This document shows, piece by piece, positions 1 through 64,000 of a DNA stretch of 64,000 nt (positions are counted from its first letter, which is position 1; each line of letters begins with the position of its first letter). The position numbers and the translations under genes are program-made. The stretch is taken from the NCBI RefSeq assembly GCF_032191835.1, contig NC_083240.1, forward strand, positions 34,844,001 to 34,908,000, written 5' to 3'. The notes beneath the pieces are model-generated. The model worked only from the letters and a program-made list of their open reading frames with translations. It searched no databases and was not told where the DNA came from. Source of the stretch: Heteronotia binoei (lineage: Eukaryota).

Positions 1-70
1 AGAAGAGCCGTGGCTCAATGGAAGAGCCCCTGCTTGGCATGCAGAAGGTCCAGGTTCAATCCCCGGCATC

Positions 71-504
71 GGAAAAACTAAGGGAAAGAAACTTAACCCA
101 AAAGCTGGAGTAAGAAACCTGAAAGGTTTAATATGCAATTAAAGGGCCAAACGTTAAAAACAAACTAAAATAAATCGTCAACCAACATACGAGAAGACAC
201 TGGATGCAACGTGTATGCCCTCCACTAAGACATAAGGCTGTAGAATAAGAGGCCTCAAGAATACCTTTAAGCCTTTGTCACTGCATTGAATTTCCTTGTG
301 GTCCAGCGCTGTTCTATTGTATTATTCTATTCTGCATTATGAGCCAATAGGTGTACTTACCTTTCTGACCTCTGGAGAAGACCAGTCTAGGTTGAATGGT
401 TTTAGCTCTCTACAATAAATACATGTATGTTGGTTTATGGTTTATTTTACAGTTTGCTTTTTAATGTTTGGCCCTTTAATTGCATATTAACCTTTCAGGT
501 TTCT
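71..504. mobile_element. Insertion with inverted repeats inside a Squam2-like SINE (possibly Penelope-like)
   Basis: Inverted repeats 113-159 and 459-504. Flanking 14-bp duplication CAATCCCCGGCATC (57-70) and CAATTCCCGGCATC (505-518). Degenerate hammerhead-like motif at 372-400. Confidence 0.55.
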
Positions 505-612
505 CAATTCCCGGCATCTCCAGTTAAAAGGACCAGGCAGCTGGTGATGGGAAAGCCCTCAGCCTGAGATCCTGGAGAACCGCTGCCAATCTGAGTAGAC
601 AATACTGACTTG

Positions 613-792
613 CAGGGCTCTTTTTCTAGCAGGAGCTCCTCTGCATATTAGGCCACGCCCCCCCTGATGTAGTCAGTCCTCCTGAAGCTTACACAGTAGG
701 CCCTGTAATAAGCCCTCTAAGCTGTTGGAGGATTGGCTACATCAGGGGGCGTGGCCTAATATGCAAAGGAGCTCCTGCTAGAAAAAGCTCTG
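613..792. mobile_element. Palindromic hAT MITE family C
   Basis: Self-complementary, perfect TSD CTGACTTG (605-612 and 793-800). Copies at 5266-5435 (TSD CTTGCAAG), about 24730-24890, about 29075-29245 and about 29385-29545. An ATTTGCAT-bearing subfamily lies at about 7705, 11080, 11420, 48260, 49230, 50100, 52060 and 59780. Confidence 0.82.
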
Positions 793-1314
793 CTGACTTG
801 GCTGGACCAAGGGTCTGATTCAGTATTAAGCAGCTTCATATGTTCACGTCAGAGCTGAGAGGCTGCACAAAAAGGTTTTGCTGGGAAGCCCCAGGAGGTA
901 AGAATGAAGCCAGGTCCAAGGGAAGCTGCCGCAGGGCTGCTTGGTCTTTTTGACAAGAGGCAAAACCCACACAGGCTGTTGCCTACCCGTTGGACGAGGG
1001 GCTGGGGAGCATAACTGCTGAGGCAGGAAGGGGCAGGCGCAGATTAGCTGGCAAAGCAACTGCTGTAGGTGTCCTCAAGAGTGCCAGGAAGGCAGCCAGA
1101 ACCTCCCCCCCACCAAAAAAAAGCTACAGACGAGGCTGCCTATGAAAAGGAGCTGCCAAAGGCTTTGCATCACTGGATCTTTATTTTACAGCATCCAAAG
1201 AACCAGCCAGAGCTCTGGTTGTGAAGCCCAAGTAAACTTATCTTTGTGGGAAGGTGGAAAACTGCACCGCAAGACTGGAAGGGACAAAGTGGGATGGGGG
1301 AGAGCTGTCTAGGC

Positions 1315-1893
1315 CAGGGGTGTCAAACATGCAGCCTGGGGGCCAAATCAGGCCCCAGAGGGCTCCTATCAGGCCCCCAAGCAACTGGCTGTCATCCGCT
1401 TCCTTCTCTCTCTCACTTCTTTCTGCATCACAGCTTGCTTTGCAAGGCCTGCTCAATCACACAGGTACTATAAAGCAAAACCTCTATTTTTTCCATTGGC
1501 TTAGGCTCCTCCCTTGGGAGGAAGGGGGGAAGCAGAGCTTGCTTTGCCAAGCTCCCTCAATTGCACAGCAGAGCTGCTGAGCCAAGCCTCTCTTCCTTCT
1601 ATTGGCTGAGGCTCCTCCCCCTCCTGGTCCCCTGGGGAAGGAAGTAAAGAGCCAAAGCTTCCTTTTTCCAGTTCCCTGGACCCCAAGGGAGAGATACAAA
1701 GAAAGCACCTTTAAGACCAATGAGTGCTAATGTTTTAAGGTGGTGGTTTTTTACATCTTGAATTGTGTTTGTGTCCTTTATAAAGTTTATATCTCTGTTA
1801 CCTAATCTTAAATAGGCACACACGTGACCTGGCCTGACAAGGTCTCATCTATGTCAGATCCGGCCCTCGTAACAAATGAGTTCGACACCCCTG
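1315..1893 (+). mobile_element. hAT MITE family A
   Basis: TIR CAGGGGTGTCAAAC / GTTCGACACCCCTG, perfect 8-bp TSD GTCTAGGC. Copies at 5561-6065 (TSD CCTTAGCC/CCTTAGTC), about 43600-44172, and 62628-63607. Confidence 0.88.
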
Positions 1894-2328
1894 GTCTAGG
1901 CTGCTGGGGGTGGTAACAGGAGCCTTTGGCTGGGCTTTGGCATCGAGGCCTTGTCAGCCTTTCTCCTTCCCTTGGGCCAGCAAGCAGGTCCGACTGTTCC
2001 TGCGTCGTGCCTCTCTCTTAAAGGGAAACAAAAACCGCAAGCTTCCATTGCAGGTAGTGCAGGCCTCACAAGGTTCCACCCTGGTCATGAGCCTCTGAAG
2101 AACAGAAATGTGTACTGGGTGCAGAACTGGGCATCCTGAGAATCACAGCCACGTCCAAAAGTAAAACCGAAAGAAACTACTGCTTTTGACGCTGTGTCAA
2201 AATCTTAACTGTCCTGCTGGCACCGGAAGGATAAATTATGCAAAATGGGTGCTGACTGGCACAATTTAAACAAGCACCAGCAAGCCTCTGAGTTGGTGTT
2301 TCAGCATCAGTTGCTCCGGGGTCTAGGG

Positions 2329-2805
2329 CAGCAGTCCCCAACCTTTTTGGCACTAAGGACCGGTTTTGTGGAAGACAATTTTTCCATGGACCATGGGTGC
2401 GGGGATGGTTTCAGAACGATACAATTGTGCACTTTATTCTGATGTGGTTAAGGATGCAGACTCTTATCTGGGAGAACCGGGTTTGATTCCCCACTCCTCC
2501 ACTTGCAGCTGCGGGAATGGCCTCGGGTCAGCCGTAGCTCTCACAGAGTTGTCCTTGAAAGGGCAGCTTCTGGGGAGAGCTCTCTCAGCGCCACCTACCT
2601 CACAGAGTGTCTGTTGTGGGGGAGGAAGATAAAGGAGACGGTGAGCCACTGAGATTTGGAGCGGAGGGCAGGATATAGATCCAATGTCGTCATCTTATTA
2701 TCACTACATTGTGACATATAATGATATAATTATACAACTCACGGCCCAGTTGCTAACAGGCCACGGACCGGGACCAGTCCATGGACCAGGGACTGGGAAC
2801 CCCTG
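2329..2805 (+). mobile_element. hAT MITE containing a nested Squam3 (about 2442-2700)
   Basis: TIR-like CAGCAGTCCCCAACC / GGGAACCCCTG, perfect TSD GTCTAGGG. Related half copy at 16590-16702. Confidence 0.8.
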
Positions 2806-2923
2806 GTCTAGGGGACGGCAGCTTTGCTGATGGGGTGGGGGGTTAGTAAAGGAAGACTGACCATAATGGAACTGACTTGTGTATGGATTTGGCCCCTTTA
2901 GAGGCTCGGCAGACACCTTTATC

Positions 2924-5900
2924 TCAGCTGGGCTGTTGCAGCCGAAGACTCTTCCTCCTGCCTTTCCTCTTTTTCTGGGAAGGGGTTGGCAAAGGGTGCA
3001 ACGAGGAGGGCTGCGCGGTGCCCGTTTTCTTGGTCCACGCGCCAGCTGGCTCGCCGCTGAGGATGGCGTTGAAGGTCTCCTCCTTGGCCACGGAGAGCTT
3101 CTGCCCTCGGAAAGCCCCCTTCCCCAGCCCTTGCACGTCTAATGGCTTGACAGAGCCAGCTCCCTTGGACACCTTCATGCCCTTCTTCTTCCCCTTCCGG
3201 CCTTTGCCCTTTCCTTTACGCCGCTTTGGAGCGGAGCCACTCGGCCTGGCTTGGGTACTGGCAGCGGTGGTGGACTCTCGTCTGGGAGCTGCTGATGTAG
3301 ATGTGGTTGATGGCCGCTGCGTGGCTGGGCCGTCGATTACCTGCCCGCCGTAGTCGTACAGCACCGGCTCTTGGGCCACAGCCACAACCACAGTGCTGTA
3401 ATTCTTGCACCTGCGAAGGAATGAGGAAGAAAGGGAGAGATGGTAGAAAACGCACCATGGGGGAAGAGAGTCTAGCTTGCATTTTCAAAATGACAAGTGA
3501 CTAGTCCTCATGTGGTGTCACGGACAGGCCCGCTGCAATCTCCCAAAGCCAAGGGGCAAGCAAAGGTTTCTGGGAGGAGCTGCAGCATCCCTCCCCCGTG
3601 ACTTGATGGCCAAAGGTGGAATGCGCCGAGAGTGTCAGAGTTAATGATTGCAAAATAGTGGGAAATAACACATTTGCCAGCCAATGGACTAGTGCAGTGT
3701 TTCAGTTCCACAGGACATGGGCTTTTGCTGCAGTAGTTTGTTGGTCCTTCTAGCCGAATGCTGTATTTTTCTGTTCCCTGATGTTCCTTCACTGGGCAAC
3801 TGGAGCCTGCGTACAGAGCTGGCACGCTCTCCCCACTTGCAACTGCTGGAATGGCCTTGGGTCAGCCATAGTTCTGGCAGAGTTGTCCTTGAAAGGGCAG
3901 TTTCTATAAGAGCTCTCAGCCCCAGCTGCCTCAAAGGGTGTCTGTTGTGGGGGTAGAAGAGAAAGGAGATTGTGAGCCACTGTAAGACTTGGAGTGGAGA
4001 GCAGGATATAAATCCAATATCTTCTTCTCTATCAAAGAGTTTTACTCAGCTGTGAGGAGAGTGAGCCTTTCTGCAGGTGTGAGCAGAACCCTAGTGACTA
4101 TAAAATGCGTCTCCATGCAAAGTGAAGACACAGAGACGCTTAAGCTCTGATGTAAGAGAGCCAGTTTGGGGTAGTGGTTAAGTGCAGCTCCTCCCAGAAA
4201 TCTTTGCTTGCCCCTTGGCTTTGGAGATTGCAGTGGGCCCTGTCTGTGACGCCACATGAGGACTAGTCACTTGTCATTCTTTTTAGCCCCCAGCTCACAG
4301 AAGGATGGCCCCAGAGCAAACTAATTGATGCAGTAGCTCACAACTTGAATGCCAGTAGCTCAGAAAGTAGAATTTTTGCTCACAAGACTGCGGCTTAGAG
4401 GGAACATCGGTCTTTGTGAGAGCCAGTTGTGGTGTAGTAGTTAAGAGCAGCAGACTCTAATCTGGAGAACCGGGTTTCATTCCTCACTCCTCCTCCCCAT
4501 GCAGCTGGCTGGGTGACCTTGGGTCAGTCATAGTTGTCTCCAAGCTGTTCCGAGCCAGTTTGGTGTAGTGGTTAAGTGCATGGACTCTTACCTGGGAGAA
4601 CAGGGTTTGATTCCCCACTCCTCCGCTTGCAGCTGCTGAAATGGCCTTGGGTCAGCCATGGCTCTTGTAGGAGTTGTCCTGGAAAGGGCAGCTGCTGCAA
4701 GAGCTCTCTCAGCCCCACCCACCTCACAGGGTGTTTGCTGCGTGGGGGGGGGAGTAAAGGAGATCGTGACCACTGTGAGATTCAGAGTATAGGGTGGGAT
4801 ATAAATCTAATACCATCATCATCTTGCTTGCTGCAAATTGGCCTCATCCTGCTTTGACTTACTTCTGATCAAAACCTCGGCTCTTTCTGCCTGCCCCAAG
4901 GCCACTTTGATGACCCATTTTTTCCCCAGGCTATTTCATCGGCCCTCCCTGCTGTCGCCATCCCCGCTGGAAGGGCTGGGGTTGGGGAAAACCCACTCAC
5001 CACACGTAGAGGTAAGGTTCCACGCATTGCTTCTTGTGGACGAACTCAAAGCAGGGCACCTGGATGACGTTGAAGAAGGCCTGGCCCACCACTCGGGAGG
5101 CTGTGTCGTTCACCTTCCGCAGGCAGGCCTTTAACCTGGCGGGGGGAGGGACAGAAGAGCTCTTGGTTGACAGTCAGCCTCAGCCTTGCCCCCAGCTGGT
5201 CCTTACGGGTTCTTTAGGGGAGAAATCATACCACCTCCAGGTACCTGTCCAAGGTGGCTTGCAAGCAGGGGTGGAATTCTAGCAGGAGCTCCTTTGCCTA
5301 TTAGGCCACACCCCCTGATGTAGCCAATCCTCCAGGAGCTTACAAAAAAGAGCCTTGTAAGCTCTTGTAGAATTGACTGCATCAGGGAGGTGTGGCCTAA
5401 TAGGCAAAGGAGCTCCTGCTAGAATTCCACCCCCGCTTGCAAGATATAACAAAGCCTTAAGAGAGATCAATGAAAGCCGAACTTTAAATCCCCAGCCCAG
5501 TCCTTGTTAGGCCTCTCGTCTTGGTTCCAAAAGCTCCTTGGCCATGATCCCTCCTTAGCCCAGGGATGTCAAACGTACGGGCTGGGGGCCAAATCAGGTT
5601 CCTGGAAGGGTTCCTAAGGCCCGCAAGCAAGTCTGCTTTTTCTCCCTCTCTCTTGCATCCTTCTATGTCACAGCTTGCTTTGCCAGGCTTGCTCAATCGC
5701 ACAGGAGTTACAGAACAAAGCCTCTATTTTCTCCATTGGCTGAGGCTCCCCCCATGGAGAGGAAGGAGAATTTGCTTTGCCAGGCTCTCTCAATCACATA
5801 GCAGAGCTACTGAGCCAAGCCTCTTTTCCTTCTATTGGTTGAGGCTCTGCCCTCTCATCCCCAAGGAAGGGAGGGGAAAAGCCAGAGTTTCCTTTGCCCA

Positions 5901-8900
5901 GTTTCCTCGATCATAAGGGAGAAATACAAAATATTTAATTGTGTTTGCATGAAGTTTATATCACCACTATTCTGGCATTACATTTTATGACACACATATC
6001 CCAGCCCAACAAGGTCTTATTTATGTCAGATCCGGCCCTCATAACAAATGAGTTTGACACCCCTGCCTTAGTCTTTCTCTGCCTAAAGAACATGAGAAGC
6101 CATGTTGGATCAGGCCCATCCAGTCCAACACTCTGTGTCACACAGTGGCCAAGAAACCCCAGGTGCCATCAGGAGGTCCATCAGTGGGGCCAGGATACTA
6201 GAAGCCCTCTTACTGTGCCACCCCCAAGCACCAAGAATACAGAGCATCACTGCTCCAGACAGTGAATTTGCAGAACTGGCAACCATAAAAGGCTAGTTTG
6301 GCCTCAACCATATGGTTTTGCTCAGTGGTAAAATATCTCCAGATAGCCCCATGGCGCAGAGTGGTCAGCTGCACTGCTGCAGTCCAAGCTCTGCTCACGA
6401 CCTGAGTTCGATCTTGGCAGAAGCTGGGTTCAGGTAGCTAGCTGGCTCAAGGCTAACTCAGCCTTCCATCCTTCCGAGGTCGGTAAAAGGAGTACCCAGC
6501 TTGCTGGGGGTATAGATGACTGGGGAAGGCAATGGCAAACTACCCCATAAAAAAGTCTGCTAAGAAAACATCCTGATGTGACATCACCCCATGGGTTGGA
6601 AACGACCCAGTGCTTGCACAGAGGACTACCTTGACATTTTTAAAATATTTCCTGTATCTGGCATTACATTTTATGGCACACATGGCCTAGCTCTCTGATC
6701 TGGCCTCATAACAAACGACACCTCTGTTCTAAGCTGTGCAGCTGAGCGGACGCTCATTAACCCAGGAAGCCCCGCTCAGCAGCAATCTGGAACCATGCAG
6801 GGCTTTGCGATGCCCATAGCTCATTTTAAGATGACAGCAGTTACATTCTACTCAGGATGTGAGGGGGCTTAGAAGGAGCCTGGCCCGCTACTCCTGCTCA
6901 CCTCTTGTCGCAGTCGCAGTGGCTGATGGTGTGCCAGCGGAAGTTGCGGTACCCAAACTTCAAGGTGAAGGGGTGGATGACATCTTGGCAGTGGTCGTGC
7001 TCCCGGCAACACCTGTCTGTCTCCCGGTGCTCCCCTGGAAGGATGGAGAAGGGAGGCAGTGCAAGGAACCCTCTGAGCCGAGTGGGCAACCTACTGGCCG
7101 GCCCCTTGTCCTGGGCGAGGCCACCCTCTCTAAGCCAATGATCTTTGAGTTTTCCAGACCTACTGGGCTCCAATCACAAAGCATCACAGTCATGTGACAG
7201 GAAGATGGGGAGCCGGAATTATGACTCCACTAGTGTCAGAGGCAGGGGAAAGAATTAGACCTTGGACAGCAGGACTCATCCTGTCTGGAGGAACCAGGCC
7301 TCAGATTCAGCAGGAGCTCACAGGAGCACAGCTCCTGAACCTTTGTGAGGATTCTCCCTTTTCCTCCCCACCTACCTTGTCCATTGAATAGGAGATGCAA
7401 CTGCATAACAATCCCGGGATTAGGAGAGCGGGCAGCCAGCCAGCCACCAGGGACTCTGCCATGCCCCCAGAAGCCCTCATCAACCCCTGGAGAAGCCCAT
7501 GCCACCCTTTCTCCACTTCTTATGTGGCTTGCTGGCCTTCTGACTGGGTGCAGGCGGCCCAGGAGAGCCCCAGGAGAGCAAGAACTGCTTGGGCTGGCTG
7601 AATCTCTAGCCAGTCCAAGCAGGTCTCACTCGCCCAGGGCTTTCCTTTCTTGCATTGGGTTACTTTTGGTGTGGGGTGGCGGTGTATGCTAATGAGCAGG
7701 GCCTTTTTTGTAGAAAAAGCCCAGCAGGGACTCATTTTCATATTAGGCCACACCCCCTGACATCACCATTGTTTAGCATAGAGCTTTTTTGTATGAGAAG
7801 CCCAGCAGAAGCTCATTTGCATATAAGGCCACGCCCCTGGTGTCGAGCCAGCCAGAACTGTGTTCCTGCTGAAAAACAAGCCCAGCTAATGAGTTATACT
7901 AATAAGCTCCACCTATTTTTCTGCAAAACGACCCCTGGGAGGAACAAGCCAATGGTCATGGAGGAATCCTTTCCTTTCACTGACTCTCCTGCCATTCTTC
8001 TCAGGGTGTGTGCACAATGATGCAAGAGATGGCACTTTGCTCTTCACGCATGGACGCAAGCAGCAGGCGCTCTCCCAAAAACATGGGCCTGAAGGGGGCT
8101 TCTGACCCACAGGCTGAATACTACTGCCCTAAGGCCTGCACGCTCGCCCTTCTTTCCTTCTTTCTCTCAAGCCATCCTGCAATCTCAACTGTGAAGCTAG
8201 TGACACCCCAACATACCACCAGCACCCTTCCCAATTAGCTTGGGTTGCCAACCTCCAGGTAGGCCCTGCAGGTCTCCCAGAATTGCAACTGACCTCCGAA
8301 CTACAGAGATCAGGTGCCCGGAAGGAAATTCTTCCTCTCTCCGGCTTTATAAGCCCACTGAGCCCGCCTCCCTTTGCTCTATCCTCAAATCTCCAGGAAT
8401 TTTCCCAGTCTGGATTTGGCAGCCTTATTGTTGGCCCTTCCTCAAGGAGCTTGGCACCTCCAGGGGGAGGCATCACCCACAGCTATAGAAAGGAAGGGAA
8501 AGGGGCTACTGGGGAAAGCTCTTACTGGAAGACACGTCTGTCTTTAACATGCCGCCGGGCTCTTGTCTTATTCTGACTGAAGGTTTTTTAGCATTCTGCA
8601 AGGGGGAAGCTTTCTTGTTGAAGGTGTTCTCTCACCCCGCCCCAAAAATAACCATCGCTAGGTGCTATCATGCCCTGACTTGGACAGCCCTGGTTAGCCT
8701 AGTCTTGTCACATTTTGGTTGGCCCTAGTTAATATTTAGGTGGGAGACCACCAAGGAAGTCCAGGGTTGCCAGGCAGAGGCACAAACCACCTCTGAACAC
8801 CTCTTGCCTTGAGAAACAGGCAGAGTTGCCATTCAGTCATCCGGGACTTAACAGCAAAGGGGAAAAAAAGAGAAGCGCTGTCACATGACAGAACTGATCT

Positions 8901-10716
8901 CTGCCGTTTGCAAAATGTGTTCAGGTGGGTGGCTCTGTTGGCCTGAAGCAGTAGAACAAGAGTTGGAGTCCAGGGGCACCCAGAAGGCCAACAAAGTTGA
9001 ATTCTGGGTAGAAGCTTTTGTGTGCAGGCATGCTTCTGATGAGCCAACATGGCTACCCCCCCCTGACCTTATCTGAAGAAGGGCATGAACACGAAAGCTT
9101 CTCCCCGGAACAAAATGTTGTTGGTCTTGAAGTTGCCACTGGACTCAAACTCGTGTTCTGCTGCTTCAGACCAAATCGAGTACCCACATCAATCTCTCTG
9201 AGCCAGTGCATGCACATGAAGGCTTATACCAGGGGTGGCCAAACTGTGGCTCAGGAGCCACATGTGGCTCTTTCACACATATTGTTTGGCTCTCAAAGGC
9301 CCCACTGCCCTGTTGGCTGGCAGCCTGAAGAATGCATTTAAAGTTGCTTTCTTTCTACCTCTACCTCCCCCATCTGTTTCCTTCCTTCCTTCCCCCTCCC
9401 TCCCTCTCTTACAGCTCTCAGACATCTGCCATCCATGTCTTGCAGCTCTCAAACATCTGATGTTTATTCTATGTGGCTCTTACATGAAGCAAGTTTGGCC
9501 ACCTCTGGCTTATACCCAGAACTAAACTTGAAGGTGCCATGGGACTCAGGCATTGCAAAATTTGTGGGAAGGTTTCTTTTCAATGCGTGATGCTTTCAAC
9601 GTTGCAGCGGGGCCATCCTGAACTCTTCGAAGCTCTTCGACGGCCGTGAACGTCAACGGGCGTAAACGCAGCCAGGATGGCCCTCTGGCGGGGCAGAGAG
9701 TGTTTGTTTTCCATGGGAAATGGGGCGCAAGAGACACACCCTCTTGGAGGTCTTGCTCTCTCCAGCCAGCAGAATCCCCCTTCTTCCTCCTGAGCAGCTT
9801 TCCTCCTGGCAGGGAGGAAGACATATGCCAGGGGTGGCCAAACTTGCTTAATGCAAGAGCCGCGTAAAAGAAACGTCAGATGCTTAAGAGCCACAAGACA
9901 TTAATGACAGATNNNNNNNNNNNNNNNNNNNNNNNNNNNNNNNNNNNNNNNNNNNNNNNNNNNNNNNNNNNNNNNNNNNNNNNNNNNNNNNNNNNNNNNN
10001 NNNNNNNNNNNNNNNNNNNNNNNNNNNNNNNNNNNNNNNNNNCTTTAACATTAAATGCATTCTCCAGGCTGCCAGCTGCCTTGGCTTGGAGAAGTGATTG
10101 AAAGAGACAAATGCCTCCTCCAAGCTGGCCAACATGGCGGTGGAGACTTTGAGAGCCACGCGATGTGTGTAAAAGAGCCACATGGGGCTCTCGAGCCACA
10201 GTTTGGCCACCCCTGACATATGCCAACTCTCCCCGGCTCCCCGCGCCCCGTCCCTCTCCAAGTCTCCAGGCGCTCCCTCTTCTTACCCAGCTGCTCGTAG
10301 CTCTCGGCGATGTTGCCGGCGCCGCACCACAGCGTGCCCGGGTAGGTGAAGCCTCGCTTCGTCCGCCGTCGAGGGGAGCCGCCGCGAGGCTCCGGCGGCC
10401 GGCAGGCCGCTTTGACCGCCTCCAAGTCGGGGAAAGCCGCCTCTTGCCGCCGCCGCTCCAGTCCCCTGCAGCGACTCAGAAAGGCGCCCAAGCCCGGCGG
10501 CTCGAGGGCAAGGCTGCAGGCGCTCAGGCCGCCCTCTCCGGGCTCCCAAGTGGCGCTGAGGAGCTCCCGCCCGTCGGATGCCTGGAAGAGGAGCCGCCCG
10601 TCGCCGTCCAGCGGGCTGCGGAGGGTGCAGAGGGCCGGCCCGCCCCTGGCCAGCCCCAGCCCCAGCCCCAGCCCGGCCGCCACCAGCGCTAGCAAGCGCA
10701 GCGCCCCCCCGCGCAT
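2924..10716 (-). CDS. PROCA1: PROCA1 orthologue; secreted group III phospholipase A2-like protein, 394 aa, 4 exons
   Basis: Exons 10716-10287, 7034-6902, 5135-5001 and 3410-2924, all GT-AG, total 1185 nt in frame. Signal peptide (MRGGALRLLALVAAGLGLGLGLARG), RRRTKR site, GFTYPGTLWCGAGN Ca2+ loop, DRCCREHDHC, HCDCD, WCKNY and a Lys-rich tail. Position next to RAB34 matches recalled human synteny. Confidence 0.88.
3489..4278. repeat. 96-bp inverted duplication in PROCA1 intron 3
   Basis: 3489-3584 is the reverse complement of 4183-4278 with only a few differences. Not seen elsewhere in the window. Confidence 0.88.
4552..4825 (+). mobile_element. Squam3-type (Ther1/MIR-derived) SINE; neighbouring copies at 3826-4030, 4156-4187 and 4418-4550
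   Basis: tRNA-like head GAGCCAGTTTGGTGTAGTGGTTAAG, body GTTGTCCTTGAAAGGGCAGCTGC and a (CAT/CTT)n tail. Family name is recalled. Confidence 0.8.
9230..9507 (+). mobile_element. hAT MITE family B
   Basis: TIR CAGGGGTGGCCAAAC, TSD GCTTATAC. Copies at 9828-10215 (TSD ACATATGC), 29923-30724 (TSD GATCAGAC), about 36118-36798, about 37085-37300, 41305-41738, about 54771-55069 and 57937-58229. Confidence 0.88.
9913..10042. other. Assembly gap (N run); others at 30388-30548 and 41388-41550
   Basis: N runs, each at the low-complexity centre of a family-B MITE. Confidence 0.95.
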
Positions 10717-11000
10717 CCTCGACGGGCGGAGGCTTTCAGCACCAGGGCGCACAGACAGCGCCCGGCGCCGCCTTTAAGACGCTGCAGCGGTGGCCTGATC
10801 CCAGGCGGGAGGAGGGGCCCCAGACTTCCCCTCTCCCTCCCCCACGGCTCAGGGCAGCCCCGCAGGCCCCAGAGGCAGGGCCCACCTCCGTCGAAGATTG
10901 ACAGGCCTTTCTAATAGGCCAGGAGGGCCATACAGGCAGGGGCGCGCAGGGAGCGGGGCACTTGAGAGAGAGGCGGGGGTCTGGTGCTATCCTGCAGGCT
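10230..11000 (-). promoter_or_regulatory. CpG island over PROCA1 exon 1 and promoter
   Basis: Visibly GC- and CpG-dense block covering the first coding exon and its upstream region. Boundaries approximate. Confidence 0.7.
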
Positions 11001-11456
11001 CCCCAGAAGCCAGAGGGGCCTGGGCTCGCACTCCCAAGGAAGGAGCAGGTTGGATATCTTCGACACAGGACCCTTTTTGGGGTAGAAAAAGCCCAGCAGG
11101 AACTTATTTGCGTATTAGGCCACACCCCGTGGCAGCATCGTTGTTTCGCACAAGGCTTTTTGGCAAAAAAAAAAAAAAAAGCCCAGCAGGGACTCATTTG
11201 CATATAAGGCCACACGCTCCTGACGCCAGGCCGGCCGGAACTGCATTCCTGCACGTTCTTGCTCAAAAAAAAAAAAGGCCCTGCTTCTATAAGTGATTAC
11301 GGATGGCATCTTATGCAGCACCAATGGGGTTATTGTGACTTTTAAGTGTTTGCCGCTTGTGCGAGTCAAGACTCTAGAGACTCATATTTCATTAACACAT
11401 ATGGCCATTCAGGGCTTTTTTGGCAGAAGCCCAGCAGGAACTTATTTGCATATTAT

Positions 11457-11723
11457 GAGAGCCAGTTTGGTGTAGTGGTTAAGTGTGCGGACTCTTATCT
11501 GGGAGAACCGGGTTTGATTCCCCACTCCTCCACTTGCAGCTGCTGGCATGGCCTTGGGTCAGCCGTAGCTCTCATAGGAGTTGTCCTTGAAAGGGCAGCT
11601 TCTGTCAGAGCTCTCTCCCACCTCTCAGGGTGTCTGTTGTGGGGGGAGAAGAGATTGTAAACTGCTCTGAGTCTCTGATTCAGGGAGAAGGGCAGGTTAT
11701 AAATCTGCAATTCTTCTTCTTCT
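11457..11723 (+). mobile_element. Squam3-type SINE inserted in an octamer-bearing hAT MITE
   Basis: Full head, body and (TTC)n tail. TATTA duplicated on both sides. Another copy lies at 12360-12625. Confidence 0.8.
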
Positions 11724-13257
11724 ATTAGGCCACACCCTCTGATATCACTACTGTTCCACACGGGGGGGGGGTGTAGAAAAAGCCCAGCTGGAGCTCAGTT
11801 GCATATTAGGCCACACCCCTTGACACCAAGCCAGCCAGAACTGCCTTCCTATGCGTTCCTGCTAAAAAAAAAAAAGGCCCTGGGCCTATTGTAAAATATG
11901 CGATGAAAAATTTGATACATGTTTGTTATTCCTATGAATTAGCATTGCAGGATTGTGAGGACAATTTTTTCCAGTGTTGATTTTCATGAATTGTGAGACT
12001 TTTGCATAGTAATTTGGGCTGTGAGCTTCTTTGCTTCTTTCCCTCAGTCTGTAGCATGTCCTCAGCACCTGATCCCCGCTAGCACCGCTGCCCCCGTGGC
12101 TCCTGCCCAGCTCGGAAGGCTCCTCTTAGCCACTGCGGCTCCCTCCGAGGAGGAGAAAGGCTCTTTTGCTTGACAGGCCCTATGAAGCTGTTGTCACCCT
12201 CATCCCCTCCCCCACCTCTTGGGGGCAACGGAGTTCAGACCTGGGAGCAGGGCATGGTGTGCAGATGTGAGCGGAAGAGGCGCTTGCCCTGTTCCTAGGA
12301 ACTCGGACTCTGCCAGCTTTGAGCACTGCTGGGTTCCTAGAATAAGAGGTGCTGCTGTGGGAGCCAGACTGGTGTAGTGGTTAAGTGCACGGACTCTTAT
12401 CCAGGAGAACCAGGTTTGATTCTGCACTCCTCCACATACACCTGCTGATGTGACCTTGGATCAGCCACAAGAGCCACTTCTGTCAGAGCTCTCTCAGCCC
12501 CACCTACCTCACAGGGTGTCTGTTGTGGGGAAGAGAAGGGAAAGATTTGTAAACCTGATTTGTAATCTGAGACTCCTTTTGGTTGTGAAGGGCGGGGTAT
12601 AAATCCAATCTCCTCCTCCTCTTCTTTTTCTCCCCCCAAACTGGTCTGCAGCTGCAGGCACTGGAGCAGGCTCACTGGTTCTGCTCTCTTTGGGTCTAGA
12701 AGGGAGATGTCAGAACCGGTTCTTTTTTTTGAAGACCAAAAAAATGCCCGTTTTAAAAAGAAGCAGCAGCATCTTCTCTCTCACACGCACACTCACCTTA
12801 AGTGCAAGGAGTAATGTCACCAATTGCAAAGTCTGGTTTTCAAAAAAATATTCCACTGAGAAGAATTGGGGTGGAGGAGGGCTGTACCTCTTAGCCCCAT
12901 TCCGGCCTCTCAAGATCCTTTCCTCAGAGCACTGAAGTCCTCTTGCATCTTTGCTGTCCATGTACATGAGGGAAGGGGGTTGTCTCCTCTGTCTTGCCAA
13001 CCATCTACCCGAGTCTTGTTTCCTCTGTCTGGCTCAGGAAAGTTCTCTCTCAGTGCCAACAAGTATTCCCTCTAAGGCAGGGGTGGCCAACGGTAGCTCT
13101 CCAGACGTTTTTTTTTGCCTACAACTCCCATCAGCCCCAGCCAGCATGGCCAATGGCTGGGGCTGATGGGAGTTGTAGGCAAAAAACATCTGGAGAGCTG
13201 CCACCCCTGCTCTAAGGTGATGGATTCAAGTGGGCAGCCATGTTGGTCAGAAGCAGT

Positions 13258-13408
13258 AGAACAAAGTAGGGGTCAAGGGTGCACCTTTAAAACCAACAAA
13301 GTTTTATTCAGAATGTAAGCTTTCGTATGCATGCGTATGAAAGCTGACATTCTGAATAAAACTTGGTTGGTCTTAAAGGTGCGCACCGTGACTCCTGCTT
13401 TGTTCTTC
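13258..13408. repeat. About 150-bp near-perfect hairpin of Penelope-type ends
   Basis: AGAACAAAGTAGG...TTCAGAATGTAAGCTTTC...GAAAGCTGACATTCTGAA...CCTGCTTTGTTCT. The centre lacks the CUGANGA core. Confidence 0.7.
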
Positions 13409-16400
13409 CCTCTGAGGTGAGTTAACGTGAGCTGGCTCCAGCTCATACACTTTTGCTTTAGCTCAGGAAGGATGGCCCCAGAGCAAACTAAGTTATGCAG
13501 TAGCCAAATTGCTCCCTCACAAGTTTAAGGCCAGTAGCTCACCAAGTAGAATTTTTGCTCACGAGATTCCACAATTTAGAGGGCACATTGGTGCCGACAG
13601 CGGCTCTCTGTTTGCCAAGTAGATGCCCCCCACTTGTGCCACAGCCCTTCTCTTCAAACAACATAGGACAATGCGGGGAGTCTGGGGCATCTTTCTGTGC
13701 AGAAAGGTGCCCCCCCTCCTGTTCCAAGATTTGACATCCCCCCCCCACACACAAAAAAAACAAAAGGGAAGCAGGATTGTGCTTTTCCTAATCTGCTCAG
13801 CCGGACTCTCTTAATGCCACTCTGAAGAATGTGCTTTGAGGGGGGGGCTCTTCTGATCCATGGGGCAAGAGAGGGTCACCTCGCTGACCCCAAGTAGCGG
13901 GCCTGGCTGGGGGACAAAGAGCTCTGCCCCAGGACTTGAAAGGGACGGGGAAAGAGAGCTCCAAAAGGAGGCCGAGTCCCACAGCCCTTGCCACATCACC
14001 CCACCTCGGTTGCCATGCCAACCCACCTCAGCCCACCCCCTTGGAAGGCAGTCATGAATTCAGGCTGAGGGGGCTCGGAGGTAACTCTCGGTCAGGCCCT
14101 GCCGCTTGGGCGAACCCTTTCCTCATCAGGCCCTCTCAGCCAGGGGGTGGCTTCCTGCCCGGTCTGAGGCTGTAGCCAGGCTTCCCTCACCCCACAGTGA
14201 GCCTGCTCCTTTCCCAGCCTTGGGAGGAGGGGAATTAAAGGAAGAACCGCAGGGAGCACCAAAAAGACTCAACTGGGCTGCTGAGACCTTGCCTCACTGT
14301 GCTTCTGAAGGCCTCACTTTCCTTTGTGTCAGTTGATTTATTTGGCCATCCAATGGACTTACGGTGACCCCCCCATAGAGTTTTCAAGGCAAAAGAGGAA
14401 CGGAGGTGGTTGGCCAGGGCCTGCTTCTGTGTAGCAATCATAAACTTCCTTGGTGGTCTCCAGGGGTTACGGTTGCAAAGTCCCGTGTCCCAAAGTGGGA
14501 CCATAGAGTTTTCCCTCCCAAATGGCTAGAGCGTCCAGGAAAACCATAGAGTTTTCCCGGAAGTGCCTAGAGCAGCTGCTGCGTACTGTCACCAGTGCAA
14601 TGACATCACTTCCGGGCGACGTAGGGGGAAGTTCATTGGGCCGGCAGGTTGGGAACCTCCCTGGCAGGGGAACCCCCACCTGGGAACCCCTACCAGCTCA
14701 GCATCTACCTTAAAACGCTGCTTGAATTATCATTGTCATAATAAAACCTTGTAATAAAACCTCGCTGCCATCATACTTTTTAAAATTGCTTTCTCCACAG
14801 TGGCATGATGATTTCCATCTGTCTGCTTTCTACATTTTGAATATCTTGAATATTAGAAAGTTTCTCAAATCTTAAGAGTTCAGCAAAATTCTCACAGGGG
14901 GTTTGAACAAGGGAGCCCGGAAGCATTTGGGGGGAGAGGATAAGAAAGAAAGAGCACTATAAAATGTAGACGTTCCGGAGCTCCTGCCCAAAATGAGGCC
15001 TGGTGGTCTCCCATCCAAGTACTAACCAGGGCTAACCCTGGTCAGATCAGGCTAACCTGGGTTATCCAGGTCAGGGCACAGAATATTTGTTCACTTGCCA
15101 AAAGTGTTGCAAGCTTAAAAGACTCACTTCCCTGAAATAAGAACTTCCTTAAGACCTCTCTCGAGCCCCTGGCTGCATTCTGAAAGCTGAGGGGCTGTGG
15201 GTTATTTAAGGATAAGCAGGATTATCGATTTAAGCATTATGGGCCCCATCTTTTCCCTCAGAAAGCCTCCCTTACGTGGGGGAGCTGGGCATAGGATTTC
15301 TTCTGCGGCCAACGCACACTTGAGCTGAGTGCCACAAGAAGTAGCAAAGGCTTAGACGGCTGTACAAGGCAATTAGATACATTCATGGCATTAAGAGGGG
15401 TCCATTGGCAGCTGCTAACCGCAATGTTCAAAGTTTCAAATGAGTAGCCATGTTAGCATGCACAGTGGCGGTGCTAGGACGCTGGCACCCCAGGTACAGC
15501 AGTGCCATCACCCCAGCGCCAGCACCGGTGAGGGCAAACACAGCTGCAGCGAGGTTCCCAGTGTCAGTGTGCACACCACTGCTGCCCACCATTACTGTGC
15601 CTCTCACATCTGTGACGTGAGAGGCAGAGCGACGGTGGGAAGCGGCAGTGCGCATGCCTATACCGGGAGCCTTGCTGTTGCTTCTAAGCAGACTATTTCA
15701 GTCCGTTTAGAAGCACGGGCAGGTGGGAGAGCCCAAACCAGCGCCCTCTCCCCAGCTCACTGTTCCAGACAGCTGCCTACTGTGGCTCAATGGACGCACC
15801 AGGCCTGAGCATGCAGGAGAGCAAGATTCAAGCCCAGTAGCGCCTCAGAGAGTGACGAGGTTTCCAAGGTGTAAGCTTTCAAGAGTCAATGCTCCCTTTG
15901 TCCATGTTCAGAAGAACTCTGCCTCAACACCATTTCTTAGGGGACAACAAAAGGATGTTCTGACCCCTGAATTGCTACTACTGCTGTGGACCTTCTTGAG
16001 TATCTGGCTGGGCAGTGTGGGGAATAGAATGCTGGACCAGATGAACTCGCCTCGATCTGTTCTAGGAGGACTCTCGTGTTCTCCTCGCCACTCAGTGGTA
16101 GCAGAAAGATAGGTTATTATCTCCCTCATTCCAAAGCTGAAAAGCTGGCATTAAAGAGAGCTTTCTGGGGCTGAGTCACTGGGAGGCTGCAGCTGGAATT
16201 AGACCTTTTGAAGAAGAAGATTGCAGACTTATACCCAACCCTTCTCTCTGAATCAGAGACTCAAAGCGGCTTACAATCTCCTATATTTTCTCCCCCCACA
16301 ACAAACACCCTGTGAAGTGGGTGGGGCTCAGAGGGCTCTCACAGCAGCTGCCCTTTCAAGGACAATTTCTGCGATAGTTATGGCTAACCCAAGGCCATTC

Positions 16401-17019
16401 CAGCAGGTGCAAGTGGAGGAGTGGGGAATGTACTTACCTGTTAAATCCCACAGTAGTTTTGCCTGGATGCTTTGTAAGTAGGGTTGCCAACTCTGAGTTG
16501 GGAAATACCTGCAGATATTGGGGCTGGAACTAGGGGAAGGTCGGGTTTTGGGGAGGGAAGATAAGAGTCTGCACACTTAACCACTACACCAGCGGTCCCC
16601 AACCTTTTTGGCACCAGGGACTGTTTTTATGGAAGGCAATTTTTCCAGGGACTGGGGGGCGGGGGGGAATGGGTTCGGGATGATACAATTGTGCACTTTA
16701 TTTATATTAGTTTGGTGTGGTGGTTAAGTGCATGGATTCTTATCTGGGAGAACCGGGTTTGAATCCCCACTTCTGCACTTGCAGCTACTAGAATGGCCTT
16801 GGGTCAGCCATAGCTCTCGCAGAGTTGTCCTTGAAAGGGCAGCTGCTGTAAAGAGCTCTCTCAGCCCCACCCACCTCACAGGGTGTCTGCTGGGAGGGAA
16901 GAAGATAAAGGAGATTGTAAGTCATCAAAGATTTCAGGTTTTCATGGCTGGCATCATCATTAGGGTTTGTAGAATCTTTCGGGCTCAAGTGCCGTGTTCT
17001 ACTGGAGAAAGTTTTCCTT

Positions 17020-17060
17020 CCAGACGTTTCGTTCTCAGCTGAGGAGAACATCCTCAGTGG
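17020..17060 (-). ncRNA. Minimal type I hammerhead ribozyme motif (GUC site)
   Basis: Minus strand reads CCA-CUGAGGA-U-GUUCUC(cucagcu)GAGAAC-GAAA-C-GUC-UGG. This gives a 3-bp stem I, 6-bp stem II and a palindromic ACGU in place of helix III. Confidence 0.7.
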
Positions 17061-17179
17061 CGTTACAGCCGGAGCAGGCGCTCTGACCTTCTTGGCTGCT
17101 GTGCATTGAGTGCATTGCATTGCATCCCACTCAATGCACAGCAGCCAAGAAGGTCTGAGCGCCTGCTCCGGCTGCAACG

Positions 17180-17220
17180 CCACTGAGGATGTTCTCCGCA
17201 GCTGAGAACGAAACGTTTGG
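17180..17220 (+). ncRNA. Minimal type I hammerhead ribozyme motif (GUU site)
   Basis: CCA-CUGAGGA-U-GUUCUC(cgcagcu)GAGAAC-GAAA-C-GUU-UGG, the mirror copy of 17020-17060. Confidence 0.65.
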
Positions 17221-18733
17221 AAGGAAAACTTTCTCCAGTAGAACACGGCACTTGAGCCCGAAAGATTCTACAAACCCTAAAGATTGTAAGTCCCTCCGAG
17301 GCTCTGATTCAGAGAGAAGGGTGGGGCATAAATCTGTGGTCTTCTTCCTCCTCCCCCCAAAATAATAATAACAACAATAATAATTTTCTTCAATTTGGGA
17401 TGCCCCCAGGAAGCCTTTTGATGAGGAACAGGGCACCTTTCCAGCATAATCACAGAGGGTTCCTGGAGACATCTCAAATAGTAGTGTAGAGGCAGTTTGG
17501 TGTAGTGGTTAAGTGTGCGGACTCTTATCTGGGAGAATTGGGTTTGATACTCCACTCCTCCACTTGCACCTGCTGGAATGGCCTTGGGTCAGCCATAGCT
17601 CTGGCAGAGGTTGTCCTTGAAAGGGCAGCTGCTGTGAGAGCCCTCTCAGCCCCACCCACCTCACAGGGTGTCTGTTGTGGGGGAAGAAGCTGATGCTGCA
17701 TGAATTCACATATTTACTGATCCTGACCCTGAGATCTCCTTCCTAGGGAAGTACATCGATATGATAATGGAAGGGGGGTGGGTTGCCCAGATGAACATAA
17801 CTTTACATTTACTAGCAGGGAATCACATTTTCAGTGTTTGATTGCTGTTTAAATACATCTTTTGAGATGTAATATTGTATTTAACATAGCGAGCTGTTGC
17901 TCTGACAGCATGGCAAAGAGTTTCTTGCAGTTCAAATCTCACCTCGAATATTTTTCTCTTATTTTCAGGGGTATCAGGGTTCCTTTTCCATGGTAGAAGT
18001 CCAGCAGCAAAAGAAATGAGAAAATGGCACCCTCCAGTGGCCATTTGGCTTAATTTTAAAAAAAATCTTATGTAATTACGTAGGTATTTATAGGGGGCAC
18101 AGAGCGTTAAAGCTGCAGTACTGCAGTCCTAATCTCCTCTCATGACCTGAGTTCGATCCCCAGCGGAAGCTGGGTTTTCAAATAGCCGGCTCGAGGCTGA
18201 CTTTGCCTTCCAGCCTTCCAAGGTCAGTAGAAGGAGTCCCCAGTTTGCTGGGGGGAAAGCGTAGATGACTGGGGAAGGCAATGGCAAGCCACCCTGTAAA
18301 AAGTCTGCCATGAAAACGTTGTGAAAGCAACGTCACCCCAGAGTCGGAAACGACCGGTGCTTGCACAGGGGACCTTTCCTTTCTTTCCAAGGGGGACCTA
18401 AAAGTAGCTTACAAACACTGGTTTCCCCACTTTCATTTTATCCTCGATACAAAAACTCTTCCATAGAGATAGATCAAGATGGGTACAGTGGCCATGTCAG
18501 TCTGTAGCAGTAAAAAAGAACAAGAGTCCAGGGGTACCCTAAAGACTAACAGATTTTGTAGCACGCTATGAATTTTTATGACTCTCGGGCTGCTAATATC
18601 TGAGTGGTGAGACTACTCAATTTTAGCTGGCAGAACAGAGAGCTACAGGGGACCATATAAAAGAATATCAAGATGGGAAGCCATGTTAGTCTGTTTGCAG
18701 CAGTAGAAAAGGACAAGAGCCCAGTAGCACCTT

Positions 18734-19014
18734 TGTTATGCATTGCATCCAAGTCTTCGGGTATAACACAGCGAACGCTACAGAGGCGACTAGGGGAAAC
18801 CCACTGGTCCCCAGATGTAGCTCGCTAATACGCTCCGCCTATCAAGCTCTGTGGCTGGAAGTTTAACTGGCCAGGATTGGACCTGGCCAGATGGAGGGTT
18901 GTTCCGGGGCATGTATATATTTGGGACCCGGCTGGACCACGTTTCACCCTCTTGTGATGTACCAGCTAATAAAGTATGTTGTCTTCAACACGTCTCGTCA
19001 CTGGGTACATTACA
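18734..19014 (+). mobile_element. Solo LTR (281 bp), Gypsy/ERV type
   Basis: Starts TGTTA and ends TTACA. Perfect 5-bp TSD ACCTT (18729-18733 and 19015-19019). TATATAT 18914-18920, then AATAAA 18968-18973. Interrupts a Penelope-type fragment. Confidence 0.85.
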
Positions 19015-19379
19015 ACCTTAAAGACTAACACAGGGATGGTCAAACTGTGGCTTGGGAGCAATGTTCCCTCTAAGCTGCAGAGACTTGTGGGCAAAAATTC
19101 TACTTTGTGAGCTGCTGGCACTGAAGTTGGGAGCTCCTGCATAAATTAGTGTGCTCTGTGGGGGGTCACCCTCCGCTCACCCTAACTCAGCTTCGCGGGA
19201 ACACTGGTTGAGGGAACACAGATTTAGTCCAGCACTCCGATCCTGAAACACCACCCACTGGCTCTTGAGTTTTCCTAGGTTCCAAAAGAAGGCGCCATTT
19301 CCTTCTTCCAGGCCACCTGACGGCTCCTTCCCCTACTGGCCCCAAGAATGGATGGATGCTGCCAAGAGTCAGGGAAGGG

Positions 19380-19880
19380 GGCCGCCTGCGCCCTTGGACG
19401 ATGGCTTTGCAAGTTGGCGCCGAGCCCCGTCGCCTCCCCCGGAGCTGCCGAGCGTAAAAGCGCACAGCCCGCGGCGGGGCTCCCAGCGGCTATTCTCGGG
19501 GCCGGCCTTGGCAAGCGCCGCCGAGGAGGGGCCGCCCCACGCAGCTGCCTGCCCTTTGGCCCCTGCAGGCCCGCCTGCGGCCGAGGGCGTCGCTCCGTCC
19601 AGAGGCCCGGGGAAGAAGAGGGGAGCGAGCGAGCGGCGGCCCGCCAGGTACCGGGGCGCGGGGAGGGGGCGCGCGCAGGGGCTCCAGGTTTCTCCCCGCG
19701 GCCTAGGCCGGCCTTGAGCGCCACGTGGGAGCCCCGCTGCAGCCGCCGGCGCGCCAGCCCGCCCTGCCTGCGTCGCAGTGACCTCTTGGCAACCCCCCCC
19801 CCACCCCGCTGCAGCGCTGAGGCTGAAGCGTCGCAGGCACCGGGGATGGAAAGGCGGCGCCTCTTGGTGTTACCTTCGGG
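19380..19880 (+). promoter_or_regulatory. CpG island; probable promoter and non-coding first exon of the APRT-like gene
   Basis: CpG-dense block. Candidate donor CCAG|GTACCG at 19648 and candidate acceptor CCCTTTGCAG| at 21644, upstream of ATG 21688. The splice pairing is inferred. Confidence 0.6.
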
Positions 19881-19991
19881 GGCCTTGTTGATAGATCCAA
19901 GCGGGCAGCCGTGTTGGTCTGAAGCAGTTGAACAAGGCAGGAGTCAAGTGGCACCTTTAAGGCCAACCAATTTTTATGCTCTTAAGGTTAT

Positions 19992-20296
19992 AAAGGAAAG
20001 GAAAGGTCCCCTGTGCAAGCACCAGTCGTTTCCGACTCAGGGGTGACGTTGCTTTCACAACGTTTTCGTGGCAGACTTTTGACGGGGTGGTTTGCCATTG
20101 CCTTCCTCAGTCTTTTTACACTTTCCCCCCAGCAAGCTGGGGACTCATTTGACCGACCTCGGAAGGATGGAAGGCTGAGTCAACCTTGGGCTGGCTACCT
20201 GAACCAGCTTTCGCTGGGATCGAATTCAGGTCGTGAGCAGAGTTCAGATCACAGTACTGCAGTACTGCTGCTTTACCACTCTGTGCCACGAGCCGC
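19992..20296 (-). mobile_element. Sauria-SINE-like tRNA SINE with RTE/Bov-B-type tail
   Basis: 10-bp TSD TTAAGGTTAT (19982-19991 and 20297-20306). Tail GGCAATGGCAAACCAC...GAGTCGGAAACGACTG. Other copies at 6344-6638 (+), 18094-18387 (+) and 61310-61570 (-). Confidence 0.78.
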
Positions 20297-20491
20297 TTAA
20301 GGTTATCAAAGGTGTGCTCAATTTGTTAATTTTACTATTTTCACTACCCACCGTGTTACATTCTAAACCACTGCCTACCAGATAATTTTACTTCACTGTC
20401 TTAAATCTTGGTTCTTAAATCTGTACCATGTTGCATTCTGGGCCACTGCCTACCAGCTATGTATGGCTCTGTTCACTGTGCTGGATTCCTC

Positions 20492-20529
20492 GTCTGATGA
20501 AGTGTGCTTAAGAGCACACGAAAGCTTAC
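20492..20529 (+). ncRNA. Minimal hammerhead ribozyme motif in a Penelope/Neptune-type terminal fragment
   Basis: GU-CUGAUGA-A-GUGUGCU(uaag)AGCACAC-GAAA-G-CUU-AC, with a 7-bp stem II and palindromic AAGCUU. Followed by the typical pLTR end ...AATAAAAATTGGTTGGTCTTAAAGGTG. Confidence 0.6.
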
Positions 20530-21687
20530 TTCTAAATAAAAATTGGTTGGTCTTAAAGGTGAAACTTGACTCCTGCTTTGGAGAATTGTTGAGCCTGTCC
20601 AGCCCTTGGGCAAGCGAGGGCTCATCTACGCGACGGTTGTTGCCCCAGCGGGTGCAGGGTTGCAGTCAGAAGGAGAGGGTGGTGCGTCACTGCCCTAGGG
20701 TTGCCAGTCCCCAGGTGGATAGTGAAACTAGGATCTTAGCGTGCAGCTCTGTATAAATTTTTAAAAACCGCTAAGAGACACCATAGATTTTAAACATTAA
20801 AACAGTGTAATGCAGAGGTCAGTGGTGTTCTGACCAAGCTTGCGCGTAGAACTTCAAATAGACAAGAGCATGTAGCAAAAAGGCATTCACAGAAGACAGT
20901 TCAAAAACAGTATTTCCAATCACAAAGGAGTAACAATATTCCAGTATTTAGTTCATAGAATTACAAGAAGCCCTTCCAAAGACATCTGTTCTAGTTACCA
21001 AGACGTTTCATCCGTCTTTCTTCAGTTTGGAGGCTTATTTATCACTGGAACCCAATCTTTACAATACATTCATAGGAGACCAACAAGGTTCAGAACATGT
21101 CTGTAAGATTTCCAGGTTCTTCCAGGTGGGGGCAGGGGATCCCCCGGTTTGATGCCTTCCTTCCACTTCAGAGTCATCAGAAAGTGGGGGCGGGGGGAGG
21201 AAATGTGTGCTGAGCACTCCATTATTCCCTATGGAGACCAATTTCCATAGGGTATAATGGAGAATTGATCCACGTACATCCGAGGGGCTGTGTTTTGAGG
21301 TAGATGCAACAAATTTTCATCATAGCATCCGGTGCCTCTCCTCAAAACACCCCCCAAGTTTCGAAAAGATTGGACCAGGGGGTCCAATTCTATGAGCCTC
21401 CAAAGAAGGTGCCTCATTCTTCATTATTTCCAAACGGAGGGAAGGCCTTTTAAAAGGTGTGCGGTCCCTTTAAATGTGATGGCCACAACTCTCTTTGGTG
21501 TCCAATTATGTTTGTCCCAACCTGGCTCCTGGCTCCACCCCCAAAATTCCCAGATATTTTGGACCTAGCAACCCTTCGCTGCACAGTCCTCAGGACTTGC
21601 TTGGCTCATCGCTATTTGCACGGATTTCCTCCCTCCCTTTGCAGCTGGTGCCTCTTCTTCTTCACCAAGGCAGCCTGACCGTATTCC

Positions 21688-24195
21688 ATGGACTTGCGCC
21701 GTGTTGTCGCCTCCCAGGAGCGAGGCTGGTATCTGCAGCTGATGGCGCCCAACGTCAAGGGGCCCGGTTATGCCTGGCTGGACCCCTCCCGTCTCTACTG
21801 CCACCCTCAAGTAAGGACTGGGAGCGGGGAGGGAGAGTCACAGTGCAAGGGGGTGGGCTGCTGGGTGGGAGCCGCTCTAGAGTGAGCCGGAGAGCCCCCT
21901 GCAGAAAGAGAAGCATTCCTCCTCTCCAGAAAAACAAGGAAGGACTAGGTTGATAGGTTGGGCCCCTTTGAGTGCTACAGCTGGCAGGGTGCCTTGAGGG
22001 CTTGCCCAGGGCAGGCCCTGCCACGGAACAAACTAGGCGATCGTCTAGGGTGCCGAATTGGCTGCCCCCATGTGACTTGGTGATGTAATCAGTGCGAGGG
22101 GGGCGGGGCGCCAGAAGTTTGCCTTGCCTAGGGTGCCGGACAGTCTAGGGCCAGCCCTATGTTTGTCTCTTGGGTGTCGCTGCACAAGGGGAATTCTGCC
22201 CCCCGGTTGGTTTCGTCCCTGAGTGGCAAAGGTGGGTATGAAAGGGAAGAGTCCCGGTTTTCTGTTGCATAGCGGGCTCAGGCGGTCTAGCAAATAGGAG
22301 GGCCGCTGCCAACCTTTCGACTGGCCCTCTGAGCTGCAGGGGATTGTTTTAATGTTTGCAGGGCAGGCGGCTGTCAAAAGCCAAAGAGCGACGAAGGTTA
22401 TTTGTCCTTGTTGGTTGACTCTCCCGCCAGCGAGTTTCTTTCATTTGAATTTGGATGCTTCTTGAACCCCTCCCCCGCTCCTTCCCCCAATTTTACCAGG
22501 CGTTGCAAGACTGCATTGAGGACTTGGTGCAGCCGTTTCAGGATGAGGCCATTGACTTGGTTGCTGGGATTGATGCGATGGGCTTCATTTTAGGTAAGCT
22601 TCATAGGGTCACCTAGTCCAACCCCGGTCCCTCTGTTCCACATGGTGGGGCTTAAAACTCAAGGCAGAGCTCAATCAGGGAGCAGGTGTTGTCAGGCAGA
22701 TGCCTCTGAACATATTCAGAGTGCATTTTTTCTTAGGGGCGATTCCCCACTACCACCTGCTTAGCATTCTTAGGACTGTGAAGGACTCTGTCCCGGGGCA
22801 AGTCTTCCAAGCAGAATGGAACCCGACTCTTGCCCTCCAATCAGAGATGTCAGCTTCTTTGGAGGCCCTACTTTTGTGCCATTCTTAGCAATCAGAAAGG
22901 TGGTTCCCATCCCTGAAAAGGCTTCATTGGAATCAGAGCAACAGCTCAGTCTGCAGACAGCTCTGGGGCAGGGCCGGAGGAATCCTGCTAGGTCCTTTTG
23001 CCGGGGTCGTCGGGTGCTAGAGATGTGAAGGTGTGACTCTCCATGATCTTATCCACTCACGCTTCGACATAGGAGATGATACTGGATTTATATTCCGCCC
23101 TCCACTTTGAATCTCGGAGCAGCCTACAATCTCCTTTACCTTCCTCCCGCACAACAGACACCCTGTGAGGTAGGTGGGGCTGAGAGGGCTCTCACAGCAG
23201 CTGCCCTTTCAAGGACAACTGTGCAAGAGCTATGACTGATCCAAGGCCATTCCAGCAGCTGCGAGTGGAGAAGACTGCAGCCCTTCTCTCTGAATCAGAG
23301 GCTTACAATCTCCTGTATCTTCTCCCCACACAACAGACACCCTGTGAGGTGGGTGGGCTGAGAGGGCTCTCACAAGGACAACTGTGTGAGAGTTATGACT
23401 GACCCAAGGCCATTCCAGCAGCTGCAAGTGGAGGAGTGGGGAATCAAACCTGGTTCTCCCAGATAAGCATCCGCACACTTAATCACTATACCAAACTGGT
23501 TGCTCTCCCCTCAGGTGCTGCCATTGCCAGCTTCCTCCAGAAGGGGTTTGTGGCCATCCGCAAAGCCGGGCACCTGTGCGTGGAGACCATCACTCAGCCT
23601 TACAGGGATTATTCTGCCCGTGACAAGCTGATGGAGATGCGGATGGATGTCATCGTGCCAGGTGAGCCACTGCCATCGCAGCCACGCACCGGAACCACAG
23701 GGATGGGACAAAGCGCCTACTTGCCCGATCCACCACCCTAAATGCATGGATAGCCCCTGTGCACCCCCTGGATTTACTGATCTGGCCCACTTGAAACATG
23801 TGGAGGCAGGGAGGATGGAACAGCTGGTACGCTAACACAGCTTTGGCGGTGTCTTCTTCTGCCAGGCCTCCGAGTCTTGCTGGTGGACCAGTGGGTGGAG
23901 ACTGGGGGAACCATGCGGGCTGCTGTCCGGCTGGTAGAAGAACAAGGAGGCGTGGTGGCAGGTATGGAGAAGGGGGCATTTGGCCAGCGACACCCCCCCT
24001 CCCAGGCTAGTGCTGATTGCTGCCTCCGCTTCCTCCCCACCCCCGGCAGGAGTGGCTGCCATCTGCATCGAAGATAGCGAGGGAGGCTCTTGGCTCAAAG
24101 GGAACTACAAGTGGGCCCACTGCGTCCCCTCCCACCTGATGCCCCAGTTCAACGCCCACTACCTGGACTCTTTCCAAGCCTTTGAAGCCAGATGA
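21688..24195 (+). CDS. Adenine phosphoribosyltransferase-like type I PRTase, 201 aa, 5 coding exons
   Basis: Exons 21688-21810, 22500-22593, 23515-23661, 23866-23961 and 24050-24195, all GT-AG, total 606 nt in frame. APRT-like motifs LVAGIDAMGFILG, IRKAGHL and VLLVDQWVETGGT. AATAAA at 24289-24294. Confidence 0.88.
22012..22157. mobile_element. Short GGCCCTG-terminated MITE (family F)
   Basis: CAGGCCCTGCCACGGAACAAACTAGGCGATCG...CTAGGGCCAGCCCT. Second copy at about 31335-31503. Confidence 0.6.
23085..23497 (-). mobile_element. Two tandem Squam3-type SINEs, antisense in APRT-like intron 2
   Basis: Reverse-complement copies at about 23085-23272 and 23278-23497. Confidence 0.8.
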
Positions 24196-26517
24196 CACCT
24201 GCTGTAGCTGAAGGGGGGGGGCACACGCATCCCATCTCAAGTCGGCTGAGTTTATGTAGGAGCACATGGCGCAAGCATCCGGGCACTGAATAAACCCACA
24301 CCATGGAACCCACAAACTTAAAACTTCCAGACCTGACCCTAAGAGCACTCCTTGGTTTAACCTGTCATCCTCTCTTCTTCTGGATGGATATCCTGGAAGC
24401 CTACAAGCAGGAACAGAGGTCAAAGGGAATCCCCCACTGCTGCCTCACACTCCACCCTGGTGTTTTAGAGTTGCCAACCTCCAGGTGGTGGCTGGAGATC
24501 TCCTGGGCTGGACAACTGATCTCTAGGTGACAGTTCAGTTCACCTATTTAAAAATAGCCACTTTGGAAATTGGGGCCTATGGCGTTATACCCCACTGAGG
24601 TCCTCCCCTCACCCATTAAAAAAAACCCTGCCTCTCCATCTCCTCCTCCCATCTCATGATTTCCCAACCCGGCACTGGCAGCTCTAAGTTGACCTGCCTC
24701 CAGAGGTCCCCTTTAACTATTATGTCCAGGACTTTATTTGTAGCAGGAACTCCTTTGTATATTAGGCCACCCCCCCAATTTAGCCAGTCCTCCAGGAGCT
24801 TACAGGGCCTACTGTAAGCTCTTGGAGGATTGGCTACATCAAGGCTGTGTGGCCTAATATGCAAAGCAGCTCCTGCTAGAATTCCACCCCTGGACCCAAC
24901 CAATACTCCTTCTCCGCTGTAGAGCCTTGTGAGCAAAAATTCTACCTCGTGAGCTACTGGCGTTAAAAGTCGTAAGCCACTGCAGGCATTAGTTTGCTCT
25001 GGGGCCATTTTTCCTGAGCTGAGACAAAAATGTGCAAGACGGAGGCTTAAAAACTGTGAGCTAGCTCACACTAACTCAGCTTAGAGGGAACAGTGGCCCC
25101 AACCCTGCATTGCATGAAGGACTTTCCTAACTCCGCTGCCCCTCAACTTCATTGGGTGCCCGAGTTCTAATATTTTCTGGGGGTCAGAAAAAGTTCCCTG
25201 TATCCCCTTCCCCCCCCCCCCCCCCTTCTCCTTGCTGCCCAATGTCTTTTCAAGTTGATGGGATCTTCCAAGGTGTAGCTTTTCCCGCTCCCATAAAGAG
25301 AAGCAGCTAAAACAGCCTTCGACTAACCAGCCCTGGCAGAAATCAATAAACCAGAGTGAATCTTTGTTCTTGTGATTATTGCCACCATTAGGAATGTATA
25401 AAGTGCTGGAGGTGGTTTGATATTTGTTCTCTGATGTCGCCGGAATGGGAAGGTCAGAGGGCTGGAGATGCCGCGGGTCTCCTGTCGCTGCTGCCCTGGG
25501 TGGGGGAAGGAGCAAAGCCCCGACAGCATGGGCCACTCAGTGTTCTTTTGGGGGAGACGGCCAGAGCCAAGACCAGCAACCCCTCCTGGAGACCACAGCT
25601 GGAAAACTCTGGCCCAACCACACAGAGTCCCTGCGGCAGCTGACACGCTGGAGCCGATGGGAGCTCTTGGGATCCCTTGTCTTTGTGACCCAGCAGGTGG
25701 GATGTTCCTGTCCCTGGACCAGGCCCATCCTTTCAACCCGCCCCCCCTTCCAACTATATAGCCCCTCCATTGGAGGGTCCCAAATCTGTCCCCTTTGCTC
25801 ACCGCCACTCTGAACAAGTAGTAGCGTTGCTGCTGGTCTTTTCGCTTTTTTCTCTCCCCTTCCCTAACACACCTCGCAGAGGAAAGGGGGAGAAGAGTCA
25901 AGAGGTCTCTTGTCTCTCCGAGAGGGAGGGCACAGAAGAAAGGGGTGTGGGGAGCAGAGCTGCTGTGACTGCCCAGGCACAAAGGGAGGTCAGCTTGTGG
26001 GACTGAAGGCAGCTTACAAAGCCAAGACCCCTGGGCTGCCAAACTGGGTGGCCCTCCAGCCCTCCCGAACAACAAATCCTGCTGTGGGCCTCACCAAATA
26101 TGACATCCCGGCTATGGCCCCGCCCTGCACATCTGGAAGGCGAAGGCCTGAGACTGGGTCAAGAGCCGAGGTTACCAACGGGCAGGAATACAGGCCAAGG
26201 GGTCAGGCAGGCCGATTCTGGCAAAATCCCTAGCCTGCAAACAGGCACAGGCAGAAGCTGGTCAGGGCAGCGCTGCTGGAACCAGGGAAGGAGCAACATG
26301 CAACGAGGTCCGAAAGCGTTGGCTGTGGCCCAAGAGGAAAATGGAGGCCAGGAGGGGCGTCTCCTATAGGAGGGGGTCCCTCACTCGTCTCCAGGTCATA
26401 AGCCACAGAAATGCCCAGCTCGGGTGAGGGAGTGGGGGGAGTCGCTGTCCTTTGGTATCAAAACGAGTTCAGTGCGAAGACGAGGTGGGCAATGGGGCGG
26501 GGTCCAGGCGGGTGACA

Positions 26518-29500
26518 TCACTGGCAGCATTTGGCATGGCGTCTCTTCTCGGTCAGGTACAAGTCCCGTTCGTCGCTAGCAATCCCTGGAAGAGACGGTG
26601 CAAGGCATGATCTCAGCAATGCAGAATCCAATCCAAATCCTGTGATGCACATCCAGGCCTGTAGCTACAGTGGGGCCCAAGGGAGGCCCATCCTTTCAAA
26701 CCCCCCTTCCATTGGAGGGCCTCCAATCTGTCCTCTTTGGTCACCACCACTCTGAAGAAGTTGTAACATCGCTGCCGGTCTCTCTGTCGTGAGAGGGGCA
26801 CATAAGAAAGGGGTAGGGGGAGCGGAGCTGCTGTAACTACTCAGGTGAAGGGAGGTTGGCTTGTGGAACTCAAGGCAGCCTGCAGTACCAAGAGCATGTG
26901 GCCATCAAACCTGGCCCCTGGCCCCCACAAACAACAAATCTTGCAGTGGGCCTCACCAAACATGGGGAGGGACGGTGGCTCAGTGGTAGAGCATCTGCTT
27001 GGGAAGCAGAAGGTCCCAGGTTCAATCCCTGGCATCTCCAACTAAGAAGGGTCCAGGTAAGTAGGGGTGAAAAACTTCAGCTTGAGACCCTGGAGAGCCA
27101 CTGCCAGTCTGAGTAGACAATACTGACTTTGATGGACCCAGGGTCTGATTCAGTATAAGGCAGCTTCATATGTTCAAATCCTGGCTACCACCCTGTGCAC
27201 ATCCCTGTCTGCAAGGCCCTGCGTCTGGCCCAATTCTGCAAAGAACTGCTGACTAGGACCACTAGATGTCACTCATGTACCTTACAAGCATTAAATAACA
27301 ATTTATTCTTTACAAAAATCCAATCTCTGTCTTGTCTGGTTTGTGGTCAGAACCAAAATATTACAATGAACCAATGTGGGAAGAGAAAAGCACAATGAGA
27401 TACAGTCCCAAAATTTCAATAGTCTCCCAATAGGAGAGCCGGTTTGGTGTCGTGGTGAAGTGTGCGGACTCTTATCTGGGAGAACCGGGTTTGATTCCCC
27501 ACTCCTCCACTTGCACCTGCTGGAATGGCCTTGGGTCAGCCACAGCTCTGGCAGAGGTTGTCCTTGAAAGGGCAGCTGCTGAGAGAGCCCTCTCCAGCCC
27601 CACCCACCTCACAGGGTGTCTGTTGTGGGGGAGGAAGGGAAAGGAGATTGTGAGCCGCTCTGAGACCCTTTGGAGTGGAGGGCGGGATATAAATCCAATA
27701 TCTTCTTCATCTTCATCTTCTTCCCTCCAGTAGTATCACAATTTCTGATGTTCCACTTGACGTGCACACGTGAAGGGGAGTGGACTCATGCAGAATCTTG
27801 AAAATCCATAAGAAATTGTGATGCTACTGGAGTGAGACTGTTGAAACGTTGGGACTGTATCTCATCGTGCTTTTCTCTTCCCACATTGGATGATTGTAAT
27901 ATTTTGGTTCTGACCACAAAGCAAACAAGACAGACTGGATTTTTGTAAAGAATAAAATGTTATTTTAATGCTTTTAAGAAACATGAGTGGCATCCGGTGG
28001 TCATAGTCAGTGGTTCCTTTCTCTTTTTTTTGTGATTCTGCTTGCACACTGGCTTCCCCCTCTTTCTTACCAATTCTGCAAAGGGCGAAAGCAGCACAGG
28101 GGATGCCACTGGGTTTAGATTTCAGCATCCGGAGCAGGTCAACATTCATTTCGGGTTCTGTTTTTAAAGCAAGCGCCTCAGCCTCATAGCTGTAAAGCTG
28201 CACATGGAATGAGCAGTTGTGCAGCTCCCCGTTTTGACACAAAAACCACCATGCTCTTTTTCCTTCTCCCTTGCGCAAATCAAACTTGTCAGTATTTTAA
28301 TACTATTTTCTATTTCCTCAAGCCAGATTTTTTCCCTCTTAACTCTATACAGCTTTTAAAGTTATTTCCACCCACTGCATATAGCTGCTGTAAAAACGGC
28401 ATTAAAAAGAAGCCAACCGTTAAAAAACATCAGCGAGAACGGTCAAAAACAAAAGAAAACAGGCAAAATTTGTACTTGCATATGAGTGGGTGGGCAATTG
28501 CTGCTGCCACTGCAGGGGGCGGTGGAGACACTGGCCACAAGTTCCTACTGTTGGGCCTGTAGAGCCTCTCCCTCCCCAAACAACTGTCAGAACAGACCAA
28601 AGAATGCAAAACTATGCAAAATGCCAAGATGACGCTTGCTCAAAAGTCCACAGGGACCCCTGTGCTAGCTTCCGCAACCTGTATAATTTATACAAGGACC
28701 AAAATTGGGGGGCAGACCACAGACTACGCAAAGCCTGTCTTATGAGGTCAGATCGATGTCAGCTGCACACTGCCCCCAGGAGGCAAAAAGGTTCTAACCT
28801 CCGCCCCATGCGAGAGAACAGGGCACGATCTGGGGCTGGCTGTCCTCACGCAGCACGGCACTTACGCACAATGTCGCCAATCCGGCGAGCGCTACTCTTC
28901 TCCAGCTCTGCCAGGACGCTGCCCTCAAAGGTCTGCGCTGCCACTCGGAAGAAGAATTCCCGCACGTTCTCCCCTGTCAGGAAAGGGCAAGGAGGAGGAG
29001 AGAAATCATTTGCCCAAATACCACTAACATGTGAGTACAATGACCATGCAGGGCAATCTTAAAGAACGGCTTTTTTTGTAGCATGAACTCCTTTGCATCT
29101 TAGGCCACACCCCCTGATGCAGCCAATCCTCCAAGAGCTTACAGTAGGCCCTGTACTAAGAGCCCTGTCAGCTCTTGAAGGACTGGCTACATCAGGGGGT
29201 GTGGCCTAATAGGCAAAGGAGTTCCTGCTACAAAAAAAAGCCCTGCTAAAGCATTAGGGATGCTGTCAATCTGCCAGGGACTGATAACAGTTTCCTACAG
29301 CAGTAACTCAGCATTGGCCACAAAGCACTTCCCCCACCTTCAGCAGCCACATGTGGGTGGACATCTTGGGAAGAGGCAGGGATGGAATTCTAGCAGGAGC
29401 TCCTTTGCATAATAGGCTACACACCCCTGATGTAGCCAATCCTCCAAGAGCTTACAAAAAAGAGCCTTGTAAGCTCTTGGAGGATTGGCTACATCAGGGG

Positions 29501-32500
29501 TGTGTGGCCTAATATGCAAAGAAACTCCTGCTAGAATTCCACCCCTAGGAAGAGGTGACAAAGGGCAGGGGGGCAAGCAAAAGGGGATGTGCCCCAAGAT
29601 GGAGGAGCCCCATTGTCCTACCTGCCCCAGCCAGGATTTGGAAGTGCTCACCTGTGAGTGATGATACAGCCCAGTATTCTGCCTGCATCTCTTTTGCCAC
29701 CTTGAGGGCATCCCTCTCCATGAACCTGTACTGTGCAGGTGACTATAGGAAAGGAGAGAGGAAACAGGGAAATCAGCTGGGTGAGTTTGGCCAGCAAGGC
29801 GGTAATGATGCGCACCAAGAGAGGTTTGCAACCTGGAGCAAAGAGGGAGGAATCATGACAAGGTGCCCAGCCAGCCAGGGACAACCCTGAGATCCACATG
29901 GCGTTGCTTTATATTGGATCAGACCAGGGGTGGCCAGACTTGAAGGATTGGCTACATCAGGGTGTGTGGTCTAATATGCATAAGCACTCCATGAAATTGC
30001 CAAGCAGTCGGGTTAGAACGGATAAAAGGAAGTACTTCTTCACCCATAAGGGATTAACACATGGAATTCACTGCCACAGGAGGTGGTGGCGGCTGCAAGA
30101 ATAGACAGCTTCAAGAGAGGACTGGATCAACATATGGAGCAGAGGTCCATCAGTGGCTATTAGCCACAGCGTATTGTTGGAACTCTCTGTCTGGGACAAG
30201 TGATGCTCTGTATTCTTGGTGCTTGGGAGGGGCAACAGTATGAGGATTCCAGTGTCCTAGCCCCACTGATGGACCTCCTGATGGCACCTGGGTTTTTGGC
30301 TACTGTGTGACACAGAGTGCTGGACTGGATGGGCCATTGGCCTGATCTAACATGGCTTCTCTTATGCCACACAGAATAAACATCAGANNNNNNNNNNNNN
30401 NNNNNNNNNNNNNNNNNNNNNNNNNNNNNNNNNNNNNNNNNNNNNNNNNNNNNNNNNNNNNNNNNNNNNNNNNNNNNNNNNNNNNNNNNNNNNNNNNNNN
30501 NNNNNNNNNNNNNNNNNNNNNNNNNNNNNNNNNNNNNNNNNNNNNNNNAACTTTAACTTTAAAATGCATTCTCCAAGCTGCCAGCTGGCTTGGCTTGGAG
30601 GAGTGATTGAAAGAGACAAATGCCTTCTCCAAGCTGGCCGATGGGGCAGTGGGGGCTTCGAGAGCCTCACAATATGTGTGAAGGAGCCACATGTGGCTCC
30701 TGAGCTGCAGTTTGGCCACCCCTGGATCAGACCCCAGGTCCATGAAGGTCAGTATTGTCTATTCGGACTGGCAGAGGCTTTCCAGGGTTTCAGGTGGAGG
30801 TCTTTCCCATCCCCCACCGCCTGATCCTTTTAGCTGGAGATTCCAAGGACTGAACCTGCGACCTTCTCCATGCCAAGCAGAGGCTCTACCCTTGAGCCAC
30901 AGAATCAATGAACAATTCTACTCTTGCTTAGGACAAAGGAGAGCTCCCGGTATACTGGGGTTGCAGCTGGAGGGGACCGCGCCCATCCTCTTTGCCTCCT
31001 CCCCTCTTACACTGAGATCCTTCTTGGTGCCCACTAAGAAGAGGATGGCGCTGGAAGGGTCGTTCTCTTTCAAGGCATCGGTCAGCCACTGCCTGCAAGG
31101 GAGAAGCAGGAGAGACAAGCATGTTTCCAAGCTGGATTTTAAGTTCTCTTTCTAAATAAATAACCAAAGTGGTGCAGGGGTGAGGGAAGGAAGAACTTTA
31201 GCCATGTTTCATCCTGACCTGGATCGCCCAGGCAAGCCTGATCTCGTTAGATCTCAGAAACTAAGCAGGGCCAACTCTGGCAAGTACTTGGATGAGGGAC
31301 TTCCAAAGGAATACCAGGGCTGGGACACGGAGGCAGGACGGCCCTGTCACTAGGCAAACTAGGTGATCGCCTAGGGTGCTGGTCTGCTGGGGGCACTGAT
31401 TTGGGCGCCTCCCATGTGACTCGGTGACATTATTAGTGCGGCGGGGGGGGGGGGTACCAGAAGTGAGCTTTGCCTAGGGTGCCAGAGAGTCTAGGGCTGG
31501 CCTTGCATGGAGGCAGGCGATGCAAGTCACCTCTCTGAAAGTCCAGGCCCTCAGTTGGGGTCGCCAGACGTCAGCCGTGACTTCCAAGGGCATGCGCATG
31601 TACGCACACAAGTTAGCCATGTCTCAAAAGACAATAAAATGTTTTACAGCCTTTAATATTATAATAACAAAAGGCTGGAAGTTTGGCTGGATCTTCCTCA
31701 TCCTCTAATACGGATTTGTTTGTATTAACTTTCAGAGTACGGAGACAATCCTAACCAGTGTTGAGAGAGAACACGGACTACAATTTACTTGGGGAAAATT
31801 ATTTGCTACCTCTGAACTGGCATTCCAAATAAATAAATTTCCCCGGCGTGGGAGTGGAACAGAAGGCTCTAAAATCCAGCCAAGCTGTAAAGTAACCATT
31901 CACATTTATATTGACTTTTGGAAAAGAAGAGAAACAAGTCCAAGCCTATAACAATAAGCCTGCCCCTCCTCCCCCCCCCAACGCATTTTCCACCATAACA
32001 AGATCTTACTCAGTGCTCCACATCCCCCAGGAGGTCACGCACCTGGTGTGGTCGAGAGATGTCACATCGTTCACGTCAAATACAAGAATGATGGCTGCAG
32101 AAACAGATATTGGGTGGGGGGGACATCACAGGTGAGTGACATATTTCCAGATACGTTGTACTCTGTCCCTAGCCCATAGATAACATGGGATGGGGGTGGG
32201 ACAGGGTGATATTCATTCACATTCAAAATTGTCACACCCAACCAATTTACCAGAAAACCCCCGAATTCATGTGAGAGGTACCAGAATGTGACAACCTATA
32301 CTTTTGAGAGAGCCAGTTTGGCATAGTGGTTAGGTGTGCAGATTCTTTATCTGTGAGAACTGATCCCTCACTCCTCCATCTGCAGCTGCTGGAAGAGCCT
32401 TGGGTTAGCCATAGCTCTCACAAGAGTTGTCCTTGAAAGGGCAGCTACTGTGAGAGCCCTCTCAGCCCCACCCATCTCACAGGGTGTCTGTTGTGGGGGC

Positions 32501-35500
32501 GGGGAGAGGTAAAGGAGATTGTGAGCTGCTCTGAGACTCTGAATTCAGAGTGAAGGGCGGGGTATAAATCCAATATCATCATCATCTCCTCCTCCTCACA
32601 AGAAGCAATGAGAACACAGATAGGGCCTCTGTCACTTTTAAAAGCTCAATATTCACTGGCCCATGGAACAGCAACTGGCTGAAAAGAGCCATGGGAAAAA
32701 AGGGAGCAAAAAGATCACTGTCCCACTACTGTTGTTGCGTGCATATCCTGTGGTAAAAATGGGATCTACACACTCCCCTGTCTTAGCAGGTAAGAAATTC
32801 ACACAGCGGGCCAAAGTTCAAAGTTAATCGCCTCAGGGAGTATACTTGACGCCTCGGGGCGTTTTCGCACTTACCTTAAGCCGGAGCGACGTCCCTCTTC
32901 ACCGCGCAGCGTTTGCACGGTTTTCGCACTAATTGCTCCGGAGCACCTGGAAGAGCCGCAAAGTCCCTCGGCTTTAGCGTCGCAAATGTAAACCGCTGGG
33001 TTTACATTTGCGACACAAAAGCCGCGGGACTTTGCGGCTCTTCCAGGTGCTCCGGAGCAATTAGTGCGAAAACCGTGCAGACGCTGCGCGGTGAAGAGGG
33101 ACGTCGCTCCGGCTTAAGGTAAGTGCGAAAACACCCTCAGTCTCCATCCAACCTTTTTTCCTGTTGTCACCACTAGAGGTCAGAAAGGAATGGCTAAGTC
33201 CTCTAGGAATGCCCTTGGGTGCCACAATGCAACACCCATACCTTTCTTGGCAAGTGTTTTTAGAAAATGGGCAGAGCCAGATGGGGCTTTTGCCCTGCAG
33301 AGCTTCTGACTGGCCCTCGGAGATCTGATTGGCTGCACAGATTTATAAAATATCACTTCAGCAAGTGCACCAGGGATCTTCACTGTGTGACTGAGCACTG
33401 ACTGTAATTTGCTTGGGGGGGAAATTATTTGCTACCTCTGAATTGGCATTCCTAATAAATGAATCTCCCCAGTGAGGGAGCGTGCAGAGGTGGGGAGGGG
33501 AATAAAGGGCTCTACAATCCAGCCAAGCTGTAAAGTATTCAATGAAGCTGCCTTATGGTGAACTGGACTACTGGTCCACCGAAGTCAGTACCAACTGCTC
33601 AGACTGGCATCAGCTCTCTGGGGTCTCAGCTAGATTTATCACATCACCAACTGCTAGATCCTTTAATTGGATACACAGGGATTGAGCCTGGAACCTTCTG
33701 CATGCCAAACAGATGCTCTGGGGCTCATCCATGGCCCCTCCCCAAGCATGTGGCATGTCCAGACTTCTCCCTGTTGTCCCTCTAGTCTTCCTCCTCCTCC
33801 TCTTCAACTTGCCAAGCAAAAGGAGCCCTCCGCCACCCTTTATCCTTACCCAGCAACCTCCTGTCTATTCAGAGCCATCGTCTAGGCAGAACTGGGAGGG
33901 GCTGTAGCTCAGGGATGGAGCATTTGCTTGGTTTGTGGAAGGTTCCAGGTTCACTCCCCACCATCCTCAATGAAGGATCAGGTGGCAAATGATGCAAAAG
34001 ACCTGAGATGCTGTAGAGCTGCTGCCAGTCTGAGTAGACAATATTGACTTTGACGGACCTGCTGAATGCTTTTTGCATAGTTGTGGGTCTGCTCTGCCCC
34101 TCCTGGAGGAGACAATCACCAGTACTCACTCCTTGGTGGTGTAGCAGTTAAGAGCGGCAGGCTCTAATCTGGAGAACCGGGTTGGCTTCCCCCTTCCTCC
34201 TCCACATGGAGCCTGCTGGGTGACCCTGGGCCAGTCACGGTTCTCTCAGAACTCTCTCAGGCCCCACCTACTTCACAAGGTGACTGTGTTGGGAGAGGAA
34301 GGGAAGGCAATTGTAAGTCCCTTTGAGACTTCTTTGGCTAGAGAAAAGCAGGATATAAAAACCAACTCTTCTTGTTCTTCTTTGGAAGACCCTTTTGCCC
34401 CCAATCCCAGCCAGCCATTTATCCCACGGTGAACATACAAACTATTTTTGCAGCCATTCGTCTGACCTGAGTGGCGGTTTAAGGAAATCTCTGAGCACCA
34501 GCAGGGTACTGGTTAAATACACACAAACAGATCTCTGTGCTAGCATCTCACCTTGTGCTCCTCGGTAGTAGGTGGACGCAATGCACTTGAAGCGCTCCTG
34601 GCCGGCCGTATCCCACCTGGTGCGGGGTGAAGATGCAGCCAGTTAGCTCAAAGCCCCACGAGGGGCTGCAGCAATCAGGATGGCCACCCCATAGCAAGAA
34701 GCCCCCCAGGAGAGTTGCCCAAAGCGGGCAAAGGTTTTCAGACTCACAGCTGCAGGCTGAACGGAACCCCCAAGACCTCGAAGCGCTCCATCTCAAAGTC
34801 CACTCCAATGGTGGCTTTGTAGTTTTTGTCAAAGGTGTCTTTGCAAAATCTGGGGAGGCCGAGAGAGAAAATGAGACCCTGGACTCTGGCTTCTGCTCAC
34901 CCAATGCTTCAGGACTCCCTAAAGGAGCCATGCACCTGCTTCCCTGCCCCAGCCAAGTTTCTAGCTCATACGGCTATGAGGATGGGCAAGAAGTTAACAT
35001 TGTAGTTTGGTGTAGTGGTTAAGCGTGTGGACTCTTATCTGGGAGAATCGGGTTTGATTCCCCACTTCTCCACTCGCAGCTGCTGGAATGGCTTTGGGTC
35101 AGCCATAGCTCTGGCAGAGGTTGTCCTTGAAAGGGACAACCCCACCCACCCACCTCACAGGGTGTCTGTTGTGGGGGAGAAGATATAGGAGATTGTAAGC
35201 CGCTCTGAGACTCTGATTCAGGGAGAAGGGCGGGGTATAAACCTGCAATTCTTCTTCTTCAATTTTTGGATTTCTCAAAAACTGGCTTCTTATTCATGAG
35301 CTGTAGTTAGTCTCTTTTTTTTACACAGTGGTTTGTGTACGTTGTGTAGCAACAGATTGTTGTTGCCTTTAAAGGTCAGCCTGATGCATTTCAAAAAGCA
35401 ATTGTTTAAGGGGCATAGGAAGCCAGGCCAAAGAAAGTGAATGCTTCAGCCCTGCAAGCAAGGAAATTCAGGTCCGGTCTCGCCTCTCTGTTCTCTCGCA

Positions 35501-38500
35501 GTCCGAAGCAATGCTTCCTCTACGCAATGGAGTCTTGGGAGCAAAACTTCTACATCATGAGCTACTGGCATCCAAGCTGTGAGCGAGCAATTTGGCTGCT
35601 GCATAAATTAGTTTGCCCTGGGGCCATCCTTCCTGAGCTAAGACAAAAATGTGTGAGCCGGAGGCTAAAAAACTGTGAGCTAGCTCACACTAACTCAGCT
35701 TGGAGAGAACACTGATCAGGAGCAATCTTCCAGCTCCCTACACCTCCCCAGCCCACTGGCATTCACAGGTGTCCCTCTGAGTTTCCCGTCCCAAACAGCC
35801 CAGGGGGTTACCTGTTGATCAGACAGGTTTTGCCCACCGAGAGGTCGCCCACCACGATGATCTTGGATATTTTAAACCTGCCGAGTGAAAAGCAACAACC
35901 CGATTAGCTTCTCTTGGGTGGAAGGAGGAGCCATTCCCAGGAGCAGGAGGTGAAAAGCTGCCATCTGGACTCTGGCTCAGGGGAAGAGACCCTGTTCAGT
36001 CTGCAGAAGGTCCCAAGTTCAATCCCTGGCATCTCCAGCTCTCAAAGGATCAGGTCATAGGTGATGTGGAAGACATCCACCTGTGAGCCCGAGGTTGAGT
36101 AGACAATGCAGACTCTGAAGGGTGGCCGAACTGTGGCTCGGGAGCCACATATGGTGTTTTCACATATATTGTCTGGCTCTCAAAACCCCCACTGCCTTGT
36201 CGGTCAACTTGGAGAAAGCGTTTCTCTTTTTAAATCACTTCTCCAAGCCAAGATAGCTGGCAGCTTGGAGAATGCATTTAAAGTCCAACCTCGTTTAATA
36301 ATTTTAAAAGGAAGTACTTCTTCACCCAAAGAGTGATTAACACATGAAATGAACTGCCACAGACACAGCCAGCTTCAAGAGGGGACTGGATAAACATATA
36401 GAGCAGAGGTCCGTCAGTTGGTATTCGCCACAGCGTATTGTTGGAACTCTCTGTCTGGGGCACAGATGCTCTGTATTCTTGGTACTTGGGAGGGGCCACA
36501 GGGGGAGGGCTTGTAGAGTTCTGGCCCCACTGATGGACCTCCTGATGGCACCTGGTTTTTTGGCCACTGGGTGTACAGAGTATTGGACTGGATGGGCCAC
36601 TGGCCTGATCCAACATGGCTTCTCTTGTGTTCCTAAGTTAAAGTTGCTTTCTTTCCACCTCTTCCTCCCTCCCCCATCTTCTTGCCTTATTTCCCTTCTT
36701 CCCACATGCCCTCCCTTCACTCCCTGTCTTGCATCTTTCAAACATCTGACCTTTATGTGACTATGTGGCTCTTATATTAAGTAAGTTTGGCCACCCCGAA
36801 GGATCTAATTCCGTATAAGGCCGCTTCAAGTGTGAACAGACTCTGGGGTTTTCCCAGCCAAAAGGACTCTTGCCAATGAAGCTCCTGCAGCTGGTCTTGG
36901 ACATCGAGTCAAGCAGCCCCTCCCTGAGCAGACTTTAGGGCCTCCCAGAGACAGTGACGGGCAACTGGTTTGGGACCAGGCTCCGTCACTGCCTTAGAGC
37001 ACTGAGGGCACGGTGGTATATCTTCGCTGGACCCAAGACTACTGAGCATAAGGCGGAAGCTCCAGAGGCAGTCTACTTATCAACACCAAGTGCTCGGGAG
37101 GAGTGGCTAAACTTGCTTAACATAAGAGCCACATAAAATAAACATCAGATGGTTGAGAGCTGCAGGGAGGGAGGAAGGAAATACATGGAGGAGAGGTGGA
37201 AAGAAAGCAATTTTAACTTTAAATGCATTCTCCGAGCTGCTGTCCAACAAGGCAACGGGGACTTCAAGATCCACGCAATATGTGGGAAAGAGCCACCCCT
37301 GATCTAGAGAGCCAGTTTGGTGTGGAGAGCCAGTTTGGTGTAGTGGTTAAGTGCGGGCTCTTATCTGGGAGAACCGGGTTTGATTCCCCACTCCTCCACT
37401 TGCACCTGCTGGAATGGCCCTGGGTCAGCCATAGCTCTGGCAGAGGTTGTCCTTGAAAGGGCAGCTGCTGTGAGAGCCCTCTCAGCCCCACCCACCTCAC
37501 AGGGTGTCTGTTGTGGGGGAGGAAGGGAAAGGAGATTGTGAGCCGCTCTGAGACTCTTCAGAGTGGAGGGCGGGATATAAATCCAATATCTTCTTCTAGA
37601 GACTGTGCAGTTGCTTTCATGTTCTGCCAGCGCTTTTCCAGAGGCCCTTCTCAATGGAACATGGCTGGGCTTGTGCCACCTCACCCCTAAAACCCAGCTA
37701 GTTGCCAGCCTCAGGATGAGGCTAGAGATCGCCAGGGATCACAAATTTATTTATTTATTTGATTTACGTATATCCTGCCCTCCCCACCAAAGCAGGCTCA
37801 GGGCAGCTCAAACATAAAATCATAATAACAATTAAAACAATTATATTATAAAATCACAAATTCTACAGTTTAAAACAATTCAAATAGTTTTGGTGCTGAT
37901 CTCATCAGATGTTGTGTATTTCTGGTGGCGACGGCATTTCTCCAGATTCCTACGATGTAGGCTGCGCGTCAATTAAAAGCCAGCCAGAAGACAGCAGTCT
38001 TGCAGGCCTTGCGGAAATGAGCAAGGTCCCGCAAGGCCTTCACCTCCTCTGGTAATTGGTTCCACCAGTGGGGGGCTGCAACCAAGAAGGCCCTCTCTCT
38101 GGTGGTCTTTAGTTTGGACTCTTTCAGCCCAGGGATTACTAATAGATTTTGTGATCCAGATCGAAGTACGGTCTGGGGAACATGTGGGGAGAGATATCCC
38201 AAAGGTAGGCAGGTCCTAGGCCATGTAGGGCTTTAAAGGTAATAACCAGCACCTTGTAACGAATCCAGTACACTATTGGCAGCCAGTGCAGTTCCCACAG
38301 CCCCGGCTGTATGTGCTCCCACCTGGGAAGCCCCAATAGCAGCCTGGCCGCCACGTTCTGCACTAGCTGTGGTTTCCGGGTTCGGCACAGGGGCAGCCCC
38401 AAGTGGAGGGCATTAGAGTAATCCAAACTCGAGGTGACCGTAGCATGGATCACTGTTGCCAGGTCGTCGCACTCCAGGAAGGGGACCAACTGCCCCACCC

Positions 38501-41500
38501 GCCTTAGATGAAAAAAGGCGGATTTGGCAGTGGCTGCTATCTGGGCCTCCATTGTCAGGGCAGGCTCCAGCAACACCCCCAAGCTCTTGACCTTGTGCGC
38601 CATTGTCAGTGGCGCACCGTCAAATGCTGGTAAGGGAATTTCCCTGCTCAGACCACCGCGACTCAGGCAAAGGACCTCTGCCTTCGCTGGGTTCAACTTC
38701 AATCGACTCCGCCTGAGCCAACCTGCCACAGCTTGCAGTGCCAGATCTTCTGGGGCACAGTCAGGCCGTCCGTCCATCAGTAGATAGAGCTGAGCTCCAG
38801 ACGACATGTATTTATTGATGAGTTATTTGTTTAAAACATTCATTCCACTTCTGCTGGAAAAAACGGCTGCACTGGAAGGTGGACTGCATGGCGTGATCTC
38901 CTGGCGTGAGAGCCAGTTTGGTATAGTGGTTAAGTGTGCGGACTCTTATCTGGGAGAACCGGGTTTGATTCCCCACTCCTCCACTTGCACCTGCTGAGAT
39001 GGCCTTGGGTCAGCCATAGCTCTGGCAGAGGTTGTCCTTGAAAGGGCAGCTGCTGTGAGAGCCCTCCCAGCCCCACCCACATCACAGGGTGTCTGTTGTG
39101 GGGGAGGAAGGTAAAGGAGATTGTGAGCCGCTCTGAGACTCTTCGGAGTGGAGGGCGGGATATAAATCCAATATCTTCTTCTTCTTCTACCAAGATCCCT
39201 CCCCTCCCTAAACACCGCTCTTCCAGGCTCCACCCTCGGATCTCCAAGTATTTCTAAACCTGGAGTTGGAAAACGATAAATCCAACGCTTGGGGGAGGGA
39301 GGCTCCTGCCACCATCTCCCTGTCCTCAGGGCCGTAGCCAGGATTTCATGTTTGGTGGGGCCCACGGAAGGATTTGTTGGGGGGGGCACCTGGTTTGTCT
39401 GCCCAAGACTCTCGGCATTGTAAGCTGCCTTGAGTTCCGCAAGCTAACCCCACACCCCCTTCGCCTGGGCAGTTACAGCAGCTCTGCTCCCCCTGCCCCT
39501 TTCTTATGCACCCGTCTCTCAGAGAGACAGAGACCTCTTGAGTCTCTCCCCCCTCCCTTTGCTCAGCAAGGTGTGTTAGGGAAGGGGAGAGAAAAAAGCG
39601 AAAAGACCTGCCGCGATGCTACTACTTGTTCAGAGTGGCGGTGAGCAAAGGGGACAGATTGGGGGGCCCTCCAATGGAGGGGCCATACAGTTGGAAGGGG
39701 GGGTTGAAAGGATGGGCCTGACCCCTCCCAGGCCCCACTGTAGCTATAGGCCTGCCTGTCCACTCCCTGGAAATGGGGACTGGATTGGATGTGGGAAGTG
39801 CTTTCTGTTAACAGGAGAAGTCCTGAGCCCGCCCTCCAGCTGCATTCTTGCTCTATGACAAGTCCTCAACGTGCTCTGGCACAGCCGGGGAGCCAGGAGG
39901 GGGACTCCCACCTTCCCTGAGCGGCTGCAGAAGCAAGCGGGACAGGCAAGGCAGCTGGAGGAAGAGAATCCAGCAAGGCTGGGCGTGCCCAGGAGTTACG
40001 CTCTTCTCTTCTTGCTCTCTCTGTGTGTGCATGCATGAGGCCCGCATGACTCCCTCCCTTCCCTCCTCATCCATCTTCCTTCCTTCCTTCCTTCCCTCCC
40101 TCCTCATCCATCTTCCTTCCTTCCTTGTCTTGCAGCTCTCCATGCATTGTTTTGTGTCTCTCCCCCACTTTTTCCTCTCTGGTGGGCAAGCGCTACGTAC
40201 CCCACAGTGCCAGTGCGCTGGGCCTGACACATTCCAACTACTTTGGAGTGGAAGGAGGTCCTGGTATTCAGTGCTGCCTCTTTGGTGAAACACTGAAAAA
40301 GAGATCGGGGGGGGGGGGGGAATTAGGACATCCTGAGATCATGCGTTGCAGGCCCCCCGCCAAGCCTTCTCAGAGGTCAGGGGAGGGGGCTAGAGGTACA
40401 CAGAGAAAAAGATGTCAACCCAAACCAGAAACCCCTGCTGGCCTGTGGAGGAAGAAGCTGCACAACCTTCCTTCATATTGCCCTGCAGTTAAATTCACCC
40501 AGACCTGGATGGCCCAGGCTGGCCTGATCTCATCAGATCTCTTGAGGAGCGATGGTGGCTCAGTGGTAGAGCATTTGCTTGGGAAGCAGAAGGTCCCAGG
40601 TTCAATCCCCGGCATCTCCAAAAAAAGGGTCCAGGCAAATAGGTGTGAAAAACCTCAGCTGGAGACCCTGGAGAGCCGCTGCCAGTCTGAGAAGACAATA
40701 CTGACTTTGATGGACCATTCAGTATAAGGCAGCTTCATATGTTCAAGCCACTGTGTGACACAGAGTGTTGGACTCGAGGGACCGTTAGCCTGATCCAACA
40801 TGGCTTCTCTTATGCTCTTATGTCCCTGCTTCAGAAACCAAAAAAAAGTGCAGGGTCGCTATGCAGAAGCAGGCAATGGTCAACCGCCTCTGAACACCTC
40901 TTGCCTTGGAAACCCTACAGGGTCACTGTAAGTCAGCTGTGACTTGATGGCAAAGAATCCAACTGACTTGGTCAAGAAAGGCAAGCTATAATGATAGTGC
41001 GTAACAGGATTACAAAGCAGCCAGGAGATGGTTTGCCTTTTGCACACTGCAGTCTGCCAAGTCTGTTATCCCTTCCTCTGGACTGTGGATCTCTGGGCTT
41101 TGAAGGCCTACAAGCAAGCTTACAACTCTCCCCAAGACATTGAAACAGCTGAAATGGGAAGTCCCTGGGCAACTGTCTAGCTTGGTCCCAGCTCCAGACA
41201 CCAAAAAGACATTCCCAAGCCTTCATGCCCCCTGCTAGGGCAACCAGGCTGTCCCTGTCCCATGCCAAAACCACCCTTTGCCTCTCATAAGGAAGATTCT
41301 AGCCCAGGGGTGGCCAAATTTGCTTAACATAAGAGCCACATGGAATAAATGTGAGATGTTTTAGAGCTGCAAGACATAAACGTCAGANNNNNNNNNNNNN
41401 NNNNNNNNNNNNNNNNNNNNNNNNNNNNNNNNNNNNNNNNNNNNNNNNNNNNNNNNNNNNNNNNNNNNNNNNNNNNNNNNNNNNNNNNNNNNNNNNNNNN

Positions 41501-41872
41501 NNNNNNNNNNNNNNNNNNNNNNNNNNNNNNNNNNNNNNNNNNNNNNNNNNGTGGAAAGAAAGCAACTTCAACTTTAAATGTATTATCGAAGCTGCCAGCT
41601 GGTTTGGCTTGGAGAAGTGATTTCAAGAGACAAATGCCTCCTCCAAGCTGGCCAATGGGGCAGTGGGGACTTCAAGAGCCGCACAATATGTGTGAAAGAA
41701 CCACAAGTGGCTTCCAAGCTGCAGTTTGGCCACCCCTGCTCTAGCCCCACAAGTGTGGCTCTTTTCCTGTTTCCATTCCCATCTTTCCACCCCCCCACAG
41801 GAACTGTGGCCTCCTTACCAGGGGCAGCTCAGCAATGACCCGATCCTTCCTGACAGGTGCAAGGAAACTCAT
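26518..41872 (-). CDS. RAB34: Ras-related protein Rab-34, 259 aa, 10 coding exons
   Basis: Exons 41872-41819, 40292-40201, 35877-35812, 34849-34748, 34616-34552, 32094-32043, 31092-31011, 29742-29652, 28973-28866 and 26585-26518, total 780 nt, all GT-AG. Motifs MSFLAPVRKDRVIAELP, GDLSVGKT, IGVDF, WDTAGQE, TKKD and C-terminal CCQ. Confidence 0.96.
26964..27176 (+). mobile_element. Squam2-like tRNA-derived SINE
   Basis: Pol III A box GGCTCAGTGGTAGAG, B box GGTTCAATCCC, tail GCAGCTTCATATGTTCA. Copies at 1-846 (split), 30748-30900 (-), 33545-33720 (-), 33893-34060, 35985-36110, 40549-40744, 62027-62233 (-) and 62898-63112 (-). Confidence 0.78.
27434..27725 (+). mobile_element. Squam3-type SINE (RAB34 intron 9)
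   Basis: Full length with a (TCT)n tail. Confidence 0.85.
29983..30365 (+). mobile_element. CR1 3' fragment nested in a hAT MITE
   Basis: HSMKLPSSRVRTDKRKYFF and the same 3' UTR as 42640-43016. Similar copies at 36310-36632, 40745-40820 and 44345-44650 (+), and at 6092-6262, 46603-46760 and 62736-63227 (-). Confidence 0.8.
31201..31335 (+). mobile_element. 5S rRNA-derived SINE (SINE3-like)
   Basis: CCTGATCTCGTTAGATCTCAGAAACTAAGCAGGG...AGTACTTGGATG...GGAATACCAGGG resembles 5S rRNA. Relatives with an RTE-like tail at 8667-8818, 15003-15075 (-), 47905-48065 (-), 55775-55902 (-), 59333-59500 and 61143-61285. Confidence 0.7.
32308..32598 (+). mobile_element. Squam3-type SINE (RAB34 intron 5); older variant at 34125-34385
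   Basis: Same consensus. The 34125 copy lacks the GTTGTCCTTGAAAGGGCAGC insertion. Confidence 0.8.
32857..33136. mobile_element. Palindromic PIF/Harbinger-like MITE (280 bp) in RAB34 intron 5
   Basis: GGGCGTTTTCGCAC...GTGCGAAAACACCC, arms about 137 bp, 6-nt loop CGCTGG. 3-bp flanks TCG/TCA are consistent with a 3-bp TSD. Confidence 0.75.
35001..35262 (+). mobile_element. Squam3-type SINE (RAB34 intron 3)
   Basis: Head TTTGGTGTAGTGGTTAAG, internal deletion, (TTC)n tail. Confidence 0.8.
37308..37598 (+). mobile_element. Squam3-type SINE with duplicated head
   Basis: GAGAGCCAGTTTGGTGT is repeated twice at the 5' end. Confidence 0.85.
37745..38800 (-). mobile_element. L2-clade LINE 3' fragment (RT C-terminal region)
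   Basis: ORF 38139-38807 contains LKLNPAKAEVL, LGVLLEPALTM, DYSNAL, QLVQNVAARLL and LHWLPIVYWIRYKVL, typical of L2/CR1-group ORF2. Ends in an (AATA)n tail near 37745. Confidence 0.88.
38907..39190 (+). mobile_element. Squam3-type SINE (RAB34 intron 2)
   Basis: Full length, nearly identical to the 37308 and 42257 copies. Confidence 0.85.
39326..39800 (+). repeat. Unclassified ~500-bp dispersed repeat (3 copies)
   Basis: Starts CAGGGCCGTAGCCAGG. Reverse-complement copies at about 25735-26135 and 26620-27195 (the latter split by Squam2). Confidence 0.7.
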
Positions 41873-42182
41873 GACTGGGACTGCAGACGCCTCAAGCATT
41901 CATACCTGGCCAGAAAAAAAGGTTGGCAGAGGTGGCAGGTATTTCAATGCGGGCATTTTATTTTCAAATTATACCCCATTTTTCAAAGAACATCCACATC
42001 AGCTGGTATCCATGCCCTGCCCTCCCACGTTCTCGGTTCTCCTATATCTGAAACTGAAAGTCCCTTGTGGCTGGGGACTTGGCGTATCAAAGAGCTGTCC
42101 CATATGCGATGTGACAATGTTTCTTGGCTCTTCTGCATCGCTGGTGGCAAAGTCATAGCACTGAAACAAACCAAAATGGGCA

Positions 42183-43016
42183 ACTAGAATGATTCAAGGG
42201 TTGGAACACTTTCCCTATGAAGAAAGGTTAAAACGCTTGGGGCTCTTTAGCTTGGAAAGCCAGTTTGGTGTAGTGGTTAAGTGTGCGGACTCTTATCTGG
42301 GAGAACCGGGTTTGATTCCCCACTCCTCCACTTGCACCTGCTGGAATGGCCTCGGGTCAGCCATAGCTCTGGCAGAGGTTGTCCTTGAAAGGGCAGCTGC
42401 TGTGAGAGCCCTCTCCAGCCCCACCCACCTCACAGGGTGTCTGTTGTGGGGGAGGAAGGGAAAGGAGATTGTGAGCCGCTCTGAGACTCTTCGGAGTGGA
42501 GGGCGGGATATAAATCCAATATCATTATCATTATCATTGGAGAAACGTCGGCTGAGGGGTGACATGATCAAGGTTTACAAGATTATGCATGGGATGGAGA
42601 AAGTAGAGAAAGAAGTACTTTTCTCCCTTTCTCACAATACGAGAACTCGTGGGCATTCAATGAAATTGCTGAGCAGTCGGGTTAGAATGGATAAAAGGAA
42701 GCACTTCTTCACCCAGGGGGTGATTAACACATGGAATTCACTGCCACAGGAAGTGGCGGCTGCAAGCATAGGCAGCTTCAAGAGGGGATTGGATAAACAT
42801 CTGGAGCAGAGGTCCATCAGTGGCTATTAGCCACAGCATATTGTTGGAACTCTCTGTCTGGGGCAGTGATGCTCTGTATTCTTGGTGCTTGGGAGGGGGC
42901 CACAGTGGGAGGGCTTCTAGTGTCCTGGCCCCACTGATAGAGCCGGGTGTGACACAGAGTGTTGGACTGGATGGGACACTGGCCTGATCCAACATGGCTT
43001 CTCTTATGTTCTTAAT
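42183..43016 (+). mobile_element. CR1 LINE 3' fragment split by a Squam3 SINE
   Basis: MIQGLEHFPYEERLKRLGLFSLE|KRRLRGDMIKVYKI...TRGHSMKL...RKHFFTQGVINTWNSLP, followed by the 3' UTR and a TTCTTATG tail. Confidence 0.88.
42257..42537 (+). mobile_element. Squam3-type SINE nested in CR1
   Basis: Full length with a (TCAT/TAT)n tail. Splits the CR1 codons SLE|KRR. Confidence 0.85.
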
Positions 43017-44869
43017 CATGAAGCTTTGCCAATGCAGCCTGAACCTGGCTGGAGTGAGTTTGGAAACCCACCCTAGGGCCCCGCCAACATTTCCAAGAAA
43101 ATCCTGGTGCTTCTGCCTCAAAACCTTCCCCGAATCTGGAAGCTGGGCTTGGAGTCCAACAGTCTACTTGCCTGGACAAATGGAAGAGCGAGGGATTCAA
43201 ACGTGAAATTTGCTGCCAGACGATGTAGTGATGGCCACAGGAATAAACAGCTTTAAAAGCAGATGAGGTAGATTCAGGGCGGAGAGGTTGGTCAGTGGTT
43301 ACTGGCCAATGTGACAGGGGGGAAACTCCACATTCAGAGGCACGAAACCTCTGAATACAAGAGCCAGGCAGCAGCATCTAGGGAAGGCCTCGGCCTCCAT
43401 GGCCTGTAGAAGGCCCTCCAGAGGAACTGGTTGGCCACTGTGTGAGGCAGGAGGCTGGATTAGATGGAGCCAAGATTTTGGGAGGTACATGCTGCCTGCT
43501 TCCCTTTGTCATCCATGTTCAGTCCAGCGAAAGGAAGTTTGTACCCCAAAAATATTGTTGGTCTCTTACCAACACAGCTGCCCTCCAAAGCAATCTAGAT
43601 CAGGGGCTCCTATCAGGCCCTCGAGCAACTGGCTGTCATCTGCTTCCTTCTCCCTCTCTCTTGCTTCCTTCTGCATCACAGCTTGCTTTGCAAGGCTTGC
43701 TCAATCTCACAGGAGCTACAGAGCAAAGCCTCTATTTTTTTCCCATTGGCTGAGGGAGGAAGGTGGGGAGGCAGAGCATGTTTTTCCAGGCTCTCTCAAT
43801 TGCACAGAGAGCTACTGAGCCAAGCCTCTCTTCCTTCTATTGGCTGAGGCTCTTCCCCTTCCTGGCCTCCAGGGGAAGGAAGGAAACAGCTAGAGCTTCC
43901 GTTGCCCAGTTTGCTAGATCCCATGGGAGAGATACAAAGAAAGCATCTTTAACGACAACGAGTGCTAATGTTTTAAGCATGTTTTATTTTAAGGGTTTTT
44001 TAAAAACAAAAAACCTTTAATTGTGTTTGTCTGTGTCCTTTATAAAGTTTATAACTCTGCTACCTAATCTTAAATAGATACACACAGCCCGGCCCAACTA
44101 GACATGGCCCAGCCCAGCAAGGTCTCATTTATGTCAGATCTGGCCCTCACAACAAATGAGTTTGACGCCCCTGGTCTAAATGATTTGTGCAGAAGGGAAA
44201 ATATTATATTTTTACGAACTTTCTCTTCCAAAGCTGCCCCACGGTAAAGTCCAAGGGGTGTAACTGCATGAAAAAACTTCCTCCCTGCTCAATCTTTGGG
44301 GAGGGGGAGGGAGGGAATAGGGTCTGCTCCAAAAGCAACCGTATTGTACATGGAATTCACTGCCATGGGAGGAGGTGGCAGCGGCTGCAAGCATAGACAG
44401 CTTCAAGAGGGGACTGGATGAACAAATGGAGCAGAGGTCCATCACTGGCTATTAGCAACAGTGTATTGATGGAACTCTCTGTCTGGGGCAGTGATGCTCT
44501 GTATTTTTGGTGCTTGGGAGGGACAACAGTGGGAGGGCTTCTAGTGTCCTGGCCCCACTGATGGACCTCCTGATGGTGCCTTGGTTTTTGGCCACTGTGT
44601 GACACAGAGCGTTGGACTGGATGGCCCACTGACCTGATCCAACAAGGCACATTTGTCATTTTTTTCTCCAAAGCGTTCAAGGCGGCCAACACTGCTTCCC
44701 CCCCCCTCTCCCACTTTATCCTCACGACAATCCTGCGAGGTAGGTTATGCTCAGAAAAAACGACTAACCGAAAGCCACCGAGTCATTTTCTTGTCTCCCA
44801 GCCGCTACTCTGGTTCCCCCACTCACTCCACCCCTACACCAGAAAGGGCATTTTAGAAGCAGCAGACGG

Positions 44870-45720
44870 GCCTCAGCCGCTCTCCTGGCTTGCTTGTGGG
44901 GGAGCGGCGCGCCTTTCATTCACCGCTAGGAGTGAAAAGAGGGGGCCCCGATCCAGGGGAGCCATCGAGGGGCCTGACGCTGAACGCCGAAAGCCCCCAG
45001 ATCTCTCCCTCCTTCTCCTCCTCCTCCTCCTCCGGCGGCGCCATCCCGCCCGTCCCGTCTCGCAGGAAGCTCGGAGGAGGGAGGGCGCAGTCGGTAACTC
45101 GATCCCCGGAAATTCCAGAGGACTCTCCGACCGGGTGGAAGGCGCAGGGGGCTGCGGGATGCCCGCCTAGCTAAGGCGGGAGAGACGAAGGGGCCTAATC
45201 CGTCGCAAGGAAAAGGTGCCGGGGCCCCTTCCCGCTAACCCTACGGGGGGGGGGAGGAGGAGGAGACTTGCAGGCGCTCTGCATGCGCCCAGAGACACTC
45301 TCGCCTTCCTGGGCGCAAAGAGGGTTGCGCTCGTCAAGGCGTCGCACTAGTTTCTGCGCACGGGGTCCCCGTCGAGGCTCCCTCCCTACCTTCTCCGGCG
45401 GCCAAGCGAGCAGGCAGACGAAGCGGCGGGCCGCGCCGACGACCCACCCGGCGGCATCTGCTCCCAATTAGTGACTCAGAGGCAGGCGGGGGCGGGCAGA
45501 GCCCCCCGCTGCGAGGGGAGGGCGGGAGGAGGAGGAGGGGCCCGGGGCCGGCCTGGGAGAGCGCGCCTGCTGCTGAGCCCGGCCACGCCATTCCTGCAGG
45601 GCCCGCACTTCGGCACGCGGGAGGGAGCGCGGCCAGTCTGCCGCCCATAAGGGAGCCTCGCCCCCGGGCCCCTCGGAGGTGCTCGGCTGGGTCAGAACAA
45701 AGCGGGCCTGCATCTTTCCA
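44870..45720 (-). promoter_or_regulatory. CpG island; probable RAB34 promoter and non-coding first exon
   Basis: CpG-dense block about 3 kb upstream of the first coding exon, which has its own acceptor at 41906, so an upstream exon is required. GC boxes at 45484-45495. Confidence 0.65.
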
Positions 45721-45934
45721 ACATCTTGTTCCTACCAACAGGGCAGAATCCCTCCCGGCTCCAAGCCACTGGCATTCGGAGGTGCAAAACCTTTGGGTTT
45801 TGTTTAGCCAGAGGCGCTGACTTTTCTGCAAGACCCAGGAGATCCGAGTTCAAATTCCTTCTCAGCTACAAAATTTTCCTCATACATTTAAGAAGTTTAA
45901 AGACAGGATTTTACTGAGTACAATGTTCCCAAGG

Positions 45935-46430
45935 TAGGGTTGCCAATCCCCAGGCGGGGGCAGGAGATACCCGGTTTGGAGGCCCCCCCTCGCTTCAGGG
46001 TCATCAAAAAAGGGGGGTGGAATGTCTGCTGGGCACTCCATTATTCCCTATGGAGACCGATTCCCATAGGGTATAATGGAGAATTGCTCGGCTGGTATCT
46101 GGGGCTCTGTGGGGGATGTCTAGATGTAGAAGCACCAAATTTTCAGCATAGCATCCAGTGCCACTTCCCAGAATACCCTCCAAGTTTCAGAATGATTGGA
46201 CCAGGGGTTCCAATTCTTTGAGCCCTAAAGTAGGTGTCCCATATCCTCCATTATTTCCAGTGGAGAGAAGGCATTTAAAAGGAGTGCAGTCCCTATAAAT
46301 GTGATGGCCAGAATTCCCTCTGGAGTTCAATTATGCTTGTCATAACCTTGCTCCTGGCTCCACCCCTGAAGTCCCCTGGCTCCACCCCCAAAGTCCCCAG
46401 ATATTTCTTGAGTTGGACTTGGCAACCCTA
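45935..46430. mobile_element. TAGGGTTGCCA-TIR DNA transposon/MITE family E
   Basis: TIR TAGGGTTGCC / GGCAACCCTA, TSD TCCCAAGG/CCCCAAGG. Copy at 50214-50731 (TSD CATACTAG, nested in family C) and at about 21060-21571. Confidence 0.78.
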
Positions 46431-46930
46431 CCCCAAGGAAAACCTTACTTGGAATTAGATTCTTAAAAGCTGAGCAAACCAAGGATACTCAGACATTTGA
46501 AGAACAAAAAACCCTGCTGAAAGCTTATCTATTTAAGAAGCTTCCTAACTGGGAAAGCCAAAGCCTATCTGTCTTGGTTCTCATTTTCCCCTTAATTTGG
46601 CCATGCTGGATCAGGCCCATCCAGTCCAACAGTCTGTGTTACACAGTGACCAAAAAACCCAGATGCCATCAGGAGGTCCACCAGTGGGGCCAGAACTCCA
46701 GAAGCGCTCCCACTGTTGCCCCCCCCAAGCACCAAGAATACAGAGCATCACTGCCCCAGACGGAACAATTCCACACTAGACCTTTAATCTTGGTTCAGCC
46801 CTGTCCCCAAACTGACATTCTACACTGGAATCATAGAAACCAACTCTGTGAGTCCATGATTCTTTTATTCTAGTATAGAAAATCAGTTTGGCGACAAGGC
46901 TGAACCAGGATTAAAGGTCTAGTGCAGAAC

Positions 46931-47118
46931 TGGCCTGAGAGTTCCATCGGTAGGCTTCGCTCCATACGTTTCCCCGGTCTCCTCTTGAATTTGTCTATGC
47001 TTGTAGTCACCACCACTTCCTGTGGCCTGAGAGTTCCATCGGTAGGCTTCGCTCCATACGTTTCCCCGGGCTCCTCTTGAATTTGTCTATGCTTGTAGTC
47101 ACCACCACTTCCTGTGGC
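46931..47118. repeat. 92-bp tandem duplication
   Basis: 46931-47022 and 47023-47114 differ at one base. Confidence 0.88.
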
Positions 47119-47480
47119 AGTGAATTCTACAGGTTAATAATTACTCTTTGGGTGAAGAAGTCCTTCCTTTTATCTGTTCTAAGCCTACTACTGCTCACTA
47201 ATTTCATTGAGCGGCCATGAGTTCTGGTATGGAGAGAAGGGGAGAAACAGACTTCTTTCTCTACCTTCTCAGTCCCATGCATAATCTTGTAAACTTCTAT
47301 TATGCCAGTCATCGGTTTCCAAGCTAAAAATCCCTAAGCTCTTTAGCCTTTCTTCATACAGAAAGTGTTCCATCCCTTTAATCAATTTAGTTGCCCCTTT
47401 TTCCAGTGCTGTATCTTTCTTGAGGTGCAGTGACAAAGTACTCTAAAGGAGGCTGCACCATAGATTTGTACAGGGGCATT
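47040..47480 (-). mobile_element. CR1 ORF2 C-terminal fragment
   Basis: Minus frame IEVYKIMHGTEKVEKE...THGRSMKL...DKRKDFFTQRVI. Confidence 0.75.
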
Positions 47481-48434
47481 ACTATACTGACTGATTTGTT
47501 TTAAATCCCCTTCGTAATAATCCCCAGTTTACTGAGGGATTGTCATGGCTCTCCCCAAGCAGCCATCAGGACCGCAGGGTGGGGGCACATGCATCCCTGC
47601 TCAGGGAGACAGGTGTAGAGAGGGAGGGGTAGTCTGCAGGCAGGACAGGGCTTCAGTGGGAATAGAAGCCAGTCTGATGTGCTTAGAGTGTCAGATTAAA
47701 ATCTGGGAGAACCAGATTGAAATCCCCACTCTGCCATGGAAGCTTGCTGGGTAACTTTGGGCCAGTCACAAACCATGAATTATCATATGGCATAGTGTGT
47801 ATGTAGTATGGCCAGGAGATCCTAAGGCTGTCTGGCAGCCAGCAGTTCTAGCTCTTTAGCGTTATGCACCACTAGGTAGTGAGCTAGACTTGTTTTTTAA
47901 GGCAAGAGACGTTTCAGGGGTGGTTTGCTGTTGCCTGCCTCTGTGTCATCATGACCCTGGTATTCCTTAGAAGCTGCCCATGCATTTTTTAGCTGTAGCT
48001 GACCCTGCGTAGCTTCCAAGATCTGATGGGATTGGGTTAGCCTGGGCTATCCAGGTCAGGGGTCACACATGCTAAATAATGCTGTCTCAATACACATCAG
48101 CAACTATTTGCAAGTGGATTTTGCCGTTTTGCGCTGCACAACCCAGTTTTAAAGGATTGAAAATAGATCGAAAGTGTGTTGTTTAGTGTGTGTGTGTGTG
48201 TCGCGTGCAAGCACCATCCTTTCACACAGGATTGTTGTGAGGATAAAATGGAGCAGAGCTTTTTGGAGCAAGAACACACAGGAACGCAGTTCCGGCTGGC
48301 TTGGTGTCAGGGGGTGTGGCCTAATATGCAAATGAGTTCCTGCTGGGCTTCCCCCTCATAACACTGGTGATATCAGAGGGTGTGACCTAATATGCAAATG
48401 AATTCCTGCTGGGCTTTTCCTGCCAAAAAAGCCC

Positions 48435-48800
48435 TGCTTGTGAGCAAATATTCTACTTTGTGAGCTACTGACATTTAAGTTGTGAGCTAAATTAGTTTGA
48501 TCTGGGGCTATTTTTCCTGAGCTAAGACAAAAATCAGTGAGCCGGAGGCCAAAAATCTGTGAGCTGGCTCACACTAACTCAGCTTAAAGGGAACACGGCT
48601 CACAGTCAGTGTTCCCTCTAAGCTGAGTTAGCGTGAGCTAGCTCACAGATTTTTAGCCTCCAGTTCACATCTTTTTGTCTTAGCTCAGGAAGGATGACCC
48701 CAGAGCACACTAATTTATAATAGCTCACCACTTTAATACCGGCAGCTCACAAAGTAGAATTTTTGCTCACAAAGACACTGCAGCTTAGAGGGAACATTGC
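48435..48800. mobile_element. Adjacent inverted pair of MITE family D
   Basis: CAGTGTTCCCTCTAAGCTGAGTTAG...CTTAGAGGGAACA. Copies at about 4280-4410, 13415-13590, 19070-19205, 24920-25095, 35500-35715, 51690-51870 and 62445-62625. Confidence 0.7.
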
Positions 48801-50934
48801 TCACAACTCTCCTTGCCTGTCTGTTTGCAGGCAGCCATCTCGAGGTGAGGGCAGGAAGGACCAAATGGCCAGTGAATGCCAACCTTCTGCCATGCCTGCA
48901 ACAAGCCTGCTAGCTGCCAAGGACCAGTGTAGATCTAGCAGCTCTGCTTTCTGGGACAAAAAGTGCTCAGCTGCAAGTGGGAACTTGAGCCCTCAAACCC
49001 GGCTCAGCAGAGCTCCCTGGACTGCAGCCATCTTCACTGCCGGGGCCTGCAGGGGCCTTCCTTCCTGTGGAGGGTGCAGTGGTCCCTTTGTTCCCTCCCT
49101 GGGTGTATTCTGCATAGAGACAGGGGGATCCTGTCAAGGACCTGAGCATGTGTACCTCGGCTGCTCTGTCTGTTTTCTGTGGACATGACAGTGCCACTCC
49201 ACCTGGGGACTGGTAGATGTTATCGAGCAGGGCCTTTTTTTGTAGAAAAAGGCCAGCAGGGGTTCATTTGCATATTAGACCACACCCCCCGACATCACCA
49301 TTGGTTCACACAGAACTTTCGTAGGAAAAGCCCAGCAGGAACTCATTTGCTTATTTGGCAACACCCCCTGAAATCACCATTGTTCTGCACGGGACTTTAT
49401 TTTTGTAGAAAAAGCCCAGCAGGAACTCATTTGCATATTAGGCTGCATACCCCGACACCAAGTCAGCCAGAACTGTGTTCCTGTGCGTTCCTGCTCAAAA
49501 AAGACTTCATGGCTTAGAGGGAACATTGGTTGTGAGCCACAGTAACAGGTACAGAGCAAGTGGGCTCCACAGGTCAGCACACAGTGTTCTTGCAAGGTCT
49601 GCGGACTTCCCCTCTGCGCTGGGGGTTCCCACTCAGTGGGCTGCCCCTGCTGAAGGTATAGTGTGTTCAGTGAGCTAACACTTGCCTGCCGCTTGTAGGT
49701 AGATGTGCTGGGATTGGGGGGGGGGACACTTGAGTTTTCCCCTTGTCACTGAGCCAGCTTTGGAGGCTTATGTGGGGTTGGAGAGGCTGAGGACACTCAC
49801 TAGGTCTCACTCTACTCACACCGTGCCCCTGATGGTGCCCTATTCTACACTGGCAGAAAGGTTACGCTAATACGATATGGTCAAGGCCTGCCACCTGCAG
49901 ATCCCCGAGAGATGCCGTTGCGGGTATCCATTTCCATTTCCAGACATCAAGATGAAAAGAGCAAGAGCAAGTCTAGGAGCACCTGAGAGACTAGCAAGAT
50001 CCAGGTGGGCGGCCGTGTTGGTCTGAAGCAGCAGGACGAAGTTTGAGCCCGGTGGCACCTTTAGGGCCAACGAAGTTTTATTCATGGGATAAGCTTTTGC
50101 AGGGCTTTTTTGCCCAAAAAGTCCAGCAGGAACTTGTTTGCATATTAGGCCACATCCCCTGACGTCACCACCATTTCACACAAAAGCCCAGCAAGAACTC
50201 ATTCGCATACTAGTAGGGTTGCCAAGTCCAATTCAAGAAATATCTGGGGACTTTGGGGGTGGAGCCAGGAGACTTTGGGGGTGGAGCCAAGATCAAGGCT
50301 GTGACAAGCATAATTGAACTCCAGGGGAGTTCGGGCCATCACATTTAAAGGGACGGCACACCTTTTCAATGTCTTCCTTCCATAGGAAATTATGAAGGAT
50401 AGGGGCACCTTCTTTTGGGGCTCATAGAATTGGACCCCCTGGTCCAATCTTTTTGAAACTTGGGGGGTATTTTGGGGAGAATCACTAGATGCTATACTGA
50501 AAATTTGGTGCCTCTACCCCAAAAGACAGCCCCCCCCAGAGCCCCAGATACCCGCGGATCAATTCTCCGTTATTTTCTATGGGAATAAATCTCCATAGGG
50601 AATAACAGAGTTCCCAGCAGACATTTCCCTCCCCTCCCCCCGCTTTCTGATGACCCTGAAGCGGGGGGAGGGCCTCCAAACCGGGGAATCCCCTGCCCCC
50701 ACCTGCCCCCACCTGGGGATTGGCAACCCTGCATACTAGGCCACGCTCCCTGACATCAAGCCAGCTGGAACTGCATTCCTGTGCCTTCCTGCTCAAAAAA
50801 AGCTTGTGAGTTTTTGTGTGCATGCACACTTTGTCCGGGTAGGAGGTTTCACGAGCCATGGCTCACTTCTGCAGGCTCTTGCTCCTTCCAAGACAGGATT
50901 TAGGATTGTGCTGCAAATCGAGTGAGCGGGCAAC

Positions 50935-51560
50935 AAAATGGCGGATGACGCTCAGTGCAGGTAAATGCAAAGCGATGCATGTCATGATGAAAATCTTCAT
51001 TTATAGGGTATTAGCTGGCGATGACAGGCTAAGAGAAAGACCTTTGGGTTGTTATGGAGAGCTCACTGGAAATGTCAGTTCTGTCTGCAGTGGCGATTTT
51101 AGAAAGGCCAACTTGACACTAGCGAATATCTGGAAAGGGAGGAACTGAGGGGGAAAAAACCTGCCAATAGAGTCTTGGCTTTATTAAGTCCCTGGTGTGG
51201 TCTCATTTGGAATACTGTGTACATTTCTGGTCACCACATCTCAAAGAGGATATTGCAGAACTGGGGAAAGTGAAGAAAGGGGCAACCAAAGTAAGCACAG
51301 GGTTGGTCTAAAAGACGGTTAAAGCAACTACTGTTTTTTTCTTTTACCAAAAACATGACTAAGGGTGATGGGGCAGAAGTCGACAGAATGGTGCAAAGGA
51401 AGTGGGTAACCAGAAATCTTTCTGCCTTCCTTAATACTATAACTCAGGAGACTGGTGATCCTTTCAGGGCAGGCATAAAGACGCACTTCACATAATGGCT
51501 AGTGACTTGTGAAATTCATTGCCACAAGATATAGTGAAGACAGTGGCTTAGAGGGATTTT
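50935..51560 (+). mobile_element. Degenerate CR1 ORF2 fragment
   Basis: KWRMTLSAGKCKAMH, ERPLG and GTGTGGTCTCATTTGGAATACTGTGTACATTTCTGGTCACC are CR1 RT C-terminal signatures. Frameshifted. Confidence 0.65.
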
Positions 51561-53920
51561 AAAAGAGTGGATGGATTTGAGGACCACCATGCTGGGAGGA
51601 AGAGACAGAATGCCTCATGGTAAGAGTGGAGAGGATGAGCCCCTTATTTCCATCAGTGGCACAAGGCCGTGAGTTTAGTAAGACTCTAAGCTGCAGAGTC
51701 TTGTGACCAAAGATTCTACTTTGTGAGCTACTGACATTAAAGTTGTGAGCTGCTGCATAAATTATTGTCCTCGGGGGTCATTCTTCCTGAACTAAGACAA
51801 AAATGTGTGAGCTGGAGGCTAAAAATCTGTGAGCTAGTTCATGCTACCTCAGCTTAAAGGGGACACTGCTCACAGCTCACCCATCCTACAGTCCCCCCAG
51901 CAGTGGCTATTCCAAGGCATGGAATACCACTTGCTGACCAGAAGCCCGACTAGGTATTGGCTTTGCTCACTTTTGTGGCACATTAAGCAAATGTCACATT
52001 GGGGTTCAGCGCTATCGAGCCCCTAAGTGATTATCAAAGCTGTATGCAGGGGGGGGGGTTGTAGAAAAAGCCCAGCGGGGACTTATTTGCATATTAGGCC
52101 ACACCCTCTGACATCACCATTGTTTTGCACAGGGATTTTTTGTAGAAAAAGCTCAACAGGAACTCATTTGCATATTAGGTCACAACTCCTGTTGCCAAGC
52201 CAGCTGGAACTGCATTCCTGTGTGTTCTTGCTAAAAAAAAAAAAGCCCTGGCTGTAAGAAATCTGAACAAAGCAAGGTTAGTAATAAGGCTCGGTGATGT
52301 TTGTTGACGTCTTTGCCTGCTTGTGCAAAATACGCTTTCTGCGGGGGTTTTCATCACCAAATTCCCCTGTGCATTTTCTAACCACATGCAACCCCTCATC
52401 TGAGCTGTGTTCAGTATTCTCGAGTGCTTAAAAGGGCTGTGATTGGCTGAAGACTTAACAGTTAGTGTCTTAAGTTGCATGAGGGCTTCAAGGCCCACTA
52501 GAAGGTGGGCAGTGGGGGGATGACTGTATCAGTATGTATTCCATGGGGACATTCAAAACGATGCTATTTCTGGCATGACCAAGGTCAGACTAAGCCACAG
52601 TCCCTCCCCAATATTTCTCTAACACCCCCCCTTTTTTTGTGCAGTTATGTTCTGCATGACAACATTTTAGCTATGCCTGGCTTATCGTATGAGCCTATGG
52701 CCCAAGAAAGATATATGATCACCTTTGCGCAGTGAACTGCCAGGGTGTTGCCATGACTGTCTTTTGCGCTTGTACAGTTGTGAGTTTCCTTGTTGCTATT
52801 GTTTGCATTCTTCCTTGCTTGAGCCCTACTTTGGCCATTCCATCAGGTTGTCTCCCCTGAAGGAACCGCAGAAACATGTGACTGATGTGGCTGGAGTACT
52901 AGCAGTATTTCCTTCCCTATGTGTCTGCCTGGCAACAGAAAACATGGTTACGTTAGTCTTTAAGTTGCCACTGGGCTCGTGTTTGCTTTTGGTTGTAAGG
53001 GGAACTCAAACCCATATCTTCAGACCTTCCTGGAGGATAGATCCAAGCGGGCAGCTGTGTTGGTCTGAAGCAATAGAACAAAGCAGTAGACAAGTACACC
53101 GTTAAGACCAACTAAGTTTTATTCATTACTGGAGGATGTTCATTCTTCCAGGTCTGGTGATTTTTACCAGCAGAGGGCACTGTGTTCCCTTTCTTCTCTC
53201 CCTTGATGTAGTCTGCACGAATCAAGGGTTGCTAACAGGCCTGCAGAAAAATGTCACTTTAACAGTGGTTTAATGGAGTGTTATTTATCAAGTGCTGTAT
53301 TTGCCTTCATATTAAACACGGCTATTTCAGCCTCACACGTGAATTTGCCTTCTACTGAACCAGACCATTTTGATCCTTCAAGGTTAGTTTCATTGCTGGG
53401 GATTGAAACTGGGAGCTTCTGCATGGCAAGCAGACGCTCTGCCACTAAACCATGGCGGCTCCCCTCATCAGCCGCATGCTTCTGCAGCTCAGTCAATGGA
53501 ACCAACCCTGGGGGGCGGGGGGGCAGGGCTGCACATCCCATGTGGGGCCTGGACTGGAGATCTCCCAGAATGACAGCTGATCTCCAGACAAGAGAGATCT
53601 GTTCCTCTAAATGCTTTGGACTGCGGACTCTATGGCAGTATATATACCCTGCTGAGGTCTCTCACTTCCCCAGACCTTGCCACCCCCAGGATCCACCCAT
53701 AAATCTGGAATTTCCCAACCTGGAGTTGGCAACCTCATCTCCAAACCAGAAAGCGCAGTTCCTTGGAGAAAATGGCTGCTTTAGCGGGATAGCGCTTACC
53801 CTGCTGAGGTTTCCTTCCCAAGCCCCAACCGCCCCAGGGTCTACCTCAAATCCCCAGCAGTTTTCCCACCCAGAGCTGGTGATACAAGCGAGTGCCTGAT
53901 AAGAAAAAGAACAGCTGGGA

Positions 53921-54145
53921 ACTACAACTCCCATGAAGCACTATACACGCCGTGACGCGTCCGAGTGAGCTAGTGCGCATGTTCACGCTCTCGCATTTGA
54001 GGACTCAAAAACCAGCCTTCTTTTCCTCCCGGCATGCCTTGGTGTTTTCTACACCGCGGAGTTAAGGTATGTAATCTCGCGAGACTTGGGAGCTATAAGC
54101 TCGTGAGAGGCACACGCGGTCTCTCTTTTTTTTTGCCTCCCCAAG

Positions 54146-54151
<6 letters not shown>
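53921..54151 (+). promoter_or_regulatory. RPL23A promoter: ZNF143/THAP11 SBS motif, TCTCGCGAGA palindrome, TOP/TCT pyrimidine tract, YY1-like site
   Basis: ACTACAACTCCCATGAAGCA 53921-53940; TCTCGCGAGA 54075-54084; CTCTCTTTTTTTTTGCCTCCCC from 54121, just before the ATG; CAAGATGGCG 54142-54151. CpG-rich context. Confidence 0.75.
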
Positions 54152-58382
<4,231 letters not shown>

Positions 58383-61300
58383 GCAGAATATTGCCAGAAC
58401 TGTACAATAGAATTGCACAATAAACACATATTACTACCACAGTGACTCCAGATGTGTTTTCAACCCAAAGGAATTGCACTGGAGGGGGGTTGGGGTTTGG
58501 GGAAGCAGAGATGGGAGACTTGAATGACACCTGGAAGTATATTTTGCCCCATGGGTTGCCTTTGTCCCTCAAATTCTCATACAGGTGATACCCTCTAGCA
58601 ACAAAAGTGTCACAGTTAGAACATGTGAGTATAGCTGAGCATGCAACACTCAAGCTAACGCTTTCTGTTGTCAGTAGGGCTCACATAAAATTAAGATTGA
58701 GTTAAAAGGGCTGGGAAAGGACAGTTTATAAAACTGTTTATAAAAGTGTGTACGCACCCATCTGTGCTACTGCAGGAGCATGCTGGCTCAGAATGAGGGT
58801 GATCTTAGTGACTGGCATCATGGATATGATCAATGTAGGAAGGGTTTGCCTTCTCTGGCTTTGCAGAATCTCATAAAACAATTGGCCGTGTATCACCATG
58901 ATAATGCATTCCCTGTGATCCTTGATTACCTGGATTCACATAATGAAGGCATGAAAAAAAGTCTTACTTGGCAATAGCAGAAGTGGGAGCAGCAGCTGCG
59001 GATCCCTAGGGATGAGTGCAAATGGTGCTGGTGTGTTTTGTGCTGGAAGTTGAAGCTAGAGATGTAAAATCTCTGGAAGCCATTATTGGCCATAAGCCTT
59101 TTCTTTGATCGAAAGTGAAACATAGGCAATGGTTACTTGTAAATTGTCATTTTATTATTTTTTGCAACAAAGATGCACCATTTATAACTTAGCACATAAA
59201 ATTATACTACTTCATATGCTTATGAAATTTAAAAGCCACCCTGAGCCCAATGGGGGAGGGCAGGATATAAATATAATAAAGAAAATAATAAAGTACCTTT
59301 GTTCAAGTGAAATTTAATAAAGTCAGTGAGCCCAGGCTGCCCTGATTTCAGCACGGTTGACCTTTCCTAATATTTGGATGGGAGACTTCCAGCGAATACT
59401 AGGGCCATGACACAGAACCAGGTAGTGGCAAACCACCTCCAAATGTCTTGCCTTGAAAACCCCACTAGAGGTCGCCATAAGTCAGCTGTAGATTGACAGT
59501 GGGGAAAGAATATTGCTGGTATATAGTGGCTAGAACGTTGGACAGGAGTCTGGGATAGGCTCCTTAGGTGACCTTGGGATAGTTACCTCTCACCTTTAGG
59601 CTATTTTGCAAGGTTGTTAAGACAAAATGGAGGATGGGCAAAATTAGTTGCTTTGTCCGTTTGAGAGAGAAGCGGGGAACATTTAACTAAATATGGAATT
59701 ACACCCTGTTCTGCTTTAGCCACTTATATTTTAATTTCTTTGGGAGGTAGGACGAATTAAAAACAGGAAAACCAGGGCTTTTTTTGAGCAGGAATGCACA
59801 AGAACGCTGTTCCGGCTGGCTTGGCCTCAGGGGGTGTGGGCTAGTATGCACATGAGTTCCTGCTAGACTTTTTCTACAGAAAACCCCCATCCCCTTCACG
59901 TATCTTAACGAAACAGGTTTTGATTCAAATGCTTTGGATGCCAGATCACTAGAGGAGGAAGCTCACACTTCTTGCCATGGAACCTCCCACAGGTATTGCG
60001 TTTCAATATACATTTCAGTTTTGTGTCTTTGCATAGCCAATAAAACAACTGATCACTTGAAGAGATAACTGTGCTGGCCCATTGCAAAATCCAAAAATAA
60101 AAGGCCAAAGTAGCACAGCATAGTGTATACTACAGATGTTTAGGCAATAGTCTTAAGGCCTCTTTGTGGTTTGGGTAGACTCCAGTCGGTGCTGGGTGCG
60201 GCTTCCATGGCTAAGGGGAGATTTACACTCGTGTTTCCTAGATTCCAGTCCAGGGGTCCTCAACCTTTTTGTCCCAGCAGGCATCTTTGGAAATCTGACA
60301 GGGTGGTGGGTGCAGCCACAAAACAGCTGTTGCATGAATGAGAACTGACCATAAAATGTCAGGAAATGAGGTCATACATCACTCCAATTGCAGCTTTTTA
60401 GCATTTCAGGCCCAATCTCTGTTTGGCAGGATGCCTTTAAAAATGAACCTATTGTTTAAAAAAATGTTCTTTCATACATGCAAGTGTACATATTGAGGTA
60501 GTTAAGGAACATCCATCTGGCCGTATCTCCAACAGCCAGTCAGAAGCTCTGGTGATCTGCAGGCACCATGATGCCCACGAGCATCATGTTGAGGTCCCCA
60601 GTTCTCTTCCAGTGGTCTATCCGCTTTCATGTGCTTATCAGCAGGTGGTTGCTGTCACAGAAGTTAATGTTTATTTGCTATTGGACAAGTTAGGGACCTT
60701 TGAAAAATTCTAGGTCAGATGAATAATTAGGAAATCCCACCCCACCTCTAAATTTTCCAGGAAAAGCAGTTTGAAATGTAAGGAGGATAATGTTCTGAAT
60801 CTACAGTAGGAGAATGAGGACTGGGCATGCTTAACCAGGTAAGGTTTTCTAACTGGCAAATGCAGGTTTTTTGGCATGGCTGATTGTGTAGAAACCTCTG
60901 CCTTGCCTGTGGGGTGTATCCCATTTTGCTGCCTTCCTAATAGGCATTATGGCTGATGTTGGAGGGAGCAATTGGGGAAAACCCAGAGGGAATTGTAGGG
61001 GTTAAACAAGAATGGCCTCCACCATGCAATAAGGAATTGTCAAATTCTAGGGAGAGGTAAGCTGCTCTTGACTCACCATGCTCAAAAGTTGTCATTCCTT
61101 GTTCAGGACTTCGGTGATTTGGTGCCGACTTGGATAACCCAGGCTAGCCCAGTCTCATCAGATCTTGGATGCTAAGCAAGGTTGACCTTGGCTGGTATTT
61201 GAAAGGGCAACCACCAAGGAATACCAGGGGTGTGATGCAGAGGCAGGCAGTGGCAAACCACCTCTGAAACATCTCTTGCCTTAAAAATTTAGCTTGCCAC

Positions 61301-62627
61301 CAAGTGGTAAAAAGGGCAAGGTAGTCCCTGTGCAAGCACCAGTTGTTTCCAACTCCGGGGTGACCAGTCGCTTCATGTTGTTTTCACGGCAGACTTTTTT
61401 GCGTGGTGGTTTGCCATTGCCTTCCCCAGTCATCTACACTTTCCCCCCAGCAAGCTGGGTACTTGTTTGACTGACCTCGGTAAAACCTTTACCAACCTTG
61501 AGCTAGCTACCTGAACCCAGCTTCTGCTGGGATCAAACTCGGATCGTGAGCAGAGCTTGGACTGCTAGAACTTCTGGCTGCGAGACAATCGTAGGATCTC
61601 CTGGCTGTACTACACACAACAACAATACTTAACTCGGCCTCACCAATCCCCATAATGTTGTCTCTTAGGCTGGGCTACTGTAACACAGCTGATGTGGGAC
61701 TGCCCTTCCAGAGCTCTCCACACATGCTGCTTAATATAGGTGTTCATTTCATGACTGAGAAGCCGCCCTAAATCTGCATTTCCTGCTGTACGCAGATGCA
61801 GAGGGTGTTAGTTTCTGTGTTTGATGGCAGGAGCACAGCGCTGCCTTCCAGATCCACTGTGCTCTGTGTACCTCTCCTGAGAAGAACCCATGTGTCAGTT
61901 ACGCTTCTCCTATCTGCTGTCACTCTCCGTTCCCATCTTTTTGAGAAGTGTCCTCATCCCGTGCCTGGTTTCTGTTGGTCTCCATTGGTACTCTGATTTG
62001 GTGGAATGGACTACCGCAGAACATATGAACATATGAAGCTGCCTTATACTGAATCAGACCTTTGGTCCATCAAAGTCAGTATTGTCTTCTCAGACTGGCA
62101 GCGGCTCTCCAGGGTCTCAAGCTGAGGTTTTTCACACCTATTTGCTTGGACCCTTTTTTGGAGATGCCAGAGATTGAACCTGGGACCTTCTGCTTCCCAA
62201 GCAGATGCTCTACCACTGAGCCACCGTCCCTCCCTTAGAACAGTTAGGAAGATGCCACCTTGACCCTCACTAACGTTAAGGGGAAGCCGGTAAAGTTTAT
62301 TAAGGGGGTTGATTTGTTTCTGCTTTCACTGAGCTTGCCAACTCTGGATTGGGAAATTCCTGGAGATGTGGTGGGGCCTGGGGAGGGACGTCAGTGGCCA
62401 TTTTGACCACAGTAACTCTGCAGTCTGGAGATGGGTTGTAACCAGCGTTCCCCCTAAGCTGAGTTAGTGTGGGCTAGCTCACTGTTTTTTAGCCTCCAGC
62501 TCTCACATTTTTGTCTTAACTCAGGAAGAATCCTCCTAAACCAAACTAATTTACGCAGGAGCTCACAACTTTAATGCTGGTAGCTCACAAAATAGAATTT
62601 TTGCTCACAAGACTCCACAGTTTAGAG

Positions 62628-63607
62628 CAGGGATGTCAAACTCATTTGTTATGAGGGCCAGATCTAACATAAATGAGACCTTGTCAGGCCAGGCTGGGCT
62701 ATTTTGGGCCAGGCAATGTGTGTACCTATTTAAGATAAGAACATAAGAGAAGCCCTGTTGGATCAGGCCAATGGCCCATCCAGTCCGACACTCTGTGTCA
62801 CATAAGAACATAAGAGAAGCCCTGTTGGATCAGGCCAATGGCCCATCCAGTCCGACACTATGTCACACAGTGGCCAAATATATATATATATATATATATG
62901 AACATATGAAGCTGCCTTATACTGAATCAGACCTTTGATCCATCAAAGTCTGTATTGTCTTCTCAGACTGGCAGCGGCTCTCCAGGGTCTCCAGCTGAGG
63001 TTTTTCACACCTATTTGCCTGGACCCCTTTTTGGAGATGCCGGGGATTGAACCTGGGACCTTCTGCTTCCCAAACAGATGCTCTACCACTGAGCCACCGT
63101 CCCTCATACACACACATATATACACACTGTGACTAACAGCCACTGATGGACCTCTGCTCCAATTTTTTATCTAACCCCGTCTTGAAGCTGGCTATGCTTG
63201 CAGCCGCCACCACCTCCTGTGGCAGTATAAGATCAGGTAGCAGAGATACAGTATAAACTTTTTAAAGAACATAGACAAACACAACTAAAGACTTTAAAAA
63301 TAATAATAAAACATGCTTTTAAACATTAGCACTTCTTGGTCTTAAAGGTGCTTCCTTTGTATTTCTCCCCTGGGATCCAGGAAACTGGCCAAAGGAAGCT
63401 CTGGCTCTTTCCCCATCCCCAGGGGACCAGGAGGGAGAGGAGCCTCAACCAATGGAGAAAGTAGAGGCTTTGCTCTGTAGCTCCTGTGCAATTGAGTAAA
63501 CCTTGCAAAGCAAGGAAGCAAGAGAGAGGGAGAAGGAAGCAGACAGGCCTGACAGGAGCCCTCCAGTAGCCTGATTCGGCCCTCGGGCTGCATGTTTGAC
63601 ACCCCTG
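62628..63607 (-). mobile_element. hAT MITE family A carrying a nested CR1 tail and Squam2
   Basis: Perfect TSD GTTTAGAG (62620-62627 and 63608-63615). Contains CR1 at about 62736-63227, which itself contains Squam2 at 62898-63112. Confidence 0.85.
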
Positions 63608-64000
63608 GTTTAGAGGGATCATCGGTTGTAATTCCCGGAGATCTCCAGGCCCTGCCTAGAGACTGGCAACTCATTACCTCCATGTTTCTGCTGGTGTTGC
63701 TTTTTGGATAGTGTGTTAATGGTCAGCAGGCAAAACTATTTGCTTTTGAGGGTTTGTGGCTTATTTGCACATCCTGCTCTTTTATTCCTTTTAACTTTGT
63801 ACACGTCACTAGTTGCAAGCAGCCTTGTGCTTCGCTTGGGAAAGGTGGGTTGGAAACAAATTCTTTTAATTTGTTCTGAATATGAGCCGCCTAGCTTGCC
63901 TGTAGGGCAGATATCCCTTAGCACTGACTGCTGAAGTTCAGAACTAGTTGAGCAGGAAGCGGCGGTGGGGGGGGGGGGAGAGAAGTATTTATCGCCCTCT

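Follow-up and report, generated by a model that had tools for sequence, protein, structure and literature searches.

The name PROCA1 refers to an interaction with cyclin A1, and in mammals PROCA1 is a poorly understood sperm protein. In placental PROCA1 the Asp positions are presumably substituted, and it is not known to have a signal peptide or a Ca2+ loop. According to reports, placental PROCA1 occurs in the proteomes of sperm and testis and is a phosphoprotein, and pig PROCA1 is serine-phosphorylated in sperm. Squamates have recruited group III phospholipases A2 (PLA2s) into venom, and the motifs of the anguimorph venom PLA2s are closer to PLA2G3 than to PROCA1. A 2020 PLA2 review (PMC7603386) deals with PLA2G3 under the group III heading, in its passages on sPLA2-III, and describes how PLA2G3 is cut to a fully active form that consists of the S-domain only; this review was not among the papers found to mention PROCA1. 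The literature that was searched for PROCA1 together with phospholipase A2 or with PLA2G3 contained no discussion of PROCA1 as such an enzyme, and no biochemical data on non-placental PROCA1 were found in it.

The gecko Heteronotia binoei has a PROCA1 gene whose product is probably a precursor protein, from which a secreted PLA2 of group III (bee-venom type) would be made. In the window, i.e., the whole 64-kb stretch of DNA that was analysed, the gene is located on the minus strand at 10716-2924 and consists of four coding exons with a total length of 1185 nt (394 codons and a stop), separated by introns that are all of the GT-AG type. Coding exon 1 (10287-10716, with the ATG at 10716) covers residues 1-143 and the first base of codon 144, and encodes the start codon, the predicted signal peptide, the N-domain, the dibasic site and the Ca2+ loop. 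The NCBI PROCA1 protein matches this exon at 100% (tblastn), except for read-through beyond the donor. Coding exon 2 (6902-7034; residues 144-188) contains CCREHDHC (6988-7011) and CDCD (6907-6918). Coding exon 3 (5001-5135; residues 188-233) encodes the third helix, the NDT sequon (5102-5110), the AFFN motif and the start of the beta-wing. Coding exon 4 (2924-3410; residues 233-394 and the stop codon TGA at 2926-2924) encodes the end of the PLA2 domain, the NYS sequon (3395-3403) and the tail. The matches to Pfam PF05826 are collinear across exons 1, 2 and 3, at profile positions 1-20, 23-64 and 67-95. The predicted splicing was confirmed for the junctions between exons 2, 3 and 4 by a 1327-nt contig from a sequencing run, presumably of RNA, of a related organism. 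In this contig, the joins between exons 4, 3 and 2 coincide precisely with the GT-AG borders of the gene model, and the indels add up to multiples of three; exons 2-4 are spliced in the relative.

Intron 1 (7035-10286) contains an assembly gap, a run of N at 9913-10042 that lies 245 nt beyond the donor of exon 1, with another 2.9 kb separating it from exon 2. Because the gap is situated wholly within the intron, the reading frame is unaffected. On either side, the flanking sequence (9823-9912 and 10047-10224) corresponds, inverted and correctly ordered, to successive parts of a complete repeat copy at 9221-9516, which indicates that both sides of the gap belong to a single repeat copy (a foldback). 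At the junction of exons 1 and 2, no residue is missing compared to the Pfam profile, bee PLA2 or the orthologues of other assemblies.

All motifs listed in the first-pass annotation are present in this four-exon gene. The predicted signal peptide (approximately residues 1-24; 10645-10716) has a basic n-region and a Leu/Ala/Gly-rich h-region as judged by hydropathy, with residues 8-18 being the most hydrophobic 11-mer of the entire protein (Kyte-Doolittle). It is followed by a pro-region of 97 aa (residues 25-121) with four cysteines, C30, C67, C83 and C105, all of which are situated in the N-domain (residues 25-115; 10372-10644). The N-domain is homologous to that of PLA2G3; in the alignments with PLA2G3 of jerboa and caecilian, the match starts at C30 and includes the dibasic site. 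This site, RRRTKR (residues 116-121), is found exactly at 10354-10371 and corresponds to the furin-type consensus R-x-K/R-R immediately ahead of G122. Residues 122-135 read GFT-YPGTLWCGAGN, in which YPGTLWCGAGN (residues 125-135; 10312-10344) is the Ca2+ loop, with W130, G132 and G134 being equivalent to W8, G10 and G12 of bee PLA2. CCREHDHC (residues 152-159) contains His156 (6997-6999) and Asp157 (6994-6996), and HCDCD (residues 182-186) contains Asp186 (6907-6909). There are ten core cysteines (C131, 152, 153, 159, 183, 185, 192, 216, 225 and 234), the first eight of which are in register with 1POC in a pairwise alignment, and two sequons, NDT (residue 197) and NYS (residue 236). The tail starts with a Ser/Thr/Pro-rich linker (residues 261-294; 3227-3328) that is variable in the alignment and modelled as disordered. 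Further on, it contains a first polybasic block, KRRKGKGKGRKGKKKG (residues 295-310; 3179-3226), at a position where a K/R/G-rich block is found from shark to marsupial, and a conserved motif, EETFNAILSGEP (residues 343-354; 3047-3082), with F-N-x-[IV]-[LM]-x-[DG]-E-P as its form in the alignment and consensus. The second polybasic block, KKRKGRRK (residues 379-386; 2951-2974), has a K-G-R-R core that is kept from shark to marsupial; this block was absent from the earlier motif list.

The whole protein matches PF05826 with 135 bits, in one stretch; as the cut-off is 22, this family match is far beyond chance. The characteristics by which a group III sPLA2 is recognised in sequence or model, i.e., the domain, the Ca2+ loop, the His/Asp pair, the cysteines and the fold, were all found. 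With an intact predicted signal peptide, Ca2+ loop and catalytic Asp, the gecko protein does not resemble the placental-type presumed pseudoenzyme. The AlphaFold model has helices at residues 140-157, 183-196 and 199-211 and a hairpin at 216-246, i.e., the three-helix core and beta-wing of this fold, although the Ca2+ loop is modelled with low confidence. The best Foldseek matches are 1POC (top) and 8PKC, with a probability of 1.0 and a TM-score of 0.58 on the target. The N-domain is modelled as folded (four strands and two helices, pLDDT ~80-89) and the tail as disordered. RRRTKR is situated in a linker with pLDDT <50 that is modelled as unstructured, which is a weak indication that the site is exposed.

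The gene is the PROCA1 orthologue, as had been proposed. Its product is identical to the NCBI entry "protein PROCA1 [Heteronotia binoei]" (394 aa), and the window also contains a RAB34-type gene with three exons (34445-35903, minus strand; P-loop, switch I, DTAGQE; Pfam Ras) and the RPL23A exons (55178-57396, plus strand; PF03939 96 bits, PF00276 56 bits). RAB34 and RPL23A are presumably the neighbours of PROCA1 at the human locus as well. Chromosome 17 coordinates are available for human PROCA1 (PMC13125504). In an IQ-TREE phylogeny of 52 rows, none of them an anguimorph venom PLA2, jawed-vertebrate PROCA1 forms one clade apart from PLA2G3 (94/75; 95% of bootstrap trees). Within this clade the gecko protein nests among the squamates (98/88), and the squamate, sauropsid and tetrapod nesting follows the species tree; clustering of the gecko protein with PLA2G3 was not found in these 52 rows. 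Moreover, PLA2G3 and PROCA1 coexist in five species (Leucoraja, Latimeria, Lepisosteus, Megalops and Mixophyes), which bears out the proposed distinctness of the PROCA1 lineage from PLA2G3.

PROCA1 is deeply conserved in its intact form, with a range that extends from sharks and chimaera up to the marsupials, and this state is ancestral, in agreement with the first-pass annotation. Each of the 159 PROCA1-type sequences whose domain is complete retains the catalytic His-Asp and CxC-Asp, and R-x-[KR]-R directly precedes the mature domain in 181 out of 188 PROCA1-type sequences. In an alignment of 49 orthologues, the invariant columns include C30, C67, C83, C105, R118, R121, H156, D157 and D186, as well as W130, G132 and G134, with K120 being nearly invariant. 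The catalytic domain is approximately 70-76% identical between sharks and tetrapods. Across the five species holding both genes, the domains of PROCA1 are on average 75.7% identical, compared to 55.4% for PLA2G3. The dibasic site is credible because it is conserved and shared with PLA2G3, for which processing to the S-domain-only form is described (PMC7603386). Both polybasic blocks of the tail are conserved across orthologues. Birds, marsupials and snakes have a reduced N-domain or none at all, which indicates that its role is dispensable. In birds and marsupials, the signal peptides of the orthologues are very clear and of the poly-Leu type. Besides a predicted signal peptide, marsupial PROCA1 keeps H-R-x-K-R ahead of GFTYPGT, CCRxHD and CDCD. 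The proposed inactivation of PROCA1 in mammals is thus not supported in this form: as the marsupial protein is intact, any loss is later than the split between marsupials and placentals, and the inactivation would be placental at most.

Judged from sequence, everything that would be expected of the precursor of an active secreted group III PLA2 appears to be present, and we infer its secretion, cleavage, catalysis and tail function as follows. The N-terminal signal peptide would direct the protein into the secretory pathway, where the 14 cysteines would pair, as predicted, into two disulfides of the N-domain and five of the catalytic domain, and where the two sequons may receive glycans. A furin-type proprotein convertase would then cut after R121, removing the N-domain of approximately 97 residues and creating a new N-terminus, G-F-T-YPGT, that starts one residue upstream of mature bee PLA2. 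The mature domain would bind Ca2+ via D157 and the loop with W130, G132 and G134, and the H156/D186 dyad would hydrolyse the sn-2 ester of phospholipids. Lastly, the disordered C-terminal tail could tether the enzyme to anionic surfaces or could be trimmed at its basic sites, like the C-domain of PLA2G3. Heparan sulfate has been proposed as an anchor for the tail, but the polybasic blocks may equally well be signals resembling those for nuclear localisation, cleavage sites or glycosaminoglycan-binding sites.

The unusual conservation of the domain over its whole surface, beyond the active site (76% mean identity, long invariant runs), would also suit a protein that is secreted and PLA2-folded but mainly non-catalytic, such as a PLA2 receptor ligand or a lipid-binding factor, in which binding surfaces are being conserved. 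The reports on placental PROCA1 as a sperm phosphoprotein, for which no enzyme role is mentioned in the literature searched, point in the same direction. This possibility is nevertheless considered unlikely: catalytic and Ca2+-ligand residues that are invariant in 159 of 159 sequences are hard to explain without selection on catalysis, and the paralogue PLA2G3 is an active enzyme (PMC7603386). It is more improbable still that the gecko protein is intracellular, as its placental counterpart presumably is, with an unused hydrophobic N-terminus and polybasic blocks serving as nuclear localisation signals. KKRKGRRK and KRRKGKGKGRKGKKKG do resemble classical basic localisation signals, and both the naming after cyclin A1 and the phosphorylation in pig sperm are in line with such a location. 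However, the 14 position-conserved cysteines, the N-glycosylation sequons and the dibasic convertase site fit the secretory pathway, as do the signal peptides of the bird and marsupial orthologues, and a PLA2 fold that depends on disulfides would not be attained in the cytosol.

Automatic annotation could also have given the name PROCA1 to a PLA2G3 orthologue or to a lineage-specific venom-type duplicate, considering that the plan of N-domain, dibasic site and S-domain is common to PLA2G3 and that venom recruitment of group III PLA2s is known for squamates. This identity was tested and is not supported, and there is hardly any chance that it is correct: the tree places the gecko gene within PROCA1 with a nesting as in the species tree, RAB34 and RPL23A adjoin the gene, which is present as a single copy within the window, and its product lacks the degenerate second PLA2-like repeat of the PLA2G3 C-domain.

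Taken by itself, the window contains an ordinary gene that is annotated correctly. The name PROCA1 conceals that, outside placentals, the sequence shows all the hallmarks of a secreted, convertase-activated group III PLA2. As the intact form occurs from shark to marsupial, a second, so far unstudied enzyme of this class is probably present in most vertebrates. It is fairly probable that PROCA1 is an ancient group III sPLA2 of vertebrates, their second one, whose origin together with that of PLA2G3 predates the radiation of jawed vertebrates, the two possibly being a whole-genome-duplication pair. In this view, PROCA1 would have been under tighter constraint than PLA2G3 and would still work as an extracellular enzyme in marsupials, birds, reptiles, amphibians and fishes, having become an intracellular non-catalytic sperm/testis protein in placentals only. 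If so, an enzyme present in most vertebrates is missing from the standard list of mammalian sPLA2s, and PROCA1 would be a dated natural case of an enzyme turning into a pseudoenzyme, with the contrast between marsupials and placentals dating the switch. Should the activity be confirmed, zebrafish, Xenopus and chicken would be models for a conserved extracellular lipid hydrolysis that mouse genetics cannot reveal, and the sperm defects to which mammalian PROCA1 has reportedly been linked would appear in a new light.

Compared to the known systems, gecko PROCA1 shares its Pfam family and fold with bee venom PLA2 (Api m 1; 1POC), at approximately 36% identity. The active-site alignment is ungapped, bee H34, D35 and D64 correspond to H156, D157 and D186, the ten cysteines are in register and the mature N-termini (predicted for PROCA1) are within one residue of each other. 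Bee Tyr87 is a Phe in PROCA1, as it is in the active enzyme PLA2G3. The bee enzyme differs in that its propeptide is short and a C-terminal tail is absent. Judged by its name, placental PROCA1 is at the orthologous locus, and atlas clusters that carry the name PROCA1 still show a PF05826 match. The group III PLA2s of Heloderma and other anguimorph venoms belong to the same enzyme family (PF05826) as gecko PROCA1, for which nothing suggests a role in venom. A hagfish relative has been named by NCBI after the Heloderma isozymes. With PLA2G3, PROCA1 shares the signal peptide, the four-cysteine N-domain and R-x-K/R-R directly ahead of the S-domain. In both proteins this domain is of the bee-venom type, and they have the Ca2+ loop, His-Asp, CxCD and the pattern of cysteines in common; within one species, the domains of the two proteins are 44-53% identical. 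PLA2G3 is found at another locus and in a separate jawed-vertebrate clade. Its C-domain is long and contains a second, degenerate PLA2-like repeat (BLASTP, jerboa and caecilian), whereas PROCA1 has a disordered Ser/Thr/Pro-rich and polybasic tail. PROCA1 and PLA2G3 are old paralogues with a common plan of N-domain, dibasic site and S-domain, of which PROCA1 is the slower-evolving one.

The PROCA1 gene lies on the minus strand of the window, with coding exons set from splice-site landmarks at 10716-10287 (exon 1, ATG at 10716), 7034-6902 (exon 2), 5135-5001 (exon 3) and 3410-2924 (exon 4, TGA at 2926-2924). All introns have GT-AG ends and the coding parts sum to 1185 nt, i.e., 394 codons and a stop. 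PF05826, the Pfam profile of group III PLA2, matches three of the exons in collinear order, at profile positions 1-20 (exon 1), 23-64 (exon 2) and 67-95 (exon 3). A word search with the open frame of exon 1 led to P0001, the NCBI entry "protein PROCA1" of Heteronotia binoei (394 aa), which is 100% identical to the four window exons by tblastn. Because of this identity, P0001 was used for the whole-protein analyses instead of self-joined exons; it scores 135 bits against PF05826 (cut-off 22). The first-pass annotation had read the gene as an intact, secreted group III PLA2, and each element of its motif list was recovered in the per-exon translations, with the RRRTKR sequence exactly at 10354-10371.

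An assembly gap (a run of N) is present at 9913-10042; the exon 1 donor is 245 nt away on one side and exon 2 lies 2.9 kb away on the other. Since it lies inside intron 1, the reading frame is not at issue. At the exon 1/2 junction, no residues are missing compared to the Pfam profile, bee PLA2 or orthologues from independent assemblies, and Paroedura PROCA1, also from an independent assembly, likewise counts 394 aa. Intron 1 contains two opposite-orientation copies of a foldback repeat of approximately 300 bp (9221-9516 and 9817-10224). The sequences on either side of the gap, 9823-9912 and 10047-10224, match adjoining stretches of the complete copy at 9221-9516 in inverted orientation, so both sides of the gap belong to one repeat copy, from the interior of which about 78 nt are missing relative to that complete copy. 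The assembler probably broke here because the gap falls in the middle of the second foldback copy. Intron 3 holds several SINE-like copies at 4160-4790 and 3800-4000, with tRNA-related heads and sequence of the 'ccagtttggtgtagtggttaag' type, which draw very deep contig coverage from the sequencing runs compared.

A search for RNA data yielded no run of Heteronotia binoei and only two runs in all, with a 0.04 share of words. In one of the two, from a related organism and presumed to be RNA although its label is a guess, a 1327-nt contig aligns to 2921-3407, 4998-5133 and 6900-7035 (4.2 kb compared, exons 2-4). The contig links exons 4, 3 and 2 at the borders that were predicted, where the minus strand shows GT..AG ends. 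It is 93-96% alike to the gecko in exons 2 and 3 and approximately 88% in the tail exon, and its indels sum to multiples of three. The joined exons and in-frame indels indicate that a close relative makes a spliced message and keeps the frame; the predicted splicing is thereby supported, in that relative, for the junctions of exons 2, 3 and 4, the part that the contig spans.

The encoded protein starts with a basic stretch followed by a Leu/Ala/Gly-rich one (residues 1-24), which includes its most hydrophobic 11-mer. This is followed by an N-domain with four cysteines (residues 25-115), the RRRTKR dibasic site (residues 116-121), the PLA2 domain with ten cysteines and the sequons NDT at 197 and NYS at 236 (residues 122-260), and a tail of pI 12 that begins with a Ser/Thr/Pro-rich linker (residues 261-394). 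Compared to the bee venom enzyme (PDB 1POC), the active site aligns without gaps: the bee Ca2+ loop is matched by W130, G132 and G134, the bee pair H34 and D35 by H156 and D157, and bee D64 by D186. If cut after R121, the mature protein would start one residue before the position where mature bee PLA2 begins. AlphaFold, run with 49 orthologues, predicts the N-domain (four strands and two helices) and the PLA2 core confidently, while the dibasic-site linker is of low confidence and the tail disordered. The only significant Foldseek matches are bee PLA2 structures. The N-domain folded alone and compared to 48,161 chains gave generic beta-meander matches (best Z 5.0), with no known fold identified.

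These features are strongly conserved. The sequence R-x-[KR]-R directly precedes G-[FL]-T-YPGT in 181 of 188 PROCA1-type sequences, and the His-Asp pair and the CxC-Asp are kept in all 159 with a complete domain. Across 49 full-length orthologues, no variation is seen at, among other positions, the four N-domain cysteines, R118, R121, the glycines of the Ca2+ loop, H156, D157 and D186. Averaged over the same five species for both genes, the PROCA1 domain is 75.7% identical and that of PLA2G3, its vertebrate paralogue, 55.4%.

Within the window, on which the synteny was judged, RAB34-type exons lie at 34445-35903 (minus strand) and RPL23A exons at 55178-57396 (plus strand). RAB34 and RPL23A are presumably the neighbours of human PROCA1 on chromosome 17 as well, in the same gene order at 17q11.2. 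PROCA1 and RAB34 are separated by an APRT-like gene (21688-24195) and, on its RAB34 side, by a 144-aa open frame (27865-28296, minus strand) with protein-like composition and no Pfam match. Literature places human PROCA1 on chromosome 17, by coordinate only (PMC13125504). Among the matches listed, NCBI-named PROCA1 proteins occur in sharks, rays, chimaera-like fishes, ray-finned fishes, coelacanth, lungfish, amphibians, squamates, turtles, crocodilians, birds and marsupials, with PLA2 domains 68-95% identical to the gecko's.

PLA2G3 and outgroups were added by a HMMER search of representatives and named through cluster look-ups. PLA2G3 was seen in rays, sharks, coelacanth, gar, teleosts, frogs, caecilians, tortoise and jerboa, and Leucoraja, Latimeria, Lepisosteus, Megalops and Mixophyes have both genes. 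An IQ-TREE analysis of 52 domains, none of them an anguimorph venom PLA2, recovered jawed-vertebrate PROCA1 as a single clade (94/75, seen in 95% of bootstrap trees) whose branching order is close to that of the species tree; the window protein falls within squamates (98/88). In the best tree, PLA2G3 occupies one side of a branch, though bootstrap support is weak (43/99), and the sequences of lamprey and hagfish fall in an open polytomy and are assignable to neither group. A literature search found no paper linking Heloderma with PLA2G3. The tree sets a PROCA1 clade that includes the window protein apart from PLA2G3. The annotation of the gene as PROCA1 is correct.

The suggestion that the enzyme was inactivated in mammals has to be narrowed to placentals at most. 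Marsupial PROCA1 has a clear signal peptide, a short propeptide and H-R-x-K-R, followed by GFTYPGTLWCGAGN, CCRxHDQC and CDCD; any loss of enzyme character therefore came after the marsupial-placental split. Placental PROCA1 was absent among the best 120 matches listed in a word search with the PLA2 domain, and a query with a marsupial-specific sub-region gave four proteins, none of them placental. The best 150 representatives of the full HMMER search have intact motifs or are fragmentary. That placentals are missing from lists in which marsupials reach about 1e-63 is consistent with strong divergence, but does not prove it. In the literature found, placental PROCA1 appears only as a sperm/testis protein and a phosphoprotein, and in a chicken study, automatic pathway assignment put PROCA1 under glycerophospholipid metabolism.

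In birds, PROCA1 opens with a poly-Leu signal peptide, followed by a short propeptide and R-x-R-R. Among the orthologues compared (P0039, P0085, P0111 and P0115, among others), geckos, most of the other lizard models, amphibians, fishes and sharks retain an intact four-cysteine N-domain. Marsupials, birds, the alligator model and snakes have a shortened one or none, and keep the signal peptide, cleavage site and catalytic domain. As the short propeptides of marsupials and birds imply, shortening or loss of the N-domain happened several times; GC-rich first exons may have made some of the short models annotation artefacts.

In the tail, two polybasic blocks (residues 295-310 and 379-386) and an F-N-x-[IV]-[LM]-x-[DG]-E-P motif keep their position from shark to marsupial, while the linker between them varies freely. 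The motif (residues 343-354; 3047-3082, minus strand) stands between the blocks in an otherwise disordered tail. This conservation argues for a function, without saying which: candidates are tethering to an anionic surface or heparan sulfate, as the first-pass annotation proposed, convertase trimming by analogy with PLA2G3, or a role as a sorting or interaction motif.

Altogether, sequence, tree, synteny and conservation support well the proposal that PROCA1 is ancestrally a secreted phospholipase distinct from PLA2G3; we infer catalysis, secretion and cleavage of the gecko protein, and a role of its tail, from these features. A literature search found no paper treating PROCA1 as a phospholipase lineage. 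This view is modestly new, although automatic UniRef names already read "phospholipase A2" for several orthologues.

PLA2G3 has a central S-domain with N- and C-domains on either side (PMC2708930). By BLASTP, the match of gecko PROCA1 to the PLA2G3 proteins of jerboa and caecilian starts at C30 and runs through N-domain and dibasic site into the S-domain; with eight PLA2G3 members included in the alignment, the four N-domain cysteines and two arginines are still invariant. Because of this homology, the tripartite protein start is older than the duplication. PLA2G3 itself is processed to a fully active form that consists of the S-domain alone (PMC7603386); on this precedent, RRRTKR may be read as an activation or maturation site. 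The PLA2G3 C-domains of jerboa (P0215) and caecilian (P0207) align weakly to the gecko PLA2 core (E 3e-5 to 4e-8); having Cys-x-Cys but neither the catalytic His-Asp nor the Asp, this domain has the appearance of a second, degenerate PLA2 repeat, which PROCA1 lacks.
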